Assembly: GCF_006345805.1 (NCBI RefSeq)
Contig: NC_043014.1
Coordinates: 53,072,001 to 53,136,000, forward strand
Reading direction: 5' to 3'
From: Octopus sinensis
Taxonomy: Eukaryota
Length of the DNA stretch: 64,000 nt
This document shows, piece by piece, positions 1 through 64,000 of this stretch. The stretch's first letter is position 1. Each line of letters starts with the position of its first letter. The notes below the pieces were generated by a model, which saw only the letters and a program-made list of their open reading frames with translations, had not been told where the DNA came from and made no database searches. The translations under genes and the position numbers were made by a program.

Positions 1-1
1 C

Positions 2-45
<44 letters not shown>

Positions 46-3000
46 ATGTGGCTGTGTGTGCGTTGTCCCCACCACTGCTGGGCAACCAGTGTTGGTTTGC
101 TTACATCCTTATAACTTAGCAGTTTCACAAAGAAGAACAACAGACTAAGTACGAAACTTAAGTCCTGGGGTTGAGTTGACTCAACCCTTGAAGGCATTGC
201 TCCAGTATGACCGCAATCCAATGATGACTGAAACAACTAAACGATTATTCTCAAAACCATGTGGTATGTTTCACGAGAAACATGGTAAAGGATGGATTTG
301 GGTGAAAGAAGGAGTGTAGCACACACACACACACACCCGTCCCTTGAAGGGTGTGGTCCGCATCAGAAATTTCGTTTGCCAGAAACGGCAGAAAGTCGAG
401 TAGAAGCCTTTGAGGTGTTCAGTTACATCTTAAAGTTCAAATTTCACTCAACAAAGGGAGTTAATCCATTTCGCTGAGATGGATTAACTCTTTGCATCAC
501 AGACGTGGGGGGGGGCAGCGTATTCACAGACGGGTTCGTTACCCACACTTTCTACTTTAAAGGGATCCCAATAAAAACCCTTCATTATCTCTTCCAAATA
601 TCATCTTAATGATAAATTTATTTCACCAATTTTTTCTTTATTTTTGAAATTAACGAAAGCACAGGCCACACAATTCAGTTGTATTCACCAAAGTAGCGGT
701 CGAAGGGCTGGACAGCGATCGGCCCCAACGTCCAACACCACAATGTCCCCTTTTACTAGAAACTTAAACCCAATGGCTCAGTTATGAGGACAGAAACTGA
801 CCGTGGTGGTCAAGCAGGCTGGCAACCGATCTGATCTCACACACACACAATGTTGCTTCAGCCAATTATTAATAAAAACACCCAGAAGACATTTCTTTTA
901 TGTTTTTCTTTGTTTGCCTCACCATGCGTGTGTGGAGAGAGAGAGAGAGAGACACACACACAGACAGGCATAGAAACACACCTGACAGGCTTCCAGTTTC
1001 TTTCTATTTACCAAATTCACTCCCAAGGGATTGGTTTCACCCAGGGTCCATACATTAGAACACACTTGCCCAAAGAGCTGTGCAGGACTGAACCCAAAAC
1101 CAGATTATTGCAAAGCAAACTTCTTAACCACACACCCACACAATTATTTGAATTTCTGGGGGTTTTTTTAAAGACATGTCTGAAAAGAGTGTTTTCTCTG
1201 GGCCCCTTCCATCTCCTGATATTAGCAAAACACCTCCCAACACCACTGCTACTATGACTAGAGAAACTGGTTCTGTCAGCAAAACCAAAACATTTTGAGA
1301 GTGAAATCTGGTTTTTGTTTGAATATGTATTTTTGACATCCACCTCCGTAAAAAACAATCCACCCTCACAATAATTAACTAACTGTAGAAAAACCAACTA
1401 CTTGGGGGGGGGGGGGGAGTGCATTAATAAAACACTTTACACAAACCAAATAAGAAACATGACTCAATAAGTTTAGTCTCGATGTGGCTACTTAGAGCTA
1501 GAAACAGCAGCCAAACCTCTCAAATCACACCAACTATCTAAAATTCCAAGCAGGACACACTGTACTCTCGTATAGAGCCACTAAAAACAAGAGGGTCTTC
1601 AATGATACACATCTCTGCTTGATCAACACCAACTTGAGGTCCCTTAAAAATAGGCAGGGCACAACAATGGCAAAAAATAATGCCTCTGAGATTAAGTTTC
1701 CTCTGTCAGGTTCCAACTATATTTCCAGCCTGAGAGTTCTTGAGACTCATTCTTTCACAGACGTCCCCCCCACACACCCACCCTCAATTCTTTTGATTTC
1801 ACAAAGTAGCATAATCCAAAGGACCACACCCTAACCTTTGGCTCCATTTTATTCATCAAGAGACTCTCTACAGGCTGCCTCAGCCTGCTAGAAATAGCAG
1901 GTTATCACTTCTGATCAGCCTCACACTGCTTCTACAAACCTCTTTGTTTAATGTGATCTAAACTTAAATCTTCCATCAAAATTTCATTCCAAGTTATGAT
2001 TCCGAGTACAAAATTGTTTTACTGAATTTTTCATTAATCTCCAAATTAATTAACAGAAAACAGAATTTCACCAGAAATATAGAAATGAAAGGATAAGAAC
2101 TCCCTCAAATCAGTCACTCTACCATCTTATAGAAAAGGAGTCCCTGCATAGACAAAGCGGAAAATGGTTAGTCTAAATGTGTTTGAATATTAGGGTCCGT
2201 TCACACAGGGCTGACATGGCAGCTACTAACAGACTATTAGTGGGGGAGGGGGGTGAAGTATAACAAAGCTTCATAGAGAGGGCAGGAGGTTAGAAATGGG
2301 AGGAGGCAGAGAAAGTTAGAAAACGGAGGGAAGGGGAGGAGATAAAATCTTTCTACTCAATGTCTTCTATAAGTCCAAGATAAAAATGTCTTCCATTAGT
2401 CTAAGAAAATTCTATTTGCATAATTTATTCAAACAATTATACATATGTAATGTTAGATTAATAACTGCTTTAGCACAGATCCACACAAAACTTAATTGTA
2501 CAAACACAGGAGGCACAAGCAAATATGAAATCTATTGGAAGCTAAAGACTTCAGCCATCAACGAGAAATACGAGGAAGTGGTGGGAAAATGGCTAAAATA
2601 GCTGTTAGTCTTTATGTACAAGAGAAGGAGTTTAGCCCCAGTTCAGCCCAGGTCTAATAAACTGCTGACCAAAGGCATTCCACCCATGAGCATCCTGCCT
2701 TTCTCCTTCCTATGTAAGGCATTTCTAGTGATTGCGAAAGAGGTTCCTTCATTGACTCAACAATTCAGTTCCTGGTTTATTCAGAGTCCAGAGTCAAGAC
2801 TAAACAAAAACTCATCACTGAGAGTCTCGTTAGAGGCAAATGTAATGAGTAACATGAAGATGAAGTTGAAGCCAAGAGGGTCCAATTCTGTAGAATATCA
2901 GAACCAAAAGACAAATCTCCCTACACACACACACACACACACACTTGACCAAACTGTTGCCATGGTCACACATGATAAAAGGCTTACTCTACAAAAAAGC

Positions 3001-6000
3001 TCTGAAACATGTAAATATAATTCAGTCGTCCATCCATGATTGTTCAGCATGCTAGCAATAGCAACTAAATCTCCTCCGAACCATAGATGTCTGAGGGACA
3101 TCCATCATGTTATCCTATATCCGTTGTCCAAAAGAAAGAAAAAAACATACACCACCCTACCCCATGCCAGTAAGGAAGGCAGATGTTAAACGATGATGAT
3201 GACAAGAAATGTTTTTTTTGATCAGAGAGAATGTGTAGGAGGAGTGATGCCAGAACTACAGATTGGTGCCACCCTCACTGTTTCCACGTGATTCTCTTTC
3301 TTTTGACTGAAATTTTGGCAGAAACACATTTTCAAAGGCAAAGATGTTGAAAAGATTTAGAAAAAACTTCCAATCTTCTTAGCTTTGGTTCATTCTCCCC
3401 CCAGGCTGTCCCCAACTTCTTTTACTTTAGAATTCTTCTGATTCATATATTTGAAATATCAGCATTATGTAATCTATTCCTTCAAAAGTGTCTTTCTGCA
3501 AGATATCATTTAGAAATGTGTTTTAAAAGACAGTTTATGAGGAAGCGAAATTCAGAAGAGTGAGAATGATCCGAAATTACAAAAGGAAGAGATTTTAATT
3601 TTAGCATAATCATAATCTACATCCTCAAAAACATGGATTTGCATTTTTCAGACAGTTATGAGGAAACAGTGTAAGTCAGTGGGGCACTAAACTGTAGTTA
3701 TACCCCCACTGCTTGGTGAGACTTTTCAAACTAAATTGAATCAGTTGTTGCTGTTTGATCCCAACCCGGATGAAAAGAATTCCTGCCATGACCATCCTGT
3801 CTTTTTCTTACATGCAGATGAACAAAAGACATTATCCAATATATCATTTTTGTTTGTAGAGGTCATAATTTGACTGCTATTTCTAGTAAACAGAGAGACT
3901 ACGTAGAGGCTCCACGAAGAGGGGAAGGAACATGGCTGAGAAGGATTGTTTAAACCTAATCAAAGCGTTCTAGCAATGACCATCCCCACTAAGCCAACCT
4001 TATCCAAATTGCATTCTTCTGTAGAAAGATGACATGATTAGAGATGAAATTTAACTGCATTTTCTAGCAGGTCAGATGACTGCATAGAGGAAACTCAATC
4101 AGTTCAAGTCAGAGGCAGATCCATAATTGGAAGGCATTTTAACCATGACCATCCCTGTCAGTTTTGCAGGAATAGTGGAGCCAGGACTACATTGTTTTTA
4201 AAGGGTGCTGAGGGTGATATGGAGATTTGGCTGTTATTTCATGCAAGTCAAACAACCACAGCGAAAAATGTTCTTGGGAGAAAGCTTTATTGGATTGGCG
4301 AAAATATCAGAGGAATCAGGAGAGGAAAGCAAGTGTGAGAGAGAGAGAGAGAGAGAGAGAATGTAAGTAATGAGAGGGGTGAGGTAAGAGGATGTGGGTT
4401 GAAGGATGAGAGCTGGAGTGGATGGTAGAGGGAGGAGGAGGAGGAAGCAAAGAGTCTGAAAAAGGATTTACAAGCTGCTGGTTATGAATGGATTGTGGAA
4501 GTTGAAGAAAGGGTCAGATCGGAAGGTAAACTAGGGGCCAGTTTAGAGTGGGGAGAGGAAGCAGGCAGTGGAGGGATTATAGCAACAACTATTCAGAGGT
4601 CCCAGGTGAATATTGATGGGAGAGAGAGAGAAAGAAGAAGACATGTTCACCATCTTCTTTCAAAAGGGATCAAATGCTTTTCCAGTTATTGAAATCTGCT
4701 TTTCAGAATAGGAAGGATGAGGTTTGGTTGTTATTTTTAGCATTTGAGTGGCTGTTTCGAAGCTCTGCTTCTTCTGGCATCAAACCAAATGAAGGAGACG
4801 CTGTGGTCGTTCAACATGCTAGAAGTAGCAACTAAATCTCTCCCAAATCACACCCAATCTCATACTGAATGGTATGTTGAACAGGAAACAAAAGGGTGCA
4901 TCCTAAGTCATTTAGGAACAAAGAAACGGTGGGGTGTGAGGGCCTTATAGATAAAGCAGCTGAAACCACAGGGATGAGCCTTCCCTATCCACCCAACTGC
5001 TTTTAATCAGAACTTTCTGAAAATGCCTATTAAATAAATTTTTTACAGATTTCAGAATATGAAAAAAAAAAAACTGAGCAAAGTCAAAGCATGTGAATTA
5101 TAAGAACCTGCCCACTTCCAAAGACCCCTCTCACCCACACAAGCTTAAATGCATTTCCAGAAATTTCATTAAAAATATGCATTTTTCACAAAGTCAAAGT
5201 GTGGGAGACTAACTCTGCAGTTTAACTAAAGGGCATAACTACAGTTTCGTGCCCATCACCACACCCTATTTACCAGAAACTTTCTTTAAAATACATATTT
5301 TTTAATGAAATTTTCCAGAGATATTTTGGATGGGGTACATTATGAATGGGAGGGGGTGAAATAAAAGACTTTAAATAATTTCTCCCCCTCCCTTCTCAAG
5401 GAGAATTTTGATAAATACGTAATTCTTCAGAAAATTTTTTTTAAATACGTTTTTGATAATGCAGAATAATTCTTTTTTCAAATTTTATCAAAAATATAAT
5501 TGTATTCTACATCTTTAGAAACGTATCTTGGAGAAAATTTTCTATTAAAAAAATATTAATTTGAAGTTTGATGAGATGAGGTGGGGATGAAAATGACCCC
5601 GAAAAAGAACAAAATTGATGTTGCCACACCCCACCACTGCAATCTCCATTATTGAAAATATATTTGAAAAAAATTTTCAAAAGAATATATTAATGTTACA
5701 AGCAAACAAAATCGGTGCGGGGTACATTTCTATAGCTTTGTTTGGAAGAAACTAGGAAAAAGTTAAAACAAGAGATGCTGTAAGCCAATTATTTTAATCC
5801 CAACTTCTGTTTCAATACGAGACTACACCAACTTAATTATATTTAAATCTTTAAAAATCCTAATTACTAAAACAAGAATTGACAAATGTCATAATTATTT
5901 TTTAAGCGTCAGAAACGAGTTTCTTTCTCCGTGGTTATTCGAAAAGCAAACAAAAGCAACTAAATTTCGCCCTAAATTTGTTGGCAAATCGTTATTACAA

Positions 6001-6281
6001 AGACGAGAACAAAAGAATAGAAAGAACTAAAGCGGGGGTGAGAATATGGGATAACGTGGACCGGAAGGTTTTGGGGTTCGTACCCGAACTCCTCATTAGG
6101 GTCTGTTCACTGAAGGGTCGACAGGGAGCCGAACAACGAAAATATTGTTACACAGTTTTTAAGCGGAAAATACAATAAAAGTTTATAAATTTGCTAAAAT
6201 TAATCATTGACGCAATTTTTTGTTAAAACCAGAAAAGTTAATTAAAAATTTACAAGAGAAAAATAAATGAACACAGCTTAC

Positions 6282-6720
6282 CGCGCTAATTGATTTGAAG
6301 AAAAGATAAGAGAGAGAGAAGAGTTGAAAATGTTGTTGTCCGAAGCTGAGAAAGAAAGAACTGAGGAGAAGCGGAGTTGGAATTTAAAGTTTCTCCTACC
6401 ACCACTCCTCAAAGTGGGACTGAGGGAGGGAGGAAGGGAGGGAGAGATCTTTCAAGGAAGGAGGAGGAGAGAGAGAGAGAAGTACTCATTGACAAAGGAC
6501 GGGGGAGGAAAGCGGGAGAGAAACGAGAACGATGATCTGTTGCTCCTACTTTCTGCTCTCGAAAAGAAAAAAAAAGTCCATCTTTCTCATTCCACTCAAC
6601 ACACAAAGCGTTAAAGAGAAAAAGGAGGGGGGAGGAGGAGGAAGAGAGAAGAAGAAGAGAAGCAAACAGAATTCTTTAACTTGGAACTCTTGCCGCTACT
6701 CTTGAAAAGAGAGAGAGAGA
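6282..6720 (-). other. Putative non-coding first exon (5' UTR) of an unidentified gene transcribed toward the window start
   Basis: Minus strand reads ...ATTAGCGCG|GTAAGCTG with GT at 6281-6280. The exon body is pyrimidine-rich and non-repetitive. CpG is common at ~5900-7000 but visibly scarce at ~1300-5700. The upstream boundary is a guess. Confidence 0.5.
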
Positions 6721-6964
6721 GAGAGAGAAGAAAGAGAGGAGGGGTGAGAAGAATGTGACACAAGGCCCGACCATCCTCCTCATCAACTCTCCTTTGAAGA
6801 GACGACGACGAACAGATGAAGATAAACGATTCTAAAGCTGAATGGTTTTTGTTTGGTTTAAGGGGAAGAAGTTGTTAGCATCGCCCACAACAAACCATCA
6901 ACGGCGATGGTGGAGAAGAAACGGGAAGACTTGGCTTCCAAACCATCACTACATTCCACCGTGA

Positions 6965-8000
6965 AACCAACAAGGACCTCTACGTGGTCGTACCACCTGC
7001 TAAAAATAGCAGCAACATTCCTACAAAAAATCACACCAATAAAATAAAAAAGTTAAAACGACTGAGGGATAATTAAAAAGGGGAAAACAGACGGGATGGT
7101 CATAGGTGGAGTGGTTTTGATCAGAGATAACCTGGGATAAATAACAATGAAGAAAAATTCAAGCCCTGAATGAGCTATGCGGTCACTTGACTTGTTAGAA
7201 ATAGCAGTCAAATTGCCTCAAGTCCTTATTTATAAAAGACTAAAGAATGAATGAAATCAACCGGTACCAAATATACAAAAATGCAGGTTGGTCATAGTTG
7301 GAGCAACGACTCGAAGCAGCTGATTTCGGGTTCAAAGCTGAATAATTCTTTTTACATGACTAAGAGGAGTCAATGAAGAAACCTCGAACTGCGAGAAATA
7401 GCAGCTAAATCTCCCTCAAAACATTCCCTATAGTCCTTTAGAAAAAGGAAGTCATAGTGGATAATGGCCAAAAGAAAGGGGTTGTTTTTTGATCAGAACA
7501 TAAGCCTGCTGGAACAACTGACCTGGGGCTAAACAAGAGCGGAAACGAAGGGGGGGACGAAAATGTTGGGGTGGAGACTTCACTTGTTATAGCCATTAAG
7601 GAATTAGGAAGAAATAACCAGCATGTCTGGGACTAAGCAGACTGGACCTGCTAGAAATGGCAGCTAAGTCTTTCTAAACACCAAGACATTGTTACGGTAT
7701 TTAAAAAAAAAAGGATGTAATCCTAAACACACGCACAAACAACGTGTTGAATAAGACGGGACTGTCACGGGTGGGGTGTCTCATGAAAAGGTTTACGTGA
7801 TGAAGGATAACTCCGAGCCAAATGAAGGAGGAAGGCCATTTAATAGCCTCAGCCTCCCAACGATAACCAGTCGCGAAAATAAGACAAAAATTTGTTATGG
7901 CAGCAGTCATGAGAAGCTGGAAATAGCAGCCAAATGGCCTTCAAAATATCCCAACGTTGAAAAAGAAATTACATTGGATAATCTAGTTCTAAATACACAC
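6965..8000 (+). repeat. About five head-to-tail diverged copies of an abundant ~200-bp interspersed repeat
   Basis: Core GCTAGAAATAGCAGC..AAATCTCCCTCAAA ... GATGGTCAT.G.TGGA recurs near 7000, 7195, 7395, 7650 and 7920. Many more copies lie on both strands across the window, and some end in an AACAAC-like tail. Confidence 0.7.
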
Positions 8001-8007
8001 TGCTGTC

Positions 8008-8192
8008 TTTCTACAGGCACAAGGCCTGAAATTTGGGGGAGGGGGGCAGTCGAGTAGATCGACCCCAGTACGCAGCTGGTACTTAATTTATTGACCCCGA
8101 AAGGATGAAAGGCAAAGCCGACCTCGGAGGAATTTGAACTCAGAACGTAAGGGCAGACGAAATAGGGCTACGCATTTCGCCCGGCCGCCTTA
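8008..8192 (-). mobile_element. tRNA-derived SINE, family A
   Basis: Shares CGACCTCGG.GGAATTTGAACTCAGAACGTA (B-box-like GAGTTCAAATTC on minus) with copies at 26.9, 31.7, 33.3, 33.5 and 60.0 kb. Confidence 0.8.
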
Positions 8193-10007
8193 CAACAACA
8201 AAGACAATAATAGATGGTCAGAGCAAGAGTATCTTCAGTTATAAACGTCCTGTCTACATCTAAGCAGTTAGTTAAAGCGCCGAAATGTTGGGGATTTAGT
8301 TGCGTCCCTTTCTATTCAAAGTTCAAATCCCACCGACGGAGAAGGGTCAACAGACATTCCCCCAGGGTCGTTGAAATCGATTTTATAATATTCTTATATC
8401 ATCGCAAATGTAAATGGAATTCTAACAGGAAAAAAAACAATAAAACTCGGCCAGACAACGAAGTAAGGAGCTTAGTCGGTGACATTCGAAACCAAAACCT
8501 TAGATATAACACCAACAACAAACAGGGTTTAAGGCCGTGGCTGGGATTCATTTATTTATCTATTCTCTTTCGTTGTTTCCTCGCAATTGGAAAGGAGGGG
8601 CTAATTCCCTTTCCAGTAATGTCCTGCTGACTTCCTTACATTCTTAAACGGTAGAAAAAAGGCAATATTTGAAGCTGTGAGTCTTCAAAGACGAGAGATG
8701 AGAGACACCAGTCATCAGCCTTCTCGTGTCAAAATAAATTAACAACAGTCTATATCTACAATCTATTAAAATTATTCTGCTCTGGTTCTGCACTATTAAT
8801 TCCACAGAATGTGTGAAATCGCTGACAAAAAAACCCAGAGTCAGAACTGCCTCTACCTGGTCGGTCCAAATGCTGGAAATGGTAGCAAAATCTTTCAAAA
8901 ATTACAAGAACAAATTACAAAATATATAAAAGGATATTTAGATAATGTAGCCCGAAACTGTCTGAGAAAAAAAAACAGGATGGTCTCGACTAGAACGCCT
9001 AATCGTGTGTGCGTGTAGAAAGGAAAGAATTGTGTGTGTGAAAGTGGAATTGACAAAATCGGAGCAGAGAGGATTAAAAGCCATCTCGACTAAACAATTG
9101 TTTAGTAAATATTTCGGGGCCCAGAACGAAGATCCGCTGTCTCTTTAATTACAATGTAAATTACTACAATTTACTTTAATTACAATATATATATATATAT
9201 ATATAACTATCAAATCCTTCCTTTAAAGCTGTCGACAAAGTTGTCCTCTCTCAATTCCCTCAACAATTCTGTCGCATCCTTCCTTCCTTGCTTTCTCTCT
9301 CTTCTTCCGAAGGTTACTTCAATTTCTTTTCTTTTATCATTTTCACACAATCTCTTACTATTTTACGTTGAAAAACAAAACGAAAAGAAAAACATTCATT
9401 ATTTCATAAGATCGAACTTCCTTTCCGTTTAATACTAGTGTGTGTGTGTGTGTGTGTGATACAGCTTTATTCACTGGCCATCATCATCATCATCATCATC
9501 AAGTGTCTCTTTACAGTTTATGAGTGAAAGCTGAAGGCAGGAGGGAACGTAAGTAAGTAAAGGTTGTAGGCAGAGGTTGTTACTTGAACCATTTTCAGGA
9601 GAGAGGGTGTTGGAGGAGGAGGAGGAGGAGAGAAAGAAGCGGGGGGGGGGGTCGGCTTTCAGAAGCAGCTGCAATCAATGACTCACTCGTGTCACTCCCA
9701 CTTCCAGCCCGGTCTGCTCTCACTAACCACCACCACCATCATCATTAGAATCATGTGAAACGGAGGAGCATCGGTGGAGGCGGCGGAGGTGGAGATTAAA
9801 CGGTTTAAAGAATATGACAAACGGTTTGCTCCAGAGGTCAACGATCAAAGGCATTCCAGCCATGACCATCGTCAGACTGCACACACACACACACACACTG
9901 AAAGAGGCTTGAGTGAGATTTAACTGCCATTTATAACAATTCCAGACTCCCTAATTTAATATAAGCTGTTTAACCACAGGTCAGTTCCAAACAGGCACAA
10001 CTACCTA

Positions 10008-10213
10008 TTCGGTTGGTGCATAAGTATTGCGGCTTTTTTTCTTTCAACAAAAATAATAATATTTAACAAAAACATCTTTGAATGATGGTCTGACCGTCTG
10101 CCAAGCAAATGGGAAGCAGAAATTGAAGTAGATGGTGAATATGCTCCGGAATAATCATTTAAAGATGTTTCTGTTACGTTGAAAAAAGCCGCAATAATTA
10201 TGCACCAACCCAA
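10008..10213 (+). mobile_element. Mariner-derived MITE (~206 bp)
   Basis: TIRs TTCGGTTGGTGCATAAGTATTGCGGC / GCCGCAATAATTATGCACCAACCCAA with TA TSD at 10006-7 and 10214-5. Internal LPSKWEAEIEVDGEYAPE* resembles the mariner transposase C-terminus. Confidence 0.9.
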
Positions 10214-10699
10214 TATAATCGAGAATTTTCAGTTGTAACCTTCCTGCAGTAAGTATATCAGACATTAACTGTACTTTTCTTTTCTTTCTTTTTTTTTTCG
10301 TGATTTAAATAAGATTTGACTGCTATTTCTAGCATGTCGAGCGACCACGTAGTGTCCCTAAATACGGATAGATGGACAAATGATCCGTCTACCCCTTCCC
10401 CAGCTTTTGACTGCTGATCGTTTCTTTAGAGTAATGAGATGGAAGGGGTCAGTCCACTGCCCCTTTCTTCACAATAAATAAAAATGCCAGTAAATTGGAT
10501 CTAAATCAGGTCCTTTATACAAGACAGGAGGGCGACGCAGGATTGGGGTTTAATTTCCACAAATGTTGACGTCGATGAAGGTTTTGTGAAATTGTGGAAA
10601 CAGATTTTATATTTCGGGACGGTCATTTTCCAAAATAAATACACGCACTGTATGTTCGTTCTTCACTTGTTACTATTACTGTTCTTATTTTATGTCAAT

Positions 10700-10745
10700 T
10701 GTCTGGAAAGTTTTTTGTCACACACCTGTGACCTCTTCAGTGACT
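10700..10745 (-). ncRNA. Degenerate Penelope-type minimal hammerhead motif
   Basis: Minus strand CUGAAGA-G-GUCAC-AGGUGU-GUGAC-AAAAAAC: 5-bp stem II intact, GAAA box decayed. Confidence 0.5.
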
Positions 10746-12709
10746 TTGCATCCCACGTGTCTCCTGTTCTACGGTACGTGTCCTCATCTGCGCATGCGTG
10801 CGCGTGTACCCTTTATCATTTCATCAAGGGATTACAGACCGCAATCATTAATGAACCGAATGATAATCCTGCCTTATACGAACTCTGGGCTCAGCTAGCA
10901 CCGACTGACAGACTACCTAGAACAGACCCCTATCCAAGGTGACGTACTCCTTTCCTCTAGCTTAAGAATTACAAACGGAGAAGGCACGAAGTTACGCGAG
11001 GGCTCGTGGCCTGCTAGAAATAGCTAAATCTCCCTCAAATTGTACCCCCAACTCGCGTTGTTAATCGCCTTTAATCTATTCCAATTCTGTTCTGATTCAA
11101 GAAATACTTGGATGGCAATAAAAGTGAAGAGAGTAAAGTCAGAGGTTGACAGATTTTAACCGAGAATATGTGATGTGGGGGAGGTTTTACCTACTCTGGT
11201 TGCCATACCAACCACTCAGAGGCTATCTCTCCTCTCGTTGGCTCCTACAACCAACAAACATCAAACTGCGTGTGTGTGTGTGTGCGTGTGTGTGTGCGTG
11301 CGCTCACAAACAGCTTTATAATTGCTTCGTTGTTCAGATAAATAAAAATAAGGATTGGCTGTCCCGAGGAAGTTCTAGAACTTGTGAAGGGGAGGAAAAA
11401 AGCGGATTTATTTAGTTTTACTATGAAATAAATAGCAACAAATACCGTGAGAATGCGGAGGAGGAGAGGAAGAGAGAGAGGGAGAGGAAGAGAGGGGGGG
11501 GGGCAGATTACTTTCAACTTAATATCTTGGCAGCGAATATAGACGATGTTATCTTACATTGACTGAGAACGGCCATGCTGGAACACCACCTTTAATGGCT
11601 TTATTTGATCATACAGTACTTTTATTGATCTATTTTATTTGTCATTTCGTTTAAAAAAAGCATAAAATTGGTTTTGTTATTTTTTTTAAAAACCATAAAC
11701 TCGAAATACCATGTTTGGCTGCGCAACAAATTCTGCAAGCAACTCAATTGTCAACGAGAGAAGAGACTAACAGACACCACCACGCCAGCTCAAAGTGCAG
11801 CACAATGAGATGGAACCCGGAACCATGCGGTCGAGAAACGAGCATCTTACCCCATGGCCCTATCTGCAAGTTTTATCTAAATCTCCGATCATCTCCAACA
11901 AATCCATTCCAATGACAATCTCCTCATCAAGAGTCTGCTATTTCCAAATAATCTTTATACAACAACGAAAACTGGTTTAGCTAGCAGCAGACCAATTCTA
12001 AACTTACCTATCGTTAAAGACATTCTAGCCGTGACCATCCTGCATTTTCAAAGGTATCTAAGAAGTGCATTACTAAACGTGCCCCTCTTTGTTAAGACTG
12101 CAGTGTTCGATTTAAGGAGGTCTGGTCTCTTATTTCTAGCAGGTCATTCGACCTACTGGAAGGCTGTTTCGTTTTATCAGTGAAAAATAAAAAATTACAA
12201 AGTCCACAACGAAGTCACTTGAGACTAGAAAGGAAGAGATTAACAACGGTTTCAGAATTGATATCAGTTATGTCAACGTATCGAGCCAGTCACCAAATAT
12301 CATTCCATTACTGAATCAATAATATATGTACATATTAATTACTGCCAATGACTAATTAATGAATTACAACAGCCGCAGCTTTAATAAGCGCCATTGTAGT
12401 TCATTGAGAATGTAATTAACTCTATTGATAATGTCGAAGTGAGCCGAGTTGTTCGGTGGCGGTGCCAGGCAAACATTGGACAGGAACACCGTGTTAAGCG
12501 GAATCAATAAATAAAAGGAAATCAGACAGAAACAAAAAAAAAGGTTTCCAAAGTTCCTGGAATGAATAGAAATCGTTTTGGGGCCGTCAGATATTTGAAA
12601 ATGGAGGCAAGTAACAACGGCCACAAACAAACCTACCGACATCGAGTTAATTCTGAAATGTCAGAAATAATTAATGGAAAACAAGGCCAGTTCTTTTTAT
12701 TTTCCTTTT

Positions 12710-13095
12710 GTTCAGTCAGTGGATTGCGGTCATACTGGAGCACTGCCTTGAAAAGATTTAAATAAATCGACCTCCAGTTTTTTTTTGTTTTTTTTTTAAA
12801 GCTTGATATTTTGGGGGGGGGGTTAGCTTGATATTTCTGTTTCTTTTGTTGAGCCACTAAGTTACGCGGACGTTTCCAAACAAACACCGGTTGCCAATCG
12901 GAAGAGTGCGAGCAAGCACAAACACAATATATATAAAACCGGCTTCCACAGTTTCCGTCGACCAAATTCACTCACAAGGCATTATTCGGGCGGGGATGAA
13001 AGTAGAAGACACTTGCTCAAGGTGCCATGCAGTCGGGCTGAACCCGGAACCAGGAGATAGCAAAGCAAGCTTTTTCACCACAGAGCGATGCCCTA
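12710..13095 (-). mobile_element. tRNA-derived SINE, family B (diverged)
   Basis: Colinear with the full copy at 41945-42355. Confidence 0.7.
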
Positions 13096-13376
13096 TCAGT
13101 TCGATTTTGTTTGTTTGCCTGCAACAGTTTTGAGGCGACGTCACGGAAGTAAGCGTTATTGCTGCGAAATGAGGATTCGACACGATTCAAGAAATCAATA
13201 AACAGACAGTTTGTCAAGTACACCAAACCATCAGAAATGTTGGCGCAGACGTCGTCACAGTTTCACGATAAGCTTTCTCGTCTTTTTTTTTTAAGATAAA
13301 TCAAAAAAAATGATGGAAGGACTTTTAGACCAACTTTAGATCTGGCTTTCGATCTAGTTGCTCCTCTCACTCTCAT

Positions 13377-13438
<62 letters not shown>

Positions 13439-13499
13439 GTGTGTGTGTGTGTGTGTGTGTGTATCTATATAGTATTTCATATACCTGTAATTCTGTAAT

Positions 13500-13760
13500 G
13501 TGTCTGTTGTTCAAATACCTGGCCTCTGGCTATTGATTTATTTCCATTAACTCATTTTTGTTTAAATTGTGCAAAACTGGGTCGTAAATGTGTTCTACTC
13601 CTAAGTCTAACTCCTCTCGCTTCAGGAAATAATATTGGACAATTGTCGAGCTGATGACGGCTATTGAGGCAGAATCGTGTCCCCTTATTTCCAGACAATA
13701 AGCCTGTACTTTTCCTTAATAGCATCTCAATTTTGGAGACCCATGGTCAAAAGGGCTCCA
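13500..13760 (+). mobile_element. Penelope-like terminal repeat remnant with hammerhead motif (copy 1)
   Basis: Homologous to 45650-45900 (TTTAAATT.TGCAAAA, AAATGTGTTCTACTC, AGACAATAA..., CTTTTCCTTA). Core CTGATGA-CGGCTATTGAGGCA-GAATCGTGTC at 13651-13681. Confidence 0.65.
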
Positions 13761-14124
13761 ACCGTGACCATCGTCTGTTTTCCATATCGGAGATTACTTC
13801 ATTGTCAAATGCTGTCAACGTTTCAAAACGGCAGTGTGTGTGTGGGGGGGGGTTATTTCGGGAGACCATCTCGAGAGGCTCTCTTCTAACCAGAAACCAT
13901 TTCAGATGTTATCTTCTAATATTGACCAAGTTTATTCCTGGGAATTGATTTCTTGACCAACTCCAAAATAAACACCATCGCCAAACGATTCCGGTTTCAG
14001 ATGGAAGGATTGTCATCGATGACTCGATACGCCATCGATTAATTTATGCAAATATGCTCTCCCATTGATTTATCGATACAGGATGACATTCGAATGTATT
14101 TTCCGTTTATATTTCCTGTATAAA

Positions 14125-14480
14125 GACACGGGTGTGTGGCTAAGATGTTCGCTTCGCAACCACAAGGTTTCGATTCGAGTTCATGCCCGCTATTCGGCAT
14201 CTTACGCAAGTGTCTTCTACTATTGCTCTGGCACAGTGTGTTTGGTAAACGGAAAGTGTGCAGAAGCCTGTTTTGTGTGTGTGTGTGTGCGTCGTCTTTG
14301 TCATTCCAATAGCTTAACAACCGGTGTTGGTTTGATTACGTTCTCCGTGACCAAGCGGTTCGGCGAAAGACCGTCAGAATACGTACCAAATCTCAAACAA
14401 AACGAAAAAGCAGTGGGGTCGCCTTCATCGAGTGGAGTTCACTCATAATGGCCGTGTACCAGTGTGGCCGCAGTCCAAAT
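14125..14480 (+). mobile_element. tRNA-derived SINE, family B (diverged)
   Basis: Colinear with 41945-42355, including the central (TG)n tract. Confidence 0.7.
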
Positions 14481-14742
14481 CTTCTCAGTCTTAAACATCA
14501 AAAGCCCAATCCATCCTCCCACATTGATATCGGTGTTCTATAAGCAATTCCACCCGACCGCCTCACCCACCCATTAGTTCGTGGTTGTTAAGCCTCGAAG
14601 CCGGCCTTTAATGGGCAAAAACTTTCACAACCCATCTAGATTTTCGAACTTCATTACCCAAAGTGTGGTTTTGAGGAAAATTTATTTCTAACGAGTGGAA
14701 TGACAATATAGATACGTTCCCCCTTCAGCTTTTTTGATTCAT

Positions 14743-15438
14743 TGTGGTCGTGACACGATTGACCACAAAAAGGTCTCAACTTTCACCGAAGCACATAGAA
14801 AGTACTTGGAAAGCATCCAGGGGCGAGTTAACGAAAGACTCCCAACAGAGACTCAGACTCCTTCCGTCAGAATCTATTTACATGTAAAATGGAGTTCATC
14901 AAGAAAGTGTAGCGTTTATTAAACACAGACAAAAGTACTAAACAGGGACCAGAGACGGAGTGGGAGGCTAGGAAGGGGGTTCTTGAGAGGGGGGGCGTAA
15001 CTGTGAAGAGACACATAAAATCACTTTGGCCCTATCACGTCAAGCATGTCTTTACTTCATCCACCCTGGGCCTAACCCTACCATAGCTACAGAATGGGGT
15101 GCTAAATATTTGGCTCCTCAGAGCAAGAGTGACTAGCTGCCAATCCCCCGCCTCCTTTCTCTATGAAAACAACATGGCCGCCATTGCTTATCTCTTTAAA
15201 TGTTACTTTACATGTAACTTACAGAGACCAGCTGCCTTTATAATTAATCACTTAATAACGGAGTGTAATCTTGCTTGAGTAGAGAGAGAGAGGGGGAGGA
15301 GAGAGAGAAAGAGCTAGAGAGGGGAAGAGAGAGGGGTGAGGGAGGAGGAGAATAAGAGCTGGAGAGCTTAAGCTCAGTAGTTCAGTGATTGTACTTCTTA
15401 ATCTTTGATATAAAATAATACAACCATTGTCGACTACA
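14743..15438. mobile_element. Possible solo LTR
   Basis: TGTGGTCG...CGACTACA terminal inverted repeat (7/8), minus-strand AATAAA near 14917 and YY1-like CATGGCCGCCAT near 15175. No TSD found. Confidence 0.3.
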
Positions 15439-15915
15439 CTTGACCTCGGTTAGTCTGTTACTAGTTTCACCGTTGTTGAAATAGTGTTGTTGCTCTGAAA
15501 AGTTAGGCTTGCCTCAAACGCTGCTTCTTCTCTAACCCAACACCATTAAATGCAAACCAACAGCTAAGTTACAATCACAATTTGTCAGACGCCCTAGTTC
15601 TTTGCTTAGCTGCCAACTGGAGAGACAGAGAGAGCACGAACGGTGGGGGGGGGGTAGATAAACTGTATAGAAATTTCCTTTAACACAAATAAAGGCAATC
15701 GTATGTGTAGACCTCTACTTCCGGCGGAATCGTAAGGGCGTCGTTGTAACAACATTCTGTGTATATTACCAGTCTTCCATTTGTCCTGGATATCTGCCAG
15801 GGCTCGCACTTCCGCTAAAGTTTTGCCGGCTCATTTCTTCATGCCTCCCTCAATATATTTCTTTTAATGGTTTCAATCGTTGGACTACAGACATGCTCAA
15901 GCACCATAATGAAAA

Positions 15916-16027
15916 TGGTACAGCTGTTTCGTTATGAGATTTTGTGATGTAAGCATTCAGCTATGCATTCTGCATAACATCCATAAGATTACGTAATATA
16001 TTAGTCAAGCGTCAACTCATCAGGCCA
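15916..16027 (-). ncRNA. Type I hammerhead-like motif with long stem II insertion
   Basis: Minus strand UGGC-CUGAUGA-GUU-(~80 nt)-AAC-GAAAC-AGCU-GUA-CCA. All core nucleotides, the palindromic stem III and the GUA triplet are present. Stem I is short and offset by one base. Confidence 0.65.
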
Positions 16028-16334
16028 ACCAAATGGCCAAGCAGGTAGTGGACGTGTTGATGGATCAAAGTTCATCAAGAAGTGAAATTTCAAATCAGAA
16101 TTACCAACAATCTAAGAAATGTAAAGTGGGCGGGACTGCAACCTGTCAATCAATGACGGGGCATAACTGAGAAATGTTGTAAATTAAAGGCATTTCTATT
16201 CGAACGATGTCATTAAACTTTGCAGCTTCATTCGTCAAGTCTAGCAATGGCAGAAGGCGCACGATGAGCAGCGGATAGGAGGCGCCAAAAGTGACACTCA
16301 CTATCAAAGCACAAAAAAACCATTTGCAGAGTTT

Positions 16335-16680
16335 TACATATTTAATTATTTGACTGCGGTCATGCTGGAGCACCGCCTTTAATCGAACAAATCTACCCCT
16401 GGATTTACTCTTTGTAAACCTCGTACTTATTCTAACGGTCTCTTGTCGAACCGCTAAGTTAAGGAGACGAAAACATACAAACATCAGATGTCAAGCGATG
16501 GTGGGATGACAATCATCATATATATATATATATATATATACATATATACGACGGGCTTCTTTCAGTTTCCGTCTACCAAATCCACTGACAAGGCTTTGGT
16601 CGGCCTGAGGCTACAGTAGAGACACTTGCCCAAGGTGCCACGCAGTGGGACTGAACCTGGAACCATGTGGTTGGGAAGCA
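16335..16680 (-). mobile_element. tRNA-derived SINE, family B
   Basis: Reverse complement of the 41945-42355 family with central (TA)n. Confidence 0.85.
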
Positions 16681-16894
16681 TGCACACACACACACTAATC
16701 TTGAACAGAGAGAATGAGTGCTCAACACTGCATTGGTGGATAAACACTGCATTGTGGGTCAACAATGCAACCAATGGTTTCATATGGAACGAGTCCCAGC
16801 ATTTCCATGTGACACACTAAATGTTATCTAAAATTATGGGCAAAGAAAGAAATAGCAAAAAATATTTGAAAATTGTGGTGGGGGTGAAATTGCC

Positions 16895-17365
16895 GAGAGT
16901 TCCACCCCACCCCGTTTTCCGGACCCCAAAAAAGGGGGGTTGTAGCTTATTAAGTCACCGAAATTCAGTCAACGAAAATAATAAAAAAATTTCCAATGAT
17001 TCCAGGATAGGGGGGATTCCCACCCACCCCCTTTTCCACCGAACAAAAATAAGGGGTTCGCTGCATATTAGGAAGTCAGAGTACTTGATTCGAAGCAAAA
17101 AATTCGAGTTTTTTTTTTTTTCTTAGTGAAAATCGTGCGGTTGAAAAGATCAATGGGGGTGAGGATTAAATTTCTGAGGCTTCCACCTCACCCCACCCCG
17201 TTTTGTAGCATATTAGGTCACCGGAATTCATTCAACGAAAAAAAAAATTCCAAGCTTTTTTTTTTCTCCAAACAAAAATAAGGAGTTTGCAGTAGTATAT
17301 CAGGATACTTGATTCCATGCAAAAAGTCCGAGATTTTTTTGTTTTTTTCTAAAAAAAAAAAACAG
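16895..17365. repeat. Diverged two-copy tandem repeat (~280-bp period), possibly Helentron-internal
   Basis: TGTAGC.TATTA.GTCACCG.AATTCA.TCAACGAAAA and AACAAAAATAAGG.GTT...TACTTGATTC each occur twice. Confidence 0.65.
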
Positions 17366-19784
17366 CCAGAGATGGGACTAAACATTGGCGCGGATCGAAC
17401 GCTTGACACTTGATTGAGCTGCTTAGTGTTGTGGAGCGGAGTGGGGGGGGGGCAGTCGAATCTACGTTTGCAGGCAAAGACAATTATGAACATGCTTCGG
17501 TCTATTTAAACCTCATCAACAAATTGGTGGATAGATTTTGGCTGTGAATAATTTCATGCTGTTTTATCTTTATTTTTTGTGCACGGCATTCATTACAAAA
17601 TCCTTCTAATTGAACTGATTATTTCTTCACAAATTGCAAAACTAGACATTATGTGCAGTGCAGCAAAGCCGACTAAAGTTACACACAAACCCTAATTGTT
17701 TTGTCAAATAGCTCAACACAATGCTTTCGTTAATTGGCCAGAAATGATGTTTGTTTAAATCACGTAAGAAATAAGTAACCAGTCATGTGAAAGGGTTAGA
17801 CCATTTGAAAAAACGAAGGTCAACTAAAGGCCAAAGCGTGAAGAAGCTGGATGCAGGGCGGAAAGGAAGGAGGAAATAAATATACCGATTGCGAAAGGAT
17901 GGTTGCATATAAGACTATTTCATAAGTCTAAGGATGTCGAATAATTGATAGAAATCTGTCGGAAGATAAAGTAACTAAGATGCAGTCTGCAGTCGTTAAA
18001 ATGCTTGTAAAGGATGACCGTACATTGCAGGGAAAAACAAAATTGGGTTCAATACTGCTTTATTTAATTAAGGTGGGAAAGCAAAAGGTTTAATAATAGA
18101 TGCGTTTAGAGGAGGACCCGAGCTGAGATTTGATGCGAGGTTTCAGCTAAAACTCAAAAACCAGGAATGTTTATCACTACTTTTAAAAAGGAGCCAAATA
18201 TGTAGTCATCTGATCTGCAAGAAAAAGCTGCTAAGCACGTCCCCAAAGTGGCAAGACATTGTAGTCTGGAAAAAAAGTAGATAAAAACGTAATCTGATCA
18301 CATCTGGAAAAAAGAACTCTTTATTTCGCTGGTTTGCCCTGCGACATCTGGATAAACAACAATATTGAGTAATGGTTAATAAAATATAAAAAATTTCAAA
18401 GTGTTAAAATATAATTTATAAACAATTAAAAAAATAGTATATAGTTAGTTGATAATGTATTATAATGCAAGAGAGAAAATAAGGAGGAGAGGAGGAAGGC
18501 CAGAGTAAATAACAGTGGCGACAACCAACAGGCAGTATTAGTAAAAACTCCACCGAGGAAGTCTAATAACACCGAAACATGCCTAGAGTTGTCTGTACTG
18601 TTAAGCTCTGACACTCCCATAGCGGTATTCTATTTTAGTTAAAATTTTCGAGTTTCTCTTCTGCTTTTCTTTACAAGAATTTATTAAGCTAAGGATTTTT
18701 TTTTTTTTTTGCGGATATGTTTTTAGCTAATTCTTTGGTTTAATATTTACATTGTTAGCACCGATCTTGAAAATCGCAAAAAATTTTGAAACAGTTACGT
18801 TGGATCGAAGTTAAAACGAAGAAGCAGCGGGAAACGGTGAGAATGTTTAGAGAAAGTAAACCAAGAAGCGGTTGGATAAGGAAAATATATTTGGAGACCC
18901 TTGACAAGATTATTAAAGCAACAAGAAAAAACAAAGGCTTTAAACGGCAACAAGTAGCGAGAGAGTAATTAGTTCTGGGCGTGTTCTTGGATGTTGGTAA
19001 GGATGTGCGGGAGTTGGCTGAAGGCAGGAGCCAATGGAAGAGGAGGAGGACACATGCGGTCTTTCGGTCCGTTTCGATGCAGCAGCGAAATCCAATGATT
19101 ATGTCACTTTCAAAATAAAAAGGGGGGGACGAAGGAGAGACGGCTACACTGTGTGTGTGTGTGTGTTGCTTAGGCCCCGGTCAGCGCTGACCAAAGGTAT
19201 TCTAACCATCACCATTCTGTCTTCCACTCCTCCTCCTCCTCCTCCGATCCATGCAGAGACCTCGGGATGGAACCTCTCCCTCGTCGCTCCTCCAACTGAT
19301 GCGTCTCTTCGTTAATTTACCAGCAAGTGGCTGAGTATTCCAAATACGACGAATCCGACAAGATTCCAGTCTCGCTCTTTCTGTCTTCACCTCCGAGTTG
19401 CTGCGTGAATTAATGTATGGTGCAGTGTAGTGCAAGTGGTATACTGAGGTGCAGTGTATATTGTAGTGATTAGCGTGGTGGTGGTGGGCTGGAACGGTGG
19501 GGGGTGTATTTCATTTGATGGACGAGTTATTATTGAAACAGCTGAAATAAGGAAATGAAAGCAGGTGAATGAAGAAGCGAGATCACTGAAAGTTACCTCC
19601 CATCCTTCCTCGCTTTTTGTCTTTCTTTGCAAACGTTTATCTTCTGAGAAAGGAGAAATGGCGAGTTGTCTTTTGTGGCAGCCGCTGAGTACCACGATTA
19701 TCGCACAAACAGTTCTAGGTTGGTTGTCAGAAAAAGAGGGAAAGTTATTTTAATTAGTCACACAGCACACCACACACACACACA

Positions 19785-19942
19785 CACACACACATGATCA
19801 CAACAGCGTCCACCCACACACACACGCTCGCATCGGGCCGCACAACAGCGTCCACCCACACACACGATCACATTGGGCCGCACAACAGCATCCACCCACA
19901 CACCCACACACACGATCACATCGGGCCGCACAACAACGGCCA
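19785..19942. repeat. Minisatellite, ~40-bp unit, 3-4 copies
   Basis: Repeated CACACACGATCACATCGGGCCGCACAACAGCGTCCACC. Confidence 0.85.
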
Positions 19943-20680
19943 TACACCATATGAATGTGGATGATTACTCGGTCAAGTACTTCATAGATAGAGAGAGAGT
20001 GTGTGTATGTGAGAAAGGGAGACAGAGAGAGAGAGAAAGAAAGAGAGAGATGAGGGGGGGAGAGAGAGCGGGATGTGAGTGTGTTCAGGGTTTATTACAG
20101 ACGCTTCTTTGATGGGGGCAGAGGAAGGATTATTAGGTTTTTGAAGTTTTGCATGGAATCCAGCCGGTATGAGCGCATGCCCCCCATTAAAAGGATATCT
20201 TTGCCAACACCAATTTGAACTCGCGTCCAATCTGGCGAACCATCACAACTCTGCTCTAGAGACAACAGCCTGGCATTAAGAATAAAAATTTAACAGAAGG
20301 AATAAGTTTAAATTGTTTCCGTTACATTATTTTTTACCAAAGCTGGGACAAAAAAAAAAAATCACTGCTGACCTTTGCGTTTATATTTGGTTCAAGCGTT
20401 AAAATAGCTGAAATGCAGCGCTTGTAGATCGGTCGGTTTGACACAGGAGGGAAAAAAACATCAGTTTTCTACAAAATTTTAAACTTCTCAATTTATTGAA
20501 TCTATATTTACATTTATTGTTTCTCCGGTTACAACTAAATACATTTCATTGGAGAAGATACACTTGAGCAAGTCTTTCAGCTTCGACTATTTATTTCAAT
20601 TTTTCATAAAATAATTTATTATAATGGATTCCTAAATATCGTGTTTTTTTGTTTTTTTAAGGTGGCAGGGTGTGATTTAA

Positions 20681-20891
20681 CCCTTTAGTATTGAAACCGG
20701 CCATTTCAAGTGCAAATGTTTTATTTTCAAACTGATAAGACCAGGCCTCTCAGACATACCCTACAATGCCATTTTAAAAATAAACAGTCACGTCGTTGAA
20801 ATCTCAAAGCTAGAAGATACTGTACGATAAATTCAAAATGATGTAATTAAATAACAATTAAATTTACTGGGGTTATCTTAGTGCTAAAGGA
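20681..20891. mobile_element. piggyBac-type MITE
   Basis: TTAA TSD at 20677-80 and 20892-95, termini CCCTTTAGTA...TGCTAAAGGA. It splits a copy of the 200-bp repeat. Confidence 0.8.
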
Positions 20892-21289
20892 TTAAGAGAA
20901 ATCTGACTGCTATTTGTGGCAAATCGAGCGACGAGATAATAGCTTCCTCGATAAATCGTCATTTAAATAAGGGGACCCCGTCTTAATAACGAAGCAAGTC
21001 CTAGATGAGGCCTGGCATTTTAAATGCAAGAGACCCACTTGCGCGAAAACATATTTAAAAGGCCTTTTATATATCTTAGATTTGTCAGGCGATGAATCTT
21101 TCCGAGTGGATCCACAGAAGACTCCCTGCCGTTTCTCCTCTTCTTAAATGAGATACCATCAATTGCTTTCGCTGTTTATCTTTGTTTTATCTGAATGATA
21201 ATTTGTCACCCACTTGGCACACTACTAAAATAGGATATTCAACTGATGTCGACGAACACACACTGAACCAAGGCACCCTGCCTTGGTTC

Positions 21290-21560
21290 GGTCTGTACAA
21301 CGAGAAAATAAACCATTGCTATTATGCAAAAGTGTAGTAACTCCAAAACATCGCTTTTTTCAGAAAATGAGAAAATAGTTTCACCATTCCATAACAAAAC
21401 CGTTGTACTACACTTTGACAATTTTTGATATCTTGGCATCTGAAGCAGCTGGAGATACAATAGTTTGACCAAAAGAACCGGCTATTGCAAGCAGAAATTG
21501 AAAAAGACACATTTGGCCAAACGAAAGATGCTTTAACATAATAGCGACGAAACGAAATCA
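21290..21560 (+). mobile_element. Decayed LINE reverse-transcriptase C-terminal fragment (RTE-like)
   Basis: Broken translation HFDNF*YLGI...AEIEKD.FGQTKDA resembles the F.YLG ... EI..RI..AK.AF motif. Confidence 0.5.
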
Positions 21561-22833
21561 AACGAATTGCATTCCATTCTAAGCAGGAAGAGAAGGGACA
21601 CTGCTAGGCCCACCAGTGATTGTGGTTAGTAAGAAGTTTTGAAGGTGAATGGTTGAAATAGGGATATATAAAGGGGCGTGTGGAAAGGGCTTTGTATGGG
21701 GTTTCAAAGAGAACAAAGAGATTTGAAGTGGTGAAATATTCATATTTAACCAACAATCAGAGAAACAACTGATTCGATCACCCGGCCAGAATGTTAAGAT
21801 AAACTACAAAAGACTAAATTGATATTATCGTAAATTGATAGATGTTATTATTTCATTCCTTTCGATTTTAAATCTGCTCCTTTATCGGATTTCAATTTGT
21901 TGCACAGAAATTGATATTCATACGTAATGACACACCCCCCCCGCTTCCACCTCCTATATGCCAGGTAGTTTTGTCTGGCAGTGCCGCGAGGAGAGGCCAT
22001 CATCCATCAAGCTATTCACGAAAGAGGGGGAGATAAAATAATTTCATATCCGAGGAATAAGTAAAATATGGAAATGTTTAACAACTGAGAAGCTAAATAA
22101 TTCACACATGGCAGACGTTCACCCGATCAAGAGATAAAAGCCAACTCTGCCAGTGAAACAGACGACTACGAATATCGTGATTAAAACCAAAAGAAAAAAA
22201 AAGGCGACCTTGACTCATTAACTGATAAACGATGATTACATTTCTCCGTTAATCTGTGTCGTTATTGTTTCAACCATCGACATTCCATAAATATTAGGAA
22301 AAAAAACAATTTGATGAAATATGAGAAAACGCTTCAGGATATGAGACGATTGTTTAAACAGGAAAAAAAATGGTTAATGACACAGGACAAGGAGGGGGAG
22401 AGGGAGAGTAAGGGGGAGAGACAGAGAAAGAGAGAGAGAGAGGGAGGGGGGAGTCGAGGAGGATGACATAAAACAGGGATCAAATATGTGCCTGGGAACA
22501 GAAAGTCCCCTTAACATAAAATCCAAGAAAGACTGGAATTATGTAATTTACTGAATAATGAGACCAAGTCCCTAAACATCCAACTAGGTTTACTGGCCCT
22601 GTTAAGGGGCTGACACTGTAAAGGGGCTGGCACAGCTCTGATCGAACCGTCCAACCCATGCCAGCACAGAAAACGGACGTTAAAGGATGATGATTAACTC
22701 CATACCAACCCTTTGCATCTAAAATCTAGAGAATCTTTTATGTGCATGCACATCACCACATCATCGTTTATCAATGATCCATCGACAAGGTTTCATAATG
22801 TCTAATTGTCGTGGAAGAGCGAAGAATCTAAAG

Positions 22834-23161
22834 CAGGGTTTCTTAAATGTTTTCACCCAACGAACCCGTTCGTCACACCCGACTGTATTGAGGGGTACCC
22901 CTTGTGAAAAATATGTTGTAAAATGGTTGAATACCATTAAAAAAATAATTAATTAAATCGTTAATGTCATCAAAGTTATTAAATATCGAAGTCAACACTT
23001 TTTCTAGAAATATTGTTAAATTTGACAGTGCACCAATTGAAAAATAGTGGTTTGTGAGTAAAAATCTAATGGGGGTGAGATTTTTACAAAACTCTCCTGC
23101 TCTCCGCTAACTCTTTGTGTACCCATAAGATTACATTGTATCCTGGCTGAAGAAACCCCTG
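22834..23161. mobile_element. hAT (Charlie-like) MITE
   Basis: Termini CAGGGTTTCTT...AAGAAACCCCTG and a decayed 8-bp TSD with central TA (ATCTAAAG / AAGTAAAA). Confidence 0.7.
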
Positions 23162-25701
23162 AAGTAAAATTTCAGACTTTTTCTCTCCATCCGAGAGTAA
23201 ACGAAACGTCGACTTTGTCAGAGGATTTCCTCAAGCGCCAGCGATAGCAGTTTCAATCCAACGGTGGATCACCTACATGGTCGTTCCACCTGCTAGAATC
23301 AGCAGCCAAATGTCCTTCACAAGAACAAGATGGCATTGGATAATATAGGACTAACAAAGAAATCGAACTCTGTTCTGCCAACTTCACACGAACTTTCTCT
23401 GCTTCCCCATTGAAGCAGTAAGTGGTTGAGTATTCCAGATCCATGTATCCATGTATAATCCTCGGGCAGAGCCAGAAGAGTGAGAGAAGGCTTTGAATTA
23501 ATAGGAGGATTCTATCCGATAGGCTTCTGTAGTTTCTGTCGACCAACATGACTGGAAGCTTGAGTTGAGGTCATTGCCTAAGACGCGATTGCAAAGCGAG
23601 CTTCTTCGCCCTTTGACTACTCTCCGTCTACAATATAGAACTAAATAACAAAAACAGAAATAAACACTGCGTAGGTTGTCTCAAAGGGGAATGTCTTTGA
23701 CAATCGGCTGAGGGCTAATCTAGGGCAAAAAGCACATTCATCATTCTTCATTCCCAGACAAAGAGAAACACCAGAATAGTCATAATCTAAAACAATTGAT
23801 GGCGATTTAGTGAACTTTGCCCATTTGGAGAATCACTTCATTTAAAACAGACTTGGCGGGATTTTAGAAACTGTTCACATTGTATTTCTGCAGTATTCAA
23901 TCGATAAACACAGACAGGTCGAGTTTAGTTCTCACGGAAAGTACCTTAAAACCCCAGCACCAGTAGAACTTGTTCGCCATTTCTAATTGGTGGGGAGAAA
24001 GATTGCCCTTCCTCTCACGAACACATTACATAATTTAGCGAAGTGGCAATTATCTTCACACACACACATTTGTACGAGGAAAGATAATCACAAAGTTTAA
24101 GTACACACACACACACAGTACGTGTGTGTGTATCATAAACTTCAATGCAGACCGAAGGTCACTGTAAATGAGATAATTCAAGAACAATCCATAAAACTGT
24201 TTGTATTTTGTCCCCACTTTTAGCAGCATGTTTCAGTGGGGGGAAAAAATTAATAATGGATACTAAATAGTTTTCACATTCTAACACATTTTACAGGAAT
24301 TTGCTGCTAACTTAATTCTCATTATTCAGGCTGATAAGACTGAGAATAGAATTTAGAGGAAGACATCGAGAAAGAAAGAGAAAGATGGGATGGGAGACAG
24401 CAATGAAGAATGAATGTTGGGGCTTGTTAGGCTGTCCATAAAATTACCAACACAAACTTGTTGGCAGTTCAAATATGCTTCAAGTAGATTCAAACTGGCA
24501 AATGAGCCGTTCACTGGATTTTGTGATGGAGAAAATTTTCCCATGTGGACAAACAGGTAGAGATACCCAGAGTCCGTGCACAGTTTCGCACTAGGGTCAA
24601 CTTAATCCCTTTGTCTGTCCTTGTTTGTCCCCTCTATGTTTAGCCCCTTGTGGGCAGTAAAGAAATATAACCAGACGGTTGAAGGCAAGCATTTCAGGTT
24701 ATCCCATCTTCAGCAACAGAGACCGGAAAGGCAGACGCTGCCATTTCAGTCAGATTATATGAGAGAGAGAGAGGGAGAAGTAGGAGAGAGAAAGGGAGAG
24801 AGAGAAGTGGGAGAGAAGAAACGATAAACACCAGATGAAGTTTAGATCATTTTTGTTCCCTACATATGTTTCACCCTTGTGGTCATTTGCATCGTTTGCA
24901 ATGGATGCTCCAAATGCAACTGGATTCTGAATCACAACAGTTCATCAGGAGAACACTATTTTATTGCATTGATCCGTGGAACCTAACAAAGTCTCGTGAA
25001 TTGCTGTTCTACTGCAGAGTCTAAGGGTTCATGGAACACCCACTGCAGTAGATGCATAGAACCACAACGGTGAAACAGAAGTAGGGAACAAAAATGGTAT
25101 CGACTTGTGTTTATCATAATTTCTCCTTTATTTGCTCTGTATATCATAAGCAGAAATACTCCTCGGCACAGGAGTAACCAAACCACTTTGCTAGGTGGAC
25201 GATGGTATGTGAGGAGTTCAGCAGGCGTACACCTAACTCACAAGTTTCACACTAGGTTCTGACTAAAGTTTCCTTCCAAGTTTTATATCCTTGTTACTTT
25301 GAGCTCCAGTTTCAACCACGTCCCACCGAAATACTGTCACGCTCCACCTTGACAAACACTGGGTTGAAGGAGACACTTGCACAAGATGGCAACGGCTTTT
25401 GATCGAACGGGTTTGGCCCCTTGCATTTTTTTTTTAACTTTTTAATATTCTTTTCTTTCATACAACAGGAATTACGATTAAAAGTTGTTGCTTTTCCCGA
25501 AAAATTTAATTTAAAAAAAGTCTCCTTTCCCCTTATTCCTTCTCCATGAGGTAGTGACAGCTATTCCGAAAGGCATTCCATTCCTTGCAGTATCGACATA
25601 AAGAAGGAGCGTCTTTGGAATTGCTCAACCAACGAGAAACAGTCAAATCAACAGAAAATAATTGCCTCGTCTTTAAAAGAAATATATATATACATACACA
25701 T

Positions 25702-26087
25702 TAGCAGTATCACCTGGCGTTGCTCGGGTTTGTTTCGACCTTTTAGAATTGGAATTTTTGGAAAGTAAAATTTTTGCATGCTGTAGCTTGTTATTCTCTT
25801 TAAGTGAACATTTTTCTGGTTGAAATACACCGAAAAATGGCGACACGGCAGTAAAAAATCGTAAAAAATAGGGATTTTCATAGAAAAAAAAGCACCTTTT
25901 TGATGTAAATAATTTTTGGTGTTAACATGGTCTGATTTGAATTTTTTCTTCTACGGAAAGAAGAGCAAGCCTTCTTTATCATGCTCTCAATTTTGACCAA
26001 CTTGCACCGCAGGGACTCGGAGGAGATAGTGTTAGTTGAAGGCTACCAAACCTGCCATACACAGACAACTTCAACTTTATATATATA
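25702..26087 (+). mobile_element. Non-autonomous Helentron/DINE-like element
   Basis: Starts TAGCAGTATCACCTGGCGTTGCTCGGG, ends CAGACAACTTCAACTTTATATATA, and sits in AT microsatellite without TSD. Confidence 0.7.
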
Positions 26088-26195
26088 CACATTATGTGGT
26101 CGTAATGTTTCTAAAACGTAACACGCGATGGCCACAGTTGGAATGTCTTTAATAATAGATCTGCTGGATCAGAACCTACAGGAGTACAAAAAGAC

Positions 26196-26240
<45 letters not shown>

Positions 26241-26613
26241 AGGGAGAGAGAGAGCACAAACGTCTGGACTGCAACACTACACCACCGCCCCATACGAGTC
26301 ACCACTGCATAAGGTAGAGAGTATGGTTCTCAAACAAGAGGAAGGGGGGAAGGGGTTCTGTCTGGTAGATCTGAGTGGTACCCAACCGTTTAGTTAACTG
26401 GGTGCCATATAGGGTACCATTTATCGCTAAAATGTAAGCAAGCATTGCAAAGAGGCAAGGGAGCTGGTGGGGAACACTGGAATTATCAAACATCGCTTCC
26501 TGGTTTAGAGAGCGGAAACAGAACGGTCTGTTTGATAAACAAAGAATATTTACCCCAAAACATCCACAGAGTTTACCGAGTGTCTAGAGTTTAGCTGCTA
26601 ATATTTCCCTCGA

Positions 26614-26752
26614 GCAGGCGGTAAGATGGCAGAATCGTCAGCACGACGAGAAAAATTACTTAGCAGCATTTCATCTGAGTTCTAATTCTGCCGAGGTCGA
26701 CTTTGCGTTTCGGCCTTTTGATGTCGTTAAGTACTAGGATCAATGTAATCGA
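26614..26752 (+). mobile_element. tRNA-derived SINE, family A (diverged, partial)
   Basis: GGCGG..AGATGGCAGAATCGT...GAGTTCTAATTCTGCCGAGGTCGACTTTG. Confidence 0.75.
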
Positions 26753-26879
26753 AGGAAAAGCCAATATTTCCCTCCAGTTCCTAATATCGTAAATTAGTTA
26801 TTTGTTTTTTTTTTTAATTATTTGCTTTAATAATTCATAGGCGAGAAATGGCTAAATCACAGGGAATTAAAGGACAATA

Positions 26880-27106
26880 ATAATCCTTTCTACTATAGGC
26901 ACAAGGCCTCAAAACTTGTGGGGGGGGGGGGGGGTCAGTCGATTAGATCGACCCCTGTACACAACTGGTACTTAATTTATCGACCCCGAAAGGATGAAAA
27001 GCAAAGTCGACCTCGGCAGAATTTGAACTCAGAACGTAGCGGCAGACGAAATACCGCTAAGCATTTCGCCCGGCGTGCTAACGTTTCTGCCAGCTCGCAG
27101 CCTTAA
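26880..27106 (-). mobile_element. tRNA-derived SINE, family A (full length)
   Basis: Complete head to tail match to the other family A copies, flanked by TAA repeats. Confidence 0.9.
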
Positions 27107-28742
27107 TAATACGGCAACAATGACTCTCCCTAGACACAGCAGAGTATCTAAACATATTTCAAATACGAGGAACCCTCTGCAGGGCACCTCGACCTGCTAC
27201 ACATAACAACCAGATTTCTTTAAACAAGTTTTAAAATGGCGACACAAGACGCATATTTTAGACTAATGTATATTTAAGGCAACACAGGAATCCATTTTTG
27301 GTGACCTGACCCCCTAGAAAAAGCAAATAAATCTCCCTCAGCTAATAAATTGCTGTGAAAAGAAAGAAAAATTAAACGGACGGCATAGCTGTGTGGTTGA
27401 GAAGCTCGAATGGCTAGAAATAGCAACCAAGAAACAACCGTTCATAGTTTTAAGAGGACAGACTGCAGGAGAAATCTCTCGATCGCAAATCCACTTGGAT
27501 CAGAGCTGACAGCGTGGAAGGCACTTATCCTGTAGATAAGAGGGCGCAATGAGGGAGGTTTGATTGCTATATCTAGTAGGTGAGTGGCGGGGTTCGAGGG
27601 CGACCGTCTGGTTGGTTGGAGGCGAGAAGTTGTGGGGTCAAAGGTGTGTTGAGGACAGAAGGCGCAAGAGGTGTTAGCGGAATGATGGAAGGGGTAAAAC
27701 AAATGGAAAGGAAAAAAAAAGAAACGTGAAAATGTCCCATTAACAACATCAGCTCACATTCCAGAAACTATCCTAAACACATTCCATAAATTTAAAAATT
27801 CACCAAGCTGCCGTCACCGCCGCCACCCGGTCATTAACATTACTTACAGTTAACGGTTGTCATCAGCCACCACCAGAGCTGATAAATGTAGGTCGACAAG
27901 AGGACCGAAGAGAAGGACAGATAGACATGTTTTAGCTTACAGGACGAGAGGAAGGGGAGGCAGTCAGATATCACCTCCGCCGCTGCCGCCACCCGCAAAC
28001 TGTCAAGTATTGTCTATGAAAGTGAAATACAATCCCAACTGGAGATGGGCCGCCGCAGTTGATACAAGTTCAGAAAGTGAAACCTATGTAATGTAGAGGC
28101 AATCTTTCGAATTATGCACATATAATGGCGCACAACAAAATGAGAGAAGGCCAAGATATTGTCAAACTATGGAATAACCTAAAAAGATATTTTGGCGACA
28201 CGTTTTCGGTACAGCTGATTCGAAGCTGACTTATTTGACATTAGATTTTTAATCTTTCTCTCTCTCTGTTTAGGTCTATGAGCAGATTCATGTATGAGGA
28301 GAAGGGAAAGTGTTTCTATCAATTGCGTTCAATTAATAAATTGAAAAGTCTTCACCTCCCTCTGTGTATGTGGGGGGGGGGTGCGCGCACGTGTGAGCAT
28401 GTTTCCCTCCAGTGCCAAAAAGTACCATCTCCAAACCATGATGAATGTCCAGTCAGCCGCAATGCCAAATCACTAGCGTCCATTCGCATCCTCTCTTAGA
28501 ATTTTGTTTGGAAAAATGATGCCAGGTTAAAAACTCTTGCCGGAATGAAAGAATGAAATTCCAAGCCATTTTGCTATATTTTGGTTAAAATTCCATCTTT
28601 CTATTGCGTTCCTATCTAACGCCCTGCTGGCCCTGCTGTCCCGTTGCTATCCACGAAATCAGTACTGGTTTACTGTGTAATGATTGGCCAGTTTCCCTTT
28701 CACTTCACTGTCTCTTATTATATGTACATAGAACGAAAGAGC

Positions 28743-28792
28743 GTCACTGAAGCTAGCATTTGAAAAGAGTAATTCAAATGGAAATGTTTACG
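28743..28792 (+). ncRNA. Degenerate hammerhead-like motif
   Basis: CUGAAG-cuag-CAUUUGAA-(8 nt)-UUCAAAUG-GAAAU: perfect 8-bp stem II, core partly mutated. Confidence 0.4.
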
Positions 28793-29433
28793 CGAGAAGG
28801 AAAAGACTCAATGATCGTGTGGCTATGGAGTTCGATTTGCAACCACGTATTTTCCATGTTGAATACTTCTGCGGGACACGGGGAGCAAGTTTCTGCCACA
28901 ACTGTGGCTTGGCTCCTGCTTTCTGCGTGACATTCAGCAGAAGGGAAACTGTACAGAAACTCGCTGTGTGTGTGCGCGCACACACAACTGATAATCCTTA
29001 CTGAACGTCAACAGTTCAATTACTTTGAAAGAATTCCTATTTCGTTCGTTTTCACAAGCAAAGGAGAGAATGAGTCGATGTATATAACAAGCCTACATGG
29101 AGTAAGGTTCCTTTTGTAAACAACCATCGAGGTATAATGAGAGGCGGGTGTCGGAGATGGAATGAGGCGGCGACGAAGCCAGAATCGTTAGAGCATCGAA
29201 TAGAATGCGTTGTGGTATTTGACTGGGGTTTTTTACGTTTCGAATTCAAATCCTGCTGAAATCAACTTCACTTTTCTGCATTCCGGGGTCAAGAAAATAA
29301 TCCCCACTCTTCCTTCCCCTCACCTCAATCATTTACGAATCCCGATAAGGATCGTGAGGGATCACTCACAATATTCATTTCTAAAGGTAAAAATAAGAGA
29401 CGGGAACGGGCGAGGGACCCTTTCCTCATAGAA

Positions 29434-29478
29434 GAGCTGACGTTTCTGGAAATGTCCAAAGGCGGACCTTTGCAGAAG
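29434..29478 (-). ncRNA. Degenerate Penelope-type minimal hammerhead motif
   Basis: Minus strand CUGCAAA-GGUCC..GGAC..CCA-GAAAC-GUC-AG. GAAACGUC is intact, the CUGANGA box has decayed. Confidence 0.45.
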
Positions 29479-30999
29479 GCTTCGTAGAATGGTAAGAAAC
29501 GAACAAACGTTTGGTTAGGGTCAGTTTGTTAATGCAGTGGAACATAAAAAATGTTGGTTAGAAATAATTAAGTGGTGACGAAAATAGCCAAATGACTGAT
29601 GACTAATAGTTGACAGATGTGTTGAGTAATTTTATCTTTCTCAACAGGAAGTCTGCACGTTATCGTCCAAGTGACTAGAAATATGAGTCAAACCCAATTC
29701 AAACACACAGAGTGACATGAGAACCTAGTGGCCAAAATACGACCTTGAAAATAGGAACCGAAATAGCTGGAAACAGTTTTAGTGACAGACAGGACGCATT
29801 CGATTAAAGAGCTGAAACCATTTTAGAGGAATGATGCCGATCACGTAGTGAACGGGAATAGTGTCTGCGAGTGAAGAAAAAACTTGACATCCAAGAACCA
29901 AATACAAGTGTTAAACAGAGATGGATGAAGTCTGCTCTACCCCCAATGAGCTTCTAAAGTTTCCTTCAACAAAATTTAATGGACAAGGAGTTGGGCGACC
30001 AGATACACTTGCTTACTTGTGGTCCATCTGAGAGTGCTGAGGCTGCTTCTCCCAGAATCTAGAAATGGGGTCACCTGCTTGACTGGGATAATGTCAGAGA
30101 ACCTAGACAAGCTGTCTCCTCTCGGTTTATTCTACAGCGGCTTCTGCTTCCCAAAGCTGTTTGGGTTGATGGCCTCCACCGAGGAAGGCACTTATCCTGT
30201 AGATAAGAGGGCGCAATATGAGGGAGGTTTGATTGCTATATCTAGTAGGTGAGTGAGGGGGCACAACACTAATCACTCCCCACCCCCATCCCAGTCCTTC
30301 CTTTCTAAAAAGAACATCTCCCTGGAGTCCCATGCCTGCTCCTGTCTTTACCCATGAGTGCTGTCTTATAAAGGGTCAATAGAAACCTGAATGGCATCGA
30401 TCACAATGGTGTAGATGAGAGGGTGCGTGAGGTAAAGGCTATGGGCCTTGCCCCGTCCTTTACACTCAAGTAAAGACAAAAAAAAATAATGAGTTGAGTG
30501 CAACTCGTAACTGCATCGCTGTGAAACGAACTTGTGAAGCACAACTTTCTGGCTTATTGACACGGTGAAGAAGAGAGTAATGAGTAATGTGTTATTTCCG
30601 TGAGACAACTCCAAACAGGTTTTGGTCTTGGAAACCATGAAACGAATGTAGACTTCACAGCAATTTGGCCGATTGGTGATGAGAGAAATGTTGATCAGAT
30701 TTACGAACTCTATACACAGTCTGGGTGGAGTTGTTGTTGTTGTTGTTGTTCTGAGAAAAACTCAGCTGGACAGATTTAAATTAGATGACCACACAAGCAC
30801 TAACTGGGGTCGACTCATTCGACTAAAAACAAGGCGGTGCTCCAGCATGGCCACACTCAAATGACAAACAACTAAAAGGTAAAAGTCATTATAATTCGGC
30901 ATATCCTTCCCCCCCCCCTTATCAACAAACATCATAACATTTTTCCCCATTTGTAAAAATCAGCCAAGTGATGGAAACGGATTTCCAAAAAGACTTTTG

Positions 31000-31035
31000 C
31001 TGATGAGGTTTAGAAAGACCGAAACATTGCAGCAG
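31000..31035 (+). ncRNA. Minimal hammerhead core
   Basis: CUGAUGA-GGUUU-AGAA-AGACC-GAAAC-AUU-GCA: core and stem II perfect, triplet reads GCA rather than GUH. Confidence 0.55.
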
Positions 31036-33164
31036 CCCCCCCCCACAAGAGATCGCGTTTCAATTCTTTAAGACTCGAAATTTAATTTCCTGTTAAATTC
31101 GATCTTAATTTCTTGAAAATCACTCCACCCTACCCCACCCTGGATACAAACAACTACCAACTAAGAGGCAAATTTCAATTCATCCATAATTCAGTCCAGG
31201 GCCTAATCACGATGTTCCTTCCATCAGAAATTATGACTGTGGTGAGGATCATTTCGCAAAAACGTGGTTTCGGTTTCGATCCCACATTGCAGCACTTTGG
31301 GCAAAATGTCTAATGTAGGCCAGGATGGACCACTGTTATCTGAACGAACTCAGTCAACGGAAACTATGCGGAAACCTGTCGTAAATATACAAACATATGA
31401 GGGAAGGGTGCGCATGCGTGCTTATGTCACATTGCTTGATAACCAATATAGGTTTGTTTACGTCCCCGTAAAAGAATGAGAACTGAAGTCGATTTGTCCG
31501 ATTGAGAAAGTCTTCCAGGTAGTGCTACAGCATGGCCGCAGACAACGGAAACAAAAATTATTTCTATGTACAAAAACCAGTTACTTTGAGGAGAGGGACT
31601 AGTCGATAACATTGACCCCCCCCCCCCCCAATACATGACTGGTACTTTATTTTTATCGATCCCGGCAGGATGAAAGACAAAACTGACCACGACGGATTTG
31701 AACTCAGAATGCAAAAGAAGATTCCGTCCTACGCTCGAACGACAGACGGTTCGACGTCCAAAGATCGCCCCTTCGCCCCAACACCATTTCAAAGAAGCAA
31801 CAAATATTTTCTATTTCTAAAATCCTTTCCCCATCTCCACCCATCCAACAGAGATCAATCTCAGAAAAGTTAAAGAAAACTGCTTGAAGTATCGGAAACT
31901 GATTTTTAATCACCCGCTACCCCTACCCCCAGCTAAGCCATTTCCTTCTTATAAAACAGGAAATTCTGCTCTTAACACTTGGACTTGAACCAACTGTCCT
32001 CAACCAAAAGTCTCAGCTGTGATTATAAATACACGCGCGCGCGCGAGCACCACTAATACACGTATGAGAGAGAGAAAGAAGAGAAGTTAAGTCACCCCCC
32101 CCCCCTAATTTACAAACAGCAGGCGTCTCCCGTACAAAGTGCCGTTCAAACGATATTTCTATGTTTATCCTATTTAAGACACGGAAGGAGATTTGCTTTT
32201 TTTGTTGCTTTTTAAAACATTTTTATGGACAAGTAACACGGTTCTGAATGCAAACCTCCCTACCCTTTAATTACATTAGCGTCCGCTTAATTTCTCCCCC
32301 CCCCTTTTTTTTCTATTCAGCAGGAGTCCCCTGGGTATTTATTTCCAAAGAACCACCTTATTGTTCTTTGAAACTACCACGCTTCTACAAATGCATTATA
32401 TATTTCTATCACACACATACATAACAAAAAGAAAAAGATTTTTTTTTAAATCAGCCAGTGACAGACCAATGTCCCCCAGCCCTGGGGCCAGAGGGGTGAA
32501 GGATGAGAGTTCTAAACTTCACCGACAACGGAAAATTTAAGGGGAGGCTACTGACCCATTGGACTTGCTCATCATCAAAACCAGAGTTGAACATAATTAT
32601 TGTGAACAACCTTCATGTGACGAGAAACACTTTAGCATTTTAGATTTTTTTAATTTCAACGTTATCTCCTCTCCCTTTGATCAGAATTTTGCTTGTGATG
32701 AAAATGAGGGCGAGATACGGAGGGAGGGAAATATTTGGTTCTTTTAAAAAAGAAAAAGTTGATTTGACATGGCTGCTCCAAGCCAAAAGTGTTACCTCTG
32801 GATGAACATTGAACCTGCTAGAAATATCAGCCATACCATCCTCGCTGTTTAAAAAAAGTGGTGGATGAGACAGGGCAAGGTTGGAATGTCATATCACAGG
32901 TTTGTTTGGTGTTAAACCTACTAAGGATGACATCTAGTTCCACTCCTTCGTGACTGAAGTGTTTATCAGAGTTAAGGGGAAAGAGACATTCCAGCTGGAC
33001 AAATATTTGCTTTAGAAATTTATATAAACATATTGTCATTTAGATAATAACATTCAGACAAATACATAACCGAAACACCAAGACATGCGAATGTATAGGA
33101 CATGCAGAACTACTCGCCACTGCGCACATCCTGCGTAAAGCACATTCAATACAGTGAAAATAAC

Positions 33165-33662
33165 ATTCGGCGGAATTTGAACTCAGAACGTAACGACAGA
33201 TGAAATACCTATTTCTTTAATACCCACAAGGGGCTAAACACAGAGAGGGCAAACAAGGACAAAGGGATTAAGTCGATTATATCGACCCCAGTGCGTAACT
33301 GGTACTTATTTAATTGACCCCGAAAGGATGAGAGGCAAAGTCGACCTCGGCGGAATTTGAACTCAGAACGTAACGGCAGACGAAATACGGCTACGCATTT
33401 CGCCAGGGGCGCTAACGTTTCTGTCAGATCGCCGCCTTAATAACAATCCTTTCTACTTAAGGCGCAAGGTCTGAAATTTTGGGGGAGAGAACTAGTCGAT
33501 TACATCGACCCCAATATCCAACTGGTACTCTTTTTATCGACCCCCGAAAAGATGAAAGGCCAAGTCAACCTCGACGGTATTTGAACTCAGAACATGTAAG
33601 TGGAAAAAATGCCGCTAAGCATTTTACCCGCGTGCTAACGATTCCGCCAACTCGCCGCCTTA
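33165..33662 (-). mobile_element. Cluster of family A SINEs (two near-full copies plus a fragment)
   Basis: TTTGAACTCAGAAC occurs three times, near 33178, 33357 and 33582. Confidence 0.85.
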
Positions 33663-33683
33663 ATAATAATAATAATAATAATA

Positions 33684-34743
33684 AACAAAGAACTACATCT
33701 CAAATGCGATACTGACAGACTGCATGTGCCTAGAAAGAGGGGACGATGAAGATCTGTGTTGTCAAACAGCCGAGTGGAATCTCGTCTGCCGCTGTCAGAA
33801 TTAACAATACAATTCCTACCGAAAATGTGATGTATTTAAGAAACAGTTAAGAAACAAAATGAAGAATAAACAGCTGGAAAATGAAACTACGTTATGGGCA
33901 AAATAGCTCAGAGAAATCGAAGGAGAGACAAGACCAACACTTGGAGATGGCTAAGAAAAAGTGATCTGAAAGGATGCAGTGAGGCATTGATATGGAGGGG
34001 CCAGGAAGAAGCTCTGAGAACTAATTACACCAAGTTCCAAATGGATAAGAGTAACGAATCGCTCCTTTGTAGGATGTGTGGCAGCAGAAACGAAACAATC
34101 TCACATGTTGTGAGTGAGTGTAGCAAACTGACTCAAAAGCACTACAAAAGGAAACACGATAACACGGCTAAGTAGGTCCAGTGGAGGCTATGTGAAAAGG
34201 ATGGCCTGAACAGAGCACGGAAATGGCACGAAGGAGTCACTGGGAACAAGGAACATAAGATGCTGTGGGATTTTATAATACAATGCGACTCCCTAATTGA
34301 GGCTCGGAAACCAGATATTGCTGTGGTAGATAAAGGGAGAAAAATGAAACCAAGATCATGGATATTACAATACCTGGAGATGCACGCATAAGAGACAAAG
34401 AAATAGAAAAGATTGAAAAGTAGAGACTAGTAAAAGACGAAATTGCAAGAATGTAGACTATGAGGAGAGTGTCAGTCGTTCGAGCAGTTGAAAGGACACC
34501 TGGAGCACCAAGAACCAAGTTTGAGAAATATGTCAGAGATATCGGAATTGATATGAGAGCAGAGCAAGCCCCCAAAACTGCTCTGCAGGGGACAGCTAGG
34601 ACTTTGAGATTGGTGCTTGGATGATGAATGTCTCCCACGATAATTAACAACCAAGCTTATAATGTGCGGAAAGAGAACCTGTGAGACCTCTGATAGCAGA
34701 ATCTACCAGAACAACCAAGACCGAATGTTCTGAGAAGTAAAAC
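33684..34743 (+). mobile_element. 5'-truncated R4/Dong-like non-LTR retrotransposon (RLE type), inactivated
   Basis: LHLKCDTDRLHVPRKRG; WLRKSDLK..SEALI..QEEALRT; CCHC finger CRMCGSRNETISHVVSEC..KRKHD; LWDFIIQCD..ARKPDI..DITIPGD..KEIEK (PD-(D/E)xK). Stops and frameshifts present, (TAA)n on both sides. Confidence 0.9.
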
Positions 34744-36100
34744 AATAATAATAATCTTTTAATAATAATCGATGCCAGTATTTTTTAAAAATTAGTTTGC
34801 ACAGCGTAACTTTCCAAAAGCCAAGTGGATGAGGGATTGGACAAGTTGACTAATATTTACGAATGTGTTCGAGGACGAGCAAACCACGACTTTTTCCTGT
34901 TCATTTAAGTTTATTTAAACCTTAAATATTAATGAGGGTAGAAGTATAAGTCTAATTGGAACGAAGATCAGCATCTATGGCGTTTGATAGAAGAAAGACT
35001 TGTGGAGTCACTCTCAGACCGGTGACATGAACCCGAATGCAGGCAACAGGCGACGGTCCAATTGTCCTACGAAAACGGGGACGAACTGTTGAAGGGATTC
35101 GGTCGTTTGCGTCGTTCACCAAATTTCACCCGCTGAGGGTTTAGCTGTAACAAGTGCCGTGCAATGGAACCGAAACCAAAGTCACCTGGTAAGCTTAACC
35201 ACACTACAATGCCTGTGCTTACACTGCAGTCGCGAGGGCGTGTGGCTGTACAGATTACATCTTAATTCAATTAACTCTTTAACGAGACTAAAATATCTAC
35301 ACACAATACGAAGGGAAGAATTAACAAAAACACCATTTTCCCCCTTCGTAGGGTCATCACTACATTTCAGGCCATAAGAAAACTGCTGACCAGTTTTTTC
35401 TCCGACACCAAAATTTGTTTATGTAAAGAGAAAGTCCAACTGGTATCGAACTGTGGTGTTTTAACGGTCGTCCGATAAAGGAATACACCCGTGGAGATTG
35501 ATTTTAATTTAAATGTTATTAATAAAACTCTCAATGTGAGAAGCATTGGGGCCTATTTCAAGCACGGATATAATAAACGGTGCTGTAGCACAATGTCTCA
35601 TCCACTTTGTTTTTTCGGGTGGTGTAGATTAAGTTAATTCGGCTGCTATTTCTAGCAAATCGAAAGATCACCCAAAGCTTTCGTTTTTGTTGTATATGAG
35701 CTTTGTAACTTCCGGTATGTCCGCAAAGGAAGTTCGAACCTGATTAAAATTACATAACTTTAAATGCTTGAAACTTCCTTAGTTTCAGAATGAAAAAAAT
35801 GGGACTTTCGTGATCAACTTTCAAAGCTACATCAGTGTAAAAAAATATGGGGGGAAAAAATCTGAAAATTTGGAATCAAATGGTCTGAAGAAATTTAAGA
35901 TCCAAACTGAAAAAGTTTCAAGAGAAACCCACGACCACCACCGCAAATTTTTTTTTTTTTTTTTTTTTACAGAAGCTTAATCTACAGTCGTTAAAAGATG
36001 AACATCGGAAGAAATGAGTTTTGGAAGCAGAAGATAACTCTTGAAATGGTTTAATGAGAATTAACTCAATAGTAAATAAAACACACACACACACACACAC

Positions 36101-36134
<34 letters not shown>

Positions 36135-36164
36135 ACACGGGAACAGGAATTATGTAATGACCTT

Positions 36165-36235
36165 CATTAGCTTACAGCTGTTTCTGCTACCAGGTGCAGT
36201 GCACTAAAAGCTGAGTGCTTCTGCACCACCTTATG
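36165..36235 (-). ncRNA. Hammerhead remnant with extended stem II
   Basis: Minus strand GGUGCAG..GCACU..AGUGC.CUGCACC hairpin, then GAAAC-AGCU-GUA (same 3' half as 15919-15930). CUGAUGA is not recognisable. Confidence 0.5.
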
Positions 36236-36998
36236 GCTTCCTGTGCTTCTGTAATGAAGTGCATTTCCAGCCATGCCTACTACACCCATTAGTATATTTC
36301 AGTCATTAATACAATGGTACAATGGTAACCCAGTTTGTTGAGTTGCTTTAGAAGTGGTGGGAGGAGGAGGAGACGTCCTTGTTAAACACAAAAAACGGAG
36401 AGGAGGGGGGAGAGAGTGTAGTCTCTCAACCTGTAAAGATAGTAGACACTTGCACTCAAACCACACCCTTAAACAAGCTTGCTCCCCCCCCCACGCCTGA
36501 AATGCCTTCAATGAAGTCTGCTGAATCAGGTTAAACAAACAATGGCTGACAAACAAACAACTTCCATTGAATCTACCCTTAAGGACCTGGGATTGAAAAG
36601 AGACCCCATTTACCAGCAAATATCAGTTGACATGTTACCCTTTACTTGTGTCACTCATGGCACTGCAGCCCTTCTGGGGCAACGCCTTGAGTGTATAATC
36701 AAACAAATCAATCCTAGTACTTATTCTATCAGTCTCTTTAACCAAATCCCTAGGGGTACGTAAATAACCCAACACCGGGTTTTCAAGTGGCGGGGTGGGG
36801 ACAAAGAAGCACACAATAGGCCTAAGGATATAGTAGGAGATACTTGCCCAAGGTACTGCACAGTAAGACTGAACTTGAGACCACATTCATGTTGTTCAAG
36901 TCTGACAGATGTCATGTGATTTGAGGGGAGAAATAATCATAAGCATTCCAATATGACCATCCTGTCTGATAGGATATTTTTCTATGTATCTTTTAGAC

Positions 36999-37354
36999 CA
37001 GTGCTTCTCAACTGAGGCCCATATGGCCTATGAGGGTCCAGATAACATTCGGGGTGGGGTAGGGGTGGGGGAGAAATCCACACAACTAACAAATTGGGGA
37101 TCCACAATAGTATTTTAAGGGCCCCTAAAAACATTTTGTTTTAGATGTATAGACTGGTATCGCAAGAAACAGCTGGGTTTCTTTAACATTTTGCATAATT
37201 CAACCGACACAAGTTGATGTCAGAAAAACAGAATAGGAATTTCGAAAAAAGTATAAAACTAGTTTTTAAACGTTGAATGGTCATGGCTGTCCACCAGAAT
37301 AAAACAGTAATTAAAGGGGGTCTACAGATAATAAAAAATGCTTGATAACTCTTG
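36999..37354. mobile_element. hAT (Charlie-like) MITE
   Basis: Termini CAGTGCTTCTCAAC...TTGATAACTCTTG, 8-bp TSD TTTTAGAC / GTTTAGAC. It interrupts a copy of the 200-bp repeat. Confidence 0.85.
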
Positions 37355-37880
37355 GTTTAGACGATGGACTTCAATTTGATTGAAATTTTAACTGCTATTT
37401 CTAACAAGGCAATTGAAAGGGTCCCTTCTTTATTAGCTTTATGAATAATGATTAATGATGGCATCTTTTAAAATAGATCAGGTAACTCCACAGTCAAGAT
37501 TTGTCTCTTGAAATGAAGGACTATATTTGTAACAAGTATCAAAATTTGACCTCAGGGTTGCTGTGACCCCAGAGGATTCTAGACCATGAAAGAAGTTCCA
37601 CTCATATTTATATCATTCTCCCAGCAGAGTCACACATTATGTGTTGGCGCCACCTTTGAGAGGAATCGTAAAATGGTTGGATACAATCATAAAAACAAAC
37701 ATCATTTGTTTATTATATTTACTTTCAAACAAAGAATTGGTTATATAAATATTATTTACTTAATCTGAGTACTATTGAAAATTAGTTGCTTGTGATTATA
37801 CTCCCATAATTAGTCCAGCAGACCCTTGAAGATGTGAAAACTCATATATATATAGTTGAGAGAGAGAGAGAGAGAGAGAG

Positions 37881-37946
<66 letters not shown>

Positions 37947-38914
37947 CGTGCACACCTTGCAAATAATCCCCTTTGCAATTAATTCTACAGCAACACAATG
38001 CTTTGATTTTTAATTCTAAATCATTTCGTACAAATTATTAACACCTCAAGAAAGGAACACTTCTCTCTTAGAGAGAGAGAGAGAGAGACAGAAGAATAAA
38101 AATGAAGGCACAGCCCCAGCTGTGACTTTCCTTTGCATTCAAGGAATTAGAAAACTTGTGGAAAGTTGCTGACAATCTTGCTGCTTTGCTTTCCAACTCA
38201 TCAATAATTCCACTCTCTCTTCCTTTTTTGAGCTGAAATACTGAGTGAGGAGAAAGGAAAAGAGAAACAGCAAATCTAAGATTTGGAACTAAAGGATTAT
38301 CAACCCGGATTTAAACAGGTATTGAATCTTGATTTAAGCCCAGAATAAAGCAAGCATTCTCAAAGGAGAAAGAAAGGATTATTGGGGCAAAAATATTTAA
38401 AGCATCCTCATCTTCCAGTTGGTGTTTCTACAAATTATCGTTTAGTTCTAAACAATCATTTCCAATTGATAATCAGCAGTGTTTCAACCACAACCATTCC
38501 TGTTTGGTTTTTATATTAACCTGTCTTTCCTTTAGCATGGTAATCAATAGTTTAAAAGGAATCCTGCTATTTCTAGCAAGCCAAATAAGCCCCTAAAAAA
38601 AGCTGTTATTTCTAGCAAGCCAAATGAGGCCCTAAAAAAAGCTTCTTGTTGGATCATGTTTCTACAACTTCATACAAAATGGTGTACTTATGAACGTGAG
38701 AAATTTGTCTGCTCAAAAATAGAAGTAATTGTTGTTGAAAGAATAATGACCATGGGAACAGGGACGGACAAGCAACAATAACGATTTCATTCTATCAAAG
38801 TCATGCTTCAGCCTAAAGTTCACATAGAAACATGTTCGCAGTTCCGGGTTTCATGACACTGTCACACTCGGCCACGTTTCATCCTTTCTGGGGCCCCAAA
38901 AAGCAGGAGTTATC

Positions 38915-39022
38915 TAGAACGGAGTATTTCCCCACAAAATGAAATTATTAAGGAATGAAAGCAACCAAAAAGAATATCAATGAAATCCTATAAAACGGTT
39001 AATGTGGCATCGTCAGAATTAA
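38915..39022 (-). ncRNA. Hammerhead-like motif with long stem II loop
   Basis: Minus strand CUGACGA-UG-CCACA-(~70 nt)-UGUGG-G-GAAAU-ACUCC-GUU. Confidence 0.45.
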
Positions 39023-39129
39023 CCAAGATCCATCACATATCGTTCACTGGTTTCAGCCAGAGGCTGGGGCCATGCTGGAGTACTGCCTTTCAGCGTGTTT
39101 AGGTTTCTTTTCTCTACTGTTTTTGGTGC

Positions 39130-39365
39130 AAGAGCAAGTTGAGTGAAGCTGCTGTTCTTTGGGCCCCTTATTTTCATGAGGTTTCATTTGATATTTCAGA
39201 TAAGAATTTCCCCAGATGCTCTTTGAAGACCTCGGCATCTACACCTTGCAAATCTCTGAGGTTGTTTGGCAGAATACGGGATAGTTGAGGACCCTTGAAA
39301 ACCAAGCTGTTACAGTACTGGGTTCTTAAGAATGGCAAAATTAACCACCTAAAGTGTATCAAATG
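39130..39365 (-). mobile_element. LINE ORF2 C-terminal remnant (CR1/Jockey-group-like)
   Basis: RTQYCNSLVFKGPQLSRILPNNLRDLQGVDAEVFKEHLGKFL matches the G..L.N.LP......FK..L..FL tail motif. Confidence 0.7.
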
Positions 39366-40291
39366 TTAACAGGATAGAGAACCATCAACAGCAGACATAT
39401 TAAAAGATGACATCGTTCACCCTTTTTTGCAGTCTAGCCTAGGGAACGGTGATTGGCTGTATGACGTTGTCTACTAATACCAAAAGATTTCTGACTTTTC
39501 TGTAAAATTTTAACCTTTCTGTAATCACATTCAACTTTTTGCCCTCAAAAAAACTTTGACCTAGAAAAAAAAAATCTACTTTGGGGCCCTGAAATCGAAC
39601 CAGTATCCTTTGGAAAATGTATTAACCTTCCAGTTGACTAAGGTCTTCAGAAAAATTTAGGAAACTACGGAAGCCCGTCCTATGTGTATCGGTGCCAGTT
39701 AAAATACTCCCACCCCGCTCGAATTTATAATCTGTAAAAGAAGTAAATCTGAAACAGGAGAGATTTCAAGTAAATGGAAACAAGAATGTATTAAAAGCTG
39801 AAAGGGTAAGGCGAAATTTGGGGCTGGCTGTGCTGTGAATTTCCAGACCTCTTGGCAAGTGTACAGGTTGGAGAAGGGGTGCAAAATGCCAAAATTTTCT
39901 CATGAGACACAGGTCGGCCCAGGGTTATAGTAGATGACACCCAAAGCGCCGCGCAGTGGGATTGAACCCAAACTACGTAGTTATAAAGTGAGCTTCTTAA
40001 CTCTACAGCCAGTGTCTGTACACGCTTGTATTAACATGACACACTTTACTGTTGTTATATTTAGCATAAAAAACGGCGAAAGGAGACGAAAGAAATGTTC
40101 TTTATTCTATGTTAAGAGAAAGTGAAGCGAGTTTTTATAGAATGGGAGGAGAATTCTCACGCTGTTCATGTAACTTAATTTGTTATGTACTGGGACAATC
40201 TACGACAAACAGACAAACCCTCGCCAGTAACCTCGTTTGTCACAACACTTCAACACCCACGAAAGCATGTTTGTAATTATATATTATATTA

Positions 40292-40342
<51 letters not shown>

Positions 40343-40959
40343 CATATATACATATATATACACACACACACATGTATATATACATGTATATAGGTCGAAT
40401 GGTATAATACATATATAGTCAAGGCAAGAAGCCTGCAAGTGGTCGACCAACCTGTTAGCAACAGCAGCCATCTCTCGTTAATTCACCATACCGTCTAATG
40501 TAAGACACTGGAAAATATATTTCTACATCAATTCTTATAACCTAGAGGAACCGCCACCCATCAGGGGTAAAATATTGAGATTCTACTGGACCAATTTATT
40601 TTGCTAAATTTAGTTTTCTTCCATTAATATAAAGTTTATTGCAGTTCTTCAATATTTTTCGTTGTAGACAAGATTGTCTGTGTGAAACGGGGAGGATAAA
40701 CTGGTAAAGGAGAAGTAGAGCAAAAGAAAAAGACTAAGAGACACTGTTGTAGATATAGGGTAAGTTTTCATTTCGCTGGCACCAACCAAATACAATCAGA
40801 AGTGTCTTGAGGGTAAACTATAACAGACAGACATGATGTTGCAACTCCAGAAAAGCGACATCAAACTGCATTGGAAATCCTGGAACTGAAACGATACACA
40901 ACATTATCGATCCAACGTGTGTCTGTTAGAATTGTTAATCGGAAGTTAAGTGACTAAAA

Positions 40960-41400
40960 AGGCCGAGAGAGTTTCATTCATGGCACTCATCAAACTCTAC
41001 GTCTTTCAGTAATGGGGCAATTTCTACCAATTAAATATATATATTACTCATATACCAATTATTTCTGTTCAACCAACACAACGTATATAAACACATGCCT
41101 ACATATATAACATACACAAACATTATATATATATATATAAAGGTTTGCAGGGCACCATCATGCCCCAAGAGATACGTTCGTGTCCATAGAACATGATCAA
41201 TGCTTTATTTTATTGAACTCTCATTTATTGTCCACAAGAGAATCCATCATACATATAAATGCCCGCACAATTCATTCTGTTCAGACAAGATATAGTTTCT
41301 TCTCTCGCACTCCATTCTCATAAAAGCTTTCTTCTACAAAGAACGAAAGATCCGTTCTTCTTGGCCAACAATCTATTTTATCAATATATAAAGAAAGGTT
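40960..41400 (-). mobile_element. Decayed Penelope-like 3' end followed by a hammerhead remnant
   Basis: Broken LC.EEK.F...LNR.NEL-like coding at 41350-41250, then UUGAUGA-GUGCCAUGAAU-GAAAC at 40993-40971 on the same strand. Confidence 0.4.
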
Positions 41401-41944
41401 AAATTGATAAAAAAAATAAAAGATTTTTTAAATCCTGGACTGATTTGTCTGATGCTCCACCGATTCTAACAAGACATCGTTATTTGTAATAATTATTTAC
41501 ACAATCAAACCTCGTTAATACTCAATGAGATAACTAACATAACTTATTAAAATAATTACATTTTCCTAGTTTTACATAATTAACAGCAAATGATGAACCG
41601 GGAGAGTCGGTAGAGCATCGAAGAGAATCACTGCCTTGTGACAGGTGTTAAGGGTTTCTAAGCAGAGTTCAAACCACACCAAGACCAACTATTATGTTTC
41701 TGGGAAATTTCTCTGCCTTCCTCGGGGATCCTAAAACAGCCTCGAGAAGTGTCTCTTCCATCATTTGGTAAAAGTTTACCCACACACACACATGATAGGT
41801 GACGTACACCTTACCTGAAATGATAGGTGACCTCGATAAAAATAGGCGTCTTTCGGGAGAAGTACTTTACAATGTTCGAAAAATAGTTAACTGAATGGCT
41901 AAAGCGATAAAAACAGTAAATCGGTATTGCAGATATTTAACGAG

Positions 41945-42090
41945 GCGGCGGAGGGGCTGCGTGGTAAGAAGCTTGCCTCCCAACCACATAGTTCAGGGTT
42001 CAGTCCCACTGTGGGACACCTACTATAGCCTCGGGCTGACCAAAGCTTTGTGAGTGGATTTGGTAGACGGAAACTGAAAGAAGCCCATCG

Positions 42091-42121
<31 letters not shown>

Positions 42122-42355
42122 GTGGTCCCGCCATTGCGTGATAACCAATGGTGTTTACGTCCCTGTAACTTAGCGGTTCGACAAAAGAAACTGATAGAAT
42201 AAGTATTACAAAGAATGGTTAATATATAGTTTTGTTTTCGTGACCAGGTCTTAAACTATATACTAACCCAAAGAGTAAGTTGTGGGTCGATTTGTTCGAC
42301 TAAAGGTGGTGCTCCAGCATGGCAGCAGTCAAATGACTGAAACAAGTAAAAGAGT
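41945..42355 (+). mobile_element. tRNA-derived SINE, family B (near full length)
   Basis: Head GGCTGCGTGGTAAG...GGTTCAGTCCC, body GATTTGGTAGACGGAAACTGAAAGAAGCCC, central (TA)n(TG)n, tail CCAGCATGGC..TGACTGAAACAAG. More copies at 1-240, 985-1135, 31240-31550, 36650-36900, 45155-45435, 46905-47200, 51015-51140 and 58100-58295. Confidence 0.9.
42217..42268. mobile_element. 52-bp TIR element inserted in a SINE
   Basis: TIRs GGTTAATATATAGTTT / AAACTATATACTAACC (15/16), TSD CAAAGAAT (42209-16) / CAAAGAGT (42269-76). Confidence 0.85.
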
Positions 42356-42903
42356 ATCTTTCCAAGATAAATTTATTGCTATGTAAAAAGGATCTCGCAA
42401 TTATTTCAGCCAAGATCAGGTGCAGAGACGAAACCACGAAGAACATTAAGCAACTTTTCGCCAATTACCGAAGGATTCATTCGCAAAATATATTTAACAG
42501 GGAAGAAGTAATGTTGAATGGAAGATATATCGCAAATACACTGCTGAGCCTTTGTTGTCCATTTTACGTACTTATTTCGAAAGATCAGCCTGCAATGCCT
42601 TTCGTTCACACGAAATGCAGATTTGTACCTCCCCTTGAGAAATACATTTTTCTGAAGTCTGTTATTAAATTGATGCTAAATGACAGACGGTCAGAAGAAT
42701 TCCAAGATCCATTCGATCAGGAATAACCAGGGCAAGGAGAAGGGATAAATGGAGAGGGGGCGACTGACAATGCTTTGACTGATCGAACAAGGGAGAACCA
42801 TCGAAATATAGGATTCAGAGTCCCTTTATAATCTAAATACGAATTCGTAAGTTAATTACATACATATATTTTTTTTTTAATTTGCTAAGGACGGAGCACA
42901 ATT

Positions 42904-42938
<35 letters not shown>

Positions 42939-44639
42939 AGACACGCACATGTATACAACTTCCAAGCCAGCGTCAGAAATATATATATATATGATTTGAA
43001 AACCCCACTAGAATGGGAGAAAGCGCTAATGATCTGAATGATATGATATATATATGTAAAAAATGTAATATATAAATAAATATCTGCAAATATGAACCAT
43101 CCGATCTTCTGATTACCTCAATTCTTCTAATATATATATATATACACACACATATGAGCGTGTATGTATTTTGTTTTGTTACATACAGACATAAAACAAG
43201 GGCGGTAAAGTTTTATAATTTAAAACTTTTACTTTTTATACACAGACAGGCTTTCCTTGCTTGAGTTTTGTTGGTTGTATTAATATTTAATGCATCCATA
43301 TGTTAAAAAAAAGTACTACCCCCCCCCCCTCTACAAGCACTTCGGATAAACAAAGGACCTCCACACATCAGATCTAAAGAGTTTTCTATATAAACACTTA
43401 CTCACAGATACTCGCATACATACATACATACTCAGTCATTCCGGTTAAGTTTAGTTATTTCAGGCTGTCCTGGTTGTTCGGTGCTGAAATCATTTCAACT
43501 TTATTCCGATTCTCTGACCTTTCTCTTTCTCTCTCAGCAAATTGAACAAAAGAAATTGTAAACAAAGAACGGAGTTGACAAAAACAATAAACAAGGCAGA
43601 AAACATGCACAACCGTCGTTTAAATAATGTTGAGAGAAACAATAAGGGAGCGAAATAATGTTTATGTTATTATTTTTAAGAAGGAAATAAAATTGGAGAT
43701 CATTTCTTTGTTGTTGTCACAAAGGAGAGGAATTGAGGTGCAAGAGGGGGGGAGCATTACTAATGAAAAGAAGAATTATTGGGGCGGGTGTATGGAATGG
43801 AACAGTATATTGAATGCTGAGGGGCCAGGAAAAGATGAAGAGAAAATGAGGGAAGACCAAGAACAAAAAATTTTAATAATTCAAATTTTATGAAAAGAAT
43901 ACAATTCGATGAGATATGTATAGGCCCCCACCCCACCCCCAACAGAGAATAATTACTAATTTGATTTCGTTCTACTACAGCAATAATAATAATAATTATT
44001 ATCCCTAAAACTGCTTCATTGCCAAATAACGATTTCCAAAATAATTATCTGTGCGTGGTACGTTATAATCAAAGATCGCCCCACGAGGGAGAAGGATAAA
44101 GTCAAATGAATGGGAAATGTAAGAAGTGGTTGGGTTTAGTGATTATGGAATGACAGGGAATATTATAAGATTTGATAAACGATGTTGGAAGAACTTACCG
44201 GGTTAAATGTAACAGGAGAGCGAAGAAAATAAGTTTGAAGTAAGCGACAAGTTTATAAAAACAGCGAATGACGAGGAGAGACGAGAAAGAAATCAGAGAA
44301 GGAAAAGATAATGAACGGGTTTAAGTAAGGAAAGAAAGAAAAGTTTGGCTGAAGAGAGAGAGAGAGAGAGACAGAGTGAAGGATGATGAGGGAGGGAGGC
44401 GGGAGAAGGAGAAAGAAAAGGAGTAAGAGGAAATAGAGAAGGAGAAGGAAGAGAGAGGAAAAAGGAGAAGAAAGGATGATGGAGCAGGTAGGGAGAGGGA
44501 GAAGGAGTAAGGGTAAGTAGACAAAAAGAGGAAATGGAGGAGAATGAGGAGGAGGGAGAGAGGTCGAGGAAAAGGGAGAAACATTGAGCGAAGGAGTGGG
44601 GAGGAGAAGAAAGTTAAAGAACCGCTAAAAAGTTGTGTT

Positions 44640-44770
44640 GGCCACGTGGTCCGAGGTTGACAAATAGACGTCGACTTACCTTATTTGGTTTGAAGCTGAG
44701 GGAGGTCACATGGCTGCGTGACGTCACTTTAAATGGAGATTTTACCAAACAAAGTAAAATGAATCAAAGC
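44640..44770. promoter_or_regulatory. Candidate cis-regulatory module (E-box, CArG, CRE)
   Basis: CACGTG 44643-48, CCTTATTTGG 44679-88, GGTCACATGG 44704-13, GTGACGTCAC 44718-27, ATCAAAG near 44763, all in non-repetitive DNA. Confidence 0.5.
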
Positions 44771-45649
44771 CTGAAAGTTGAAGCGATTTCTTTTATTTTC
44801 GCCATTCAAGTTTATTTCTTTTTATGAAAAAGCAGAAGAAGAAGAAGAAGAAGAAGGAAGAGCAACAAAATTTCAGTTTCTAGATTAATCGACAAAAAGA
44901 GAGAGAGAGAGAGAGAGGGGTGTACCTATATAAGCCTGACTGAACAATGAGTTACAATGGCAGCTTATGACAGTCATTTCACTGACTTCAAAGCGATGAG
45001 TTGCCAGTATTTTAGCGGACAAAATGCACAACAACTTTATTTTCGACTCGTAACTAAACATTCTGAGTTCAAATAGCGCTGAGGTCAACTAATCGATTAA
45101 TCCTTCCTCACTACAATTACGGGCCTTGTGCCAAAATTTGAAACATTTCTAAGCATTGGAGGCATGGCTGTGTGACTTTGGGTTCAGTTCCTCTGCGCGG
45201 CACACTGGCACGATGACCTTGGGCTGCCCAATCTGTGTTTTGTCCCCCTTCCTCCATCGCTTCACAATCAGTTTTGGTTTGTTTCTTTCCACATAACTTA
45301 GCGGTTCGATAACAGTTCCCGATGGGATAAGTAACAGACTTATGAAATAAGTGTTGGGGTCGAGTTGCTTGATTAAAACCATTCATGGCGGTGCCCCAGC
45401 ATGGCCGTAGTCCAATGACTGAAATAAGCAAAAGATTATGATAAAAGATTATTTCTGAGATTGGGTCACGGCCATACCGGAGCATCACCTCCGATTACAT
45501 ACCAACTTTCGAGAATTCTTAACTGTTGCAATTATCTCCCCTTCTTATGTAGACCGAGCCTTAATTGTCATTTGGTCGTTATGACACATCCTGTAGAGAC
45601 GAGGATAATTTTTATAAATTAAAAATTTATGTTGTATGGTATTTGATAG

Positions 45650-45900
45650 ATCTCTATTTGTCGTACGTTGTTCGGATACATGCCATTCGCTACTTTACCC
45701 TATCTTTCTTAACTGATTTTTGTTTAAATTATGCAAAATAATTAGGCAAAAATGTGTTCTACTCTTGTTTGTAAATATAAGTCCTTTGTCTACTGGAGTT
45801 TAAGGTCGGGCAATTGCTGTGCTGACGATGGCTATTGAGCCAGAAACGCGCTTCTGGCTGTCTTCTTATCTCTTAGACAATAAACAAGTGCTTTTCCTTA
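45650..45900 (+). mobile_element. Penelope-like terminal repeat remnant with hammerhead motif (copy 2)
   Basis: CTGACGA-TGGCT-ATTG-AGCCA-GAAACGCG at 45822-45850, homologous to 13500-13760. Confidence 0.7.
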
Positions 45901-46087
45901 GTGATTTATTAATTTGGAGAATTCTTGATTCTTGAGATTATCTCCCTTTTTGAAGTGCAGCTGGTCACGATTGCCATTTCGTAAACATGATACACCATCC
46001 AGAGGTGGAGACGATTTTAATTGAATCAACAATTCATGTTGCATGTTATTTTTATTAAATGGTACATACATATGTATGTATTGAATG

Positions 46088-46195
<108 letters not shown>

Positions 46196-46219
46196 GTATA
46201 TATGTATACATACATATAT

Positions 46220-46380
46220 TAGTTGAAGAGTACAGTATCGTATATCTGTTACGGCCCATCTTGCCAATCGGTTTCGCACTAGGGGCTCAACGGAGTGTTA
46301 GGTAACAGTCCGATTATGAAACCCTTCACTCATCAGAAGTAACCGTTATAGAATGAAATATGGCGATTGCTCTCTATTGT
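46220..46380 (-). mobile_element. Penelope-like remnant with long-stem-II hammerhead motif
   Basis: Minus strand CUGAUGA-G...AGGGUUUCA...UGAGCCCCU...C-GAAAC (46336-46271), embedded between (TA)n tracts. Confidence 0.55.
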
Positions 46381-46384
46381 TGTG

Positions 46385-46434
<50 letters not shown>

Positions 46435-46506
46435 TAAACATAGATATATATACATACATACGCATGTACGTATGTATGTACGTATACATATCTATGTGTG
46501 CGTATG

Positions 46507-46538
<32 letters not shown>

Positions 46539-46539
46539 A

Positions 46540-46811
46540 AAGCACATGGCTCAGTGGTTAGAGCGTCAAGCTTACGATGGCGAGGTTGTGAGTTCGATTC
46601 CCGGACCGAGCTTCGTGTTGTGTTCTTCAGGTGCCAGGCTGTATCGGCCCCTTTTGCCTTTCCCTTGGATAACATCGGTGGCGTGGAGAGGGGAGGCCGG
46701 GATGCGTGGGCGACTGTTGGTCTTCCATAAACAACCTTGCCCGGACTTGTGCCTCGGAAGGTAACTTTCTAGGTGCAATCCCATGGTCATTCATGACCGA
46801 TGGGGTCTCCC
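46540..46811 (+). mobile_element. tRNA-derived SINE, family C
   Basis: A box TGGCTCAGTGG and B box GAGTTCGATTCC, followed by a ~200-bp non-tRNA body, inserted in microsatellite. Confidence 0.85.
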
Positions 46812-48199
46812 ATATATATATATATATATATAAATATACGTACGTATGTATGTATATATGTATGTGTGTAGGTATGTATGTGTGTATGTGTTTATGTACG
46901 CATAGACGCAGGTTGGGTGAGTTGTAAGAAGTTTGTATTCCAACCACATGGTTCCGGGTTCAGTCCCATTGCATCTGATCTTCGGCAAGTGCCTTTACCA
47001 TGGCTTCGACCCGACCAAAGTCTTCAGAGTGAATTTGGGAGACAGAAACTGAAAGAATCCTGTCATACGTGTGAGTGTGTTTGCGTGTATGTGTGTATAT
47101 GTGTGTTTGTGTGTGTGGGGGGGCGTGCGTTCGTGTATGCGTGCGTGCGTGTGTGTGTGCGCGCATGCGTGTGTTTTGAATAACGGGTCGCTTATAATTA
47201 TTTCTACCACCACTCACCACTGGAGCTGAATGTGTGTGGGGGTGGGCTGCCGAAAACATCCCTAACCCAGTTCTTTAGTGAAAGGATGAGATGAGGCGAT
47301 TGTGTTTGAAACCTCGAAACCAGCCTGGTAACTATGACAGTGTTGCCAATTGCACTGGAAGTTGACAAACAGCCTCTTGACATATCCATTCATTTGCCAT
47401 CTGATAAGTCAAACAGCGCACGTACAAGTCATTTACATAATTGTTTCTAAATCAAGCACATCGTCAGAAATTTTGAGAGGAGGGGCTAATTAATGCTGTC
47501 GACACAAGCACTTCGTTTTGTCGATCGCAGAAGAATGAAAGGCCAAGTTGGTTTGGCGGGATTTCAAGTAATCATCGGTTTCTGAATTGGGTTTTGAGTC
47601 AGAAGTCTACAACAGTCCCTTTTATCTCCAGACAATATGTACAGGGCTTGCATTTTGAGGGAAGGAGTTTAGTCGAGTAATGAAAGACAAAGTTGTTCTT
47701 GGTAGGATTTGAACACAGAGCGCACAATGAGTCGGATCGAAAACGGTGAGGTAACCTAAACGTAAGCCCCAGGAAATCTACTGACAGTATTTTGTCTATG
47801 CTTTTACTACAGGAAACCTTAGGGCTTTTCTCCTCTATTCTGCTGCCGCTACCCAGCCTTGTGCAATCATCACTGTTGGCCAGTGGATCAATCCTTCGCC
47901 AATCCACTGTTTCCTGAGGTTTTCACTGATGACCTTAGACCGGGTGGATAGTTGTCTGATGCTTTTTTTTTATCCAACGGACAGCTTGTATTTTGTCCCA
48001 GGGCGGTGCATTTTCATATTCACCTGTATCTCTAATTCCTAAGACCCGTTTCCCTCTTCGCCATTTGCAAACCCACCGAATACCAGTTCTCTGGTCGTCG
48101 CTCATTGAAATTACACATCACCTCGTCTTTTTCGCTTGCCGAGGATGAGCATTAAACACAGAGGATTCACTATTTTCTCATAAGGATTCACGCACCTCC

Positions 48200-48288
<89 letters not shown>

Positions 48289-48954
48289 TAGATATCGAAA
48301 GTAGCAGACGTCCACTTGTTAAATATTTTAAACGAAATCGTAAGAGCCTCAGCTCATTTGCATATTTGCAACTCAGTTCTGATCCTGTAAGCACGTGGTC
48401 AAGAACACCAAGGACATGTGCTGGTTGTTGCCACATGTGTGCTACTTTTCCTAATTGTCCATAATTGCTGCTGCCTCTAGGCATGGCACCTAAAGACAGT
48501 GAGAGAAAATAGTAAGCAATGCTAACTCTGTGTGAAGAAATACATCCCTCAATCAACAGGTGCTGTCCGTTCCATGTTCATTCCTGGTACTACCTTGAGT
48601 GTCTTCAATGGAGTCTATTTTGTTCTAAGCATTCGGGGCCAGGTTCCTCTCCACCACCGACCCTTTTCCCTCTCTCCCACCCACCCATCATCCCCACTTC
48701 CTTGGAAGCCTTAATGATGACTTATGGAAACTGCCGTCTTCTCTCCTGACGAAAACAAAATATTCAGACTGCATTTAATATGGACGCAAGTTGTTTCTCT
48801 ACTTTCTAAATAACATTTGAGCATTCATCCGATTCATGAATTTAGACGTTTTTCAATTCTTACCCCCCCCCCCGGTCACCAGCGAACTTTTAACGAGATC
48901 ATGATAAGAAGAAAAAAAACACATTTGTATTTAGATCAAAACATTTTCTAAATA

Positions 48955-49080
48955 TATCAGCGACGTGGGCGACGCCATGTTTTCAGATGTTGTCATTCGC
49001 AATAATTAGCGCAGCGTTGCAGGTTGTGGTTCTCCTTTCTGATTGGTCGTTGCCGTGGTGACTAGGTCAGTGGGAACCTG
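48955..49080. promoter_or_regulatory. Promoter-like CpG-containing patch with CCAAT box and RFX X-box-like site
   Basis: CTGATTGGTC at 49039-48 directly abuts GTTGCCGTGGTGAC at 49049-62. Confidence 0.35.
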
Positions 49081-49859
49081 TGGGGTTTTGTTTTTCCCTC
49101 CCAGAATCGTTGTGAATTCACAACAGGACGGTAAATGTCAAGAGTGTGCAATGGTGGTGGTGGTGATGAGGAGCTGGGGGTGTTTACATGAATCGTGACT
49201 TATTTTTTTGAAATAAATATTTAAAACAATATCTTTATCGATATTGGAATATTGGGAGACCATTATGTTATCAGCGAGCAGAAACCTGACTGGTGTTGCG
49301 CCAATGACCAATACAATTTCATGAAATACATCCTTGACTTCTTTAGTAATTTCCATTAGAAATAAAATAACACGGGTTCAGACCCAGGCAGATGTATGAA
49401 AAGGGGCGGATGCTGGATAGAATAATAGAAGAACATAGAAATAATTATAAACAACTGCACAAAATTCATTTCTTTCTGATTAAAAAATCTGCAGTTTTTT
49501 TTGTTTTTTTTGTGGGGGCGTTGTCTTTGCAAACCACGCAAACTATTGTATTTATTTGTATATTTTGTGTGTATTTATATATTTCTTATTTCATTTCCCC
49601 CCTCCTTTCCCTTTCCTCATTTCATATCTTTATTTAAAACACCACACAAACTGTAAACTGTCCTTGTAACGTCTTCCTCACCTGATGTACCTGCGGCGAA
49701 TAAAAGAAATCACTACCACCACCATCACCACCTCCTCCACCACAACCATCATCGTTTAAAAATTATAAAGAAAATTCATACACAATCATGTACTAAAGGG
49801 ATATATGCACTCATTACGTAAGTGCAAGTATGTGCACACATTCACTTCGATGTATTTTG

Positions 49860-50430
49860 TTAGTGACCGGCTTAAATTCTGCATTAAAAAAGCACGTACA
49901 GGCATAACTACAGATGTGTACCCCCACCCGACTTTGTTGCCTCATAACTTTCTGAGAAATGGATACCTTTTAACGAAATTTTCTACAAATACCACGCAGG
50001 TGTTGTATATAGAGATTTATGGGAAAGAATTTTCCGAGGAGGCGGGGGAGAGGAGTTTCAGAAAATTCGCTTGACCCGACATTCAAATCAAGAAAGTGCA
50101 ATAAGGTTTAGCAGAATTAAGTCCGCTGATCGTGAGAATTGAATATTGATCGCTTCGCTAAAACTGACAATTGTAAGTGGGGAGGCTATGGGTTATTTCC
50201 CTTGGGTATTTAAATAAAATATATTAGTTATATGTAGTAGATATAAGGATCCCTTCCAGGGCCCCTATTATTGATTTTCAACAGTCTAAGTATGTCACGA
50301 AGTTTCCAGACATGAGTTCTACTCACGTGTCATGTTTCATCAAAATCGATAAAACGATGTAGGAGGAGTTAGCTAACAACTCCGCAAACAAACACACCCA
50401 CAGACACAATTTCCCAAATATATAGGAGAT
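49860..50430 (+). mobile_element. Helentron/DINE-like non-autonomous element (diverged)
   Basis: 3' end TTTCATCAAAATCG...AGGAGGAGTT...ACAAACACACCCACAGACACAATTT..ATATATAGGAGAT resembles the end of 25702-26087. The left boundary is uncertain. Confidence 0.5.
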
Positions 50431-51160
50431 AAAAATGTTTTAAAAGTTATGCTTTTTTTCAACCCCATTCCCCCCCACCCTGCGATTGCTTCTGTTTATA
50501 ATTTAAGATATTGGAGAGACTGAGAAGGTCATTGATGGCATTTATCCACAGAGATTTTTTTTAAGAGTTTTGTAAAAGATAATTCCTTTTAATAGCATAC
50601 TTTTCTGTTAGAAAATGCTTTTTGTTACACACACACACACGGCTCGCTTGATTGAGGTGGGGGTGGGGGGTGAAAATTTAAATTACCATTTTTTGTTGTT
50701 GCTTAATTCCCACCAATGGACCACGCGTGAGTTACTTCATCCCATAAAATCTGTTTAATGGGAGAAAAATATTGATAAAACAATAAATACGTGTGAGAGT
50801 GACAACAGCGGGTGGTCTTGGGATGTACTAGAAACAGCAGCTAAATCTCCCTTGAATCGCACAGCTTTTCCTCTGAAAATATCTACAATTTTATTTTTAC
50901 CGAAAAGGCTCCTCCCATGAAGGAGAAATTCCAATTCACGTGACCTTCTTGATGTGAAACTCCTCCCCCCACCCTCTCAGAAAAGTTTTCTCAACAAATT
51001 TCTTTATAATCGTAATCTATGGTTCAGGGTTCAGCCCTTCTGCGTGGCACCATAGGCAAGTCTTCTACTGTAGCCTCGGGCCTGCCAAAGCCTTGTGAGT
51101 GGATTTGGTAGACGGAAACTGCAAGAAGCCCGTCATATATAAATATAGATATGTATGTAT

Positions 51161-51670
51161 TCCCATGCATATAGTTGCATATCTAGACATACTCATATAC
51201 ATTTAAATGATAAACTTCTGGAAAGTTTTAAAGATTTTTACAGTTCCAGTGATGGATTGGATCAGTAGTCTTTGAATTAGCTTTTCTCCTTTCTGGTTTT
51301 GAGAAGCCTAATTTCTCAAGATTGGTATTTAGGCCGTGTATTACATATCCCAGGGCCCCCAATAATTACAGGTATAAACCTGAACTTGTAGTCTGAAAAG
51401 AGTAACTGCGGATTCCTCAATAGTTCAGCATTGGTGTTCTCTTTTTCTCTGATCTTCAGCTTTATATTAACATCTGCTGGGAAGCTGATTTCTACAACTG
51501 TGCACATTCTCTCTTCTCTATCCCAAACCATTATATCAGGTCTGTTGTGCATACATTTTATTGAGGTTTTCACTGGTACATTCGACCAGTTCTCCTTTTT
51601 GTTATGTGTTGCTACGGCTTCTACCATATTGTGGGTTCTTATTTCTTTGTCCTCGGGATTATCCTTCCGG
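51161..51670 (-). mobile_element. 3' fragment of a second RLE-type non-LTR retrotransposon
   Basis: HNRPDIMVWDREERMCTVVEISFPADVNIKLKIREKE..FIPVIIG (PD..E..K endonuclease), flanked on both sides by TATGTATGTA. Confidence 0.85.
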
Positions 51671-52563
51671 TATGTATGTATTTATATGTGTATGTTTCTA
51701 TATATGGCTATATGTATGCCTATGTATGTGTGTATGTGTGTAAGTTATCTATGTTTAATGCGTAAGATGAAATACTTAATGCTGATAACGAATCACCATT
51801 AAACAAAAGTCTCACAATCTGTTTCAAGTGGAGACGTTTTGACTTCTGAAGCTTTGTGACTTTATCAATTGATAACTCGCACACACACACACACACGCTC
51901 CACCCCACCCCACCCACACAACCGTGTACTTATATTTATGAATATATACATGAATATAATAGAGATAGAGACCTCAACTGGACGGCAACCGGTGCTTTGG
52001 ATCAGTGGGTTACACCCGGTCGTCCAATGACCAGCGAGATATAAGTCTGTTGATTCGATCAGAGCCGACCTTGAACAACAGCATCAACAAGGATAAGTCT
52101 ATCTTATCACCGAAAATTAAAATAGTAATCAACCAACCGCCGGACCGACCGACAGAGCTGCTCTTGACCGGCGAAACTCAACTTTACAACTTTAGAATTT
52201 TATCATAGATAGATTTTTTGTCTTTCTTTTTGTCTTTTTGTCTTTTTTTTTGTCTTTTTGTCTTTTTGTTTCTCAAGCGATTCGTTTGTGTGATTAACAA
52301 GAGAAATAGTAACAATTCTAACATACGATTCGAAATCATTCTTAAGAACAACATTAGGCAGACCCCCACCACCACCACATCCACCACCACAACCACCACC
52401 TCCAAAAAAAAAAAGTTGACATAAAATCAAATCGCAGACACCTTCCAGCCTCTGGTGGCCCACGAGCGCTGCTGTCTACCGCTACTCTAATGACTCTGCT
52501 CTTTGGAGCTGGCTGCACTCATCTCATCACTACAAATGCTTTCCCGAATCATTACTATTTCAG

Positions 52564-52603
<40 letters not shown>

Positions 52604-52636
52604 CACCACCACCACCACCACCACCACCACCACCAC

Positions 52637-53340
52637 CGCCGCCACCATTAATTTCAGGAATGCGAGAGTACACCCTCCACAGATCGCTGAAAATTGTGGT
52701 CCCTGGAAGAATCGAGTGACGTATGGATTCTTCCAGTGTTTCACAATCCCGACATGGCACCGCATGCAGAAAAACCTGTCTGGTCCCGCAACACACTCCT
52801 CCGAAAACCCACTGCTCAGGTAGGACCCTTCCTCGGTTGTTCTTACGTTTGAGAAGACTTTCGTCGATCTCAACAATCCTCCCATGACCACCAACTTGAA
52901 TTGGATGATGGAGCAACTCCTCCGCACATACTTCGCCAACAGAGCTCTTGGCTGTTATAATAAACAGCAGTGCTACGGTTCATACCCAGTTCTTCAGCAC
53001 AAAACCGGACCCAAGTCGATTCCTTGACACATGAGTCAAGGGGAAACACTCCAGTCCCAAGAGAAAGGCTACCACCTTCAAACCACCCGACTTTCCTCAC
53101 TGACACCCCCCCCCGTACACATTCCCTTTACGCCTTTTACATAATTTCCATTCGGGTAGAACACCCTTTTCTTGTAGGTGCGGCACAGTAACCTCCTCTG
53201 TTCTTAGCGTCTCCATCACACAAGCGACGTTACCGGAGTTCTGATGCCATAATCCAAGAGTAAACATTCAAACAGAACACAGCGCCAAAGTGGTTTCAAT
53301 AGATTTGTCAGCACGTGCTTTTTCGCTGACAAAAGAGTTC
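52637..53340 (-). mobile_element. Merlin (IS1595/ISXO2-related) transposase remnant
   Basis: VGGHGRIVEIDES..KRKNNRGR...QWVFGG......V..RD.ETL...I...ILPGTTIFSDLWRVY, with upstream SVRKVGWFEG.SLSL. Frameshifted and cut by a (GGT)n/(AGT)n tract. Confidence 0.9.
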
Positions 53341-53342
53341 TC

Positions 53343-53974
53343 GTCCGGTGAATATGGTGGGTGGGGCATCGTTTCCCTTTCAGACTGCTCCAGTCTTTGG
53401 AATGTCATCCTCGCTGTGTGTGGCCGCGCATTATGCTGATAGAAGAACACCTTTCGTCTTGAAACCAAAGATGGTCATTTTTTTTCTAGCGCTGACTTGT
53501 ATGATTGGTTGACTGACCAAATCCAAGCTTCTCTGCTAGTTCCTCAACAGCTACGATGGGGTTTTTTTGCAGGACGTCCTCGTCGAGCTCAACAGATCTT
53601 CCTGGACGAGGTTTGTCTTCTAGACTGTCGTTTCCGGCTCGGTATTTCTGGAACCACCGTTGACACTGGCTTTTGCTTAATGTCCGACCCCCATATACTG
53701 CATTAATATTCCTCGCACTTTCTGTTGCGTTGTTGCCTTTATTGAACTCATGAAGCAAAATATGCTGAATATGCTCCTTTGTCCTTCCATTATAGCTTTG
53801 ACAAAATAACTGTTAAAATCGAACTGCACTCTTCAAAACATGAACTAAGAATAAGGACAAAGTAAAATTTCTACCTGCTTTTATAGCAAGTTGACGCAGG
53901 TAGTTTATCACATTCCTCTCCGACTTTTTGTTCGTGCAATTTTAAAAAACCACATTATTTATAGGATGACCCAA
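53343..53974 (-). mobile_element. Internally deleted mariner element
   Basis: N-terminal HTH (HEFNKGNNATESARNINAVYG..QRWFQKYRAG..LEDKPRPGR), HNARPH and HPPYSPD. 5' TIR TTGGGTCATCC.. ends at 53974 with TA, and the other end is missing. Confidence 0.9.
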
Positions 53975-54689
53975 TATAAGAAGCTAGCGTAGACAGACAA
54001 ATTGTGTAATTTAATACAAGATGCATTACTAGCAGAATAGTCTCAGCAGAATAGTCTCACACATCGGCATGTACATGGGTTGAGTGTTGTTCTATTAACG
54101 TAATTCTCTGGCAGAATCAAAAATGCGCAACACAAGGTGAAAAGGCTGATCCTTTGAATTATAAATTCTCTTTTATCTGGCGGGCTTCCATACAGTTTCC
54201 ATTCCACTAATTTCACTCAATAGACCTGAGGTTGTAGTAGTAAAAGACGCCTCTTCAAGATGTCCCTCTGTGTGATCGAGCTTGAGATCTCATGATTGCG
54301 AAGTGAACTGCTTAACCACCTGGTCAACCAACGGCCAAAGGCCATGCTGGAACACTACATTCTAATGTGTCTTCGATTATATTGATCTCCATACTTATTT
54401 TATTGATCTCAAAAGGTTGGAAGGTAAAAGAACTCAGAAAACACAAAGGAACATTCACAACCAAAAGTCAAAACACTAGAGTCTCAAATATATAAATACA
54501 GTAAGGTGATAAACTTCGAATAGTTGAGATTATCAAAGTGATTAGCAAACAAAAACTCCCCGTGTGATTTTAAAACTTAAAGTAAACAAGTAAGAAAAAC
54601 CACCCCGGTAAATCATTTGATCGGAATCTTTAGACGATAGAAACAATGTGGGTTGAAGTGAATCTGGTCCCTTAAAGTCAAAGGGGAAA

Positions 54690-54730
54690 GAAACCACTTC
54701 CGGTTTTATTATCACTCCTCAGTGACGAAT
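54690..54730 (-). ncRNA. Degenerate hammerhead-like motif
   Basis: Minus strand GUCA-CUGAGGA-GUGAUAAU-AAAAC-CGG; the 3' arm of stem II appears deleted. Confidence 0.3.
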
Positions 54731-56264
54731 ATTCTACTTAGTTGGCAAGTCTTAAGTGTTCAATGTATGTAGAAACAGAGGGAATGTAGTGACGCTGAAT
54801 ATGAAAATCAAGAATAAGGGTCAGGAAAAATACCTCCGACTGAGACCCTTCTGTACACAATATACACATCAGGTAGGATCTCACATATACAATATAGCGA
54901 GGCGAAAAACTGAGGGCGGATTTTAGCTCCAAATTAGCCGTGAGTGTAAAAAAAAAAGCTTATGATTCGCCACCCCCGGCATTTTGGGTGCGGAGTGGGT
55001 TCTGTTGCAAGTTTTAAGGTTAGGTTTCTGGTTTGAGGATATCTTCCTCCTGTACCTTTTCTCCCATTAATCTTGGATGCGCTGTTTAGGGTCAGCGATA
55101 CTATCTTTCATTAGGATCCACCCTCATCCCCCCCCTCAAAAAGAGACAGAAATCTCTCCAAGATTACCCCGAATTTTGGGATCGCACAAGGTTGTTTTAT
55201 CCAACGTTTCCTTCTTTGTTTTCAACGATGAGGTTTAATTTGAGGTTACTTTGGTTGCTATATCTTGTAGATTGAGTGATCACGTGGAAGTACCCCTGTT
55301 GACTCACATTAAACATTTAAAATCCATTTATCTCCTCATGTTACACTCTCAGCCGCCTCTTCAGTTTCTATTTTAAGTCGAGATTCTTTCCAAGTGGAAC
55401 CGGAGCTGAAAGTAAACCTCTTCCTCAGACCATTCCATCCTCCATTATTTCTGACATTCCATCCTCCAAACAATCTATTTTCGAAAACTCAAACTTAAAA
55501 TACGGAAACCAAGATCACTTTCCAAAAATTCTTCCTTCATATCCAATACATGTTTACTTGACAAAGGTCGAAAGTAGCAGATCCATTCCTCACTCACTCA
55601 CTGTCTTTCTGTCCTTTTCTCTCTCCCCCCTCTCTTTCTCTCTCTTTCTCTCTCTCTTCCTCCTCCTCATATGGGAAAATTTCCTCGTCTTCTTTAATAT
55701 TACTGACTTTCTTGATACTTTCTCTCCTCACATTTTTGATCTTTCAACGAAAAGCATCGAAGGTTGAACCATCGCATTAACAAAACCTTCACCTTCCTTT
55801 CTCAGCCATCTTAAACGGTTGTTTTTCAATCTTTTCCAGCTGTGTTTTTTTTTTTTTCCTTTCTTTTACCTTGTCGTCTCTCCTTCAGGTAACAAACACT
55901 CCTGTAGCCTACAACCGATAACTGTAGTACCATAACAGATAGAATATAATAATATATACACATGTATACACACACACACACACGCGCGCGCGGACGCATT
56001 CGCACGCGTCCTCGAGCAAAACAGATTCGCTTTTCGAAAGCTGCGTTCCGGACAAGGTTTTCCGTTAAAATTGATCAAAAAATATAACATAACTCCACAG
56101 ATCGACAAGTCCTGCTCCTCTCTGTCTCCGTCAGACTCTCTGGGTCTTTTATGCATTTCTCCTTTCTCTCTATATTACATCACACTCTTTATCACACACA
56201 CCCTTTTTCTCTCTATATGTATATCTCTCACGCATGCTACTCCCCCCTCCCTCTCTTCATATAA

Positions 56265-57535
56265 CATGTAACGGCTTTTATTTTGTTTTTGCCTTTGTTG
56301 TGATGCCATTCCCGACGACCCCCGGCAAGAAATAGACTGGACCGAACGATTATAAAGAGTAGCGGTCGGAGTGAAGTTTGATGGGTCAGTGGGAGGTGAG
56401 TAGAGCGTGGTGTGTTCAATCCTTGTGATTCCGTGGAAATAAGTGGTGTTATTATATATTATCGAAGGTCTCCCCGCCTGGGTGAACCTGGATTTGTTGA
56501 ATTTTGAATTTTTGCTTGTTTTTGTAATTGTTTTCTTCCCCATTTATGGGTGAAGTAGAGAAGAGAGGTGAGAGATCGATCAGGAGCCGGCCGCCAGTTA
56601 CGCATCAGCTACAGCAAAAGGTTTGAATACCAACACCCGGAAGTGCGAGAGATTAAGATTGAGCCAAAAAAACCCCCAAAAAGTGGAAAGAGTGTTGTAA
56701 ATTGATAGAAAGGGAAGGAGCCAGTTTGAGTTTGGCCCCACTGGAGGAATTGACTAACAATGTGGCGAAGAAATACACACGAGGAAGGAAGTATGGCTCG
56801 GTGGAGGTTAGGTTCGCGAACGAAGAGGAGGCCATAAACCACTCCACTGTGCCGATGGGGACACAGGAATGGGTCCTTCTGTCCGACTAACTGTGGCAAA
56901 CGTGTTGCCAGAGTAAGAATTGGTAGAATATCCCCCGAGATTAAGGAAGCATGGCTGGTGGCAGCGGTCATGGACAGGATGGAAGACGAAGCGAGAATAT
57001 TGAAAATTACGAGAACTAAAAAGGTTAATTGGTGGTTGGGGGGGGGGGTATGGCCTTGAGATGGCAAAACAAGTAAGACTCAAAGACTTGCACGAGATCA
57101 CAGAGGAGATTGTTCTGTTGGGGTAGGGGTGAGAGTGGTGGTGGAAGGCAGACCCCCAACATATTTCTTATGCCGACAAAAGGGACACATGAAAGCAAGG
57201 TGGCCCCAGAAAGAAGACAAGGAGGAGGAGCAGGAGCAACAGTGTGAGGAAAGAACTGCCGAGGTGGCGGTGCCGGAAGGAGAGAAGGACAAAGATGAAC
57301 CCCTGTGGAGGAAAAGGAAAGAGCGTGTGAGCTCTCCACCAGAGAGTCAGAAAAGGATGAAGGGGTCAGAGAAGGAGGGGAAAAGGAGCTGGTTAGATGC
57401 AGCAGCAGCAGCAGCATCAACAATAGAATGTAACGTGGAGGCGGTGGACGTTGAGGACTTTGATAGTATACCAGCGGGGGTGGGGAGCCGGGAGGAGTGA
57501 CTTGCTCGGACGGCCCGGGTCCGTCGCTGAAGCAA
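56265..57535 (+). mobile_element. 5' UTR and decayed ORF1 of an L1/Tx1-like retrotransposon
   Basis: Frameshifted ORF with VEVRFANEEEA (RRM-like), GKRVARVRIGRISPEI, and VVVEGRPPT(Y)FLCRQKGHMKAR(W)P (decayed CX2CX4HX4C knuckle). Confidence 0.75.
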
Positions 57536-57754
57536 ATGTAAAAGAGAAATGGTCGATAAATTAAGTACCACTTATGCCAATGGGGTCGATGTAATCGACT
57601 TAATCCCTTTGTCTGCCCTTGTTTGTCTCCTCTGTGTTTAGCCCCTTCGTGGGCAATAAAGAAATAAATATTACTTTTGTGTCTGCTTGTGTTTGATAAT
57701 TTTATTAACTGGAAAGTAATATCTTCAGAATTCAGAGAAATCCAACCCTAATCG

Positions 57755-57805
57755 TATTCCACCCGATGAAGCGCCCACGTGAGGCTGTCGCCGAAAAATG
57801 TTGAG
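57755..57805 (+). ncRNA. Degenerate hammerhead-like motif
   Basis: CCGAUGA-AGCG...CGCC-GAAA, with one core substitution. Confidence 0.35.
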
Positions 57806-59107
57806 CTTTATAATAACTCTAGAATGATCTTGTAATAATGGTATATTAATATAAACCGAGCAACTTCAAGCTGGTGTCCGATGCAGAAACGAATGTTGCG
57901 ATCTGTTATTAAAGCCTGATATCCTCAAGCCTCATGTTATATTATTCCTGTATTAATCTTATACAAAGAAGAGTCCCACATGTGTATCTAACCCTGGATC
58001 CCGAAGGATAACATGTGGTAGCCAAATAACGACACAAGAATTCTTGAGTGTACATTATGAGGTTTATATTAAATATATATACATGTAATTACGGATCTAT
58101 ATGTGTGTGTCGTTCTGCTTGTCACCCATCACCGCTTGACAACCAATGTTGGTTTGTTTACGCCCTCTATAAACTAGCGGTTCGGCATAAGAAATAAATA
58201 GAATAGTACCAGGCTTAAAGAATAAGTACTGGGGTGGGTTTGTTCAAATGGTGCCCCAGTATGGCCGCCGTCCAGTGACTGAAACGAGTAAAATAGATAT
58301 ATATATTCACACACGCACGTACGCAGAGTTCAGTGACTTATTGTGGGTTTTGGACCCCCCCCCGCCATCTTCCCTCAATGTAACACACCTTCAACTACAG
58401 CAATGATAGATATTTAGAGTGGTGGCCATGTGCGGCTCGCACACCTACACACAGACCATTCCCCCACCTCAATTCATACGCTACGCCACAGCGCCAAGTT
58501 CTGCATCAAAGGTAATTGATTTGCTAAAATGGATTGTGATCGTAAAAGGTTTTTGAGGGGCTTGTGGACGATGTCGTTCGGTCGCCCGTATATAGAGGGG
58601 ACCTGGCCCCTGAGCTAAATAACAATAACAACAATTAATCGCCATAACCATTCGGAAAGCAAGACAGGGGCGCGCGTGAGAAACGCAACGGTTTCTAGTT
58701 ATTACGTCTTCAATAAAACGGGAGATGGTCATGGCTGGGATGCCTTTAATTATTGGTTCTTTCAATAAGTGCAGACTTGAAGTTAAGCAGCAGCAACAAT
58801 AACAACAAAAACAAAGCAACAACAATACGATTGCCTTCAACATTACATCAACAAAAATGTGGCTTAAGATTTGTACAGAAACTGCGTCTTAAATAAAACG
58901 GTTTCGGCCATGTTTTTGTCAGCGGAGCAGTTGGCGGCGGCGGGGGCGGCGGCTGCGGCGGCAGCGGCTGCTGCGAAAGTTGGTCAGAAACGTCATTCTT
59001 CACTTCCTTCCTCCCTTCTTTCCTACATTTCTTTCTTTCTTCCTCTTTTCCTTCTTTTCTTTTCCACTCTCCCTTCAAAGAAGCGCATTCATTCTGAGTA
59101 TGCGAAT

Positions 59108-59148
<41 letters not shown>

Positions 59149-59156
59149 AATAATAA

Positions 59157-59682
59157 CTGCCCCGATGCAGTACCAGGCAGTGGCTCTCATGGCTTCTGAT
59201 CTTAACTGGTTCGAAGTGTCATCATGTTCATTGTTTTGTCTTGGTATAAAAGATGGGCAACAGCAAATATTCTGCTCGATACCACAGATTTGCTTGTCAG
59301 TTGTTTGACCGTAACCAGTTGATTTGTGCATCTCTGATCATGAGCAGAAGTAGTAGGGGAGCATCACAGCATGTGTTGAGAAGGTTCTTTGGGGTTTCAA
59401 TAATTCACCTCTGGAAACATGGGTGTTTCGTTCAACATCCTTAAACAATCCTTATTCTTTTGAGCGTGATGGGCTACCCAACCTGAAGAAAATTCTAACC
59501 GGGCTCCACCCGCAATGTCATGCGCTGTTAATCTTGATATGAGATCACCATTTCGTGCATATATGGTTGTGATGCATGTGTCTAGTGTGCCCTTATCAGA
59601 CGGGTAGTCATGATGGGTATATTGGGCTTCGTATATTTGTACCCCAGTGTTACTTTGATGGCATTTACTGCTCTCTCACTCA
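59157..59682. mobile_element. Non-coding interspersed repeat embedded in (TGA)n/(TAA)n
   Basis: About 525 bp sharply bounded by TAA repeats on both sides. Recalled as an abundant octopus repeat (not verified). Confidence 0.55.
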
Positions 59683-59704
59683 ATAATAATAATAATAATT
59701 AATA

Positions 59705-60135
59705 GGACGGCGAACTGGCAGAATCGCCGGACAAAATGGCTAAGCTGCATTTCGTCCGTCTTTACGTTCCAAGTTCAAAATTTTGCCGAGGTCGACTTTG
59801 CCTTTCACCCTTTCAGGATTGATAAATTAAGTACCAGTCAAATACAGGGGTCGATGTCCCCACCTCCCCCGAAATTGCTGGCCTTGTGCCATAATTTGAA
59901 ACCAACATAATAATAATAATGCTTTCTATTATAGGCACAAGACCTGGAATTTTGAGGGAGGGGACCAGTCGATTACATCGACTCCAGAGTTTCACTGGTA
60001 CTTAATTTATCGACCCCGAGAGGATGAAAGAGAAAATCGGCCTCGGCGGAATTTGAACTCAGAACATCAAAGCGGACGAAATGCCGCGAAGCATTTTGCC
60101 TGGCGTGCTAACGATTCTGCCAGTTCACCGCCTTC
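59705..60135. mobile_element. Inverted pair of family A SINEs
   Basis: Plus copy ~59705-59905 and minus copy ~59922-60135, separated by a short (TAA)n. Confidence 0.85.
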
Positions 60136-60735
60136 CAGTATATAATAATGATGGTGATGATGATGATGATGATGATGATGATTTCTAGCATCGATACGGG
60201 CCATAGATTTAGGAGAACAACATTTGGACGGTTGAGAAGTGTGAGAAGTAAAAGTCACAGACACAACAAAAACGAAAATGCATTATCCTGTTTTTCATTT
60301 GCTTTCTCCTGATGCCTCCAATATCCAGACGGTGCTCACAGAGGCCCCGACAGTCTGAGCAAGACGTCTAATTGCAACCCCGGCACGAAGCAAATCTGCA
60401 ATGCGTTGTCTCTTGGCTTCTTAAGTGGACATGTCAGATCGTATGACTGGAACTTCTCATTAAATTAACTCTAGAAACCTGAAATAGAAAACAATATTTT
60501 AGGAATCTATGAAAAATAAGGCTTCGAAAATATTCCAGTTTTGCTTCCCCACCCTGAGCATATATATATATAGAGAGAGAGAGGCAGAAAGAGACGAACA
60601 GACAAGACAGAAAAACAGGAAGGCAGGGAGAAAGAAAGAGGAAGAGACAGACAGGCAGACAGACAGACAGACAGGCAGATAGATAGGTAGGTAGGTATGT
60701 AGGTAGGTAGGTAGGTAGGTAGGTAGGTAGGTAGG

Positions 60736-60788
<53 letters not shown>

Positions 60789-60821
60789 GGATGGATGGAT
60801 GGATGGATGGATGGATGGATG

Positions 60822-60852
<31 letters not shown>

Positions 60853-60853
<1 letters not shown>

Positions 60854-61010
60854 TGTTTCTTTATTAGCCACACAGGGCTGCACACAGACAGAACAAATTA
60901 CAAGGTAGAGCTTTTCTTTTGAAGGTATTAAAAAAAAAAAAAAAAAGGAAGGGGGAGGTTCGATCAAAAGGGATCGTAAAAGGAGAGAAAGAGGACAAAA
61001 ATAAGGGGGG

Positions 61011-61044
<34 letters not shown>

Positions 61045-61757
61045 GGAGAGGAAAAAAAAAATGATCAATAGGGATCGTTATCACAGAAATGTCAATATGA
61101 AGTGTAAAGGGGAGGACAGGTGAGGTTTACCCGTGGAAAGAAAAGCCTGCGGAAAAGACCACGGTAACCTCGGTCAATGAAGTCACATTTTATATTTCTT
61201 TTTTTTTTTTTTTTTTTTTTTGCAAATAAGCAACTCTCTGTTTTCGATTTCTGGGTTCATAGGACTATGCTCAAGGTGGCTTCGTCATTCATACGTGCCA
61301 TTCTTGCTACATTCACCCATCTTTTTTTAAAACATTCGCTAGACAAAGCTTGCCTCTCTACTCTCACTTTCCTTTTCAAGTGGTACTTGAAGAAGTTGAT
61401 GAGAGATTGACCAGAGAGGAAAGTGTTTGTCTCCAATCCTTTCAGACGCGTCCACCAGATACATTCTTTCGCCATAGCCACAAGGATGATGAAAATAGCT
61501 CTTCCTTCCCGTTTGAAGGAAGGAGGCGTGACAATATTGACGATAGACTCAGCTGATAAACCGACTCGTCCCACACGTGACAGCAGTTGTTCGACATAAG
61601 CCCACAGGTCGGAAATTGTTGGACACTGAACGAGTGCGTGCAGAACGGTTTCGTCGCTCTGACCGCATCTCGGGCAGGTCGGCCCCGTGTTTCTCGAGCC
61701 GTGTCTGTAGAGCTTATCCCGAACGGGTAGCGCTTCTCGGTAGCACTGCCAGGCCAG
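60853..61757 (-). mobile_element. Tx1/L1-like retrotransposon, 5'-truncated copy 1
   Basis: Uninterrupted frame LAWQCYREALPVRDKLYRHG..CPRCGQSDETVLHALVQC..LW...ATLSIVL* (zf-RVT type). The ~400-bp 3' UTR ends AATAAAGAAACAT directly in (ATCT)n. Confidence 0.92.
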
Positions 61758-61782
61758 GATAGATAGATAGATAGATAGATAG

Positions 61783-61813
<31 letters not shown>

Positions 61814-61842
61814 TAGATGGATGGATAGATAGATAGATAGAT

Positions 61843-62334
61843 ATGTTTCTTTGTTAGCCACACAGGGCTGCACACAGATAGAACAAATTACAAGGTAGAG
61901 CTTTTCTTTTGAAGGTATTAAAAAAAAAAAAAAAGAAAAAAAAAAAAAAAGGAAGGGGGAGGTTCGATCAAAAGGGATCGTAAAAGGAGAGAAAGAGGAC
62001 TAAAATAAGGGGGGTTAAAAAAAAAAAAAAAGGGGGGGGGGAAGGAAAAAAAAATGATCAATAGGGATCGTTATCACAGAAATGTCAATATGAAGTGTAA
62101 AGGGGAGGACAGGTGAGGTTTACCCGTGGAAAGAAAAGCCTGCGGAAAAGACCACGGTAACCTCGGTCAATGAAGTCACATTTTATATTTCTTTTTTTTT
62201 TTTTTTTTTTTTGCAAATAAGCAACTCTCTGTTTTCGATTTCTGGGTTCATAGGACTATGCTCAAGGTGGCTTCGTCATTCATACGTGCCATTCTTGCTA
62301 CATTCACCCATCTTTTTTTAAAACATTCGCTAGA
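61843..62334 (-). mobile_element. Tx1/L1-like retrotransposon, 5'-truncated copy 2
   Basis: Nearly identical to the 3' part of copy 1, with the same 3' junction and a shorter truncation. Confidence 0.92.
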
Positions 62335-62426
62335 TAGATAGATAGATAGATAGATATAGATAGATAGATAGATAGATAGATAGATGGATGGATGGATGGA
62401 TGGATGGATGGATGGATGGATGGATG

Positions 62427-62462
<36 letters not shown>

Positions 62463-62508
62463 TAGATAGATAGATAGATGGATAGATAGATAGATAGATG
62501 GATGGATG

Positions 62509-62580
<72 letters not shown>

Positions 62581-62634
62581 TATGGATAGATAGATATAGA
62601 TAGATAGATGGATAGATTGATAGATAGATGGATG

Positions 62635-62694
<60 letters not shown>

Positions 62695-62704
62695 TAGATG
62701 GATG

Positions 62705-62788
<84 letters not shown>

Positions 62789-62865
62789 TAGATAGATAGA
62801 TGGATGGATGGATGATGGATGGATGGATGGATGGATGGATGGATGGATGGATGGATGGATGGATG

Positions 62866-62909
<44 letters not shown>

Positions 62910-62963
62910 TAGATAGATAGATAGATAGATAGATGGATAGATAGATAGATAGATGGATGGATG

Positions 62964-63015
<52 letters not shown>

Positions 63016-63028
63016 TATGGATAGATAG

Positions 63029-63059
<31 letters not shown>

Positions 63060-63074
63060 TGGATGGATAGAAAG

Positions 63075-63143
<69 letters not shown>

Positions 63144-63149
63144 TAGATG

Positions 63150-63217
<68 letters not shown>

Positions 63218-63230
63218 TATGGATAGATAG
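62331..63230. repeat. ~900-bp (GATA)n/(GGAT)n array
   Basis: Directly visible. Related GACA/GGTA/GATA tracts at 60645-60852 and 61758-61842. Confidence 0.98.
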
Positions 63231-63619
63231 AGAAAGAGGTGGGGAAAGAGGTGGAGAGATGAGTGCGAAAAACTGAACTTTGTCGTTGCTCTTGGTGAGA
63301 AGAAAGAGAATTTCCATTTAATTCTGGTTTTTGCGATGAAGATAAACAAATGGCAAGGTCAGACTTTGAATAAAGTTTACTGTTGCCTGTTTCTGTGTTC
63401 AGTGACGCCTGGCTGGGAATGGAACACGGAATCAAACTGGAATTATCGACTGAAGATGACGGAAGTCAAAGAAGGTTCATCGAATTAAGCGCCGCCTTTA
63501 CAAAGAATGTTCTTATCAGGGAATAAATGATTACATTAGATATCAACAGGCGACAATTTAGCTTTGATAATTTATTCCGTAATCCAAGGGACATCGTCGT
63601 TTTTTACGAGAACAAGACT

Positions 63620-63691
<72 letters not shown>

Positions 63692-63699
63692 TATATATA

Positions 63700-63753
<54 letters not shown>

Positions 63754-63760
63754 TATATAC

Positions 63761-63792
<32 letters not shown>

Positions 63793-63870
63793 CTTTATAT
63801 ATATATACATACATATATATATATATATATATATCTTTATACACATACACACACATATATATATATACAC
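63620..63870. repeat. (TG)n/(TA)n microsatellite
   Basis: Directly visible. Confidence 0.95.
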
Positions 63871-64000
63871 TTTTTCAGAATTCACCCACCCCCACACCCA
63901 AATATGCGGGAAAATACGGAGATTCTGATTCTGAAAAAAATTTCCAAATTCCAATTATTTTGCAATTTTCCGGAATCTCCGTATCCGAAAACGTGGATTT

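Follow-up and report, generated by a model that had tools for sequence, protein, structure and literature searches.

We analysed a 64,000-nt stretch of Octopus sinensis DNA, hereafter the window, in which two copies of one retroelement are arranged head-to-tail within a (TATC/GATA)n array. The locus is laid out as follows, in window coordinates.

60645..60853, no strand: compound microsatellite (AGAC/AGGT/AGAT/GGAT on the plus strand), whose TATC-phase end adjoins the 3' end of copy 1
60854..61757, minus strand: copy 1, 904 nt, 5'-truncated, with the end of ORF2, a ~400-nt 3' UTR, AATAAA and the end GAAACA
61257..61757, minus strand: C-terminal 166 aa of ORF2 (residues 980-1145) and stop codon, with a zf-RVT zinc finger (E 2.2e-7)
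61758..61843, no strand: (GATA)n array between the copies, being the 5' flank of copy 1 and the 3' flank of copy 2
61844..62334, minus strand: copy 2, 491 nt, 5'-truncated, with the last 29 aa of ORF2, the 3' UTR and the private variant AACAAA
62331-62334: microhomology between copy 2 and the array
62335..63231, no strand: long (GATA/GATG)n array, the 5' flank of copy 2

Both copies end in AA(T/C)AAAGAAACA, followed at once by (TATC)n and without poly(A). An earlier note, made from the sequence of the window, had described the two copies as lying in the same orientation and ending in GAAACAT in one (ATCT)n register with no poly(A). This description stood except for its last base: the final T of GAAACAT is in phase with TATC, and we therefore place the boundary of the element after GAAACA. 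The other details of that description were all recovered. The copies are truncated at different 5' points (904 versus 491 nt) and differ by 3 substitutions, AATAAA versus AACAAA being the example given, and by homopolymer length changes across ~490 nt. The 5' junction of copy 2 has 4 nt (TAGA on the plus strand) common to element and array, where copy 1 reads on TAGAC. The ORF2 piece of copy 1 is intact, that is, open over 166 aa, recognized by Pfam as zf-RVT and 99.4% identical to an intact copy.

A possibility was that the family is real but that its two copies in the window did not insert separately, and instead arose by local tandem duplication or through an error of assembly. As a matter of fact, locus L135 has two adjacent copies sharing one truncation point (4793), which is itself a tandem duplication or an assembly artefact, and the numerous 1-bp indels in copies suggest imperfect polishing within repeats. 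In the window, however, the two truncation points differ and each copy has its own repeat junction. Moreover, no private variant is common to the two copies: the two variants of copy 2 were found in 0/78 and 0/71 other copies, and that of copy 1 in 0/80. Stacks of unlike truncations are also common elsewhere (L053, L060, L116, and L117). We regard a duplication or artefact as improbable here, and favour two insertions.

Searching the animal's own genome at the DNA level gave 945 candidates, and the 40 of these that were scored were 96-100% identical; among the 150 matches scored in a protein search, all were 99-100% identical. A full-length copy, whose recovery the earlier note had called for, was obtained. 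It is ~6.1 kb long and comprises a ~220-nt 5' UTR, ORF1, ORF2, and a ~400-nt 3' UTR. ORF2 has 1145 aa with an APE-RT-zinc finger order (Pfam on L102: Exo_endo_phos, E 2.6e-15; RVT_1, 1.1e-30; zf-RVT, 2e-7) and is intact in L101, L102, L105, L107, L111, and L042. ORF1 has 665 aa and is intact in L255, where its translation contains a CX2CX4HX4C knuckle; a Pfam search of ORF1 gave no match. It was broken in 20/20 starts in one set and intact at 1/20 loci in another, and no copy among those examined had both ORFs intact together. Many copies carry 1-bp indels, for which polishing errors are a probable cause.

Exact-pattern counts gave 4,838 exact 3' termini genome-wide, older subfamilies included, and 185 full-length 5' ends. 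Divergence from the reference copy was at most 1.6% for 8 of the first 30 termini on one contig and 2.4-12.2% for the others, which, applied to the total of 4,838, suggests roughly 1,300 young copies. A 200-kb background sample, which is too small for a copy-number estimate, held no copy of the family. Mean pairwise divergence was 0.18% (79 young copies, end of ORF2). Together with the intact ORF2s and the filled/empty polymorphism at the one locus tested (see below), this value bears out the earlier claim of a recently active family.

The family has the architecture of an APE-type non-LTR retrotransposon of the L1 group: ORF2 carries an N-terminal APE, an RT, and a C-terminal zinc finger, and there are a separate ORF1, variable 5' truncation, a fixed 3' end, and a target duplication. 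The best solved-structure matches of ORF2 were human L1 ORF2 and its endonuclease. An ORF1 with a CCHC zinc knuckle is a feature of the Tx1 clade, and the knuckle in ORF1 of L255 is of this type. The closest named protein came from Argonauta hians (69% identity), and the bit score was 224 to an alligator protein automatically named 'transposon TX1' versus about 105 to human L1. In a quick tree of 40 RT pieces, built without curated Tx1 or mammalian L1 rows, the element grouped with the Argonauta protein (100), and together with unnamed relatives it joined the group holding the TX1-named alligator protein with an SH-aLRT of only 89. Thus, the Tx1-like assignment proposed earlier agrees with the architecture and the nearest named relatives, but a tree lacking curated Tx1/L1 references added only that join at 89. 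We consider membership of the Tx1 clade likely but unproven.

We then examined the flanks. Eighty stretches of ~10 kb around element matches yielded 116 aligned chains, 90 of them young, and removal of 2 duplicates from overlapping loci left 88 young copies. These are the top-scoring matches and include the two copies of the window. With at least two TATC units required within 30 nt of the junction, 85/88 young copies had TATC units on their 5' side, versus 0.29% of windows in the background (20 stretches of 10 kb at preset positions). Of the three misses, one had a TACC array, and in two the alignment began within other element sequence. On the 3' side, the flank began with TATC in 83 of the 84 young copies with a readable 3' end. 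Genome-wide, 4,230 of the 4,838 exact 3' termini continued into TATC (87%). Since truncation points are spread over element positions 820 to 5611, no constant part of the element can account for the repeats on the 5' side. Had GATA been an element-encoded tail, most copies would have had non-GATA sequence at the 5' junction; the flank tabulation advocated in the earlier note gave GATA-type 5' flanks for nearly all of the young copies sampled, and its claim of a GATA-targeting family is supported. GATA is a target, not merely a tail. Both the 3' termini (87%) and the 5' junctions (85/88) are well above the >20% of flanks of one sequence type by which PMC4494074, in the part seen, defines target specificity. 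Among 50 truncated junctions with a pure flank, the element continued the repeat phase for 1.08 nt on average, versus 0.31 at random.

Some termini lay off target. In 608 of the 4,838 cases (12.6%) the 3' end did not continue in TATC, 84 having a base other than T and 524 a T but not TATC, and a pattern for non-array 3' flanks, which itself required TAT, gave 495 matches genome-wide. Specificity is therefore strong, not absolute. Such off-target copies would also be expected if insertion were loosely specific and copies in microsatellites merely survived or accumulated there through selection or low recombination, as proposed for Drosophila Waldo-A/B, for which passive accumulation is mentioned in the part seen of PMC3812793. 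Yet register and orientation are fixed in 4,230/4,838 termini, and the copies are only 0.18% apart. Moreover, (TA)n arrays are much commoner in the background, with 178 counts of (TA)10 or more on both strands versus 3 arrays of (TATC)5 or more in 200 kb, yet they make up a minority of flanks. We give passive accumulation hardly any credence, and retain insertion into GATA arrays. Incidentally, sister subfamilies (L042, L068, L069, L108, L120, L126, and L132), ~80-97% identical and ending in GAAACT or GAAAGT, occupy the same arrays; one sister-subfamily copy in L042 ends against (TA)n.

Target duplications were visible where arrays carry variants. An array variant near the 3' junction was repeated at the 5' junction in 8/40 informative copies, whereas a control of 2,000 mismatched pairings gave 0.8 +/- 0.9 such variant-spanning duplications. 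Their lengths were 10-18 nt in five copies and 30-51 nt in three. The duplication was absent in the other 32/40, and therefore the first TATC units on the 3' side could come from the RNA; these data do not establish a duplication of constant length in arrays. Off target, we chose 20 loci by eye among the first 100 of the 495 matches. Six of these 20 were truncated copies with 9-17-nt duplications directly after GAAACA and no TATC added; they are older, 4-14% diverged. Among the others, duplications of 6-7 nt at 2 loci may have arisen by chance, 1 locus failed to align, and the remainder were ambiguous.

One young full-length copy, L252, lies in non-repeat DNA with an 11-nt target duplication. 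Between the duplication and its 5' end there are 20 nt of TATC-like units, and its 3' flank has no tail. Contigs from three sequencing runs (X2, X17, and X18) join positions 1426 and 7529 directly and so represent the empty allele, with a single 11-mer and no TATC run. Contigs of a fourth run, X1, carry both junctions and show the filled site; X1 may be the assembly's own sample, in which case it is not independent, but it is a second data set showing the junctions. The flanks differ from the assembly at 4 of ~1,100 bases in X18 and at 32 in X2. Insertion polymorphism, a check suggested in the earlier note, was thus found at the only locus tested, an off-target site, with one run filled and three empty. 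Runs X1-X18 contained near-identical element sequence (89-96% of sampled words) under eight organism labels; runs X19-X24, with only 0-6% of words, were left out.

The full-length 5' ends differed from the truncated junctions. TC preceded the element in 29 of 30 full-length 5' ends, and TCTC/CTCT irregularities occurred within the last 12 nt in 22/30 of them versus 1/65 truncated junctions (p=6e-14). The four bases immediately preceding the 5' end vary with an internal SNP, reading TCTC in 11/13 of one sublineage versus 3/17 of the other. The bases before the apparent 5' end are therefore inherited with the element. Judging from these junctions, transcription probably begins inside the repeat upstream of the donor and gives the RNA a TATC/TC leader, part of which may be the true first bases of the element. 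For the 20 nt at L252, untemplated addition may be an alternative source. The same 30 ends (L221-L250) include two or more sublineages and, further apart, a group of three (L228, L238, and L244), which suggests several active masters. The 5' junctions of L112, L068, L040, and L123 show short duplicates of the element's first bases interleaved with TATC units, a pattern that repeated template jumps would produce.

The 20 nt of TATC-like units gained by L252 in non-repeat DNA raised the possibility that the element makes its arrays, inserting at short TAT(C) motifs and writing TATC units at both ends by RNA tail and slippage, with later expansion. Pure runs are also longer on the 5' than on the 3' side (median 37 vs 21 nt, p=0.001), and L064 and L130 have (TA)n on both sides with 12-25 TATC units on the 5' side only. 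However, neither added units nor array growth is seen at the six truncated off-target copies, L252 lacks any tail on its 3' side, and the variant-spanning duplications show array sequence that was already present. The longer 5' runs fit one duplication length, to which the 16-nt asymmetry roughly corresponds. We therefore judge it unlikely that the arrays originate in this way, and prefer insertion into pre-existing arrays. Likewise, the off-target copies gave no support to the idea of truncated copies adding long TATC runs to their own 5' ends. A more limited contribution of the full-length copies is conceivable, and we offer it tentatively, as something we would sooner doubt than assert: an active element that seeks GATA arrays and carries a piece of the target on the front of its RNA would, by its full-length insertions, plant or lengthen GATA repeats, making future landing sites and helping to drive the birth of GATA repeats in octopod genomes.

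Collectively, these data make it highly probable that the window holds two copies, both truncated at the 5' end, of a young non-LTR retrotransposon with two ORFs, which likely belongs to the Tx1 clade. Its copies have (TATC/GATA)n on either side; the likely reason is that the element's endonuclease nicks arrays already in place, in a fixed register, and that reverse transcription is primed at the nick. Target-primed reverse transcription is established for this element class. From the junction sequences we infer the nick position, the endonuclease specificity, and the RNA ends. On the GATA strand, the APE domain would make a nick in a single register, either at GATA/GATA or within 1-3 nt of it, and the 3'-OH so exposed would prime near GAAACA at the end of the RNA. 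The cut in the second strand would lie ~9-17 nt away, and the 5' end would be joined via short microhomology or via the leader. Transcription starting inside the donor's upstream array would give a full-length RNA with a TATC/TC leader. Each insertion would leave targets on both sides, allowing later copies to stack, as in the window and at the four stacked loci named above.

Microsatellite targets are known for related elements, namely (TC)n for Kibi and (TTC)n for Koshi in teleosts, and (TTCC)n/(TTTC)n for crocodilian Tx1 families (parts seen of PMC4494074 and PMC3812793). Like our element, these are APE-type non-LTR elements of the L1/Tx1 group with sequence-specific insertion in microsatellites; compared by description rather than by sequence, their repeats are pyrimidine-only, in contrast to (TATC/GATA)n here. 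The junctions we found are in TATC phase and not of the (TC)n or (TTC)n type of the Kibi/Koshi lineage. Waldo (ACAY), Mino (AC), Dong (TAA), and Togen (TG) are also microsatellite-targeting non-LTR elements, but belong to other clades and use other repeat units (parts seen of PMC3812793 and PMC4640811). SART1 and TRAS1, in silkworm telomeric repeats, are likewise APE elements in a fixed register of a tandem repeat; SART1Bm depends on repeats upstream and integrates into the last one of three (PMC7265360, in part), which resembles the copies here with 1-2 units on the 3' side and many on the 5' side. They differ in belonging to the R1 clade, in their telomeric target, and in their poly(A) tail, absent here. 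R2 RNA keeps upstream target sequence (PMC3774820, in part), comparable to the target-derived 5' leader we infer, and microhomology is seen at other 5' junctions in both cases; R2, however, has a restriction-like endonuclease, a ribozyme, an rDNA target, and uniform junctions, unlike the irregular full-length junctions here.

In Octopus vulgaris, 13 recently active L1-Tx1 families have been described, and the parts examined of PMC13282606 mention no target sites for them. GATA/TATC is absent from the microsatellite targets listed (TC, TTC, TTCC/TTTC, AC, ACAY, TAA, TG) in the parts seen of PMC4494074, PMC3812793, and PMC4640811. No report of a GATA-specific non-LTR element was found in the literature searched, Repbase, subscription journals, and the supplements of PMC4494074, which may bear on novelty, lying outside that scope. 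As a landing site, GATA is thus likely new among the site-seeking retrotransposons, themselves a known class, and it would add a tetranucleotide to the targets of microsatellite-specific elements. The family offers more than a thousand copies that are nearly identical, ORF2s that are intact, and one or more polymorphic insertions. How microsatellites are targeted has been called poorly understood (PMC3812793, in part); thousands of junctions and off-target sites that reveal the duplication constitute a natural dataset to address this, and the family also supplies a clonable endonuclease. In these animals, insertions may lie hidden within GATA markers. Should the RNA leader prove real, it would connect retrotransposition with the birth of microsatellites independently of poly(A) decay.

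Truncation points included a hot spot, with 8/65 at element positions 4984-4991 (for example L035, L057, L058, L064, L117, L123, L124, and L127), giving 1.1-kb copies, some of them tandem-stacked. The hot-spot junction pattern had 153 matches genome-wide, at no fewer than 76 distinct places as counted among the first 100, versus 15 matches at 12 places for a control site 50 nt downstream. Because the junctions differ from one another, these copies look like independent events, which a reverse-transcriptase stop or a shorter RNA might explain. A second, motif-based hot spot was considered and dropped: the 10-mer of the main site recurs once in the element, and only 1 genome-wide junction matched there. 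At L229/L255, an inverted element piece precedes a full-length copy, and its breakpoint nearly coincides with the truncation point of copy 1 in the window.

Elsewhere in the window, positions 56783-57500 (plus strand) contain the degenerate remains of an ORF1-like sequence from a related element (tblastn E 3.5e-6 to the family's ORF1), and the reading frame at 57060-57500 includes a zinc-knuckle-like motif. A dispersed 180-nt SINE-like repeat, 77-87% identical to its reference, occurs at 8041-8220, 26930-27109, 33264-33443, and 59960-60139.
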